Source: Phoronis australis
Taxonomy: Eukaryota > Animalia > Phoronida
Reading direction: 5' to 3'
DNA: 64,000 nucleotides
Assembly (NCBI GenBank): GCA_002633005.1
Contig: NMRA01000001.1
Span: 4,333,180-4,397,179, forward strand
In this document: in pieces, positions 1-64,000 of the stretch
How positions within the stretch are numbered: position 1 is the first letter of the stretch
Layout of the letters: the number at the start of each line of letters is the position of its first letter
Position numbers and translations under genes: made by a program
Notes under the pieces: generated by a model
The model's database searches: none
Seen by the model: only the letters and a program-made list of their open reading frames with translations
Told to the model about the DNA's origin: nothing

Positions 1-525
1 ATAATAAAATTCCTTTTTGAGACACAGGGTCATGGTGGGAACTCTTTAATGTTGCCGGGAAGGGGTCTTGCCCCTCCCCCTTTGGCCGCGAAAAATAAAC
101 ACTAAAATGACACGGAAATAAATTTGGACATTTATCATGTTGCGGCTAATCGTGAGCATGTACTTTAATGTGTGTACGTGTGTTGGGCACAAACATTACA
201 TTTGTTCTCATGAGAAAAGCTTTTAGACCTTTTTCGCATATGTCTGCACTCGTTCTACTAGTCTGTGCCATTGTATACCCACGTGACCAAGGTTTCTTAG
301 AAGCACTTCAATAGTTTCTTTGTTGGGTTAATCCAGATCGACACAGCAGGGTGGCTTGGATACTTTAAACCTGGTTTTACTAAACCCTGGTCTAACAAAA
401 CCAACCTTTCACATTTTTAAACCACGTTGGTGAAATGCAAGTTAGGTCTAAAATTAGACCAGGTTTTGTTAAATCGCCTTTATGAAATCGGCTGATATTG
501 TCTAATTTCAGATTCCAGAAGCAAG

Positions 526-2784
526 ATGTTGTCCAGTTTGGTTATTCGGCGCTCACTGTCAACTGTCAGCAAGTCGGCGCCAATCGGTATTGTTGGTTTT
601 GGCCAAGTTGGTTCAGCTGTGGCAAAAAACTTACTAAGGAATGGATATGCACTGACAGGAGTGCATGACATTAACCCGTCAGTTTTGACCAGCCTTCCGT
701 CATCTGTGAAACGGTGCTCCAATCCTCGCGAAGTCGCTGAAGTTTCAGAAGTTACCGTCACTGCCTTGCCGGGGCCGCCCGAAGTAAAGCAGGCATTCTA
801 TGGAGATGACGGTCTGTTGGCTGGCCTAAAGTCAGGAGATGTGTGGATTGAACATTCAACCACTGATTATGAACAGACATTAGAGTTTGCCGCAAAGGTT
901 CAAGAAAAAGGGGCAGAGGCTCTTGAAGCGCCTGTGACTGGTGGCATGGCTCTTCTCAGACAAGGCAACATGACTATTCTAGCGGGTGGAAACGAAGAAA
1001 CGTACAAGAAATGTATTCCCATTTTAAAACAATGCGGTAAAAATCTAATCTATTTGGGCCCAATGGGATCGGCGACCATTACAAAGATCGTAACTAACAT
1101 GCTGGCGTCTACTAACACCGTTGCCATGGGAGAAGCTCTGATGATTGCCAAGCGAGCAGGAATCGATCTTAAATCTTACTGGGATGCAGTCCGGTATTTA
1201 CCATTTAGTTATTGCTTAACGTGTTTACTTTGATCACTGTAGGCTAACCTGTAAATATGTGTCTGGAATTACAGGGCTTGGAAACCAACTCTTATACAAC
1301 CGTACTCCTACAGCAAACAATTTTTAGTGCAAGTGGCCGAAGTACATTTCACTGATTCTAAGGGTTGTTTTTATGGTCGCTTGCTCTAAAATTGTCTGCA
1401 GCGAGTACCCGAATGTGGTTGGAGTTCAGGTTCCGTGGTAGAGATGCATTAGTGCGGTCTTTCCGTGTTTGGCAAGAATGGTTTCCTACCAATGAATTAA
1501 ACCGCTTATTTCCAATGTCATATGTTGAACCAAATGTTTTGGGTAGGCACAAGGCTATCTAATAGGTTGAAATCAAGTCTAAAATGGGTGTCTAAATCTG
1601 GAAAGTAGCCTTTACATAGCGTGTAGTTGGCTTGTGGTTTCCTTGTCGTTCTCGAAATTGTTCATCTTGAAGTAGGCCCTACACGTACTCAGGGGTTCTC
1701 CCGCTGGATGGGTTTGTAGGAATGCGGTTGAAACTCGGATGGGTATTTTGTATTAGGCTATCGGCTCTGGTGAGCATTTTGTCTTCAGGTATCGTCTCGG
1801 GTGGGTGTTTTGTCCTCCGATATCGTCTCGGGATATTTTGTCATCGGGTATCGTCTCGAGTGATGGGTATTCTTCCTCAACTATCTGTCTCGGGTGGGTA
1901 TTTTTCCTCTATTATCGTCTCGGATGGGTATTTTGTCCCCAGGTGTCATCTCTGGTGTGTATCTTATCCTCAGCTATCGTCTCCATGGGCGGCGCACCTT
2001 AGGGGGCTGTGGGGGAGCTATAGCCCCCCACTTTTTTCAGTGCTACGCCGCACATGGTCTATAGGCGGTGCACCACCGAGAGGGGCTGAGGGGGCTTTAG
2101 CCCATGGTCTCTGGTGGATGTCCGGTCTTCGGTTATCGTCTGGGATTGGTCAAANGCTCGGGTAAGGGGTTTCATAGCTTGGTACCCATCTTTTCCGGGT
2201 ACTAAGGTATTGCGTCGGTCTGGACTTTTTTACCAATCGGAGGCACATCCCTATCCATTATTTAGGGAAATCATGACAGAGTTTCGGCTTGACGGCTGGC
2301 TGCAAGAACGATTTTGTGGTCTCGAATTCTGTTTCGAGTTAGTCTCAGTCAAGTTCACACACGGAGATCTTTGTCTAGGTCCCCTTATCCGACAATTTGA
2401 TAACACGTACTCGACATATATTTCAGATTCAGTGCTGGTAACAGTTACGTGTGGGAAACTGAAGTACCCCTGGTGTTTAATGGAACCTACGACCCACACT
2501 TCACGCTGAAACTCCAGTGTAAAGACATGAATCTTGGCTACAACTTAGCGCGCAAGTTCGGCCTGCCACTTGAGCTCCACAGTCTCGTGGAGCAAGTCTA
2601 CAACAGAGCACGTCTGACGTACGGCGATGATGCCGGCTCGTCGCATCCTCCCAAGCTAACAGAAGACCAACTGAATGCGCCGTGTCAAATTGAAGGCTTT
2701 GATGATTGGACCTACACCGTGGAGAACGTGAACGGCTCGCTGTGTGTAGTTCACAAAAAGAAAGGCGACCCTCTGGACTCTTGA
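526..2784 (+). CDS. NAD(P)-dependent beta-hydroxyacid dehydrogenase (3-hydroxyisobutyrate dehydrogenase / 2-hydroxy-3-oxopropionate reductase family); coding exons 526-1193 and 2427-2784
   Basis: Rossmann motif IGIVGFGQVG, EAPVTGG substrate motif, catalytic Lys in TKIVTN and C-terminal FTLKLQCKD. A GT-AG intron at 1194-2426 joins ...WDAVR to FSAGNSYVWET in frame. The N-terminus (MLSSLVIRRSLSTVSK) resembles a mitochondrial transit peptide. An acceptor (tttcag) just upstream of the ATG implies a 5'UTR exon. Confidence 0.9.
1730..1985. repeat. Degenerate ~31-bp minisatellite (tatcgtctcgggtgggtattttgtcctcagg) in the dehydrogenase intron
   Basis: About 8 visible tandem units. It explains the spurious ORFs 1722-2165 and 1805-2002. 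Confidence 0.8.
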
Positions 2785-2879
2785 GACGCTGAGCTATCTG
2801 TGGGTTTAGTGACCTGTCTGTGGGTTTATTGATAACAAAGCGGTTACGTAGGTCTTTATTCCGAAGTCTGAGCAATCAA

Positions 2880-4917
2880 CCAAATATTTACATAACTATA
2901 AATTTAAGCTCAGTAAAATATATATTTTTTGCTTGATACCAATCTGCCACTTATTGAATCACATGACTACGTCTTTTTAATAAAATTTAGAAAAATACAA
3001 CATTCATAGCAAAACAATGGCATTATAACATGATCAATTCTCGTTTCGTTAACGTTCAAAACAAAATCTCTGAAACACTGCAACTTTTTTGTTTTCATAA
3101 AAATTAAGCACTCCTATTTTTGAGAACCCCTTTTGGAAAAGTGGATCATTCTAAAAAAAAACAGTTTCTATAGTCGTTTGGAGAACAGTGCTTAGTATCT
3201 GAACGTTCATTTGAACCCCATAGGCCGTTTCTGAGACATCTGTGTTTTAAAGTACATTTTCTAGGGTCCTGTACATAACTTTAAGACAATGTTACAGCAC
3301 AACGCAGCCTGTTGTACTGGTTGTATTGGAAGAAACTTTAAGAGGCCGCACGTAAATGTATTTTCTTGAGTGAATTGTCATCTAATGCTCCTGAATAGCA
3401 AGTGTCCAGAAAGTCATTTGCTGTGGGAAAACTATCAATCCGTATGTACTATTTACACTTGGTGTATGCTTTGCCCTCACAGTGAGTTATAGTGGAATTT
3501 TCCGATAGTATAAGCCCCAAGGCATATGAAATCTACCTCACTTATCTCGTCATCGTATAACTCGCCAGTCTGCATTCGTCGCCTCTCTTTTTCTTGGTCC
3601 CGACTACAGGTCCATTCATTCACAAGCAAAAGCTCGTAGTTAGGTTGTCGTTTTCTCTCAACTCCGTCATCCCTCAAAAGCAGAACCTGTCCTGGCATTA
3701 ATTCTTCACGTAAGTCGACACTAATGGGCAACTATGATCATGATATCTGAGTTCAAGCAAATGCTCGATGTAACAAAAATGTTGCATAGAGTTGTCAATC
3801 AAAGTCAGACTTCACTCTAACAAAAAGCATTTAAAACATCCAACTCTTCATAACACAGTCTCAAAAACATCTTTGTGGCTTACTTAAGTGAGTTCTCCTT
3901 AGCAGGTGCCTTAGCTAGTTTTTATTTTGTATCCACGCTTAATTGTGGACTTGTGCCTAATTGTGGATCTTAGACCTACAGTGGCGGATCTACGATTTCA
4001 GCAAGGGGGGTTTAAGATTCCCGCCAAGGTCGAATCCTAGGCGCGTGGCGCCGAGCGGGAGGAGGTCGGCAGGGGGGTTTCCCCTCCCGTGTAAGATATT
4101 TTTTGTTTTTGTAGCCAGATAGTGAAATTTCCATGCATCCTGGTAAGTTTCTGGCACTTAACATGTCTCTGGAGTTTTTCTTAAGATAATTAAAAACCCT
4201 TCTCGATTTCGTCACATGAACTTGGCTCATAAGTTTCGTGAAACCATATTGTTCACATCTGGGTATAAGTCACGCCACCAGCAAAACTTTTTGTTGGAAC
4301 ATCTGCTTACACACACCTTTTTAGCATACGAAAAGTCGTATACGAAAAAGTGTGGTGTGTATACAGGGGTTTAGACAATTTCCAAATATTCAANCCAAAT
4401 ATTTACATAACTATAAATTTAAGCTCAGTAAAATATATATTTTTTGCTTGATACCAATCTGCCACTTATTGAATCACATGACTACGTCTTTTTAATAAAA
4501 TTTAGAAAAATACAACATTCATAGCAAAACAATGGCATTATAACAGGATCAATTCTCGTTTCGTTAACGTTCAAAACAAAATCTCTCGTTTTCGCTCAAC
4601 TCCGTCATCCCTCAAAAGCAGAACCTGTCCTGGCATTAATTCTTCTCGTAAGTCGACACTAATGGGCAACTATGATCATGATATCTCAGTTCAAGCAAAT
4701 GCTCGATGTAACAAAAAATGTTGCATAGAGTTGTCCATCAAAGTCAGACTTCACTCTAACAAAAAGCATTTAAAACATCCAACTCTTCATAACACAGTCT
4801 CAAAAACATCTTAGTGGCTTGCTTCAGTGAGTTCTCCTTAGCAGGTGCCTAAGCTAGTTTTTATTTTGTATCCACGCTTAATTGTGGACTTGTGCCTAAT
4901 TGTGGATCTTAGACCTA
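2880..4917. repeat. Near-identical local duplication: 2880-3070 plus ~3648-3978 recurs at 4395-4917, joined at a single N (4394)
   Basis: Read directly. The second copy lacks ~3071-3647 and lacks the CAGTGGCGGATC element that starts at 3979. Confidence 0.9.
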
Positions 4918-6681
4918 TAGTGCGCTCATGTGCGAAACATTAGAGTAGAAAAATCTTGAGACAAATCTTTTCGCATATCGGCGCTTGGCATGCGCTTTCT
5001 TGCGGGGTTTTGCATAGTTGTTTTTACTTAGGTATTACTGAACTGATACTTACGGCAAAAACATTTACAATGAAATTAGATTTAAATAATACATCATGAC
5101 GAAAACTAGAGAAATATATAAGAAGGATTGTTTATTTAAAAACAACCTTTAAAGTATACTGGTTATCAAAATTCTGGCACGTTCTATCGGACCATTACCC
5201 GGTCAATGATCATGCCGGTTCATTTACATGCAAGTCGTCGCTAGTCGCGTCCCGAAGGTGACGAATTAAAAGAATACCAGGCCCGGTTTTGGATTATTGA
5301 CAGACATTAACAACGACTTTGAGTTTCCCATCCAGTTCTCTGTAACCCTCCAATCTCAAAAGTTAGGAGCAAAATTTGAAAATTCCTTACAAAGTCTTCT
5401 AAACCGATAAGCGTGACTACGCTTTAGGCAAATTACATAACACGAATTTTTGAGAATATGAACTTTTACTTGAATCCTCAGCCTTACTTATGATTCAAGT
5501 GGGTACGCCAGTGATGCATTAGCAGGTGACACACCGGCGAGGACTGGTTGAAACCACCAAAATAGGGTTTACGTGTTAAGCGGCCAGGTAGTTTGAATTC
5601 GAAAAATGGCAGATTTTTTACCTTTGTAATAGGTTTAGTACAAATGTAAGCCCAGGCTTACATTCGACAAAAGGGCCACGCAACATGTCTCAAAGAGTTG
5701 CTTTTTTCTATTTTTCTGACGCGTAAAATAAGGTAGTGATTGCTAAATGTATTTGACTGTAAACAACAATCAATATTCCGTGATTTACAGCGTGTCGGTG
5801 TGGCAGTTGAGGTTGCACGGTGGTCATCGGAGACTTCTCATACACCGTGCGTCATATCCATTTTATTTAGCTCGAGAAACGCACCGGCCGTCGAGATTCG
5901 AACATATAGTCTTAGTCGAAAGGCTCGCTTGTTCCCCGTGTGTCCGCTAGGATGAGAACACGCAGGTATCATTTAATTTTCTTCGGGGAATATTTTTACA
6001 CCGGCGTTTCTGATTGGCTGGTCGAATTTTCAACAGTTAGCGCTTTACGTAAACAAACTGGCATGACTGATGGACGAGTAAGTGTAGTATTGTATGCATT
6101 AAGTTTGTGGTTTGGTGTTCAGACAAATCGGTGCCAAATTGGGATATGTTCAATCGGAAAGTTGTGGTTGTGCCTTTTCGGTGTGCATTTTTCTACCGTC
6201 GCTGACTTTTGTTTACGTTGCTGTCCTGTATTCACACAGTATGAATAACACACCGGTCAAATCGAACAGAAATGTGTGTGCGTTGTACGAGTGTGCTTCA
6301 AGCACGCGGCTGTTGAATTCATTACTGCAGAAACGAAATAATATATTTTCTGTCACGCCACTTGCATGACAAGGCTAAAAATCTTTCATAGTCCGCTATT
6401 GTCTTTCTTTGTTGTAAAACTAATTAATAACTGCCGAGGTTACATCAACCGTGAAAAAACGCTTGCTGCTGAATGAAACCTGCCTGTTTTCAACCCCCTA
6501 ACGGACACGCAGCGAACCAGCGAGTCTCTCGTCAGAGCGTTGAAATATGTGCGTCCCGTGACCATGCATGCTGCGTGACTGAGGGAACGAAACTTCCGGT
6601 TTTTGTGAATGGTTCGCGATTACCTGGTAAGCCGGTCAAAGCAATCTTAGAGAGGGGGCGAGGGAGGGGGGGGGGGGGGGG

Positions 6682-6726
6682 NNNNNNNNNNNNNNNNNNN
6701 NNNNNNNNNNNNNNNNNNNNNNNNNN
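6682..6726. other. Assembly gap (N run) inside a poly-G tract; single Ns also at 2155, 4394, 22537 and 55585
   Basis: Seen directly. Confidence 0.99.
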
Positions 6727-7642
6727 GGGGGGGGGGGGGGGCGGAGAGACACAGAATATTAGAAATTTGTTCAACCTGAGAAATACAATTCACGTGTTTA
6801 GAATGACTGCGTCATACTAATTATAGATTTCTATAAAGTTCGGTTGCTGAGAGCCAATTAGAAAGATTCCGTTATTTATGTCTCGAAAGTTAAAGACGGC
6901 AAAGTTTGACACCAATCGTGCCATGCTTAGGTAATTATTAGTATTCATTACTTTACTGAGCCATTTACGGTGAATCAGTTTGACAGCTAATTGTTTTCTT
7001 CTTATGTTAATTATCATGGCACTCAAAAAGTCCATGGACTTTGATACAATGTGGTCGAAAACAGCCTTGTTAAGTAACATTTTAATGACGGTAAGTATAA
7101 ATCAGAGCATTGTGTAAAAATATGTAGGCCTAAAAATGAAAACCATTGATATTTCCATAAGTATGATCGAATGGGCGTGATTTTGGATTTGTGTCAGAGC
7201 TCACGTTATGCCTGATCACGTGGAAATATTTATTTCTAAGGAATGGGACGGGGTGAAAACTGTCTTGCCTAACGTAATACAGGCCTTGCCCCCCTGCACA
7301 CCGAAGCGCGAAGGAAAGGCACAGTGATTCTTACGCGGTACGGTGGTCAATCTGGCACTAAAAACACCCTGTATGCTCAAAATGTTTCGCATAATTTATT
7401 TCCAAGTTCAACGAATGTTTTGTAATCTGAAATACGAGCTAAATCTTAACCTAGTTACCCACGGCCCGGCCACTGAATAGGCAGACGCGCTCACCGCGAC
7501 AACGGAAGACAGTGTTGAATCCTCAGGGTCGGGCTTAGTATTTCGCTCTTTTAGCGTGACCCGCGAGATTTGAGGAAGCTGTGATTTTTTGATAATTGAG
7601 TGTCTATGATTCAAACAGACACACGCAAGGGTAGGTGAGCAT

Positions 7643-7776
7643 CAGTGGCGGATTTAGAGGGGGCCATGCCCCCCGTAAAATTCTCCCAGGTTCCATTTGG
7701 TAGTTCGGGGGTGCGAATGTCTGACGGGCAAAGTCCTGGCTAATACTCTGCCCCCCAACTCAAAATCCTGGATCCA
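7643..7776. mobile_element. Short member of the CAGTGGCGGAT-terminus MITE family
   Basis: Starts cagtggcggatttagagggg and ends ...cccc...aaatcctggatcc. The same termini occur at 3979 and 20328-21331. Confidence 0.6.
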
Positions 7777-7926
7777 CTTCAATCCGAATGCTTCTGCGCA
7801 CCATTTCCTTTCGTCAGCAAGTCAGTCTTTCGGATTCCATTTAAAGTTGTTGACATTTCAGTACATCGTTCATCAAATTTTCTTGGTGAAAAACTTGAAT
7901 TTCGTGAAGGTTGTTTTCTGAAAATT

Positions 7927-8247
7927 TTAAAAGGATACTAAACCCTGTTTTGATGATTTCCACCAATCTTCGTTCTGTCACCTGGTAATGCATTATTGGC
8001 GTCAATCTCCCAAGTTAAATGCAGGATCAATTAAAAATTGATACTCCCCATGTCACAGATTGGACATTATGATCCTTGGCGGGTATTCTATTCCCACAGT
8101 AGGCGTGTCATTCGCTAAAAGCATAGGTCAAGCTTGCTCGTTTAGCAGACTTTGAAGGGAGTTTTCAACTTTTCTTCCCAACTTTTGAGGGCTGTCAAAG
8201 GTTACAGAGCATCATTTTGTTGAGGTTTCGGGTTTGGTACCCTTTAA
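7927..8247. mobile_element. Non-autonomous DNA transposon (TTAA-flanked, AAGGATAC...GTATCCTT termini; Kolobok-like), copy 1 of 4
   Basis: Left end ttaaaaggatactaaaccc, right end gggtttggtaccctttaa. Homologous copies at ~12377-12732, 27041-27408 and ~47997-48310. Confidence 0.7.
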
Positions 8248-8394
8248 GTTTAAATCTTTTGTGTAAATTAAGCCCGAGTTGTATACCATTGTTTATGACC
8301 AGACACTACCACGCTTACGCTATGGGCATGGGCTCATGAGGGAATGAAGCCTAGGGCTTTTGATCTTGTGAAATACCGTTTCCAGTGGGTCTGT

Positions 8395-8803
8395 CCCCAG
8401 TTGCACGAAACCGTCCCAAATAGGGTCTCAACTAAGTTTCCTAAATCATCTGCGTATTTGTGGGCATATGAAAACACTGGTGTTTGAGTATCATTATTAA
8501 GGCAATTTTTGGTTTTGATACACATTAAGAGTGGACTCTGCGTTGAATTCTCATTGTTATTGAAATAAGAAGAGACCTTTTCATGCAACGCCCCTAATTT
8601 AAGACTAAGTCCCTAATTGATTGAATAAAGGACTGTTTTAGTGATATTACAAAAAAATGATATCAGTCAAAGAGGAGCTGATAATAAAGTTAAAATGTTA
8701 AAAAATATGACATCTGTGAGCAAAGAACAAAAAAAAAAAAATACGCGAAAGATTTAGGGAACTTAGCTGAGTCCCTATTTGGGACTGTTTCATGCATCCG
8801 GCA
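8395..8803. mobile_element. MITE with ~50-bp imperfect terminal inverted repeats
   Basis: Left tgcacgaaaccgtcccaaatagggtctcaactaagtttcctaaatc is the reverse complement (with mismatches) of right gatttagggaacttagctgagtccctatttgggactgtttcatgca. Confidence 0.75.
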
Positions 8804-8957
8804 ACTGGGGTACAATTGCACTGGTTCCTATAGAAGTTTGTGCAAATGGTGTTTGTGCAGCTCTTACGTTTGAAGATTAATTACCATATTGCTGCCTGTG
8901 TTACATGCATACGTCTGCGAGCACCACCACACGACCAACAGACGGTCCAATTTGATA

Positions 8958-9023
8958 GTTGCTACAGTTACTGTAGAACCCCATTCGAACACTTCTACAG
9001 AGTAGTTCTGTGACTATAGCAAC
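8958..9023. promoter_or_regulatory. Two candidate RFX X-box motifs upstream of the TMEM249-like gene
   Basis: gttgctacagttac (8958-8971) and gtgactatagcaac (9010-9023) fit the GTNRCY-N-RGYAAC X-box consensus, 160-225 bp upstream of the ATG. Confidence 0.5.
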
Positions 9024-9182
9024 AAGGATAAAACGTCACTGATTATTGTGCACAAATCGCTCAACTTGTGTCACAAATTCTTGTTTGATGGCAATGACAC
9101 GTGGCATGCACGAATATGTAAAGACTGATGCACGCGCACAAAGTCGTAAAACATTGATTGTAAAGTTGCCGAGTTGTAAAAC

Positions 9183-9944
9183 ATGGAGAGGCCTACCCAG
9201 GTCCATTTACCTCCAAGAGAACACCACGGTATCTTTGCAAGTTGGAATTTCCACTTTCTGTCGAAAGCCGAGGATGAATTCAAGAAACACTTAGATTCAT
9301 GTTCAACATATCCTTTCGTTGAAAGGTTTCCAGGCGTTTTTGAGTTGAAAGCCTTTCGTTTCGTTAATCCAAGATTTTGGGTGGCTATAGTTGTAAACAT
9401 TGGACTGGTCATAGGATGTGTTTTGGTATACCGGACGGAACCGTTGGATCAACATTTAATTCTTTTTATATTGCCATGGCTCGTGACGGTTACAGTGATA
9501 AAAAACTATTCACAAAATAAACTCTACGTGATCGACACTAACGAGAGATATTACAAATTTTTTCGTGGAAATCATCTCGTGTATTACGGTCATTTTCACA
9601 ACATTTACATTCGATTGAAGGGCATAAAGTCAGCTAATGGAGATATGTTCGTTTCGGCCTGTGTCGGTGGTTTTATGATTGACACATATAAAATTTCCGG
9701 AGAAAGTAGCAACATCGAGCGAATGAGAAGACTAGGTCGCCGCCTTGCGACAAGATTGAATTTAAATTATTTTGACTTCTTTGACACGTCTCCATTCCAT
9801 GTTGTCAGACACCGGTGTCCATACGAACACTTAGTTTATGATGCATCGTCAAGAACAGACGAAGAAACAAAAATCGTCAACTACAGGCGCTCTGTTGCAC
9901 CGATGTCCCGTTTTCAGCTCACAGGGCCTTATTGCGAGGTTTGA
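9183..9944 (+). CDS. TMEM249: Cation channel sperm-associated auxiliary subunit TMEM249-like (single-exon CDS, 253 aa)
   Basis: Two hydrophobic helices (FWVAIVVNIGLVIGCVLVY; LILFILPWLVTVTVI) followed by motifs I recognise from the TMEM249 family: GHFHNIYIRL and LGRRLATRLNLNYFD...S..HVVRHRCP. The ORF is uninterrupted. Confidence 0.8.
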   Translation: MERPTQVHLPPREHHGIFASWNFHFLSKAEDEFKKHLDSCSTYPFVERFPGVFELKAFRFVNPRFWVAIVVNIGLVIGCVLVYRTEPLDQHLILFILPWLVTVTVIKNYSQNKLYVIDTNERYYKFFRGNHLVYYGHFHNIYIRLKGIKSANGDMFVSACVGGFMIDTYKISGESSNIERMRRLGRRLATRLNLNYFDFFDTSPFHVVRHRCPYEHLVYDASSRTDEETKIVNYRRSVAPMSRFQLTGPYCEV

Positions 9945-10197
9945 ACACTCAACTCCTAATTTGCCACGTGACTTGAGCATAGGTCTACTGCTACATCTGC
10001 TTGGTTGAGTCCCCTGGCCGGAGACGGAGAGTTCCATGCGGCGGGAAGGTACGGATGACTCCACAACTATACCTATTATGACTCAGTAGTTTTGTGGGGA
10101 AAAGCCAAAAATAGATTGCGTTCGGGATTCCACGAAATCTAAGGACTAGGCGATGCACAGTTAACTCCTTTCAGTGATCAGCATGAAAGCCGGCGTG

Positions 10198-10328
10198 CGT
10201 TCAGTAATGTTAGGACCTACGTTAGTACCTAGCTTAAATCTAGACAAAGTCACGTGTTCTCATTTAAAATACACGGCAATATCTCACGAAGTTTTGCTTT
10301 TTAGCGAGGTCCTAGAGTTACTGAACGG
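10198..10328. mobile_element. ~130-bp hairpin MITE (gttcagtaa...ttactgaac); second copy at ~11473-11601
   Basis: Terminal inverted repeats and a shared internal sequence (aatctag.caaa.tcacgtgtt.tcatt.aaatacacg.caata) in both copies. Confidence 0.65.
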
Positions 10329-11614
10329 GAGGCCGGATTGATCAGGTCAACGAATGCACACTAATTCTGAAGAAGGGCACGTCGTGTGTACATTTTTCAG
10401 GTGCACTGCATTTCTGCATTCAGTCCCATGTCTGACTAACTTCTAATCGACAAACCTTCACTTTTGCCATAGGAAAGAAACATTAGCTGGATATCGGGTA
10501 CGTTTACCCTCTCCGCACCAATTGTTGCTTCATTTTTTCAACGCACTGTTTGAATATCATAAATCGAGCAGAAATTTGACCGTGAATGTTATCCAGTTAG
10601 GAAATTCCATTGAAAAAATGAGCGATAGTTTGTTGATACTCGTCTTCACAGGATCACGGCCACATTATATTGTTGAGCGCAAAGTGACTTCAATAGTATT
10701 TTCACTGTATTATTAACCTAAGACTCAGGCTTAGAATCATAATGGATCCTAGCAAGCATTATGTATATATTGATTTTTTCATTTTTAGAGTTTAAAGACA
10801 GTAGTTGTGAAGTGGTTATTAAAAAACAAATATTCGAAAACTGGCGGGAATGTGTTCACAGTTGATTTGTGCAGACATAAGAAATTCGGCTCGTATAACG
10901 GTACGTTGTACTACGTCAGTAGATCTCTACAATTCCCGCTGTTGTCAAGAGGCCTGTTTATGAGAAAAAATCATCTAGATCCTGTTGTGCGGAGTACCGC
11001 AATTACGACAGCTTCACGGCAATAAAATACTCAGAGATAAAACACCGAATTGATTTATCGTGGCCGGACTAAAACTGATTTTCCCACTGTTTGGCTTCAG
11101 AAATTGAAATCCTCGTAAAAAGCTGTTAGGATCACTTTTACCCGAAGAATGATATGGTAAAAATTTCGCTAGCTAAAATAGACGCGCCAGGTTTCGGTTT
11201 TTGTTGAAGAAATCCGGGCAAATGTACGTACAAATTTTCTTGGCGTGTATGGGTTCAAAAACACCACTACATCCGCTACCCACTTCAAGGAGAGTCCAAG
11301 TCTTGTTGATGTAGGCCTAGTACATTTGGTGACTCGTACCCTAGAATGCAAGACACTAAAAGCATTTGCACACAAGTTAGTGATTTAAATAATACTGTTG
11401 AAATTAGCCCAAAGTTCCACTCCCGTGCCCCGATTTGTATAGCATAATAATACATTTGGCCATCCTGAATTGAGTTCAGTGACTGTCTCGCGGTTAGAGA
11501 ATCTAGCCAAAATCACGTGTTGTCATTAAAATACACGCCAATACCTCGCATAGTCTCATGGAGTCTCGCTTTTCTAGCGTGGTCCTGGCGTTACTGAACT
11601 CTACCCTGGCGACT

Positions 11615-13130
11615 ACAGTTCAGATTGAATGAGCAAGTCAAGCGGGTTAGTTAAAGGTGCCTAGTGTCCGTCTCAATGCTTATGCAAAGGAGTACTGCAG
11701 GGATCCGTTTTGAGGCTTCTTCAGTTTTCAATGTTTTCATCAATGATACTTTTTTTACTTCTTATCCAACCATTGTAAAATTTTGTACAAATATGCAAAT
11801 GGCGCCTTAGTATACTGACCATAATATCAATGGAATTCGGGGTAAGTTAAATGACGTTGGTTGCTTGACTAACAATATCAATAGCATGGAAGCAAATCCA
11901 CTAGGTAAATTCCAGGTGTCTGTCCTCTCGAGAAACTGAAACCGGTTGAAAAGGATGAGAATTGTCTCTTAGTAAACGATATTGTGATTATATACTCGAG
12001 ATTTGTCGAACTTCTTGGTGTTTCTCTAGACTATAGATTAAACTTTAACCAACATGTATAAAAATATAAGCTGTATGTGTCCTAATTCGTGTTCGTCATT
12101 TTTTTAGAGGAATCCTCCAAGCTTATAATTTTCACGCACATGTAAAATCCTATTTTAATCACTGTTCTTTGACGTACTTTAATTATCGAATCTACGATAA
12201 GCCCACTGAGAAAGCCCAGTACCGTGCATTACGCTTTGTGTACCGACGTACTTGTCTTCCTACCCATTACCACTGAACTTGGCCAAATTTGTGCAGTTGA
12301 GATGTAAAATCTTATAAACAGAAGTATTCGAGAATGTCAACAGACTTGGTCCAGGTATCAGGAAACTCTTTCAAGCTAAAAGGATACTAAACACTGTTTT
12401 GGTGATTTTAACCAACCCTCGTCATCACCTGTTAATGCACCATTGTCTCATTTGAGATATAAATGCTGAATTCAAATAAAAACACACATTGTCTGTGTCA
12501 AAATTCGATATTGCGGTTCTTGGCGGGTGTGTTTTCCTTAACAGTTGTTGTGTAACTAGCGTAGGTCGCGCTTGCCCGTTTAGCAGACTTCGAACGCCGG
12601 TTTTCAAACTTTGCTCCAAACTTCTGAGGGATGTCCAGGGTTACAACTCATCATTTTCTTTTAGAGAACTGGGTGAGAAAGTCGTTTTTAATATCTGTTA
12701 AAAGGTCGAAGTCGGGTTTGGTATCCTTTTAAAGTTCACCACTGCGCCTTACGAAATGAGAGATCTCTCGTGCTACCTGACGCCAAATGCCAAAATGATC
12801 AAAACTCCTTGGACTATGAAGAAGTAAAACTGTGGAACTGTTCGATCTAAGGCACATTTATGGAACGAAGGAGTTCTCACTGGCTAACTCAACTTCACAA
12901 GGATCTGCAAATGAAATAGCTGTGGAATTTGCAGAATGTTTCCATATACATTCAATTTTATGACCTGCATACTCATCAGGTCATTTTTTTTCTTTAAGTG
13001 TTTCCTAAGATCTGTACAACGATGGCAATTTTATAAATCATTTTAAATTATTTAAATTAGTTGGCCGTAACTAGCATGCGAGTTAATGTTAATGTAGTGT
13101 GTATCTTGATCCGATTTTCAATAAAGTTTA
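11615..13130 (+). mobile_element. Highly decayed CR1/L2-type LINE 3' portion, interrupted by a Kolobok-like MITE (~12377-12732)
   Basis: Remnant RT motifs GVLQGSVL..., FNVFIND, ANP..KFQ and LLGVSLDYRLNFNQHV, with many frameshifts. It ends with aataaa followed by a (CTG)n tail. Confidence 0.65.
12377..12732. mobile_element. Kolobok-like MITE copy 2
   Basis: taaaaggatactaaacactgtttt...gggtttggtatccttttaa, homologous to 7927-8247. Confidence 0.7.

Positions 13131-13131
<1 letters not shown>

Positions 13132-13188
<57 letters not shown>
13132..13188. repeat. (CTG)19 microsatellite
   Basis: Perfect CTG run. It produces the spurious poly-Cys ORF 13061-13291. Confidence 0.97.
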
Positions 13189-13189
<1 letters not shown>

Positions 13190-14822
13190 AATATAAATCT
13201 CCACCTTAGGCTCATTATGAAGAACAATCCCACAATGCTTTTAGGGTTCTATATCTTGACAGTTTTGACCTCCAGATCAAACTGGACTTGAACTGCAGCC
13301 TCCGACAATACAAACCAAGGTATTCCACAAGTTTAAGAAGACCTACATTGATCACTAAGTGTAATTTGCAAGGAAACTGCCTATTCCGACGAAAATGGGA
13401 TCCTAATGTTTGAACGAATTTGTTGCTGGGATACTGTGGCTACAAAGCGATATCACGTCTCTAATTAAAGTTATTTAACTATGTTTGTACCAGGTGTTGC
13501 AACACGCTTATTGTAACGATAATTGGAAGCGATGTCATCTTCTTGCGTATGGCATTTGTGCCGTGGTGTGCAGGAACACAATGAACAAAAATGACGTAAT
13601 TAGAGCTTTCTCTGGTTCAATGACTTTTCCAGACTATGCCAGTTCAGAACGTCTGGTAGCATCTGGCTCCTTAGTTAACTGCTGGGCACAGTCTTTTGTC
13701 TGGTATGACAACATGCAGGACAATTCAAGGAGTTACTGAAACTGCAATGCCTTCAGGCAAAATAGATTGTCTTCTGTGCTTGGAATCAGTTGATGAACGC
13801 TATTGTTACAGAGTGCCGTTTTGCATTGTGGGTAACATTTTTGTTCCTGCACACCATGTCACAAGGCCAAAGGGCCATTTTCTGCAAACATTCTTTATTT
13901 ATACGTTTTTGAAACAATAACAGACTAGACCACACATTTATTAGAACACCATTCAACAAAATAACAATACCTTACAAATTTTATGAAATTTAGACATAGC
14001 ATGACCTCATGCATTTTACACTTTAAAAGAACATTATTTTTTAAGATGTCTTTGACTAACTTGGCATATTCTGCTCACTACAACAAGCATTGTGACCCTT
14101 ACCAAGAATAATGGCATGAACATAGAAACTTTTGAAACTGAAAGAGGAGCAAGGAGTAAAGGTCAGGTGGTCTGAGTGAGCTGTGTAGTATGGCTTTGTC
14201 GCCTGACTGGTAACATCCCGAGTGAAGAATTTTTCATCAATTTCGTTTTTAAAGAAATTGAATTGGAAGTTTCAAAATACATTTCAAAGTAAATCGAATA
14301 TGCCAAATTTACCAAATTTACCTAAAAGAATGTAAATTTTCCCCTTAAATGACACCAGAATTGACCTTCATGCAGCTTTTAGTACACGATTTCATGAATA
14401 AATAATAATTTTCACCACTTCGCTAAAACTACACGAGTGGAAAAATTCCATTGATACTTAATAGACTTATTTAAATTTTAAAGCCAAAGCAAAACAATCA
14501 AAAATATTTATTTTGAAAGCTGAATACCTGAAAGACAAACCTCTTCAGATGAAGTGTCAACTGACTGGGCACTGCACACACTCTTAACCCATCTGTGACA
14601 TCATTACCTGACTTCCAACTCCAGAAAAAACTGAGAGCTTATGTCCTTAAGAATACAAATCACCATTGTTTTGTTCTGGAATTGACCTAATTGTTGGCAG
14701 AGTACTGTTAGGATCCTAACATAAAGCACAATTTTGAAAAGTCTGACATCAGACAAAACGAATTACCATTAATCAGTGAACAGAAACCCAGGTATCCTAT
14801 TTCGGATTACCTGTTATAGTTG

Positions 14823-17800
14823 CTAGGCAACTGAGAACTTGAACCAGGTGGTCTGCTTGTACTCGTCGCCAGGGCGGATAACTGAATTTGGAAAGGATGG
14901 CCTGAAAGGAAACAATCTTCTGTCAATGGATAGCTTAAAGTATTTCACTTGTATCAGTGTGTTTCAAAATCACATAATGAGAAAAAAGGAAATCAAATAA
15001 CCTCCACTACAGAAGAAAATCATCTTTCTTTCTTCAAATTTTCAGTATCACTGCATTGTAAGAGATTTTACCAAGACTGAGAATTTCCAATTCTGCACTG
15101 TATTTTAATATTGACAGCAAAAATGAGCCACAAAATCAGTTTCATGACTTAAGTAATAAAAGGGTGAATAATGGCAGCTAGGGAGTCCTGAAGTAGTGAT
15201 AATATTTCACAATATGTATTCAGAGATTATTGGTGGACCTGAGGTTATGAGATAATGAACATTTCACAATATGTATTCAGATATTACTGGTAGACCTGAA
15301 GTTATGAGATGATGAACATTTCACAATATGTATTCAGATATTACTGGTAGACCTGAGGTTATGAGATAATGAACATTTCACAATATGTATTCAGATATTA
15401 CTGGTAGACCTGAGGTTATGAGATGATGAACATTTCACAATATGTATTCAGAGATTACTGGTGGACCTGAGGTTATGAGATGATGAACATTTCACAATAT
15501 GTATTCAGATATTACTGGTAGACCTAACGTTATGAGATAATGAACATTTCACAATATGTATTCAGAGATTACCGGTAGACTTGAGGTTATGAGATGATGA
15601 ACATTTCACAATATGTATTCTGAGATTACCGGTAGACTTGAGGTTATGAGATGATGAACATTTCACAATATGTATTCTGAGATTACTGGTAGACCTGAAG
15701 TTTTGAGATAATGAACATTTCACAATATGTATCGAGATTACTGGTTTACTTGAGGTTATGAGATAATGAGCATTTCACAACATGTATTCAGAGACCACTG
15801 ATAGACCAGATGTTATAACATAATGAGCAATTTACAACATGTGTTGAAATTACTGGTAGACCTGAGGTATGAGATAATAAGCATTTCACAATATGTATTT
15901 TGAGATCACTGGTAGACCTGAGGTTATGACATAATGAATGTTTCAAAATATTTTTTGTAGTGGAGATTACTGGTAGACCTGAGGTTATGAGACAATGACA
16001 GTAAACATTTCACGGCAAATGTTCAGAGATGACAGGTAGATCTCCTGAAGTTGTGAGATCGTAGTCATTCACAAAGCATGAAATAAGGTGACATGTGATA
16101 TGACAGGCCTCACCTGGTTGATGGCATTAGGAAAATTCTGAGACTCCAGAGCCACTGCAGAATGCTTGTTGTAAACAGCACCTTCTTTCCCTTTGACGTT
16201 CTCCACAAAGTTTGCTGTGTACATGTGGACTGCAGGCTGGGTAGAAAATATATCCACCACACGACCAGAAGAGGGGGCCTCAAGTCTATAAGACACGATG
16301 CAGATTCCAGTTTGTCACATTGGTACACACGCATCTGGGTTACACTTATGAGTTCCTTGAAGGATTGGATTTTAGTAATATATTTACCTTAGACCTGACC
16401 ATGGATCGAAGCTGTGTTACATAGATGCAAAAATTTTGCATGTAAAGCATGTGTGTTTCACCAGTAATGGATAGTGATATCTTGAGAAGTAGTGAGTTAT
16501 CTTGCATTTTCGCAAAGTTCTCACATCTATAGAATGCAGCCCTAGCAAATTGGAAAAATAGACAACGAATTGAATTCAACAAAAAATGAAGAACTTTGAA
16601 GTGAGATTGATGATAAAAGCAAGATCACCAACGAATACGATACTCATGACACCAGCAACAACCAAGACACCATCAATAATGATGGAAATGACAACAATGC
16701 TGATGATGCCATCAGCAAATCTAGGACACAAGCACTGACGCAACTACACATAGACAAGGGTATGGTCCAGAAGGTCACCCTTGTCTTTAGCATGAACCAA
16801 TGACAAACCCAGAGTATGTACTGGCTTGAAGGCCACATCAATACAATCTTCTCACAACATGTGCGCGCACTGTTCCGAAGTTCCTTGGAGGCAAGGGATA
16901 GATAGAAAACCATCCTGTTCTAGTTCCTTTGATTGCCAACATCTATTCACCTTGTTGAACATCCAACAGGGTATCCACAGCATCATAGCTTCTTCGATCT
17001 GTTCACGCTTGGGAACTATGTCGTTGTTGTCCGCGACGGCCTGATTACACCTGTCAAGCAGAGTCCGTACCACACCTATCTTATGACATAGGGGGAGGTG
17101 TAAAGAGAAACAGAAGCAACCAACGGAATGACAACAGACCGATCTATTCCTTATGCCCAAGGAACTTCGAAACAGTGCACACGTATTTTTCAGAAAATAA
17201 TATTGATGTGGTCTTATTACAGAAACAATGACACCCTCCCACTTTAGGATAGATACAACATATTGTGTGCCACCTAGTGGCCGTTAATATTTTTGAGTCG
17301 CATTTTTGGCGTCTGCCTCTCTAAACAACAAACCATTATAAATATCATTATGAAAATTAGCACTGTTCCTATTAGGAAGAGCACAGCTGATGATGATTGT
17401 CAAACAGCTCTGACTTCTGTGGCACTTCTCTGAAATGTCGAGGGTTCCTCGAAGGATTTTCATGAAGCATGGCAAATAGGCTTCTATAAAAGTGACAACA
17501 CCTTCCAATAAGTCACTATCATGCAGACAACAGCACTCGCCCAATTTCAGATGGGTTTGGCTTATACTACGCTCCCTAGTGTTTTCAATATTTTTTGTAT
17601 TCTATGTCGTCTGCTCCCCTATCCTCCAGACTTCGTGAAGAATCATGAAGAAAGGGGGCAGGTGTGTTCTTAATGAGGAGTGCATTTCTGACTTCCTGTT
17701 AAGCTTACTAGCATTGCTCCATTTAGAGGGAATGCTTAAAATAATGATCACCTCTTGTATCTGCATTGTATACGGTGTCGGTGATACACTTGTTATATTC

Positions 17801-20800
17801 CATATTGTCTACAATGTTCGGGAAAAAATATTGCTTATAACTGGCAGCTGTTATCACTGACGCCCATCTCCGTCTGCTCCCAAATCCACAAACAAAAGAA
17901 GCCGGTCATTAATGTCCAGACGTTGTGGGAAGTGCCTATCATAATCCCAACTGGTAAGAAGCAAGCATTGTTGCCAGTTGGGAAATGCAATGACATGCAT
18001 AATTTCATCATGATCTGTTAAGAGATTGAGAAATTTGATGGAAAAATTATGGTAACGAAGCAGAGCAAATTGACGGGGGATAACGATTATACACTTCATT
18101 TTTTTAAATGGATATGGAGATAATGGGTCTTCTCATTAGCCTCGGGAGACAGAGAAAGATGGATAAGATATACCTCTTTGAACAACACATACAAGTGATT
18201 CACAACTTGAAATTTTCACCAGTCAAAGCAAAATTCAGCGATTTAAAATTGGAAAACTCTAATAACATGTCATTAAGAAACTTTTCAAGTGGCTTTGTCG
18301 TACTAAACTGGTAAAATGACCTACCGGTAAATTCCGCAGAAATGAAGAATAAAATACTAAAGGAAAGGTTCAGGTACAGACAAATATGCTTTGAAAACTT
18401 AGCAAAATGGTTTCCCTAAGCAACTGAAATAATGCCCCATTATTAGCGAATGCATGTAGACAGTGTAAACAGGTTCATTAAATAGATATTTAATAAAACT
18501 TGTTAAATGTGAACAATTCTGATCATTCAAAATAATGCTTAGAAAGCCTATTAAACTTAGTTGAGGTCACTACAAAAGGTTCAGAATCAGCAATTTTACA
18601 GGTGAGTGAAAAGTGACACAAAAAGTCAGATTTCATTTTTAAAACAATGGTTAAAATGAAAAATGAAGTTACTTTCTAAGATATATCAACACATGAAGCA
18701 ACTGCACACATCAAATTTTGTGACATGCCAGTGATCCTGTATAGTCTACCAACAGTTACCTGGCAATGTGTTTCTTCGTGTGCTCGTTTCCCACCTGGAA
18801 GGTATGGTCGAAGCCTTCATAGCCAGGAGCCCCCATGATGTGCTGAACCCTGTCACCAAGCCTCACAGGTTTTTGAAGGTCAAACAGCGTGCCATGGACA
18901 GGCGCAAGTTCACCTGCAGAAAAATAACCAAATGATCTATTCAAACATCCTAGAATTAGGTATGCACTGAAAATAAAATGAGACTTAGTATTTAGCGAGC
19001 AAGTAAACCAAAGTGACAGTGAGTGTAGATTTACGTAAGCCACCTTGAATACAAGTAGCACACCATGATGCAGAGATTACATCAACAACAACAATACTGA
19101 GGCTCAGTAAACTGACTACAAGCCAAAGCAAAACGTGTTCCTTCAAACAGTCTTTATCATGAAAGGTGCATTTCACCCTGACTAAAAACAAATATCGACT
19201 TCAGCCTTTGACTATCAAAAATCAGTAACAAGAGCATCAAAAACGAGAAAACGCTTCAGAGTCCTTTGGCATTGGCCAAAATGCGACTTTAAAAATGGTG
19301 CATATACGTACTGCCTGTGACTCCAGATGGTAACAGAAATAGAATCTTATCATGATAAGGAATATTTTGAGACCATAGTCTTTTATCAGATTAAAAGGCA
19401 TAATTTGGTTTTCAGTTTTTTTAGCCAGAAAAACCGGGCAAAATACATCATTAAATCAAAGTGATCTGAGAAGCGGAATCGATAGAGACAGCAAGGACAA
19501 TGAAGGCAGCAACCCCAAAGACAACAAGGCCAACAATGACCCCAACAGTAGCAACACCACAAATGACAATGAAGTCATCTGATATCCATGAAATGACAAT
19601 TACGCCACTTGACATCCATGAAAGATTAAAACAAAACACAAAAACTAAATATGCCACTAGGAGGCTTAGAACACAACTTGGTAGAGTCAACCTTCACAGC
19701 TTTTACCACATTTCTTGAAACGTTTGTTGGATATGGGGGGCAGACGTTCAGAGAGGATGACAACATGCATCCACGCTTATATAAGGAGCTTAAATAATAA
19801 GTCATCAGAAACTCTGTTTTATCTTGAGAATGATTCGGAGTGACACACCTATAACACATTTCTCCTAGCACTTGACAAGATCTATTCAACTTTCAGAAAG
19901 ATCTGTCTACAAAAGCTAGAGTACAGCTATGAAAATAGAAAATTGGCCGCCACAGCATCACCTTGTGATGAACATAAACCAAAAACATTAAGCCTAGAGC
20001 TATTGTCAAGCCACACAAATTAATTTCATGTTGATCACACTTGTAGCATACGAACAAACATGCAAACAGGAAAATTTGACCACCCTTGGCAAAATTCACG
20101 TAAAATATGAGCGAAAACATATTTCCAAAATTGGTTTAATGGCTAACTTGGGCTGCAAAAAGCCGGATTATTAAAAGTGAAATGTAGCTTGCGTGAGAGC
20201 AACTGCAGGAATACATACAACTATACCTGAAGGTAAGTCTTCACAGTATATCTACTACAAAGCATGGACACCATGTGGTGGTAGTGCATACAACTATACC
20301 TGAAGGTAAGTCTTCACAGTATATCTACATAGGCGGATTTAGGGGGGGGCCCAGGGGGCCCGGGCCCCCCCCCTTGGCTGCCGCAAAAAATTAAAAAGTA
20401 AGAGCGCAGGGAAATGTTGAGCTTATTAATTAACCCCGGTAATTAAAATTATACGGATGAAAAAATATTTAAATGTGTGCAGTTTTAGTGTTGGGGGGGG
20501 GGGGTCAAATTTCAAGTGTCAAATTCGGAACACGGCGCATTCGTAACGGAACTATGGCTAAGTATAGGCTCTCCCGCGATATCCCAGGCGACCGGCAGTG
20601 GCGCTGCGCACTACGACTCCGTTTCCGTCGTCTGCTCCACTGTGCAATGAAGAAAATTTACTTCATTTTTTAAAGAAAATGGAACCTGAGTGACGATGAA
20701 AAACAGAAGCTGCTGGTAAGGTGTGAATTTTAATCGAAGCCTTTGTGAATCACTCAGAAACTCGCAATACTCTCTTTGCCAAACCTTATCTTAAGACGAT

Positions 20801-23800
20801 TTCCAAAGCAATCCCGTCATTATTGCCAACACGAAAAACGGATTTGGTCTTTTTGGCATTTGAAGACTATTTTAAATACGACAAATTTGTTAAGAATCGA
20901 TGGCACAAAATATAAAAGTGTAATAAGCATTACAAAAAGAAGTAGGTTTCGCGCAAACGCTGTGGACCATAAACAAGTAGGTCTCTTAGTATGAGATTAG
21001 TAGTTAAATCGTGGTGGTGTAGTGGCAACACACGCGCCCACTAATCACCAGGTCGTGAGTTTGAGTCTTTGCTACTTGCAGTTTTTCCTGTTTGACACGT
21101 TCTCCGTTTTTTGCCTTTTTTCGTGAATAATACTTCAGGAATCAAGGAAAATGCTTGATTTTTAGAGATAAAAACAGAAAAATTTCCCGCGCGGGAGGGG
21201 GGCAAACCCCCTTCCCGACCTCCCCCCATTCGGTGCTATGCGCATCTACAATCGTGGTTCAGTTTACGCAAATTCTTACAGCCGGACAAAATGTTGGGCC
21301 CCCCCCTTGTGATATCCTAGATCCGCCACTGATCTACTACCAAGGAATGGACAACATGTGGTGGTAGTGCATACAACTATCCTTGAAAGTAAGTCTTCAC
21401 AGTATATCTACTACCAAGCATGGATACCATGTGGTGGTAGTGCATACAACTATACCTGAAGGTACATTAGTGTCCGTCTTCACAGCATATCTAGTACCAT
21501 GTATGGTCACCAGGTGGTCGTACACTGTTGGAGTATCCTGCAATGTTAATCCTCAACAATGAACTTTAAAAATGACATTATAAATCTCTCAAAACACTTT
21601 GGAAACCAAAATTCGACTGTTAACATTTTTGCTATAATTCCTAATCTAATTTTGAACAGTGTTTCACACCATCAGAAAGTTTATTCATTCTTCTTTCAAA
21701 CAATCATTCTTGTCATCACAAATCCTTTTTAGATTTTAAATAAGCTGCTGTCAAATAGTTTTAGGTATGACAGTCATAGTTGCAAATTTGGGCTTTGTTC
21801 ACAAGAGACCTCGAAAATGTTTGGAAATTGTGTAACTGTTGATATTTCTGTGTAAACATTTAAAAGGTGTGAACGTAAAAGTTGCAGATTTGGGGGTCCT
21901 AAGTTTATCAGACATCCTATCAACAGGGTTTATTTCCTAATTCACTGGGTTTTTCATACACATCAACATTTCATTCAAGGAATTGTTACAAATATTACCG
22001 CTATCCAAATTAGTACTACGCATGAGACAGTGGAATCTATAGAGGATTGATGGTCTTTGTGTGTTCACTTTTGAAGGAAACTGATCCACTACGTAGGTTT
22101 ACTGTTATAGAATTATACAGGAATTCTCTCATAACAATATACTGTTCTTAATCAATGTTTAGCAGCAATTTTTTTCGGCTAAGTCACAGCAAAACTGAAG
22201 TTTCGAGTCTTCAAAAGCATGCTACTTAAAAACTGAGCGAAATAACTTTTACTGGGTGACACCATGAGAGGATACTGTAAAATAGTTACAGAATTGTGCA
22301 TGAAAATGTCTTAGATTGGAAAAAGAGAGAACTCTACAAAACCAACTTTTAGGCCCTAAAATGGTAACAACACCACAGCCAGTCAGGAGTGATCATTGCC
22401 AGTTGGAAACACAGTGACATAAGTGAGCCAAATCTCAGAACTAACCAGTAAAATCGAAGAAGGGTGACCAGAACAAATCATTCAGCCAGTTTTTAAAGAA
22501 CTTACATGACCAGTAAGATTGAAGTAGGGGTGACTGNTTCAAGTCCCATGCCGTGATAAAATTTGGCGGTGTTTTGCTCTTTACTCAGTTTAGAAGCGAT
22601 CTATCGACTCAATATTTTTTCAAACCAAGCTCAGAAAGTGTTTTGGTCGCGGAATGACATGAAATATTATGAGTATGGAGGAAGGAAGAGGGAGGGAGGG
22701 AGGGAGGGGGAGGGGGAGAGGGAGAGAGAGAGAGAGAGAACCTATTGCTTAATCAGATATAAATATACAATACAAAAAAAAGAAAAATGCATGAAATAGC
22801 GCTTATACAAACAAAAATACAATAATAACAATGCTATCACATATGTACATATTTATTTTCACTTAAATGGCACATCTTGTACAATCTGTATCCCTTCCTT
22901 ACAACTGAAGCATACATTTTCAAAATTTTTACAAAAAAGATTTGGAGATATACATGGTTCAGTTTGGAAAACCACTTAAATATTGTAAAAATCCCAGTCA
23001 CTAGGAAGTCGCTACAGACACATCTGAGCACGCATTCAAATTTTTGTAGGAAATAAACAAATGGGTAGTCAGAATTGTTGACAGCAAAAACCGAAATAAA
23101 ACATTCTTCACAAACGTGTCCTGATTGTCTGCCTTTCACTCAGGTAGTACATGAGCGTGCACGGGATGTTGGGCCCAAGGAGGAAATTGGCCATTACCAA
23201 GCAAACAATGAACCCCAAGTTTTCTGTTCAACTAAAAAAGGAACCCCGGGTGGTACCGAGTGTTCGAGAAGACATCTGCTGACTTTGCTTGTTCTTCAAT
23301 TCAGCTACAATTCTATGAACTCAGATATCCCATATTTAATTTTTCGCTGCTAGCAACTATGCCCTCATTTGTAGGGATCAGGACGTTTACACCCTTACAT
23401 AAGGGTTTTCCTTGTTTGGCAGGCTTACTTCCCCTATGGCGACCTGGGACTAAAGAGTAGACAAGAAGTGTAACCTGTGATTGGAGAGTAGACGAGAAGG
23501 GTAATCAGTGACTGGTGAGTAGACAAGACATGCAGCCCATGACTGGAGAGTAGTCAAGAAGGTAACCCGTGACTGGAGAGTAGACGAGAAGTGTAACCGA
23601 TGTATGAAAAAAGCACAAGAAGGTAACCCATGACTGGAGAGTAGACAAGAAGTGTAACAAGTGACTGGTGAGTAGACGAGAAGTGTAACCAGTGACTGGT
23701 GAGTAGACTAGAAGTGTAACCAGTGACTGAAGAGTAGATGAGAAGTGTAGCCAGTGACTGAAGAGTAGACAAGAAGTGTAGCCAGTGACTGGTGAGTAGA

Positions 23801-26800
23801 CGAGAAGTGTAACTAGTGACTGAAGAGTAGAAAAGAAGTGTAGCCTGTGACTGGAGAGTAGACGAGAAGGTACTGACCCGTGACTGGAGAGTACCATAGG
23901 CAAAAAGTGTAGCCCGTGACTGGAGAGTAGACGAGATGTGTAATCAGTGACTTTGAGAATAGAGGAGAAGTGTAACCAGTGACTGAAGAGTAGATGAGAA
24001 ATGTAACCAGTATCTGGTGAGTAGACAAGAAGTGTAACCAGTGACTGGTGAGTAGACTAGAAGTGTAACCAGTGACTGAAGAGTAGATGAGAAGTGTAGC
24101 CAGTGACTGAAGAGTAGACAAGAAGTGTAGCCAGTGACTGAAGAGTAGACAAGAAGTGTAACCCATGTCTAGAGAGTAGACAAGAAGTGTAACCCATGAC
24201 TGGAGAGTAGAAGAGAAGTACAACCCATGATAGCTACCTTATGCCAACCCTTTGAACCGCCATGGTTATGATTTGGGTCATCGTTCTTCTCCAAATGATA
24301 GTCAACGCCATCTAGTGTAAACTGAGCACCACTGATACGATTAGCCACTCGTCCAATGATGGCACCATAGTAGGGTCCATCTTGTTCATAGTCTGCAAGA
24401 AAATAATCAATGATTTCACCATAGTAGGAACTGTCTTATTCATAGTCTTCAAGAATGTTATCTCTCTACAAGAACTAATTGTGATCAAAGCTTTGTCAAT
24501 ATGCCAATAACTGATATTTGATCATGATGAACATGAGATAAGAATGGAAGAACACTGTTAATATGAACAGTGGTTTGTAAGAAAAGAAAAGAAGTCTATT
24601 CACGATAGTGAGACTGCCTATGCAGGTCATCAAGGAGGAAGGCTAGCTCAAAAGATATCAAAAAAACTATAAATCATGACTACTGAAATTACCATAAAAT
24701 AAATTTACCGACCTTGTGGAGCCACCTGGCTCCTTCTGATGGGTAATCATGTCTGTCTGGTTCCCGCGAAAAATTTGTCACCCTTTGCCTGTGTTCCACA
24801 GACACTAACTGTAAGGCCCTGGACCATGAGTCAGATAGCGTTCAGAAAGCGCATGGCTCAGCACTAACCATCTAATGTCATTGGTTTGAACTCCACAGTC
24901 TGTAATCATCTTAGTGACATAGGACACTCTTTTGACATTGAAGACGTGAAGGTACTGGATAGGGAAAGTTCTTGGTTTGAACGAGGAGTCAGAGAGGCAA
25001 TCTGAGTTAAAGCCAAGAACCCCTCTCCGAATAGACATGGAGGTGTCAGATTTAAACCATCTGACTTATGGTGTAGGACCTTACAGTTGTTGTCTATGAA
25101 GACCAGCAGAGGGCAATGAAATTTTTGCAGAACCAGACAGCCATCAATCCCAATAGAAGGAGCCAGGCAATGTCGAGAAATTATTTTTTAGCAAGACCAG
25201 TAGTCATGACTTATAACTACAGTTACAATTTTATATTTTTTTCACATGAATATTCAAATTAATTAAAATCCATGAATTCTAATTAATTATGCATTTGTCA
25301 CTCCAAAAGTGACCTTCGTGGCCTGAATTGGTTCCTGCCTGCTTTGTGTGCGTGTGTGTGTGTGTGTGATGAATCATTGTAGACATCTATTGCTTGTATA
25401 CTATTTTTTCAAAAATTGCTACATTTATTCGCCCTCAATGAGTATTCTTGGACAATCCTAGATTAAACTAGAACTCAGATGTGTGGGATTTATCCATTGT
25501 TTGATCTGTAGTGGACGGGAAATGGCTGGAGTCAATGACCACACAAACACAAATCACATACATGGTCTAGCTGTGTTTGCCTTGCATGTTGCAGTGAGTA
25601 TTTCCGGATGACATCAATCTCGTTCATTGTTAAGTGTTTGAGCAATCTTTTCGTCTGCCATCACCACCCGTACGCCAATTATCTATTACACTTCCAACAG
25701 TTGCTGAAGCCATTCGTTAATGGGTACCAGATTACTGAATCATAGTGCAACTATTATGGGATATTTTTATAGTACTTCTTTGGGTAAAAATGACCTTAAC
25801 TTAACTTTTTACAAGGAATTCATTTCAAGCGCAAAACAACTAAAAATAAGCAGTCACTGTTTCATTGCTAATGCGGTTAACTTCTCAAATATATGCAAGA
25901 GGACTGCAGATCGGACTCCCTGATAAACAGACATCTTGAAAAACAGCAGGAGTTGTATCAATACATTGATGAAGTACAAGGTGCTGTGAAATGGGTTGAG
26001 TTTTTAATGACAACTTCCATGCATGCTGAATAAGAGTGAGAAAAAGGCAAATAACAGTGCAACTTGTCACAAGCTGACATACAGATAGATGCATCCAATA
26101 TCAAACACAATATGAAGTGTGTGTAAATTTAAAAAGCTAGCACGGAATGATTCAAGCAGCGAACATCATCCGGCATTACTAATTAGAATCCAGGGAAATT
26201 TTTAACGCTAATTTGAAAATTTATCCATGACCCAGACAATCGTAATCTATCCAAAATGATACTGAAATGGTTGCCTTCTCTTTGAAGACTGAGACACTCA
26301 TAATGATATCGCGATAGCCACAACAACCATTGAGCTACATGGTACATGCACAATATCACGTTACCCAGAACGACCACAGATAGCTGATACAGAAATCACA
26401 GTACTACTGAAAGGCCAGTAGCTGTTGACCAAAATTACATTCCATAATTACGTGGCAATCCAACTTTTCCGATGCAAAATTTTTGTATAATTATGTCCGA
26501 TTATTTTTATCATGTACAGAAGTAAAACAGAATGACAAGATACCAGATACATTGTCAAATCCTGGTGTGACATCAGTGAACACGCCATTGCGATCTGGCA
26601 CACAAACAGAAGTAATGATTGCACCAAACTCAATAAGTTGGACAGAGAGACCATTCACATTTGTCAGTGTATACCTACAATGAAAAATGGCAATAACATA
26701 TACATCCAATCTTTCTTTGACATATCTTTAACGCCACTTTAAAAACAAAACACAATCCTTCATTTTAGATCTCCTTCATTTGTGCACCTCATCTACAACG

Positions 26801-27946
26801 CATATAACAAATTAGTTTGTTAGTCCACCTTGTCTACAAGGCATAATATAGATTTTTTAGTTCATTTGTGCACCTTGTCTAAAACGCATAATACAAATAA
26901 GTTCACTTGTGCGTCTTGTCTACACCGCATAATGCAAATTAGTTCATTTTTGGATCTTGTCTACAATACAAAACATAGATTAGCTCCATTTAAAGCAGTT
27001 ATAACCACTAACCGTTATAAAATTTGTCTTCACTTGTTCCTTAAAGGAATACCAAAACCTGTTTTGATGATTTTAACTAATCCTCTTTCTGTCACCTGCT
27101 AATGCATCATTGGCATCAATCTTCCCAAGTTAAACGCAGGAATCAACTAAAAACTCATATTCCCAATCTCACGAATTGGATATTGTGGTTCTTGGTGGTG
27201 GTCTTTTCCTGCAGTTGCCGTGTAATTCGCTAAAATCGTAGGTCACGCTTGCCTATTTAGAAGACTTTGAAAGAAGTTTTCAAATATTCCTCCAAACTTG
27301 TGAGGGTTGTCAAGGGTTACAGAGCATTATTTTGGTTCAAACTTGGATGGGAAAGTCATTTTTAATATCTGCTCAGTAAAAAGCCAAAAGCGTATTTGGT
27401 ATCCTTTTGACTCAGATGAGAAGCGATTTTGGTCTAGAAAAGAACTGACATGTCATAATTGCTTCAGATTGTGCTTGACGAATAAAATCGTACACCACAA
27501 CAAGTGAACTTGGAAAGCTTGGGGCCTATTCTATAAAAGTGACTTATAAGTCTTAAAATTTGGTCTTACACTCCCAATTCATAATTGCCAAATAAAAGTT
27601 TGCCTGACTCTACTGAAACATTGTTTCTATCTATTTCTGTGTTACTGGTGGATGAATTTATATTTACTGAAAAAAATATCCTCAATTCACTTTTTAAGCA
27701 GCAAAATTGCGCCAGATACACCTTGTCCTTAAACACATTGCCCAAAAACACATAGCTAAACAAACAAAATGAATCTGCTACTAGTGTAATTGAAACAACC
27801 TCGGAATTTCATTGATATTGTGGGATACGGGATGAACCGCTTTTGAAGCAGGATGGTCCCGCCAGATATTGGCAATTATGTCATTATTACCTCTTAACAG
27901 GTCGACCATCTTTGGTGAAACCAAATGCATCACTAGACACCGGCAT
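14823..27946 (-). CDS. GALM: Galactose mutarotase (aldose 1-epimerase); coding exons 27946-27891, 26674-26544, 24392-24238, [gap]..22536-22506 (partial), 21537-21456, 18913-18760, 16285-16114, ~14900-14823
   Basis: The spliced translation reads MPVSSDAFGFTKDGRPVKRYTLTNVNGLSVQLIEFGAIITSVCVPDRNG...YYGAIIGRVANRISGAQFTLDG...HNHGGSKGWHK...SHPYFNLTGH...GFDHTF...FSTQPAVHMYTANF...ALESQNFPNAINQPSFPNSVIRPGDEY...FKFSVA*. GRVANRI, HGG, H-x-YFNL and the catalytic Glu (ESQ) are hallmark motifs. Splice sites are GT-AG. Confidence 0.93.
15200..16060. repeat. 57-bp minisatellite (~14-15 copies) in the last GALM intron
   Basis: Unit atttcacaatatgtattcagagattactggtagacctgaggttatgagataatgaac, with starts at 15261, 15318 and 15375. 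It is more degenerate towards the exon at 16114. Confidence 0.95.
16829..17215. mobile_element. MITE with ~75-bp imperfect terminal inverted repeats
   Basis: aaggccacatcaatac...gcactgttccgaagttccttggaggcaagggatagat mirrors atctattccttatgcccaaggaacttcgaaacagtgc...tattgatgtggtctt. Confidence 0.75.
20214..21455. repeat. 73-bp tandem repeat (3 copies) derived from the GALM exon at 21456-21537 and its donor, split by a 1-kb MITE
   Basis: Units start at 20214, 20287 and 21370, and the real exon/donor copy starts at 21443. Confidence 0.9.
20328..21331. mobile_element. ~1-kb non-autonomous DNA transposon, TIRs cataggcggatttag / ctagatccgccactg, 5-bp TSD ATCTA
   Basis: The empty site can be reconstructed from neighbouring repeat units (agtatatctactac). 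ATCTA is duplicated at 20323-20327 and 21332-21336. Confidence 0.85.
23455..24230. repeat. 31-bp minisatellite (~25 copies; gagtagacaagaagtgtaaccagtgactgga) abutting the donor of GALM exon 24392-24238
   Basis: Seen directly. It explains the repetitive ORFs at 23505-24223. Confidence 0.95.
24830..25070 (+). mobile_element. Penelope-like retroelement remnant (GIY-YIG endonuclease C-terminal part)
   Basis: Translates as ...RKRMAQH*...NSTVCNHLSDIGHSFDIEDVKVLDRESSWFERGVREAI*VKAKNPSPNRHGG, matching the PLE GIY-YIG pattern H.F....V.ILDRE..WFERGVKEAI....PSLNR.GG. It has in-frame stops. Confidence 0.8.
26772..26992. repeat. Degenerate ~41-bp tandem repeat near the acceptor of GALM exon 26674
   Basis: Unit ttcatttgtgcaccttgtctacaacgcataatacaaattag, about 5 copies. 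Confidence 0.8.
27041..27408. mobile_element. Kolobok-like MITE copy 3
   Basis: ttaaaggaataccaaaacctgttttgatgatttt...tttggtatcctttt, homologous to 7927-8247. Confidence 0.7.
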
Positions 27947-29521
27947 GCTATACAAAAAGAAGAAGAAAGAACATGTTAAAACATCCTATGGAAGATCACA
28001 AACATTTTAAGTCTGGTCTGCATGCCACCAGTTGGCCACACCACACGACCAAATATTTGTAAATATTCTTTTTATTGACATATATACATAAGGCCATAGG
28101 CCAAAATTATAACATATACAAGATGGTATATTGTCAGGTGCATTACAGACTGGATAGTAGTTCTCCAGTAAGTATACACAGTAAGAACAAAAACCTTTTA
28201 AGTCACTGATGTGCTGGTAATAAAAGATAAATTGTACATGAACTATACACAATAAGACGCAGAGCTCCCACTCAGGTACCAGGGCAAATGCAGGAGGTTT
28301 GGATATTTTTTACAAGAAATTAGACTTTCACTTCAGGGAAAGAGCTTCCAAACAACAAAAATCAAAAACTTCATTACTGCAACATACGTGATGCAATTAT
28401 TTTGAGTCTCTGCCTCATTAAATATCTTATTAACATAATCTGTGGGAACAGTTACTTAAATTTCTATCTCTCTCTGTTATTCTAATTACGGGGTCCAACC
28501 AAGAATAGCAACATGTTAACTTGAAAAGCTGTTGACAAGAGATTGTTACAACACTGTGACCATGGTCATGACAGCTGGTGAACATCGCAATGTTGCGGCC
28601 CAAACTGATGCTTGCGCCAAACTGTTTTGGTGTACTTCAATTTGGCATGGATTGGTGAGCCAAAATGTAGCCTTGGTATAAAGCTGTAAAAAATAATTTC
28701 TCGACATTGTGCACTCAGATCTGTCAAACTGAAAAATAGTTTGTGATTCCTGTCCATCGTTAGTATTCCTGTCCTGCTACGGGACGAAAGAGCGACCAAC
28801 ATACTGTTTTCGAGGCTTCGGAGGCGGTCCGTCTGCCGTTTCTATCAGAAAAGGTGCGTTGTTCCCATTTCCGATTGATTATATAGACCTATGCCTTGTT
28901 TAAGGTGTGTTTGAAACGTGGTTGTCTGCTGCTTATACTTATAGTTGTGCCGATTTTGTTCTTAATACCAGCCAAACCCAGCGAAGCCGAAGGTGAGTTA
29001 GTAACCTGACGGAGCCAAACAGGGCTTTGGGTATTGTAAGTAGTGGGTCGAGGGAGTTGTGAGTCCAGGGGGTCGTGGGTCGAGGGGGTTTTGGGTCAAG
29101 GGGGCTTGTGGGTCGAGGGGGTTTTAGAACAATCCGGAGGGCAGCGATTGCGACCACAGGCGTCCTGAGCGGCACTGATTGGATATAGTGGTCCCGGATT
29201 TAGAGAACCAGGCAGTCACTAAATAATGGGCCCGTCACTTAGTGGATGAAACTGGTTGTCTAAATCAGGGACCGCTAGCCTATGGACTATGGCTATATTC
29301 GACCAGGGCAGATGCAGTCAGACACTATCAGTGGTCTTGTCTCGTTTTGGCTTTTGGCTAAAACAAAGGCAGTCTGGACTTGTGCTAACGTCCTACAGAT
29401 TTAAGCAGATAAATTAACAACATTTTAACTAAATCTTACATTAGTCGTGTTCACTCGTCTCTGTCACCGTAGACTGAAACTGTCTTTGAGGTAGATCTAT
29501 GCTGCAAAAAGTTTGCCACTG

Positions 29522-29545
29522 AGTTCAAAGGTCAAATTCAGGTCA
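29522..29545 (+). promoter_or_regulatory. Candidate nuclear-receptor element (DR1 + DR5 of RGKTCA half-sites) in the GALM/hnRNP L divergent promoter region
   Basis: agttca-a-aggtca-aattc-aggtca, about 180 bp upstream of the hnRNP L ATG. Confidence 0.35.
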
Positions 29546-29721
29546 AGGACATGATGCGAACTCTAATTTTCATTTATTTTGTGTTGTTTTGTAATAGTAC
29601 CCATTATTAAGTTATTTTAGTGTCAAAATTGTTCTTTTGTTGCATTATTTTAATTCATAAGTTGCAATATTTAAAAAACTCCACGAATCTCGCAACAACG
29701 CATTTGCCTGTTCTCTGCAAA

Positions 29722-32700
29722 ATGGCGTCATACGAGGGACACGCTACGAAGAGACAAAGAACAAATGTTGATGGACATGGTGTCCAGTCTGGACAAAGGG
29801 TAGTATGAGGCTGAAGTTTAAGCATAAAATTTGCATTTGCGTTTGATTTTTTTGTTAAAAATTATGTAGTCAGCGCTTGGCTCTATGTGCCGACCCGCAG
29901 GCGCATGTCGGAAATTTTTGGCCCAGTTTCCAATTCCAATCCAAGTCCCAAGTATATACTGTAGTCTGTAGACTGTAGTGTAGCCTTAGGCCAAGAGGGG
30001 ACTTTTCATATTGGCGCTCCTAGAATAATGAGAGCACGGAAGTGACTTCCGACTGATTCAGACTCATATTTGGGTACCCAAGAATTCAGTTACCACACGG
30101 TAATTGTTCATAAATATAAAAGCAGAGCAACATAATCCACTGGCCCATCTGCCCATCCCTTGTTGTTTAACATTGTCATTGATTCAGGGATATACTTAGC
30201 CACTCGCCTAGTCGCTAATGCGAGTAAAAATGTGGCTGGGCGAGTAGAAGGTGACTTGGCAGTCGCCCAGGTGGCGAGCGAATTTTCAAAGAGCAAAATA
30301 TATATCGTTTCCCAGATGAATATGAATAAATTTTCTCCTCCTTGTGCTGTTTTTATCATGAATTTAAGGTTCAGTTTGGTCAGCATGTCGATGCTCCAGC
30401 AATAAAAAAACATAAGCGCAGTGCGATGATACCGATTCAGTAGATGTCACCCGTTACACGATTCGTCTAGACAAAAGATCACAGAGTGTGGTTGTGCTGA
30501 AAGGAATTAGTGGACTAGTCCGAAACGAAAAATGGGGGAATGGCAGAAGACCGGTCCGTGTGCTCACACCAACTGAAATACCATATTTCTTGGAACTGAT
30601 TTCTTATTGTAATGTACTATGTCATTTTAGCCAAAATTATTTTATAAATAATAACATTCGTCCTTATAAGCAGCATACTGGTCAACGGGATTGTATTGTA
30701 TCTTTCCCATACAGATCTTCTCCTTCAACAGGAATCCAGATTACTTTGTACACGTAAAAATCTGCGAATGGAAACTTGGCCAGTGTTAATGAGCACGTGG
30801 TCAGGAAGCGCGCTCTACGGCCTACATATATGTGGGCCTGCTACTCTGGCAAATGAACTGATGACACGCACACACTCGCTCACTCGGCGCACACCTGCAG
30901 ACTAACTTCAAAACAAATGTCACGTGACAACAACATTTGTGTTCGTCCAAATTTTTCTCGTGTTGCGGGGTGCGATCTAGCGCAGATTTTTACTCAATTT
31001 GCGGTTAATCCCGACTCCACAGGAACTTAAAAATCGTAGGAACGCTATTTGGAAAAGTTAAGGAGGATTTCAGGTAATTTGTTGAGTCGAAACTATTCAA
31101 GCTTGCTGTTTCCCTACGTGCGTAGCCAGCACGCAGGTATCATGCACTGGCACCCGCTTTAGCATTGGTTGATGTAACCTTGGCAGTCATTGATTAGCTT
31201 TACAACAACGTGAAAAAATGGCGGAATATGAACGATTTTTAGCCTTGTCATGCAAGTGGCGTAGCAGCAACTATTTCGTTTCTGCAGTAATGTTTAATAG
31301 CCGCATGCTTGAAGTACATACATGTACAATAAACACATATCTGGCCGATTTAACCGGTGTGTTATTCATACTCTATGAATACAGGACAGTATCGTAAACA
31401 AAAGTCACCGACAGTAAAAAGATGCACTCCGAAAAGGCGCAACCACAATTTCTGGGATTCACACCTCCAGAACATAAGTTTTAAGCACCGATTTGTCTGT
31501 ACAACAGAGCTTGGAATTTTCCACGGAAACGCGGATTTCTGCTTTTTTCAAATGTTCTGTCCGCGCATTTTATTATATTTCGTCGTAAAAAAAAATTGGA
31601 TTTGATATAAAATTTCTGCGGCAAATTGCTTTCTTACTGCGGCGTTCACCTCGAAAAGTGAAAGTTGCTGTTTACGTTTCGGAGGAACGTAAATTGTCAA
31701 CATTGCCGGGGCATCTGGGATAGCGTGGTGGGATTTTCAATGGCAACTCGTGTTATTGTAAACCGTGGCGACAAATACTACGGCTCTGCAGCCAAAAATG
31801 TGTGGGTTAGGAGTGCCTGAGTGGACGGACGAGCTAAAAGGATGCTGACGCATGCTACTGATGGTGGTAACGTTTTTTTTTTTTTTAGTCCTCCCGTTTT
31901 TTATCGGGGAAAGGTTCACATCGACCATTTCAAGACTGGCGCGCATGATAAAAATGATTTGCGATTTTTGTGGGCACAATTTGTATACAGTCGAGCCTAA
32001 GATGGACTTTCTTAACCCTTGGAGATGGTTTTCTTTTAGGATCAATTTGAAGATCCTCACAAGATGGCGCCATCGCCAGTGTTGCATGTGCGTGGCCTCA
32101 AGGAGTCAGTAATGGACCAGGATCTAATTGATGCTGTACAAAGATTTGGCGATGTCAGGTAACACTTGGTGACTACATCAACGAATTGATCCAAAAAATC
32201 TTCAACACAACCCACTGATGGGTACACAATGCACAAGTGACTGTCTTGTTAAAAGTGTTGTTTAACGCTCATTTTTATGCTGGCCACTATCAGAGTAGTG
32301 GAAACAGTGGGTATAGAGGTGGAGGGGAAGCTATATGATGTCTAGGCTCTTGGGATTAGTTGTAATTATCTTGTTCTTGTTTTAATTAGGAACTTTCGTA
32401 TTCCTGTAATAGCAGCAGTGTTCTCCACAACAGAAAATCCAAATTTGTCGGAAATGCCCAAACACCAACAAATGTGTCACAGGTGTCCAATCACCAACAA
32501 ATGTGTTGGAAGTGCCCAAACACCAACAAATGTGTCTCCGAAGCGAGTGTCAGCTAACATCTCTCGATAGTGCACATTTACTTGCAATGCTACCCAACTG
32601 GCATTTATTCATATTCAATGGGATTAGCGATTGAACAAATTTGTGGTAAAGGAAAAAAGTTTGTCATGTGGAAAAAAATGAAAAATGTACTGTTTGATAT

Positions 32701-35700
32701 CGAACATGCCAAGGACTTCATACGTGAACTGGTAGATTCCTTAATTAAATAATTTATTAATTGTAACCCATTATAAGTTATCAAAATATGTTGTGCATTT
32801 GGTATTTCTATTCTGAAAATCTAACCAGTAAAGACATAGTTAATAACAGTGTTTTCTGCAATAGAATTTACAAACACACCGAACTAATCAGCCACTGCAA
32901 TATCAAGTGACTTGACTTGAGAATGTTACGCAAGATCAAAGTTTGTTTCAGCTGCAAAATTAAGATTACTAAGATTACTAAAATCTAAAACTCATTAAAA
33001 ATCAAACTATCTAGCTCTACCCACAATTTTTGTTACAAAACGGATTCCTTTAGATCTCCTTAGATCTTTCTGGACTTGCTCTATAATTGAGTTTTCTTTT
33101 CTAGCGACGTTGTTGTCATGCCCAGGAAAAGGCAAGCTCTGGTAGAATTTGAGGTAATATTCAATGGTTGTACACTTAATTACTTAATGTGTTTAATTTA
33201 GTGTCTATTATGTGGTAACTTAAACTGAATCTTACAGGGATTCCCGCAGTTTAATAACCAGTTTTCTCCATTGTACAACAGGTATCAAATTGGTTCTCAA
33301 ACCCCGGGTCTCCTATAAGTAACTATTGCCCATTTCTCTGTCCAATTGTTGTACTTCCAGAAGTGTGTGATTAAGTTTTCTGAGGTTATTTCCCTTTTTG
33401 TTGAAGGAAATCGCCAGTGCTCGCAACTGTGTCAACTACGCCCAGACCAATCAGATCTTTGTGTGTGGACAGCCAGCCTTCTTTAACTTCTCTCGCAGCC
33501 AGAAGATAGAGCCACCGCCTGATGGGCAGTACGTACTCACTATTGGTCGATTTACATTTAGCCTCATTTAAGACAACACCAGAGTCGTGTGTTAATTTAG
33601 ACAGCACTGCAGTGTGTGATGCTCATTTAAAATAACAGGCAGCACTTCAGTCAGTATTTATTCATTTGAAATGGCACTACAGATTTTTATTTGTATTAAG
33701 ATGCACTGCTGCGTGTGTGTTCTTGTTCATTTAAGCTATCTGTAGTTAGCAATTCTTTATATTTTAAATATCAATGTAGTCTATAATCTGCGCACTCTGA
33801 TGTTTCATATGTGACTGTCGTATACAGTTTGTTTCTTCATTTCTCATGTGTGACTGTCATATACAGACTGTTCATTTCAGTCCGCGACGTGGTCAAGAGG
33901 AGAACCATATCTTGCTTTTCACCATCAGCAACGTCCAGTATCCCATCACTGTGGTGAGTAAACCTCTAGTCACCCTGTGTATGTGTGTGAATAAGGTCGC
34001 ACATTGCACCGCGAGGATCTCCAAATTTTATTCCTCTCAGAATGAAAATACGGACATGTTTTTCCCTCAGGAAATTATCGTGCATTTCCACGTCGCCGAG
34101 CTCAGCCTTTGCATAATTCTTTGCCACTGTGCTAATTCAAATAATACCTTACAGATGTCTCCCTTGTATAATTCTTTGCCACTGAGCTCATTCAAATAAT
34201 ACTAAACAAAGCTCAGCCTTGCATAATTCTTTGTTGCTTAGCTCATTCAAATAATACTAAACAAAGCTCAGCCTTGCATAATTCTTTGTTGCTCAGCTCA
34301 TTCAAATAATACTAAACAGACATTGAGTCATTACAGTCTCAGACTCGACTGACCGGTAAACCCCCATCACCACAAGGTTGGACTGACAACATAGTTTTTC
34401 CACAGTTTACTCTAGTTTTTCAACTGCTCTTGGCCATAATCTTATGGTATACAACACTTTGCACATTGGCGCTGGCATGTAGCCTACCACGGAGGTTTAA
34501 CAACTCACAAGTCGCGTATTTCTTTGTGAAGAGGCTTGCATCATAGCCTGTTTGTGGCTTAATAACCTTTGCACTGTACGTGCCACTTTGTGTTGAACAT
34601 TCCGGGTCCCAGCTGTCCTGACACTGTTGTTGACAGGCTGGCAATAATTTCCTGGATTATACTGGCCTTATGTGGTACTTGATGACCACTTACTTTCCGG
34701 AGTGGTCAAAACTGTAAAAAATGACGTCTGAATATAGTGTGGCTGTCTCAAACCTGACTTCTGTAACGCTTCACTTATGTGTTCACAGAGCGTTCTTCAC
34801 TGTTTACCGTTAAACGTATCAAACACTACTTTAAGCTTTCCAGTTTGGAATTCTCCCAGTGTGGATGGAGTGTGTGATTCATTGCTTGAACTAACAATTG
34901 TCATTGTACTCTGTTGCAGGAAGTCATGTATACAATTTGTAGCCCAAGTGGATCAGTGCTGCGAATTGTCATCTTCAAGAAGCAAGCTCTACAAGTTATG
35001 GTTGAATATCCTTTACATGTGTGACACTATACTGACTAGACTTGTCAATATAGTGCGGTAGTAGCCCTTTGTTTACACAAACTTTGTTAAAGACACGACT
35101 AGACTTTTTGTTAGCGAGCTTGATACTAGCTACTGTTTTTATTTGTTTTGTTTGTTTATTGTGTCTCTTGGTCTTTTATTTCATACCTGCACACCAGTAG
35201 CAAGGAGACAGTTCTGAAATTACCAACGTACCAAAAAGAAACCTGTTCGGGCCTGGTTGTCCGCTCAATATCTCAAAAAAAACTGTCACACAGAAGTATG
35301 TGACAGAAATCCGGCAGCACCAGTTGATTTTGAGGTGGGATTCAACCACTAAAGCACCCTCTAGTGGCCACTTTGTTCTCGACAAGGTACTCTTCACTAT
35401 TTTTTTGGTGGAGAGTATTTCTGAATGATGTCTAGCTAGAGAACCGATTAATAGATTTCAATGAGACTTGAAGCAGGATTATATGATGACAATGCGTGGG
35501 GCTCAATCAATTTTCGGCAGTCGTGAAATTTGGCAGAAGGATTTAGGGGATCGCTCTGATGGTGCATGCCCCGCCCAGGTGTGGGGTTTTTCCATATTTC
35601 GTATGAAGAAAACCGATTGACAGATTTCGTTGAAACTCAACACAGGAATATTTGATGGTAATGCGCTGGCACTAGTCGATGTTGGGACGAGTGCTACCTC

Positions 35701-38700
35701 TATTGTATTCCCTAGTGGCCGTTTTTTGGTCTTCACAAGGGGCTTTTTCAATATTTTTTTAAGGAATAGTGCTTCTGGTTTATGTCTAGCGACCTGATTG
35801 ACGTATTTCAATGAAATTTTGACACAGAGGTATCTGGTGGCAATGCTCTAGCGCCAATCAACTGACCTATCACAAGCTCAGCACCCTTGTCTAATGTCGA
35901 CTAACAAACAATAAGTTTTACCTGGCAACATGTTTGTCGGGTAAAATGGCGGCTTGGAAACGAAGGTGTGTCAAGAATAAATTAGTTCTAAATGGTCAGT
36001 TAAGCCGTCACTCAAAATCCTGGCGATAGGTTAATTTTCAAGTGGATTTGACTACTGCAACAACCCTGGTGGCCATTCCATTTTGGGTATGATGGCATCT
36101 ATCAGTTTTGAGTAGATACGTAGCGCTGTATATAATGACAGTAAAGACGAGAAGTTCCTTAACAGTGGTTACGTTTGACAGTATTGAATCGGCGCGTCGT
36201 GCTCGGCAAGCATTGAATGGTGCTGACATCTACTCGGGATGTTGCACACTCAAGAAGATCGAGTATGCGAAGGTGAGTGACTGTGTGAACCAATCTCGTT
36301 CTGACTTTGTAACTCAGTCTCATTCTGGCCCATGACCCAGTCACAATCAGCCCTGTGACCCAGCCACAGTCTCTCCTGTGAGGCAGTCACAGTTACACAG
36401 TGACCCAGCCACAGTGTGGCCTGTGCCACTTATTCTCTGGCTGCGTCAAAGGGCCTTAGTTTCAATGCTGTATTGAAGGAATGTTATGCGCGTGCTAAGC
36501 AGTCTGCTTTAGTCTGGTCAGGTGGTGGAGGGTTTTAGGTCTTGTATTTGCCTTGTTAGACAGTGTCTGCTGAGTTGGTCCTCAGTGTTTTTCACATAGG
36601 TAATTGAGTGAAGTTTGGTGTTGTTGTAGACCAGCCGTCTGAATGTGTTCACTAATAACAGTGAGAGTTGGGACTACACAAAGCCTGATCTGGGTGAGTA
36701 TGATGGAGTCTGTCCTCAGCTTTTTACGGTACAGATGGACACTTAGCTAAGTGCTGTTTAAAAACACGTTTTATAATTGTTGAGAATACTTAACTTTAAT
36801 GTTGCATTTTGAACTTGAGGTAAACTGTTGATAATTTTCATTTTTAGGCTCGAATTTTATAATTTTCTTTTCCTGCATTGAAATGACCAAAAATATCCAA
36901 ACATTAACATGATTGTCTTATTATTTACTAAAAATTATGTTCACATTCAAAGAAAAATTTACAATATACTTGGAACATATGTTGAACAGCAGTAATTCAG
37001 CTATTCAGAACCATACATTTCTGTAAAAAACCATACTTTCTGTCCACAGACATAATCCAGACATGTCATTGTACTCAACAACATCAATTGCTTGCTATAC
37101 TATCATCTTTACTGCAGCAGGCAATTGAAGAAGTATCTGACAAGTTGACAACCACTGTAGAAACTAGTCATCTGATTGTGATTTAACCTAGTCATACATG
37201 TTGTTATCATCTGTCCTAGCCAGATAATTACTGTTGACACACAGCTTCAAGTCACTGGGATTATGGCACATTGTTTATACACTGTCATTTACGGTGGGAC
37301 ACACTTGATGAACAGATATCAACCTGTCCACTCTACTGAAGGGTTCATAATTTGTGAAGAAGACAAACACCGACACATCTAGATAATAGCAAGAAACTGC
37401 CTGGTCGCTGTAACATATGAACACAACAGAGTGTAGACATGCTGCCTTGAACAAGAAAACATGCTAGACAGTCACAACAGAAGAACCACAGTGACCCTTT
37501 TATGACTGTACATATTATATAAGTGGGAGACAGGAGATATGGTGCTGGTGGCCTGCTCTATGCAACACACAGTGATTCTTTCATGACTGTATACATTACA
37601 CATGCGGGAGACAGGAGATCATGGTGGCCGTGTGACAGGGACTATACAGTGAAGACAAGTCAGGTTTGAACTGAACTAGTTGCATGCTGGCTCACAAGAT
37701 ACAGACTATACTAAAGTCACATCTATTCTAACCCAGATCTCGGTCTGCATACACCATATATAACTATGTAAATGATTGTACATGAAGGCTTCACAGTTAT
37801 CAAGAACAGTTTCTACTATTACTCACTTCCTAGTCAATCCGTTGCATTGCAACTTTGTGGCAAGGCTTTGTAAATGAATGTCAAAAGTCATTAGACAACA
37901 CACTGTAAGATAGGAAATGTCAAGAGACTTGTTGTTGTGTAAAACCTACAATATTAGTAGAGACATGTGATGACACGTGACAATATTGGTACAGGCTTGT
38001 GATGACAAGTGTACTTGGTACTACTGTCATTAGCTGCGTACAGAAACAGGCAATGCGGGTGGGCTATTCAGTGCTTATCTTCATGTAACCAACAGTATGT
38101 ACTAACTATTCGGGCTGTGTTTATGTAATCTGGACGCACAAACATATGAGGGTCTATTGCGAAGTTGTACAAAGATAGCTATCAGTTTAACCATACAAAC
38201 TAGAACATGTTACTTTCTGTTGAAAACATGCTAAAAACAAACAGTGGGAGTAAACAACAATTACAACCAGAAACATTGTGTAGTTTATCACCAGCCTAAT
38301 TAATCCCTTGGGTACATGGAGTTATACATCCTGCCAGCACACAGAACAAAGTAATTAGACTGAGAGACGGGTGTTAATGATAGCTTTGTTCTGTGTCGAC
38401 AGTGATGAAGATGGTTGGGGGATGATAGTCTGACTGCAGCTCAGGTAACCCACAACTGCGCGCCACCCATGTGTATGTATGTATGTATGTTATCAGCTTT
38501 ACCCTGTCTAGCTCAGCTTTTGTTTAAAGTACATTCCATATCTGTTGAGAAATTGTAAATGTTAACTTATTGCTTTACGGTTCCAACTTTCGAATTTTGA
38601 GATGTATTTTGAAGGACTTTAGTAGCTAGGGGTTGAATAGGGTTGATTTTGTAATATTTTGTAATTTTGGCTTTGTCCTGTTGTTTTTCATCAAAATTGT

Positions 38701-41700
38701 ATGTGGAGACGTGTAATGTGTTTGGATTGTGGTGTAATGATACTTAATATGTTAATGTAAAATCCATCTTATTTAATCCGATTATGTGGATGTGATCACT
38801 TGCACTATTTGCCCATGCATCTGCTATAATACTAGTTGTAATGTTTCGCTGACGAAGCTAAAACATGGTCAGTATAACATGCCACAATCAATCGTTTTAT
38901 CATCGCAGGTAAAGAAGAAGCCTTGCCCCCCAAGAAGAGCTTGCTTCCTGACCCTTCCTTCAGTGGGCCCCCGGCATATGGTAAGTTATGCTCTCACTGT
39001 GCCGTGATGGGTAATGCTTTCCATAACTTCTCAGCAGTCGTCAAAGCCTATGCATTTCGCTCTTGTTCAGATACCACTAGTAATGCATTCCACTAATGCC
39101 CAGTCATGATGACAGGCAATGCTGCCTGATGGGTAATCTCACTAGGGTCCAGGCGTAGTGACGGGTAATCTCACTAGGGTCCAGACGTAATGATTGGTAA
39201 TCTCACTAGGGTCCAGACGTAATGATGGGTAATCTCACTAGGGTCCAGACGTAATGATGGGTAATTCCTACGGTGTGTGACTCACATTATGAAGGTTGCA
39301 TAGGAATTCGTCATGACTCAACTGAACAACTATGTCACAAAGTGCTGTTTGGTAATGGCTATGTGACGACGTGATCCTGATGTCTGTGTGAGCATGGGTG
39401 TCATGAAATGCTTGGCATGGTGTATTTGAATGTTCTGACTACATCTGTATTGAACATTTGCATACTCTGCAGTGACATTTTGATACCCAAAAATAAACAT
39501 TCATATTCATACATTCAAACTAATAAACATAGGTACTCAAAATTCATATTTGCAAGTGTAGTCCATGAAATTTTGTGAATGTAGTTGGTACGCAATTCTG
39601 TTAAGTGTAATTTATGTTAAATTCAGTGATTGCATGCAGACACTTGTTGCAAATAAGCGGGTACAGCAAGAAAAATTCACGCTTAGTTCTGAAATTTTCA
39701 AGATTTTACTCGTGACTAGTTTGTATAACTCTTGAGGAGTCGGGTGCGTGTTTCATTAAATTGTCTTGACCTCGTTGGTGTCTCCCGTGAACTGGTGTGG
39801 CTAACTGTTAGTTTTGGCATCAGTCTCCATTTAGACTCTGTGAACACTGGATGATAAATTGTCGTGAAACTGGCGCCAAGCCCCCACAGCGGGAGTGGTA
39901 AATGTGTTACCATAGTGTGACGACTGCTTTGAATGCAGTCTAAACGGTTACAATACTACGGTTGTTACAGAGCAGCGTGGTGCAGGCTATGGTGCCCCCA
40001 TGGACACAGACTATGATGACGGCTATGGAGGAGGCTCTGGGTATGGGGCTGTCTACGAGCCTTATGGACGTCCTCAGAGAGACGGCTATGCCAGGGGCCC
40101 CGGAGGACAAGGAATGGCCCCATTTGGTGGTGCACCACCCAGGGGACCTCCTAGGGGTCCACCAGGACAGGACCATTACCAGGTGTGCTATAATGTATGC
40201 ACGTGTATGTGGGTGCATTTTACTTTTTTGTGTTTGCTTTTGTGTCGAACAAGTTCCTTGCTGAGTATTTAAGAAACTTGTCAGTATAACAGAATTCAAC
40301 CATGGTGCAAAAACAATGGGTGAAATGATAGAGGTTGGAGCACCCTCTTAGAACTACGGATGGACATGGCTGTTGTGTTGCTGTCACTCATAAGTGTCAA
40401 CTAGCGACTGGCCAATCCTCTTATTCTCCCAGTGTGGTTTTAACCTGTGACTGACTCGGTTATTCTCACCCCGTTGTGTTTGTTGCAGGACTTCCACCAG
40501 TTCCCTAGGGATAACTTTGGTCCTGGGCCACGTGGAGGCATGGCAGGGCAAGGTCCACCCAGTGGTCAACAGCAAGGTATGAGCTATACAATTACTCATT
40601 CATGTTCTACTTGGTCTGTACGTGTCATCCACAGTTAGTCTTGAACACTAGTGTATTGTGTCCACATTTCATTAATTAAAGTGGATGTTTTACTTTTGTC
40701 CAGTATATACTGAAAAGTTGCATCATTTCAACTATAGTTCGATGTTTACTTATTAACATAATAAGTGCGTTTTGTTACATTTTTGATGAAATGACGAACC
40801 CACCCATATTGAGCATTACTTGGCTTGTGAAGGACTAGACAATTTCATAGTGTTAGTTGGTGTGTTCACAGGTGCTGTGTTGATGATGTATGGACTGAGC
40901 CCTGACAAGATGAACTGTGACAGAGTCTTCAATTTGCTCTGTCTCTATGGGAACGTGATGAGAGTAAGTACACTTCCTGTTGATGTAACGCTACCTGCAA
41001 GATGGTGTAAGTCTGATCACGCTGCCTCTGTAGTGTGGTTCAACAGTCTCATCACACTGCCCCAGTAGTGTGGTTCAACAGTCTCATCATACTGCCCCAG
41101 TAGTGTGGTTCAACAGTCTCATCACACTCCCTCAGTAGTTGATCACATTTTAGGCCATAACAGAAGCACAAACTTTAAAAGTAGCGTGTAAGTAAATAGC
41201 GGCATATTTATCTAACGTTTCGGTTTATTACTTCAAACCATTCTCAAGGAAACAGTTCACATACTCAAACAAGCGACACAGGTGGAGAATGGACTGTACA
41301 GGTACACATCAAAATTCATTGTGAGGGGGAGGGACAAGAAATCAAAACAGTTGGATGGAGTCAGAAGCAGAAACGATCTTAAAAAATACGATATCCCTCT
41401 TTGTCAAAAATAGAGACTTCAGCGTTCCTTGAAAAATTTGAAAATGTGTTTTTCAGAGCTAAATTATAAAGCTAAGTACTGCAAACAACATTCCAGACCT
41501 GTGTTGTGATGTAGCTAAGAGAAAATAATCAAACAGAATAGCATATTTTTGTGAAAATTTCCTTATCTGTGGATGGAAGTGGGAAAAACATTGTGACATG
41601 TTTACAAATGTCTGGATATTATTTTTGTGCTCATTAAAATCTCTGTGATCATCAAGGTCTTTGAAAATTACAACAGTTTCGAAATAGAAGTGGCAATAAT

Positions 41701-44700
41701 AAACTTGTGTCCTGTTTAAAAAAACAACTTTTTGTTTCGGCCTCCTATCCTTGTGTTGTCGTTTCATCGTGTTTCTTACTCTCATTAGAAAGGATTTCTA
41801 GTTGACAGTTTGTTATCGCTCCAGACCAGGCTAAGCGTGCTAGTTTTAACTACCGAAACAATATGGCGCCAAAGGCAATCCAGGCATTTTGTTTTAATGC
41901 AGGAAAGGATTAGGCCGTGAAGGTTATACTATGGAAGAACAAAGATTCCAATTCAGAGTCTCGTTTCTGACACCATGGCTGGGTTTCAATGCAGTTTCAC
42001 TGTATAAGTTTGATAGATTCATGACGCCAGGTGCATTGTTCGTCAATGTCATGTGATGTGTGGTAATGCAATGTTGTTGTTACTATCCAGGGTGTAACTC
42101 CATACAACCTTGCTGTGTACATGCCTTGTAGCTGCTTAATCAATTGTTAAAAAGAGTTGATTCATAAGGTGATCCATAGTAGTGAAGGTTGTCATTGTGT
42201 TAGTTCATGTTTCCATGTGAAACCTAGTATTTTACTTCTCTAATATGGTGAGTTGACTTTCCTAAGTGTTGGTTTGGCTGTGTACTAATATTAGTTACAA
42301 GTTGCCTTTGCTTGAACAGATTTCGCCTGTTCACTCTCTGTATGTTCTTACAGATCAAGTTTCTGAAGAGTAAAGAGGGCGTGGCCATGGTTCAGATGGG
42401 AGACCCCATGTCTGTTGACCGTGTATTACAGAACGTTAACAACAACTTCTTCTTTGACTCCAAAGTTCAAGTGGGGTTAGTTCAGCTTATAATTACACTT
42501 CTTCATATCCGTTTGTGTTGTCAGTTGATTAACAGTTGAATTCTTTACAACAGAGGATCTAACTACCGGTCTGCCGTTTAGTGGGAATTTTATTCTTTGC
42601 ATGTACCACTGTATTCACCAAGTTTTTTGATAATTGGATTTCCATTAAGAGACAATGACATCTTTCCAATTTTGAATGGATTTGATGGATTTCAATCAAA
42701 CTTGAATCAGAGGCATGTGACCACAATACATCGACACCAGTTGATTTTCAAGCAGTTTTGGTTACTGCATTACCCTGTAGTGGACATATCAGTCTCGATA
42801 AAGTGCTTTTTAAGTACATTTAGGGGGAGATTGGTTCTGAGGAAACTGATTGGCGGATTTTAATGTGACTTCCATCTGCTGTCACCAGTCAATTTTCAGA
42901 TGGTTTAGACCTCTTGTGCACCCTCTAGTGGCTGTTTGTGTCTTAGCAATGGACTTTTCACTATTTTCACAGGGAAGTGATTTTCTGGAAATTTTGTAGA
43001 CGACCACTTGATTGCTTTCAATGAAAATTTGCTTGGGAGAATGTGACAACAGTGTGCAGTGATCAGTTATTTTTCGAGCAAATTCGACCACTGCAGCACC
43101 CTTAGTGGCCGCCATTTTGCCTGGTTGTCCTGTAGTACTGTGGCCTGTGCCAGTTGTGTATCTGATAATACTTTGTTTACATTGCTCATGTCGTTATGTT
43201 GTTCTTTGTGTCTCGTTTGCCAGTTCACCAATCATTAACACCATTCACTTTGTATTACACCAGCTATTCTAAGCAAGCCTTTCTTCAAGACGTGCCTAAT
43301 CCCCACGAGTTGGCGGATGGCACGCCGTCATTCAAGGACTACATGGGCAGCCGCAATAACCGCTTTGCCAATGCTGAGGCAGCCAGTAAGAACCGTATCC
43401 AGCCGCCGGCTAAAGTTCTACACTTCTTTAATGCTCCGCCAACTCTGGAGAAAGATCAAGTGTTTGATGTGAGTTGTCATATACTACTACATTTGTACAA
43501 TACTAAGGAGAAGCAGTAATAATTACTATCATGTTGCTTAACTGCCTCCTATTTATTCTAGTTTGCTATCTTAAAAATACTTTCGTTATCAGACTTATAC
43601 TGTGGACTAGCTTCCATAGTTTCTGTGTCTCAGTAAGACGAGTGAAATTGTGGATTTTTAACATGTGCCATCAAATGAATTCCTGAGAATTGTGTGTCAA
43701 AATAATGACCCGGAAAAGATGCATTTCGTGCAGAAACTGTTTGGCTTGAAAACTGCTAACATTGCAACTGGAAAACGTAATTATATCATGCAAATTTGGT
43801 TTAGATGCTGGGCAGTATGCAATGCTCGTTGGATAAACAAAAAATTGAAATTTGTCAGGATTCCCTCTTCATTTTAAGGGAATTCCCACTGTTTGCAGCT
43901 TCTCCTGGAATCTTACATACCGTATTCGCCGTAATAACCGCCCATGCCCCTATAAGCGCCCCCCACGCGTTTTCAGACTTTGCTGAAATAAGCGCCCAGT
44001 CCATGAACGTGTACATGCGAACAATGACGTACCTAGTCCTAAAACTCGGCTACAGTAATGTCTTCAATTTATCAAAAAAAAATTTGCACGGGTCTTCTAG
44101 ACCAACAGCGGCACTGCTAGTTTGTATTTAGCCGTGACTTTACACTTCAAGGTAACGCAGCGCTTCAAAAAGAACGCAACATCGTTGCTACTCACGTGAT
44201 GAACGTATCCCACTATAGGTCTGACCTTTCAGTAGACACATCGACTGTCTCGTGAATAAAAATAACTCTGTGTTAAACGCACGTGGCCAGGAAGCGCGCG
44301 CTACATACATGAACCTGTCATCAAAGACATTAGTCGGGAACTATCCATTCATGAAACGGCTAGCATAGCATCGATAAGAAATGAATATTGGCACTAATTT
44401 CTGAGTTTCTAATACTATAAAACATGTTTGCGTTATTTTTGACATGGATTGTTTGATAATTGGTGTTTTTAGCCGAATATCCGATAAAATGACAACTGAC
44501 AGTGAATGCTTACACACCCTTACACCGAAAAATAACCGTCAGATAGTTACGTACGCATCCGGCTACACGGCGACTAATATGGGCCTTACCAAGACAAATG
44601 TCGAAAGTTTTTAGCACGAGACCGGCAAGTGCTGAATGAAACACGCTCTGGTTTAGGCCTACTGCTTGTGCAGATTTCTTTAGACACATCTAGCTAGTTA

Positions 44701-46884
44701 GATTACGTGGCTCTGGCCAAAAGACGGTCTCTGCTTTGGCAAATGAACTCTGGTGACACGCACGCGCTCGCTTACTCGCAGACAAACTTCAAAACAAACG
44801 TCACGTGACAACAACATGTGTGTTCGTTCAGACATTTTTCTCGCCGTGTTGCCGATCATACATGTAGATGGCACGATGTTGCACAGATTTGTACTTAAAC
44901 CTGCCGTTAATCCAGACTCCACGGGAACTTAAAAAATCTTAGAGACGATACTTATAAAACTTAATGAGGATTTCAGGTAATTTGCTTGAGTCGAAACCAT
45001 TTTTATTCAAGCATTGAAGTCGCCATATCGACGGCGATTTCGAGGCAGTCAGTCGGCGAGTTTTCGCCCTGGGATTTCAGCACAATTTTCTGTAAAATTA
45101 TCGTAATTTAGCAGCAAAGTTTGATAGCAAGGCACCACAGTTTTGTTGAAAGTCTTTCATAGATTACAGATACATCACTGAGCGTAAATTTGATGAATCT
45201 TAGCTTCCGATTTCACCCGTTTTGGAGACCGGGTTTCAACCGCCTTTGGTTATAATAAGCGCCCCCCTGAACCGAACTTTTCTAAGCGCCCTGGGCGCTT
45301 ATTACGGCGAATACGGTACATGAGATTTCAACTTCTTTTGTACCTCCGAGTTCCTAGGATATTGGAACACCCTTGTTAGTTAGTAAGCAAAAAGTAAATT
45401 ATTTCTTGAAGGTTTTATAACAGTATAACACTGTGTAGTTGGTGACTGTTACAGACCAGTGATGTACTTGCTGGACATTTTCCTCAGTTCTTGACCTATA
45501 CATTTGTGTATTGCAGATCTTCACTGATGCTGGGGCCAAGTGTCCGTCGAAGTTCATGAAGTTCCCTCCAAAGAGAGAGAACAGCAGCAGTAGCACTGGT
45601 CTGATTGAGTGGGAGAACAAGGCTGATGCAATGGAGGCACTGATCCTGGCCAACCACACTAGTATCCCCAACCCCAGTAAGTCACCTTGATCCAGCCCAA
45701 CCCCACTAATATCCCCTGTAAGTCACACGAATTCTGGCCAACCACTCTGGTATTCCCAAACCCTGTATGTCACACTGATTCTGTCCAACCACACGACTAT
45801 CTCCACCCCCAGTAAGTCGCAGTGATCCTGGTCAAGCACACTAGTATCGCCGGACCTTATATGTCATTGTTACTAGTATCCTCAACCCCAATAAGTGGCA
45901 CTGATCTTGATGGACCACACTAGTTCCCCCAACCGCAGTAAGCCACACTGACCAACCACTCTAGTATCCCCAAACCCTGTAGATCACTGATCCTAGCTAA
46001 CCACGCTAATATCTTCAACCTCAGTGCTCAAATTGAGGCGTCACAACAGTTTATCTCTTTGCATTCTTCTATACCTCTACTATTCCCATTATTCACCCAA
46101 TTCCAGTGTACGTGTGCTGTATAATTGATTTTGTCCTGAGACATTTTGATTAAGTTCAAGTGCCTTCCTCCTCCACTTACACGTTTTCTGGACCAGTCAC
46201 AGCTTGTCAACACCTTGATGAGTGGTGCACATAACAGTGTATTGTCCCTATGGTGAAAGGATGAAAGCAGTGAAGTTCTGTCATCTTACATTGGTCAAAA
46301 TCTCATTTTTGATGGCACATACACAGACATGGTGTCAACCCTATGTTTTAATGCAATATGAAGGGACTGCATGCCTGCAATTCCAAGTCTCCAAATTGTC
46401 ACTAAGTACTTGCCTATTTACAGAGTATGCATGAAATCATTGTTTGTGCTCATGAATAGCAATGACCCTCTAAAGTCTTGCTATTCATTTATGCTGCGTG
46501 ATAGCAATGCTGCTGTTCCAGCCAGTATTGAGGTGACTCAATTTGGCATGCCTGTGGCATGTACGTTATCATGAGGTGCTTGATTAATAATCCTAGCTAG
46601 AGGAATAGTAGTTAGCCTTTCCACTTAGAAAATTTCCCGTCTAATTCCCAGTCATAATTTACGGCTACTAATATATGATGCTTGCATGATGGTAAATTGT
46701 ACTCAATCGTCATGACGCGTGGCTCACTGAAGGTGGTAGGGCAGCTTTAAGCGAACTAGTTCTACAATTTCTTTTAACAAGTGAAATGCTGTGTCCTTTT
46801 AATAGATGTATTCTATTTTCAGATGGCAAGCACCCATACGTGTTCAAGTTGTGCTTCTCTTCAAGTCCTATCCTCAATCAGTAA
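29722..46884 (+). CDS. HNRNPL: Heterogeneous nuclear ribonucleoprotein L / L-like (4 RRMs); coding exons 29722-29799, 32040-32158, 33105-33153, 33407-33528, 33881-33953, 34920-35005, 36173-36272, 36630-36693, 38909-38980, 39971-40182, 40489-40576, 40872-40963, 42354-42475, 43264-43468, 45517-45676, 46823-46884
   Basis: The spliced translation contains MASYEGHATKRQRT, PSPVLHVRGL, MPRKRQALVEFE, NHILLFTI...YPITVEV, LNGADIYSGCCTLK, RLNVF..N...WDYT, a Gly/Pro-rich linker, VLMMYGL...MNCDRVFNLLCLYGNV, SFKDYMGSRNNRF...ASKNRIQPP.KVLHFFNAP, GLIEWE...AMEALILANH and PYVFKLCFSS. All exon phases are compatible. The first donor could be at 29800 or 29803. It is the invertebrate co-orthologue of HNRNPL/HNRNPLL. 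Confidence 0.95.
30760..31110. repeat. Dispersed repeat in hnRNP L intron 1, sharing sequence with the interior of the 43920-45316 element
   Basis: ggcaaatgaact...acttcaaaacaaa.gtcacgtgacaacaacat.tgtg...ggaacttaaaaa occurs at both ~30848-31100 and ~44738-45010. Confidence 0.7.
34097..34320. repeat. 55-bp tandem repeat (~4 copies) in an hnRNP L intron
   Basis: Unit gctcagccttgcataattctttgttgctcagctcattcaaataatactaaacaaa (starts 34211, 34266). Confidence 0.85.
35006..36172 (+). other. U12-type (minor spliceosome) AT-AC intron in hnRNP L RRM2
   Basis: The 5' site is ATATCCTTT at 35006, the branch site is TTCCTTAAC at 36155-36163, and the terminal AC is at 36171-36172. Splicing restores ...QVMVE/FDSIESA. 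Confidence 0.93.
38403..38444 (+). other. Candidate poison (PTC) cassette exon of hnRNP L
   Basis: ttgttctgtgtcgacAG | 42 nt | GTaacc. In the phase-1 frame it reads V M K M V G G * *. It is preceded by a CA-rich intronic block. Confidence 0.55.
39005..39265. repeat. ~32-bp tandem repeat (tgatgggtaatctcactagggtccagacgtaa) following the donor at 38981
   Basis: About 4 near-perfect units at 39128-39265, plus degenerate units nearer the exon. Confidence 0.85.
41030..41138. repeat. 35-bp tandem repeat x3 (tagtgtggttcaacagtctcatcacactgcccag)
   Basis: Seen directly, about 65 bp after the donor at 40964. Confidence 0.9.
43920..45316. mobile_element. ~1.4-kb non-autonomous Tc1/mariner(pogo)-type element, TIR ccgtattcgccgtaataa, TA target duplication
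   Basis: ta|ccgtattcgccgtaataaccgccc ... gggcgcttattacggcgaatacgg|ta, with subterminal taagcgccc repeats. No transposase ORF. Confidence 0.85.
45637..46027 (+). repeat. ~47-bp degenerate tandem repeat (~8 intronic copies) copied from the 3' end and donor of hnRNP L exon 45517-45676
   Basis: The exon end cactgatcctggccaaccacactagtatccccaacccca|gtaagtca is repeated, e.g. cactgattctgtccaaccacacgactatctccacccccagtaagtcg. Confidence 0.9.
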
Positions 46885-47045
46885 GACTAGACTTTCCATG
46901 AACAGCTCGTAATGCCGCGACTAATTAGACGATACTTTTCGTGAACAGCTCATAGAGCAGTAAGACGAGACCTTCCAAGACCTACGAACAACTCATGAAT
47001 AATAAGACAAGACCTGCCGTGAACAAACCATAGTGCCGAAGACAG
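46880..47045 (+). repeat. Degenerate ~40-bp repeat starting at the hnRNP L stop codon (3'UTR)
   Basis: Recurrent taagac.agac.tt.c.tgaacagctc.ta units, about 4 copies. Confidence 0.65.
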
Positions 47046-47732
47046 GAAAATCCCCCCATTAGGACTTTTGGTGGCTGACAAAGAATGCTTGCTCGTATTT
47101 CAAGTCGGTGGCCGATCAAGGTTCTGTATTCAGCCTTACAAGATATTGAAAAAGACCATTATTTAATGCTGAAGAGTTCCCTTGGGGGCTTTTTGATACA
47201 CTTGAGGAAAATAGATGTTTCCTGTAGAGGCTCTTTGGAAATGATTGTCAGGGTCGTGGTGAGGAGTTTTCAGCATTTGTAATCTGTCTAGAGCTGTTGT
47301 GGACATTTCAGCGTGGTTATAGTCCATTAAAGTGCATTGTCAAACTTACAGTAACTTCTGTACCGATTCACACTCACTATTACTTCAGTTAATCATGCTT
47401 GTTGATTTATAGTGTCTAGGGATCTTGTAGAGTCTAAGCAACTTTGGTCTTATAACTATTGTGTACATAACGGAATTAATAGAAGTCTTAGAGTAACATA
47501 AAGTTATCCTTTGTCGAAATGCTCCTTTGTTGACCATGTCTGCAGTGTTGTTGAATCAGCCTCATCTGGCTGGAGCATTGTGCGCCTGCTGTTGGCTGCC
47601 TTCTGTTTCCATCAGGCTGAACTAGGATTTAAGGTGTTAGTTACTCTCATGTAATCTCAACCTGTAGAAATATTAACGTTTTTAGTGTTTTATTTGTAAG
47701 TCACTGTAAGATTTTATATTTAGAGAGGTTTT

Positions 47733-47738
47733 AATAAA
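47733..47738 (+). terminator. Candidate polyadenylation signal of hnRNP L
   Basis: AATAAA about 850 nt after the stop, following a U-rich tract. Confidence 0.45.
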
Positions 47739-47996
47739 AGCTGAAGTATCCTTCATTTACAATGGTTTCCATGTAATTGCTCTACTGATGCCACCGCACG
47801 TTCAAAATGTAGACCATTCCTGTACATGTGTGTCAGAGATTGAACAAACAGGCACCCATCATAATAAACTTTTACCAAAGAGGATGAATTCCCCCCCCCC
47901 ATCCAAACATACTCTCACTTGAGAGGATAGGTGAGGATGAAATACCCAGAAAGATGATGCTTGAGAGGTGTGCCCCTTCCAACTTCTGAAATTTAG

Positions 47997-48310
47997 TTAA
48001 AATGATACTAAACCCCATTTTGATGATTTCAACCAATCCTTACTCAGTCACCTGCTAATGCAACTAAAACTGGTACTTTCGTGTCACCTCTATTGCATAT
48101 TGTGGTTATCATTGGGTGGTCATTCCCTTTTAATGTCCAGTTACTGCCTAAAACACGCTTGCCCGTGTAGCAGATTGTAAGGATTTTTCATATTTTGTTC
48201 CAAAGGTTTACGAGTTGTCGAGAGTTAAGGAACATTATTTTGTTTCAGAGAAGTGGACTACAAAGTCGCTTTTAAAATTTGTTGACAGGAGGAAACGGAT
48301 TTGATTGAGT
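47997..48310. mobile_element. Kolobok-like MITE copy 4 (diverged, right end eroded)
   Basis: ttaaaatgatactaaaccccattttgatgatttcaaccaatcc...cacctgctaatgca...cacgcttgcccgtgtagcaga. Confidence 0.6.
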
Positions 48311-51300
48311 GGTGGAATACTTTGTATTGTCACATTTTGGGGTATTTTCGCTCGTTGGCACTAACCTAGAGTTTTGTTTCAAGGTTCCTAAGTCATGTTG
48401 TAATCCATTGAAAGTGTCATTAAATTCGCACTTCCTGTCAAAAACAAGTCTTAGGCCACTTACCTTATCAATATGGTGTCGTATGATATTGTTCCTTAGT
48501 CAAGTATGGTGGTGTTTCTAGGTTAGGAAAGAACTGTAACTTTATTCTTGGTCCATTGTTTGACCTGAAATTTTATGAGCTTGCTCTGAAGAAGTGAACT
48601 GTCAGTTCTTTCCAAGTTCATAGGTCATACCTGTTTTGAATTAAAGTGCTTAAAACCACCATTTACATCAGTTTTTGGCCATAGTAGGATTAAAAACGGA
48701 CAATAGCCGCACAAATACCTTGTTTTGACAAGTGACTACATTGCCAGGCAACATCAGTAAGCATTCGTTAATGGCACTGCACACAGCAATCGTTAATTCA
48801 ACATCCCAAACGCGAGAAAATGGAAGAAAAGCGATTAGAATTGAAAGTTTTTTAGCTTTACGGACACGAGCGTGGAGTATGAACGTGCCGGGCACCAGTG
48901 TGCCATGTCCACAAACACGCGAGTTTCTTGTTCAAACCTCTGCCATATCGTTCACGCCGTGCTTGTTTATCCAAACGTCTATTTAGCTGATGGTGATGTC
49001 TGCTACATACATTTTTCTTGGGTGCATTGCAAAATCCCCAAACCCAACCAATGTGTATAAGACACAGATCATTTTGTTGAGAGGGAAATTTGTTTTTTGT
49101 CGTTCTTTTAGAAGTCGACGATTACTTTCAAAGGCTTCCAGTCAAAGTTAACTGAAATCGAGGCGGCTACACCTCAGCAGTTTCGTTGCTGAAAACCGTG
49201 AAAATGGCCGACGGGGGCCGGGTGTGTTGTGCTGAAAAAATGACTGACGAGTTCAATTTTGACATAAGTCTTAAGATTTGTCTCAATTTCCAAACTTTGA
49301 TACATCCACATCCTGTAAGTTAGTCGAACTTAAGACAAATCTCAAGTCAAAGTTAAGATAACTTTATTCTTAGAATGGTCGTAGGCCTAAGACCGTTGAA
49401 GTGTTATCTTGACTCGAATGGGACCGTGAGAATCGGATGGTGTACATAGTGCAGACTGTGTTGATTGCACGCCTTCTCACCGGAACTAGAAACGAAAACC
49501 TTTGACCAAAACACGCAAGCAAAGACTTCCTTGTATGATTAGTAATAGTAAAACTAAAATCCTTGTTCGGACTCCGTCTACCAACATTTTAATGTTGGTA
49601 GTTATAACTACCCTACTAGAAATTAGAATCTTTGCTAAATTTTTACTGGGGATTTTTTTCTATAACAGCCAAGTAATTTTTCCATATTGTTAAGGCAGAA
49701 TATTTATCTTCTGTCATGTTTACTTAGTCGATTTTTCTAAAAATTGATTTATTATAAAAATTCTTAAACCCAAGTGGAAGCTTGACACTGTGAGCAAGTG
49801 GTACAATGCTAACACTGCTGTGTCCGCTGTTGTGTTAGTGTTATTATTTCCTGTGACATTTGTCAAGTATAATGCTAAATAGACCACTTGCGGATTTCCC
49901 GAACTTGACAGAACCAAAATGGTCATCTTGTTGCGTAACCTTGCACATTGAGGTCTATAGCTGTGCACATGGAAAACCAGGATGAGGTTTACCAACTGAA
50001 ACTTCGTCCAAATCCGCCGGCTGTGCAGTAAGAGGCTAAAATTGGGCCAACAACACACCTTGCTTCTTGTCTCGCAAAAGGTATGTTGATATGTACCGGG
50101 CTGGGACTGAACATCGACGACGGGTTGCCTCCGCCATTTGTAGTCGGCCGTCAATTTTAGGTTTGACGTCAAAGACAAGTTAGAAGTAAGTAGTCATGTT
50201 CTGCGTATAGTGAGCTTCGACCCCTTGACATGTAGGATTTAGGGGGTTGCTATGCTGAAATACGGACCGTTGCAATGGTGACCAAGTCAAAATCAAATAA
50301 GTTATTTCAGGTTGAAGGGAAAATTCATGTTAGAAGCAGGTCAACTGTGCCAAGAGTACTTGGGTTGAATCTTTGTTGAAACTGTGGAATGCTGCCGAAG
50401 CTAAGTCGGGTATCATGATCAAGTCATTTTAGTGACCCGCCCTAAAACTTGAGAGTTTCTAAATGTGCACTGTTGCACCAATGACCAGTTATTTGGAAGT
50501 TAGAACAGAATAATTAGCTGCAAAATGTAATATAAACGGCGTAAAGCAAATACTATTTGTTCTATCAAAGATGTACCACTAAGACACTTGGAAATCCAAC
50601 AATGGTTAACAACATGAAATATTTGCATCATTTAATCACCAAAACCAAAGGCATCATGGCTGGCATGTGAAAAGCGGGAACACTATTTTGAAAATCCAAA
50701 AATAGGTGTCATGACAACCGTCAACCGTTTCGTTAGCAGCATAAAACGCAAGCAACAGATCAGACTGCCTCGTCTAATGTGTGCCATAGTTACCCATGCC
50801 TGACGCAAATCCAATAGTTGCCATAGCATTGGATAAAGCACATGATTCTTCTTGGGTTAGTTTTGACTTCAAACTTGCACTCTTTCCCAAATATTTTTAT
50901 TCTATAGTGTAAGAAGTTCACCAACTGTTCGTGTGTTACAATTACAAGCATTCTACTGCAACAAAATGTCCTGGCATAGTCTTGCTTTTGTTTTATTGCA
51001 TATCCACTTTGACTAGTAGGAATATTAGTCATTTTTCTATATTTCGCTTAAAATACGTTGATAGTGTTCGTTTGCGCAAATCCAAAATGACTAAAAAGTT
51101 GAAAAAAACGTATCAAAGAATTTGGCATGAAAAATCTTTTTCCATCTTCCCAAAATATTCACATTTCCTACTGCTATTCCCAAATCCTATTTCCATTGTT
51201 CTGAAACGTGATTAACTACATCGTTTTTACTTTATGTAGGAATTCATGAATTGGTAATAAAAGTAATACTGTTTCCTTTCGATTTTTAGTAGGCTTACTT

Positions 51301-53962
51301 TTTCAGGATTTGGTAATTGTGATGTCCTTGAGAATAATTTCACTTCAGATAAGTAAATTGTTACACGTGGCTCACGAATTCCCAGTGTACTAGATTGAAA
51401 TGTGTAATTTTGTAAGAACAACAGCCCAATATATAGTTCATCTCATTACATACCGTATACATTGAAGAACTTCCAACTTGTCAGTGCATTCCAAAAATTC
51501 CCTCTTATAGGGTCATGCCTTAATGACCTTATATTCGAATAAAAGCACATCCAATGTAAAGTTTTCTTAAGAAACGCATTCCACTTTATGTTTTCCATTG
51601 TAACTTTGCAACACCTGCTGTTTTGTTTTACCATTGAATTCAAGATTTTCATGGAAAGGTTTTAGCCAGTCAAATTGTGATGGTACAAATCATGGCTAAT
51701 TGGCAGAAAACACAAGCAAAATAACGAAGAAACTCTATATCCTTAAAGTTGAATACCAGCTTGTGGCCTTGTATTCTGGATCGTTGCATTCTTCAGAAGA
51801 GTCCTCCTAGCAAACGCTTTATTTTGTAATTATAATGCCATGGCCTTATATGGGACCACTTTCTTCAGAACTGTTACAGCGTGCAAATTTTAACTTGAAC
51901 CGTCGGAAATGTATGTTTATTTCTTTTTCAGCCAATTCCAGCTTTGCGCGTTGTGACAACACGAGTCTTTCTAGCCTTGTTGTAAGACATACTGACGGCG
52001 GCCAAAGGAATCGCTTGAGCTGAGGTGCCACCAGCAATCTCTTAGCATTAGAACAGACGACTATTAGCGGTGCTCAAGAGTCATGAGCCTAACATTGGTG
52101 AAACCAGAAAAAAAGCACCAGTGTACAGAAAAACCCCAATGCGAGTAGTTCTGAATCAGCGGAATCGAACATGAGTAGGAGACTGTCTCAGAGAGTGTTA
52201 CTCTGACACTTCCCGCTCTTGACTTTTGAATATAGACACAATTCTATGTTCAATACTGCAACGTTGACTAATAACAAGGGATTAGGCATTTGTTGCAGAA
52301 TTCGTGCGTAATTAAAATTACCAATTTGAACAAATAACATCAATCACAAGTGGCTCCTTGCAAGCAGACGTGCAGGAAGTTGTTCTCTTTACGTGACCTC
52401 GCTGTTCATTGGTTAGTGTACACCATATTAACCAAACATTAACCAATGAGAGTGGTGCTCACTTAATGACTTTAAAAATGGCCTACTTAGCTACCTCTTT
52501 ATCGTGTATCTTTAGTAAAGAGAATAATCCCAACGTAACAATATCGATAATTTGATTCGCAATGTTGAGCTTAGCAAGCAGTGGTCAGTGATAGTTTTAG
52601 ACGCGTAAGGTGTGTGTTGTTTGCTTCTAACATGACTTTGCCATCAAATCTTTATTTAGATGGCTTATCGGTATCAAGTTTTGGCCGGCTGTCTGTTATA
52701 AGAACGGGGAAGTGAGAGAACACAGTTTCCTCGGACCGGTTGACATTTTTGCAACTTTCTCACTATTCTCGCATTTGGTTTGAAGAACTGATATTTTTTA
52801 TTAATTTTATTTTTACAGACACATGTTCAAAATCTTTGTTGTAGCAAGGAGACTATGGCAAATTAACCAAAAACGCCTGCTAAGAAAAGGCATTGTTCCT
52901 CATGGATAGAAGTAAGCTCATTTATGCAAATTTAAAAATAAATTGATATATTTTGTGAAAGAAAAAACCTGCAAAAATCTTGTTCAATTGACTGGATTAC
53001 TTCACCATGATTATAAAATTAAGCAAAAACGGAGGTAAGTTAAGATTAGGATTTCAACAAAGTTGATTTTGGCATAAATATAAATATTCAAACTAAAATT
53101 CAAAAATACCCATGTAGTTTTTAACTTACTGTCTCGTTTTCGTCCGATGCAACTTTTGAATTTTCAGAAAAAATACCAAAAATCCTACTTTTTGATGGTA
53201 TCTTATACAAAATTCGAAAATTTGAAAAACAATGCACAAATAGTGAAATATTAAATAGCTATAGGCATAAATTGTACTATCTGAATGTTTTGTTAGAATT
53301 CAGCCAGCCATTCCAGAGACATGATTCCTGAAATTAGTCAAATTTTGATATTTTCCAGGGATACTCATACACTGTGTGAAATGCGTGGACTAATCGGCAT
53401 TGAGTGTTAATTGGATACCTTCCATTCTTCGATTGTGGTGAGTCAATGTACTCGTCACGACGAGCATTTAATATCAAGACCCCATTTCACTCGTTGCTAG
53501 TTGGTTGACAGCGCCTCGTTTGGTTAACAAAAGACAAGGTTTTATACCCAGAAGAACGTGCGCGTTGAAGGTTGACTGTTTAAGCTCCGATTCTTGCTTG
53601 TTTACTTAGACTATTTTGAGTTAATTCATGCTCGCGCATTTGGGTTTCAGGTTCCTTTTTATAATATTTATTATTGCCCGTTTACACAACGTGTACAATT
53701 AAATAGTTTTTGTGTGCACCGTACACTCTTGCGTTGCGCATTTACGGCGAGCAGATGTCATTCAAAACCGCAAATCGGTTTAGTCGGCGAATGGAGACTT
53801 CCAGTGGGAGGTGCTAAACTGTCAATCAAATTGCCCTTTATGAATCAGAAGTTCATAAAGGTTGGTGGAGATAGGTACCTTGCAGCCGCCTCCGTCCAAT
53901 CATCAACTCACCTGATAAGCCAGAGTTCATTCGATTGTACGTCGGCTCAAGCCAGAAGAACC

Positions 53963-54160
53963 ATGGCTGTTGACGGGGCACAGGTTTTCTCTTTGCTCAC
54001 AATTTTATCACTTTCCAGCGCAGTTCATGTAAAACATTTTTATCCATTTGGCCTGGAAAACGGCGACCAAGCACTTCCTAAAGCAGACGATCTCAGCTCG
54101 GGGAATATTCGTCTTCGAGCTCCAATCGCCTTTTACCGACAGTTGCACAGACGCTTATAC
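53963..54160 (+). CDS. First coding exon of a nidogen-like (NIDO-domain) secreted protein; the gene continues beyond what I can trace
   Basis: A signal peptide (MAVDGAQVFSLLTILSLSSA) is followed by FYPFGLENGDQALPKADDLSSGNIRLRAPIAFY...LY, the typical pre-NIDO N-terminus of nidogen/SNED1/tectorin-type proteins. A strong donor GTGAGT lies at 54161. I found no convincing VNxNG exon 2 in the window. Confidence 0.8.
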
Positions 54161-56932
54161 GTGAGTAGACGTTTGTTGTCATGTTATTCTATCACTTTAG
54201 CCTGTTTGGCCTGCTACACTCATCATCTTGTAGAGACAGGTGTATTGGTCGTTCTTCAATCTGACACCAGACTCATCGAAAGTATGCATCACTGTCGAAC
54301 ATGATGAAGAACGATTTTTCGAACTTACTGAGCGTTTTAATCATTCCGAGCACACTCTAATGGCATAGTTATCACCCGAGAAAATTCATCGTTCGTATTA
54401 TATTTAAAATTGTCAAACACTGCTCTTTCAGGGACTAATTTCCATTTTCAAAACTTTGCTTCTTGAACTGCATGAGACCGCGTTTATAACTGCAACCAGT
54501 CCAAGGAACCGGACCTACTTACTGCTTAGCCTCAAATTGTTTCTAATTATCCAGATGAAAGTGTGATTCCGGGATCTAATAGTAGTCCCACGTCCTTCCT
54601 CAATACCGTGCCCGGCTTGTTGAATCACAGGCCGTGACAATCCAACTTGTAGAGCCTAGTCTCTGCCAGTTCTTTCAAAGACCAGAATTACCGCTAATTC
54701 GACTGAGGAACAACTTGAGACCAATTTCGCTATGAGTAGTCAAAATCAAAATTTGTATTTTTATGGAAGCAGGGTGCTAGGGGCTTTCAGTTGTACATTT
54801 TGAGTGTGTTGAAAAATTTGTAACCACAAAAATTATCCAAAGACGAATCGAGATACAACGTACACGGGACTTTGTCAAACATTCATTTTGGTGGATCAGC
54901 CGAGTTCAATAGCTTATTGTCGGATGTGTAAATCAGTGTAAAATATAGCGCATTGACAGTGTTTATTGATTGTTTGATTGGCCTCGGATCGCGACCTAAG
55001 ATTTAGGTTACACCAGGCTTATAAAATACTTGATAGGTAATCAAACGGTCCCACCATGAGTGTTTCGGCTTGCTCATTTCTTATATACGATCATATGACA
55101 AGACTGAATCTGCTCTTATTGTCTGCGATGGAGTTCAAGTGGCGTCAATCGTCTCTGTAGGGCCTCCATTCTCGGATAGCCGTGTAGGCTAACAACAATA
55201 GTTAATGTACAGGTTCTTTGTGTAGGTACCTGTGCATCGCATGAACTTTGCACCCCTGTGGTTTGTTTTCACAAAAAGTTTATGCCAGGTTAAGCTGTCA
55301 GACCGTCGACTTGATGGCGCTATTCATTCTGAAAAAAGTACCACGGCAACAGGCGATGGTTTCGTTGCCTCAAATAGTTTCGCGCGTCAGTTGGCGTGTC
55401 GGCCAAGATAAGGGTTGTACGAACGCTTGGCCAGGGCAGAGTTCCAGAGACGCAAGAATATAGCAAAAGTAGCTAGTTTGATCATGTGCTGTGCTTGTTA
55501 TACGTGGCGACATCTCGCGACGTCCTGCATTTTCGCCAGAATCTCACCTGTACGGCACGACGCCGGGGTGGGGGGGGGGGGGGGNGGGGGGGGTCTGTGA
55601 ATTAAGACTTATGACACTTATGACAAAAATTTGACCTTACGCTCCACAAGTATTTCTTAGTAGTCTGATTAAAACTCACTTTAGGAAAAGTACCCGAGCA
55701 TATACCCATCACTGTTAGTTCCTGACTAAGTTTGTACAACTTATTTCCAAGCATTGATGATTATAATTACATGACTAAGCCCTTATTTGGAAATTGTGAA
55801 GTGGCAGCTTAGGAACAAAATTTCTGGCTTAATTCTAATATAGGCCTAGACCCTTCAAATCATCGCAAGCGCTGTTACCCCATCGGATGCTTTTTAAGAT
55901 GAATAAAAAATGAATCGTTCTCACGCCAATCTCACGCTTATCTCACGCTCAGTGTACTATTACAGTCTGCAGCTGCGTGTTGTATATTGTGCAGATAGTC
56001 TAGTTGACACAGTTCATTTTTAACACGATGTGATGCTTGCAGCTTACATGCGCGAAAGCCCCAAACCTATAAATGGATTTTCATCTGTCCTGTCGCAACA
56101 GCTTTTTGGACTGTTTCATGATTCTGGATGTATTCTTTTAATGTTTGCGTACTGAGGACGGTGCACACAAGTTGTTCTTCGGTTGTGAGCTGGTTCACGT
56201 CCCCCTCTCGCTCACGTGACTCATGAGCACTCTAAACACTCCAATTCTCATTTTCGTCTTTTGGGCCACTGTCTACACATTGTCTACAGCACCCGATTGT
56301 CGTATACCACTTCGTATCCGAGTTATTAGCTCGAAAAGTCGTGTCGGAACACTCGTGCATTCCGGGTTGCAGCAATATACGACAATCGCATACGACTAAA
56401 GCCCTAGCTTATTACCTCTGGTTAGTTTAATCAACTTCGCCTTAACAATCATGAAGGCAGCGGTCCAAAAGTTGCCGACCACTGAGGTGAATGAAAGTCG
56501 AGGGAAAATCGAACGTGCTCTATCTAAAACGACACATCACATACGACTTTTATCTCGAAATGTGTGACGTGTCCACTATCTCTCCAGTCAGTTGTATGTG
56601 ACTAACAATAAGAAATCGTGAACGAAGAATCGGATTGTGCCGACAGTATTTAGACTTATAGCCTGAAATGCCTTATTGTGATGTAACAGGGACCAGTTTA
56701 CGGGGTTCAATTACCTGTATGACTGAGCAAATATTTAAGAGTTGAGTGTCCTACATCACTATCAGCACATGTAAACAGTGAGGTCAGGTAGTATAATGGA
56801 CAGGTGTGAATAGAGAGCAGGGGTCCGGCTTGAGCCTATTCAGTAGAGTAGGGCTGACCACACTTGATATCTCTATGGGAATTGCTCTTTTGACTTTAGC
56901 ATTGACATCAGATATTGTATACTGCCAAGGTA

Positions 56933-57090
56933 GGCAGTGTGGCCTAGTGGGATAAGTGTCCGCTGCCTTCGTGGGTTCGAATTCTTCAATGGGGCAAACT
57001 GCTAGACCTTCAGGTCTCTCATAGCTCCCCATGAAAATGGTTCCACGTGGTCAGTGCAATGGGCCCACTTGAGCGGCCTGCACACGTCTG
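56933..57090 (+). mobile_element. tRNA-derived SINE-like element, copy 1
   Basis: A box tggcctagtgg and B box ggttcgaatt, followed by catgaaaatggttccacgtggtcagtgcaatgggcccac, shared with the copy at 58970-59168. Confidence 0.7.
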
Positions 57091-58969
57091 TTGCAACAGC
57101 CTGAAATTACTTTTTTAGTTTAAAAAACTATATTCTGACAAGACGCTCAACTCTGACTGCTGGTATTGAATATGCAGGCATCGACCACTGCAGGTTTTTT
57201 GTCCATATTATTCGGCCGTGTAAAGTAAAACATTTAAAATGCGAAAGTAGGCCTACAACTTCTCAATTTTCTCGTTAGAAATATTCAAGTTTCAATTTAA
57301 GTCCTGTCGCAACATTCTCCGATGGTATTGCCACAGTGGGGGTTGTTCACACAGTCCCCCTTTACTCGACTTGGTCGCACATGGCTTGCCGTCATTATAG
57401 AATTTATAGAAAAAATATAGGTTTATTCTTCAGTTTAAAGTAAGCATAGAAATCAAGGCTCGTGAAGGACGATAGAAGAATGCAAACCAATAGTGTTCGA
57501 TTTCTTTTCCAAATGATCTGTATGATATTGTCCTCATTCTAGAGAGGTTACTCGTCGCTTGTGTTCCAGGTGTTCACCAGGCTCTTCTCCTCTCGTACAC
57601 TCGGGAGATAGATCTCTTGTGTGCTCCTTAAGCCAGCTTTGATTGCCACCACCACCGGCGTCCTCAGCCATTTTCCACTGCGCAGCAAACAGCTCCTCGA
57701 TTTTAATTAATTCAACCACCGGTACAAAACCAACGTCGCAAATTGACGTCTTCTGATAAAATCAGAAAAACAACGGATTTTGTTGTTTTACTTTTAAACT
57801 ACCAACTTCAACCCTACGATAACTTCAAACGTTTTTCGGCCCAAGACTGACTGGTCTTTTAAGAAAACAAGTTCACTTGATATTCCGGTGTGTGAAAATC
57901 AATGATTTTAACAGTTGCGTCGCCATTTTGTCACTGATACGATGTTTCTACGAAATTACATTAAAATCCGCAAGGAAAGTCTAACGGTAAACTGACGCGA
58001 CAACTATATTCCAGAGATTGAAGGCGATTGTGAAATTTTTGTTTACAGGGAGTTAAACGAGTGTAACAGTTGTCAAACTGATTCAGAAAATACAGTAGGC
58101 CTAGGCCTATGTCTGCACGACATAATTCCTCATACCACCCAGTACTGATTGTTGGAACACTTTAGCAGGTCAAACACCACGAGTTTCTATTTAAATGAGA
58201 GACATCGGCGAGAAAAAGGATTTTCTGAGATCAGACTCAGGGCGGAGTATAAGCTTGATCGGCTCGATCCTCTGCGGTCTCGGACAAGTTCTCTGTTGAC
58301 GGAATTAAATCCCGCTTGATAAGTACCATCTCGCAACGTCTAGTACATAGTAATTCACTTTCCCCTGTGAAGAATTTTGTTGAAAAAATAGCAAAGTTCA
58401 CGATATTTGAAATACGCGAGAAGGAAAACCCTGTGGTTACCACGGAGTTTCTAATCTACCTCCCATTTATGATAAATGCGCGCATGCGCTCACAGTCAGT
58501 TGCTTGAAGTCGCTTGATGACAAATGCAACATTTTTTCATATAAGAGAGTTGTGCTACGTCTGTGTCTTGCCATACCAAATAAGGAGACGTGCTTTGCAT
58601 AATGGTAGAAAAATCGACTAAGTGGTGAGCAGTTGACAGATAGTTTTTCTAGAAATTTGAAACTAAGAGAAAATGCTTTGATATCAACAGAAATTAAACA
58701 TCTTTACGAACGAACAGTAAAAATACTTGGTGAGCAGGATGGATACTGTTTCAATTGCATAAAACCACTTTCAATATTGCAATCAATTTATTCTGTTTGT
58801 CGCGTTCCAGGCCTCCCATCGGCCTTGATTTCAGTGAATGTCTGGCTGACATCCGCCACAGTTGGTAATTCGTAATAACATAAAAAACACTACGGATTGT
58901 GTTGTTTTATTGCTCTCGTCAAGGCTAACTTCAAGAAGTCTGCCCCTTCCAACAATAATCCCTAAGGAC

Positions 58970-59168
58970 GGAGTGTGGCCTAGAGGGATAAGTGTCCGCT
59001 TACTTTACTCAAGATCGTGGGTTCAAATCTTAGTGTGGCACACTGTTAAACCTTTGAGTCAGGTCGCTAGCTCCTCAGCTCAGTCTTAGCTATACATTGA
59101 TAAAGCATGAAAATGGTTCCACGTGATCAGTGCAATGGGCCCACATGAGCGTCCTTGCGCGCGTCTGG
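58970..59168 (+). mobile_element. tRNA-derived SINE-like element, copy 2
   Basis: gtgtggcctagagggataagtgtccgct...gtgggttcaaatc...catgaaaatggttccacgtgatcagtgcaatgggcccac. Confidence 0.7.
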
Positions 59169-61273
59169 TACCAGGTGTACCAAATCGTCTGCAATATGAC
59201 AATGTTCCCAAAAATGCATTTTTCGACCGTAAACCCCGCAATGTCCATTGAAACAAGCTCTTGTATCCTTTAAAAATGTAAACCTTTCCTTTTTCCTTTA
59301 ATAAAAGATATATGGCTTCGAAGCAGCACAAAATGGATTTACGTGTTGTCCGTGGATGAAATTCCTGCATCGAAGCCTATTGTGTGTGTACCATTGCCTG
59401 CGGTATATAAAATTACGCTAACATTTGCTTTTTGTGAAATGTTGTTTAGAGTAAATTAAACACAAAATAAAATCTGAGGCATTGATAACCCTTAGTGAGG
59501 ATGATCAGTTTTCATATTTAGCTGCAGGACAACATTCTTACAGTCTGGGCAATATGCGAATTACATGTTGGGCGACCTAATGTGGTACAAACGACTGACA
59601 CCTGCTGTGAGTCTAAACATCACCACTCTAACTAGTGTCGCCGCCTTTGTCAAAGACTCGGTCATATAGTAATTATAAGTCACTAATATGTTTTGTCTGA
59701 AAACATACATATATGATTTCTCGACCATGAAAGATTCAAAAAGCTGACCCAGATTTTCCATTCCCCGTCATGGAGTTTTCTGTACGTCAAATCACAACTA
59801 ATTCTCGTTACAACACCACATGATTTGATCACTGCATTCAAAGACTACTAGCAACAAACAACGGTTGAGGACGACCGCAGTTTGGCAAATACATCGAAAA
59901 GAATTTTGGTCTTTGATCTGGGTATAAAAACCCCATGCCCTTGTTCTTGCATTTAAACGATAATCACCGATCAGATGTTCCGGGACCCCGATTAAATTTT
60001 GCCAGTGCGCGAGCATTGTTAGAGTATGGTAGGATACGCGGATCGCTGTGGTGTATAAAATACGAAAAATCGGTTGAATTGAACTTTAGCTGTATTATTC
60101 GCCAAACTCCGCTTTAGCAACATAAAGTGTAAAAGTTTACAAATGGTATGGGGCCGGGGTCTAATCTTTTTATTCGAAATGATTTTTGACATTTTTCCGT
60201 TCTACTTTTGTGCGAACTCGATATAGGTATCTCAGAGTATAAACTGTGCTCGAGTACGTTATGCTTCATCCTTACGAATTTCTTGTCCAAGTTTGCACTT
60301 GTTTGCCCTTAGATTCCAGGTTCAAGCTCGAGTAAAAACTCAAGAATTCGAGTAAAAAGATAAGGCCTCGGGCACTGATATTTTGTTTGTGGCTTACTTT
60401 CTCGTTTTACTGCAATTACTGTAAAGCACGTAGCAATATGTTGTTGTTGTTGTTATTTAAGAAGCGTTGTGGTGATAACAATTTATGACAATGGTAGCGA
60501 ATGCCACATGGCAATGCTAATCGTGATCTCATCTGTGGTACCTCACTAGTGCTCACGATGTAGACTAGAGTGAAAAATACGAGAACCCTCCTCGTGGTCA
60601 TAATTTCCTTCATGATGCATAGCTAGAATTTTTTCAAAGGTATCTAAATGCAACAAATTCGTGTTCAAACCGTGAACTGAAGGCACAGTTGGCCGCGGGT
60701 GCATGCACCGAACGTTATACTGTTGAAACTTCCTGGGTTGTATAGATGTTTGGGTGGCGAGACACAATATTGCTCTTTTTATACTGTTTGATAGGAAATT
60801 GGCCACGAAACGAGAACAAAAAGGCTTTGAAATTGTCAAAGGAAATTCCTTTACGTTGTTTGGTGAAAGCTTTTTCTCGTTTACTCCTGTAGTATTTTGT
60901 GGCACTGTGTTTCTGTCTACCCGTGTATATGTCTATGGTGTTTTGTATTGAATTGAGCATAATAAGCTGTTTTACACAATGTTTCCTTCATCTCTCATTC
61001 ACCTTGCTATTGGACCTACTTAAACCCAGCTAGTGGTGCATGTAATTAGTAACGGATGCCCGTGAACTATTCAGCCGTGTGTTTAATTAAACCCGATGAC
61101 TCTACGGAGGGTCTCACCAGGTGCTCGGGACGACATGTGCAGACTAGCATATCGTACGCGAAACTAAGATGAACCTTATGCGGGTCATTTTGTGTTATTT
61201 TTTAAAGAAGAAATCCATTGTTGCGCATATAGACGTGACACCTTTCATTGCATAAGTGAATATTAACTGCTTG

Positions 61274-61770
61274 CCAGTGCTTTTTGGATATATAATTTCC
61301 CCGGATCAGACGGGATTTATAAAAGGGAGATGTATGGATGAAAATATAAGATTGATCTATGATATTATGAATTTCTGTGAAAAAATGGTATATCGGGGCT
61401 ATTGTTACAAATACATTTTGAAAAAGCTTTTGATAGCTTGTCATGGAGCATTATAAATAACGTTTTGGATATCTTTAATTTCAACGCCTCAATTAATCGT
61501 TGGATTAAAACTTTTTATAATTGTCCGGTGTCATGCTCTGTTTAAAAGGGGTTTTCTGTCCAGAACTTTTACTCTGCACAGGGGGTGTAGACAAGGTGAT
61601 TCTCTTTCTCCACATGCTTTCATTTTATGTGCTGAAATATTAGCTATGGTGACGAAACGAGATAGGGAAATTAAAGACATTCAAATAGGAAATAATGAAT
61701 TTATACTTACTCAGTATGCTGACGATACAACGTTTTTCTTGGATGGTTCTCGGCGCAGTTTGGAAGCTAC
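61274..61770 (+). mobile_element. Internal L1/Tx1-clade reverse transcriptase fragment (frameshifted), bracketed by ~80-95-bp direct repeats
   Basis: IISPDQTGFIKGR..ENIRLIYD, FEKAFDSLSW, GCRQGDSLSP..FILCAEILA and QYADDTT (61715-61726). Confidence 0.88.
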
Positions 61771-63729
61771 TATTTTTTAAAGAAAAAAATCCATTGTTGC
61801 GCATATAGACGTGACACCTTTCATTGCATGATGTGCCCAATTTCGTAAGTGAACATTAACTGCTTGAATGTCTTGCAGACTTTCTGAAATCCTGATTTGA
61901 GTAAAATCTGCACAGACATGTCGACAGATTTCCATATCATTCGGCACATGAACAACACGTATGAAGTGCGTGTTTAAGGGACATTGTCGACCATTTTCGG
62001 GATTATTGATGGATGGGATAGAGCTATAAAACAATAACATTTGTATGGGTTTTTGCTATTTATTACATTTCGCCAAATGTCACCATTGGCTTCCAGACAT
62101 TAGTAGACATCAAGACCGATGACTTTACTAGTTAAAAACATTTTAAATACTTTTTTGAGTGGAAATCAGCTCCGCCAATAGAGCGTTGGACTGCGAATGC
62201 GGGTGTTCCGCCGCTGAGGCTGATCTCAGAAAATTACTGTTCGTGCCGATAACGTCCCTCTAATAATAAATAGGTCATATGAACGCTAATAAATTTATCT
62301 TTTTAAACAAAACCAGCACCTTCGCATTCTGCGCAGTGTTTGTTTCCACACCAAACACATTTATCCTCTTGTCTCGAGTTATAAGATAACCACCCGAGCG
62401 GTACGTGGCTTTAGTAATTAACAAATCATTTTTATGGCATGCAGACAGAACATATTTGTGTCACCATAGATCAAACCTCCATTTCCGTATGTTATGGAGT
62501 GTGGCAAGTTAGGCGGGAAAAATGAAAATGATCAATATTCCTGATTTACAAACCTTAATTTCAAATCGTTAAACATAGACACTTTCATCATGTCACTTTT
62601 TTAGGCTATTCAGCCGCTTTTGTGCCGCACGGTAAAACCACAAGTTATTAATTGAAAAACCGGCTTTGTTATCATTAACAAGTTTTTATTCAACTTGTGA
62701 CATTTTCTAAATTGAAATGTTTCTGTTCCCCAGACGTCCCTCACCTCACCTTTCAATCTCTATTTTTTCAGTTGCATTGTCATGCAAAATCCCTTTGTTG
62801 ACCCTCGCATCGACAATTTCCCTACAAATCATCACTTCAGGGGCCCCATTCCCTCACCCCGTATGGTTCACTCCTTGATGGTGGAACGTATTTTCACCGT
62901 GCTATTATGTGATTAATGGTCAGTTCCAGAAACCGGGAAGTTGAATGAGACGTCAATGTCATTGAAACAGAAACTTTTATTGGTCTTGCTTCAGTGAACG
63001 TCATCTGAGATTGTTGATCTGTGATACAATGCATAGAATACGTGTTCACATAAGTCAACGATGTTTGTAAACAAAAACAATTTGAAGTGGGTGATATTGA
63101 TTATGACGAAATCCAAATAAGATAGGTGAACATTAACTGTCGGTTGGCTTCCTAACATCTGCGGTGCACGTTATAACACATGTCCGAGCTGTTTATCATT
63201 TAACAGCTTCATAATATTTTCATTCGTTGCCGCTATGTATCATTTGTGGTTTATTTATTTGACCTATTTGATAGCCTAATTTGATGTTGCCGAGAAATGA
63301 GGCTTTAGGTGTCTGACAAGCTTGCATTGTTCTGCTGATTCGGTTCCACCGTTCAGGTTAATTCTGCTCTGAAAATTAGGCAACCAGGATTTTGTGCCTG
63401 ACGAACCGGCTTCACGGTCCCCAGTTTCCCAAAATGCGCTCATCGATTTGGGACTAAAGATCAGATGAAAATTTTCGTGAAAACATTTATTAGTGTTTTG
63501 TGAAGACACAGTTATAGCGGTTGTAAACCCACCTTCCATCGTAGGTTGGATTCGGGCCTCCTACCGTAACGAAGTTGGTCTCAAATTATTCATAAGGCCA
63601 AGTGCCGAAGCAATATTTTCGTCACGGTTGTTCAGTGCTGGGCAAAAATCGATAAGAATTTATTGGTAAGTAAATGCTTTAATGCAATTTTCTGGTAGTG
63701 ATTAGGCAAATAAATACTAGGTCTACTAC

Positions 63730-63812
63730 TGCTGCCGCCGCCGCCTCGCCACCACCACCGCCGCCGCCACCACCACCGCCGCCACCACCACCACCACCAC
63801 CACCACCACTAC
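63730..63812. repeat. Compound (CCG)/(CCA) trinucleotide microsatellite
   Basis: Seen directly. Confidence 0.9.
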
Positions 63813-64000
63813 TAATCATAATAATAGTTATGGTAATAGGATAGTAATAATATCAGTATTAGTAAAAACATACTCTTTTCCAATAATATCAATGTTTGTG
63901 TTAAGCTAAAAACAAACAAAATCGACTAAAAAACGTTAGAAAAGGACAATAAAAACAATAAATGCTAAAACATTTTTTACGACCAGTCAAGGCTGCGATG

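Follow-up and report, generated by a model that had tools for sequence, protein, structure and literature searches.

The hnRNP L gene of the phoronid Phoronis australis contains a 42-nt cassette exon with in-frame TGA-TAG (exon, 38403..38444; stops, 38423-38428; + strand), a poison exon by anatomy, whose joints were found in all three raw RNA runs and which is spliced into approximately one-fifth of hnRNP L messages. All positions refer to the window, that is, the whole 64-kb stretch of DNA that was analysed. The exon lies behind a long ACA-rich block, and we consider it fairly probable that the two form a self-limiting switch, in which hnRNP L would bind the block, raise inclusion of the exon and thereby send its own message to nonsense-mediated decay (NMD); binding, feedback and decay are the parts of this reading that we infer.

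The gene extends over 29722..46884 on the + strand and was modelled as 16 coding exons encoding a 568-aa protein of the four-RRM type. Each of the three raw runs contains RNA joints for all 15 introns, with ends as modelled. When exon 14 was compared with PDB, all five matched chains were hnRNP L, and the same exon gave 178 matches in the protein database, the best named of which were hnRNP L of oysters, octopus, Lingula, and a nemertean (75-80%). Pfam matches to RRM_5, RRM_8, and RRM_10 were obtained on four of eight single exons of the gene, and the whole protein shares 46% identity with primate hnRNP L over 570 columns. PTB proteins were absent from the best 120 matches listed as well as from the five PDB matches. 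In a 34-protein tree (quick search; composed without echinoderm, hemichordate, or PTB rows), the gene forms its own branch among lophotrochozoan hnRNP L with an SH-aLRT value of 92. It is a member of the hnRNP L family, a four-RRM protein closest to hnRNP L. An earlier tree (support 0.69) had suggested that it could be a second oyster-type paralog, but the full-length tree (quick search) did not bear this out.

Several other features of the locus were observed along the way. Intron 6 (35006-36172) is an AT..AC intron that is spliced in RNA (8, 15, and 22 reads), and its ATATCCTT donor and TTCCTTAAC branch-like site place it, by consensus, in the minor-spliceosome type. A donor of this type was also found at the corresponding position in 9 of the 12 loci checked, including cnidarian-like, tunicate-like, and vertebrate LL loci, the other three having been missed by the search pattern. 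At 36250-36262, exon 7 has one additional Lys in the otherwise invariant CTLKIEYAK of RRM2, which appears genuine because the reads there list no indel. Interspersed repeats, with reads from both strands and many differences, are found in introns 1, 6, and 14 (~30750-31100, 35930-36040, and 43900-45400, respectively), and short tandem or near-tandem intronic repeats are found at 34160-34320, 39125-39270, 41030-41140, and 45660-46030, the last of which comprises several copies of the end of exon 15 together with its donor. Upstream of the gene, 24000-25100 contains tandem 31-nt repeats and, by eye, a decayed retroelement-like stretch.

The host of the cassette exon is intron 8 (36694..38908, + strand), which is partly retained in RNA as judged by sense-strand depth. 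It follows exon 8 (36630..36693, + strand), which encodes TSRLNV..WDYTKPDL at the end of RRM2, has a phase-1 donor and is, by the loci compared, the homolog of the vertebrate exon numbered 6; the next constitutive exon supported by the gene model and RNA joints, exon 9 (38909..38980, + strand), starts the Pro/Gly linker. A preliminary description of this DNA, made from the letters alone, had proposed an AG..GT-bounded 42-nt segment with in-frame TGA-TAG at 38403-38444, and RNA confirms its ends to the nucleotide and its stops as in frame. Joined to exon 8 in phase 1, the exon reads V-M-K-M-V-G-G before TGA (38423) and TAG, so that the protein ends at 237 aa, just past RRM2, and the stop stands 970 nt ahead of the last junction with eight junctions downstream. 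With its 42 nt the exon keeps the reading frame, and the stops are its own.

Both junctions expected for such an exon are present on the sense strand: 36693>38403 is covered by 5, 4, and 1 reads and 38444>38909 by 3, 4, and 2 reads in runs X2, X3, and X4, and the skip joint 36693>38909 by 18, 10, and 15 reads (43 in total). Inclusion is 0.18, 0.29, and 0.09 in the respective runs and, when pooled, 10/53 by the upstream joint (95% interval 0.09-0.32) and 9/52 by the downstream joint, or approximately 18%, a value based on tens of reads from approximately one-fifth of each of three runs of one study, in which reads spanning both joints may count twice. Contig set X1, which does not contain the exon piece, was left out of the evidence. 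Between 36100 and 40600, the joints of the 42-nt exon are the only ones listed in addition to the constitutive joints (listing threshold, 3 reads).

The region immediately upstream of the exon (38371..38402, + strand) contains a branch-point-like GTGTTAAT, a bypassed AG (38382-38383), a short pyrimidine tract, and the used AG, RNA starting the exon at 38403; GTGTTAAT is a putative branch site by its likeness to the consensus. The pyrimidine tract had been called weak in the preliminary description, which is true of the acceptor as a whole when scored by a weight matrix but not of the tract itself, whose pyrimidine fraction (0.65) lies inside the normal range of the gene (0.47-0.82). With a matrix built from the gene's own 14 GT-AG introns, the acceptor scores 0.3 versus 4.7-17.2 for the gene's own sites (an in-sample comparison) and ranks 25th of the 118 AG in intron 8, and the donor scores 5.8 and ranks sixth of 150 GT. 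A better-scoring AG located 19 nt upstream of the used acceptor, directly after GTGTTAAT, is bypassed. Weak splice-site scores such as these are usual for a regulated exon.

The ACA/CA-rich block occupies 36940..38402 on the + strand, is densest at ~37234-37633, and is the predicted landing zone of hnRNP L. ACA occurs at 58/kb in the block and at 22/kb in the other 14 introns, in agreement with the CA enrichment that had been anticipated; over the 1.46 kb this corresponds to 85 occurrences where the rate in those introns predicts 32 (p 6e-13), which makes ACA the most enriched of the 64 trimers, and the block is the highest-ACA 1.4-kb window on either strand of the whole 64 kb. The tetramers GACA, ACAT, ACAG, AACA, ACAA, CACA, and TACA are enriched 2.4-3.4 fold, and there are fewer T runs than expected. 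The five motifs quoted for this stretch were all located (37363-38133). Its characterization as A/C-rich over ~1.4 kb and dense in ACAC/CACA/ACAT holds with regard to the ACA excess, whereas the A/C content itself is just mildly raised (0.53 vs 0.48). CACA/ACAC occurs 36 times, compared with a mean of 12 after mononucleotide shuffling and 43 after dinucleotide shuffling, the latter indicating no excess. Since dinucleotide shuffling yields the tetramer counts as well, the signal reflects a general, dispersed excess of CA and AC steps and not one of long CA repeats, and the longest CA-type run in the block is ACACACA. We take the motif set ACAC/CACA/TACA/ACAT to be an hnRNP L-type cluster, and a CA-type cluster is present directly upstream of the 42-nt exon. 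The end of the block, previously placed at 38490, moves to 38402: ACA counts per 200 nt are 12, 19, 10, 9, 8, and 14 up to the acceptor and 2, 0, 3, and 1 past it, and the flank at 38520-38800 is indeed T/G-rich (43% T, 10% C).

Within the block, sequence comparison revealed two 59-nt copies (37487..37626, + strand; 83% alike), a local duplication of ACA-bearing sequence. A transposon or repeat origin of the block was rejected, as no other copy of it is present in the window, its longest open frame has 70 codons, and its reads are stranded and unique, unlike those of the repeats at ~35930 and 43900-45400. Rfam gave no matches over 29000-48000, which leaves a structured RNA family for the block unsupported, and intronic polyadenylation was rejected on the absence of AATAAA/ATTAAA from intron 8. 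Sense-strand depth in the block amounts to 7.0-7.9% of the depth of exon 10 in all three runs, versus zero in those bins of introns 7, 9, and 10 that contain intron sequence only; unique bins of introns 5, 6, 12, and 15 have a depth of 0-2.5, versus 2.3-8.0 in intron 8, and intron 8 is covered downstream of the 42-nt exon as well in two of the three runs. Intron 8 is therefore spliced slowly or partly retained.

Autoregulation of human HNRNPL through exon 6A was reportedly described by Rossbach et al. in 2009. The human protein is reported to bind intron 6 just upstream of exon 6A and to activate this exon (PMC7547044, PMC8652244), as well as to cross-regulate LL (PMC8652244); exon 6a is described as NMD-reactive with a cognate eCLIP peak (PMC6547761), and its autoregulation is also treated in PMC10297297. 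The preliminary description had placed the human intron after the RLNV..WDYT exon, a position that is upheld by the tails of vertebrate L and LL proteins and by a vertebrate LL DNA locus (L061). Among the best 120 of 157 shorter relatives, hnRNP L entries from a mammal (ground squirrel) and three birds (P0146, P0137, P0166, and P0150) share one conserved short tail right after WDYT.., and a mammal (mouse-like), a frog, and further LL entries (P0186, P0187, and P0185) share another; both differ from the tails in this set that represent intron read-through. In the intron that follows the WDYT exon, the LL locus contains, at a distance of 3.5 kb, an 83-nt AG..GT exon encoding the P0187 tail (15/15) and a stop. 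Its RLNV..WDYT exon is the fifth coding exon in view and would be exon 6, a number that we infer, if one more exon lies upstream. The vertebrate L tail would correspond to exon 6A, and the intron that holds the 42-nt exon is, judged from these comparisons, orthologous to vertebrate intron 6. Truncated invertebrate proteins among the same 120 of 157 have tails (P0121, P0173, P0184, P0156, and P0181) that fit intron read-through or are ambiguous, and the tails of the relatives have no peptide in common.

As in human HNRNPL, the window thus combines an orthologous gene, a phase-1 intron, and a stop cassette exon after the RLNV..WDYT exon with CA-type sequence upstream. It differs from human exon 6A in belonging to a lophotrochozoan, in its frame-preserving 42-nt exon with stops of its own and no sequence likeness to the vertebrate tails, in a block of dispersed ACA without long CA runs, and in that feedback is here a proposal. 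The poison exon of vertebrate HNRNPLL (PMC8652244; L061) likewise lies in the same intron, but L061 lacks an ACA block (17/kb), and HNRNPLL is reported to be regulated by its paralog hnRNP L.

The orthologous intron was further compared by using a degenerate exon pattern against metagenome contigs, which yielded 101 stretches, 80 of them with long flanks. All 16 loci read have a phase-1 intron at the same position. From 26 genomic non-redundant loci chosen for enough downstream DNA (not independent of one another and biased toward long introns), 13 have an ACA peak of at least 20 per 400 nt in the orthologous intron, versus 3 of 48 background 2-kb tiles. These include 8 of the 11 loci of a protostome-like clade A, which falls weakly near annelid rows in the tree, both loci of a second gene group (L025 and L034), and L044, L004, and L002. 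Both L044 and L004 are ACA-rich throughout the locus, and their candidate exons, picked by eye after the ACA peak had been seen, are weak evidence; the pattern of these candidates was not found in L068.

Clade A offers two conserved intronic blocks. The first, aligned in six loci with a mean identity of 0.74, consists of AG, 99-113 nt, and a GTAAG donor, with in-frame stops in 6/6; the second, aligned in five loci with a mean identity of 0.72, opens with 24 almost invariant nt that end in AG, continues with 45-47 nt containing an in-frame stop (5/5), and closes with a GTA donor, a second conserved donor following 35-37 nt further on. As controls, flanks show an identity of 0.43-0.44 and the next coding exon 0.84. 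On passing the acceptor of block 2, ACA falls from 23-31 to 7-12 per 500 nt. Six loci of this clade (L003, L016, L023, L028, L045, and L054) contain two distinct conserved stop-bearing exon candidates per intron, each behind an ACA-rich stretch; neither block was found in L032 (4.0 kb of sequence) or L053 (2.1 kb), which belong to clade A by protein. Stop-bearing candidates in all these related loci are read from DNA, and chance is expected to place stops in intronic candidates.

A tunicate-like group is represented by L036/L039, which have 72 of 78 residues in common with Phallusia and Clavelina and 64 with vertebrates. In the orthologous intron, L039 and L073 are identical over 204/204 nt, compared with 47/61 (77%) in the coding exon and no alignment in the rest of the intron. 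This element, located ~1520-1723 nt (L039) and ~1332-1535 nt (L073) downstream of the WDYT codon, combines a GTAAG donor with either of two putative acceptors, so that the exon would measure 62 nt and contain a stop or measure 23 nt and shift the frame, and it is a candidate for an ultraconserved poison-exon element, L039 and L073 representing either two species or two copies, with conversion or an assembly effect also possible. The ACA rise is slight in the tunicate-like loci (19 per 400 nt), and the intron is no richer than the remaining locus. In the second gene group, a conserved CA-rich block (73% over 248 nt) is found ~1500-1700 nt downstream in L025 and ~660-850 nt downstream in L034, and since a GTAAG donor closes this block, the exon may include the CA-rich sequence.

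The cnidarian-like loci L040, L027, and L058, which are sister to a protein clustering with an octocoral entry, have a short intron and no ACA block, and no ACA block was found in three hexapod-like loci or in L061. Among arthropod-like genomic loci, L007, L014/L038, L080, and L093 lack the host intron, and in L063 it is ~60 nt long. Searches with blastn and nhmmer detected no cross-phylum homology of intronic elements (best E 0.7-0.9), and no intronic element of the other loci could be aligned with the window. The word GTG(C/T)TAA(C/T), which precedes candidate exons in the window, clade A, and tunicate-like loci, was discarded as a sign of homology, being just branch-point-like. Other bilaterian lineages appear to have a similar layout, with conserved stop-bearing exon candidates in the same intron.

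In the mechanism that we favour, hnRNP L protein would load on the ACA-rich block upstream of the 42-nt exon, by analogy with the human protein, for which binding to CA-rich RNA is reported (PMC7708053), and the fly ortholog Smooth, reported to bind a CA-rich motif (PMC5694756). Once on the block, it would delay the splicing-out of intron 8 and favour the weak exon, presumably raising and not lowering its inclusion. The included message, whose resulting 3' UTR of ~1.9 kb reaches up to the signal at 47733, would then be subject to NMD under the junction-based or the long-3'-UTR rule. It is likely that the self-limiting hnRNP L loop known from vertebrates runs in invertebrates too.

It is also conceivable, though we think it unlikely, that the poison exon is genuine but under the control of a different factor or, through cross-regulation, of a paralog, or that hnRNP L bound upstream represses it, in which case the feedback would be positive. 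Long CA repeats are not what distinguishes the block, which is instead rich in ACA, ACAT, GACA, and ACAG, and CA-rich RNA is reportedly also bound by IMP3 (PMC7708053) and YB-1. Moreover, hnRNP L located upstream of cassette exons is reported to be generally repressive (PMC7547044), because of which the direction of regulation is not readable from position. Against another factor stands the fact that the gene harbouring the strongest CA-type block in 64 kb encodes the best-known splicing factor that binds CA, and that the block precedes a stop exon, as it does in human; and although oysters have two hnRNP L genes, the full-length tree places the gene of the window apart from the second oyster copy.

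The main control could instead lie in the ACA block causing intron 8 to be retained or detained in the nucleus, with the 42-nt exon as a by-product or a slow-splicing intermediate. The block at 7-8% of exon depth in every run, the coverage that continues past the exon in two of them, and a reported effect of hnRNP L on intron retention (PMC7547044) fit such a scheme, which nevertheless seems quite improbable, considering that the two exon joints occur at similar rates (10 vs 9 reads), as in a finished cassette exon, that intron 8 has no poly(A) signal, and that relatives have conserved exon-like blocks. We regard it as very doubtful that the included form escapes decay and yields a tissue-specific or dominant-negative 237-aa protein with RRM1 and RRM2 only. 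A form that is degraded efficiently would be expected at lower levels than the 9-29% inclusion seen without NMD block. This counts against the decay reading, with 29% reached in one run, and the stop falls just past RRM2; the tandem stops, the eight downstream junctions, the ~1.9-kb 3' UTR, and the absence of a peptide common to the tails of relatives argue the other way. Least credible of all is a functionless cryptic exon, or splicing noise, next to a chance compositional patch, for although the splice-site scores are weak, the reads few, and the comparison set without close relatives in which conservation of the exon itself would be seen, an exon with one fixed pair of ends and the sole additional joints listed in 36100-40600 is included at ~18% across three of three runs, behind an ACA excess of p 6e-13, in the same intron as the vertebrate exons, and with conserved blocks in other lineages.

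Taking the self-limiting switch as the preferred reading, its layout probably descends from the bilaterian ancestor, its sequence having been rewritten in each lineage, and the loop may be over half a billion years old. A more specific history is put forward tentatively, at a little less than even confidence: a single origin in the bilaterian ancestor after the cnidarian split, followed by >550 million years during which vertebrates, tunicates, and lophotrochozoans retained the CA-rich block and the poison exon in one and the same intron, the one after RRM2, despite complete rewriting of the sequence; within tunicates the element would have become ultraconserved, one protostome lineage would have doubled it, and several arthropods would have lost it, in some cases together with the intron. 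The presence of the ACA block across loci is patchy and without a cross-lineage sequence match, and because no homology is detectable across phyla, sequence does not decide between ancestry and convergence. The loop of RPL10a concerns a ribosomal protein and involves another cis element and another type of event. Reported from nematode to vertebrates (PMC4937301), it is a precedent for an unproductive-splicing loop common to protostomes and deuterostomes, and poison exons of splicing factors are reported to be gained and lost quickly (PMC11062102).

In the literature searched, represented mostly by titles and the starts of abstracts, hnRNP L autoregulation is described just for mammals and no invertebrate hnRNP L poison exon was found, although the original exon 6A alignments may reach beyond vertebrates. 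The type of system is already known; what is new is a spliced instance in a lophotrochozoan, together with signs of the same layout across bilaterians. The exact coordinates given here make a direct test possible, and the ACA block with the drop behind it provides a simple, alignment-free rule for finding the exon in any animal genome. Together with the protostome-like and tunicate-like candidates, the lophotrochozoan case would date the hnRNP L loop to the protostome-deuterostome split, or it would mean repeated convergence on one intron.
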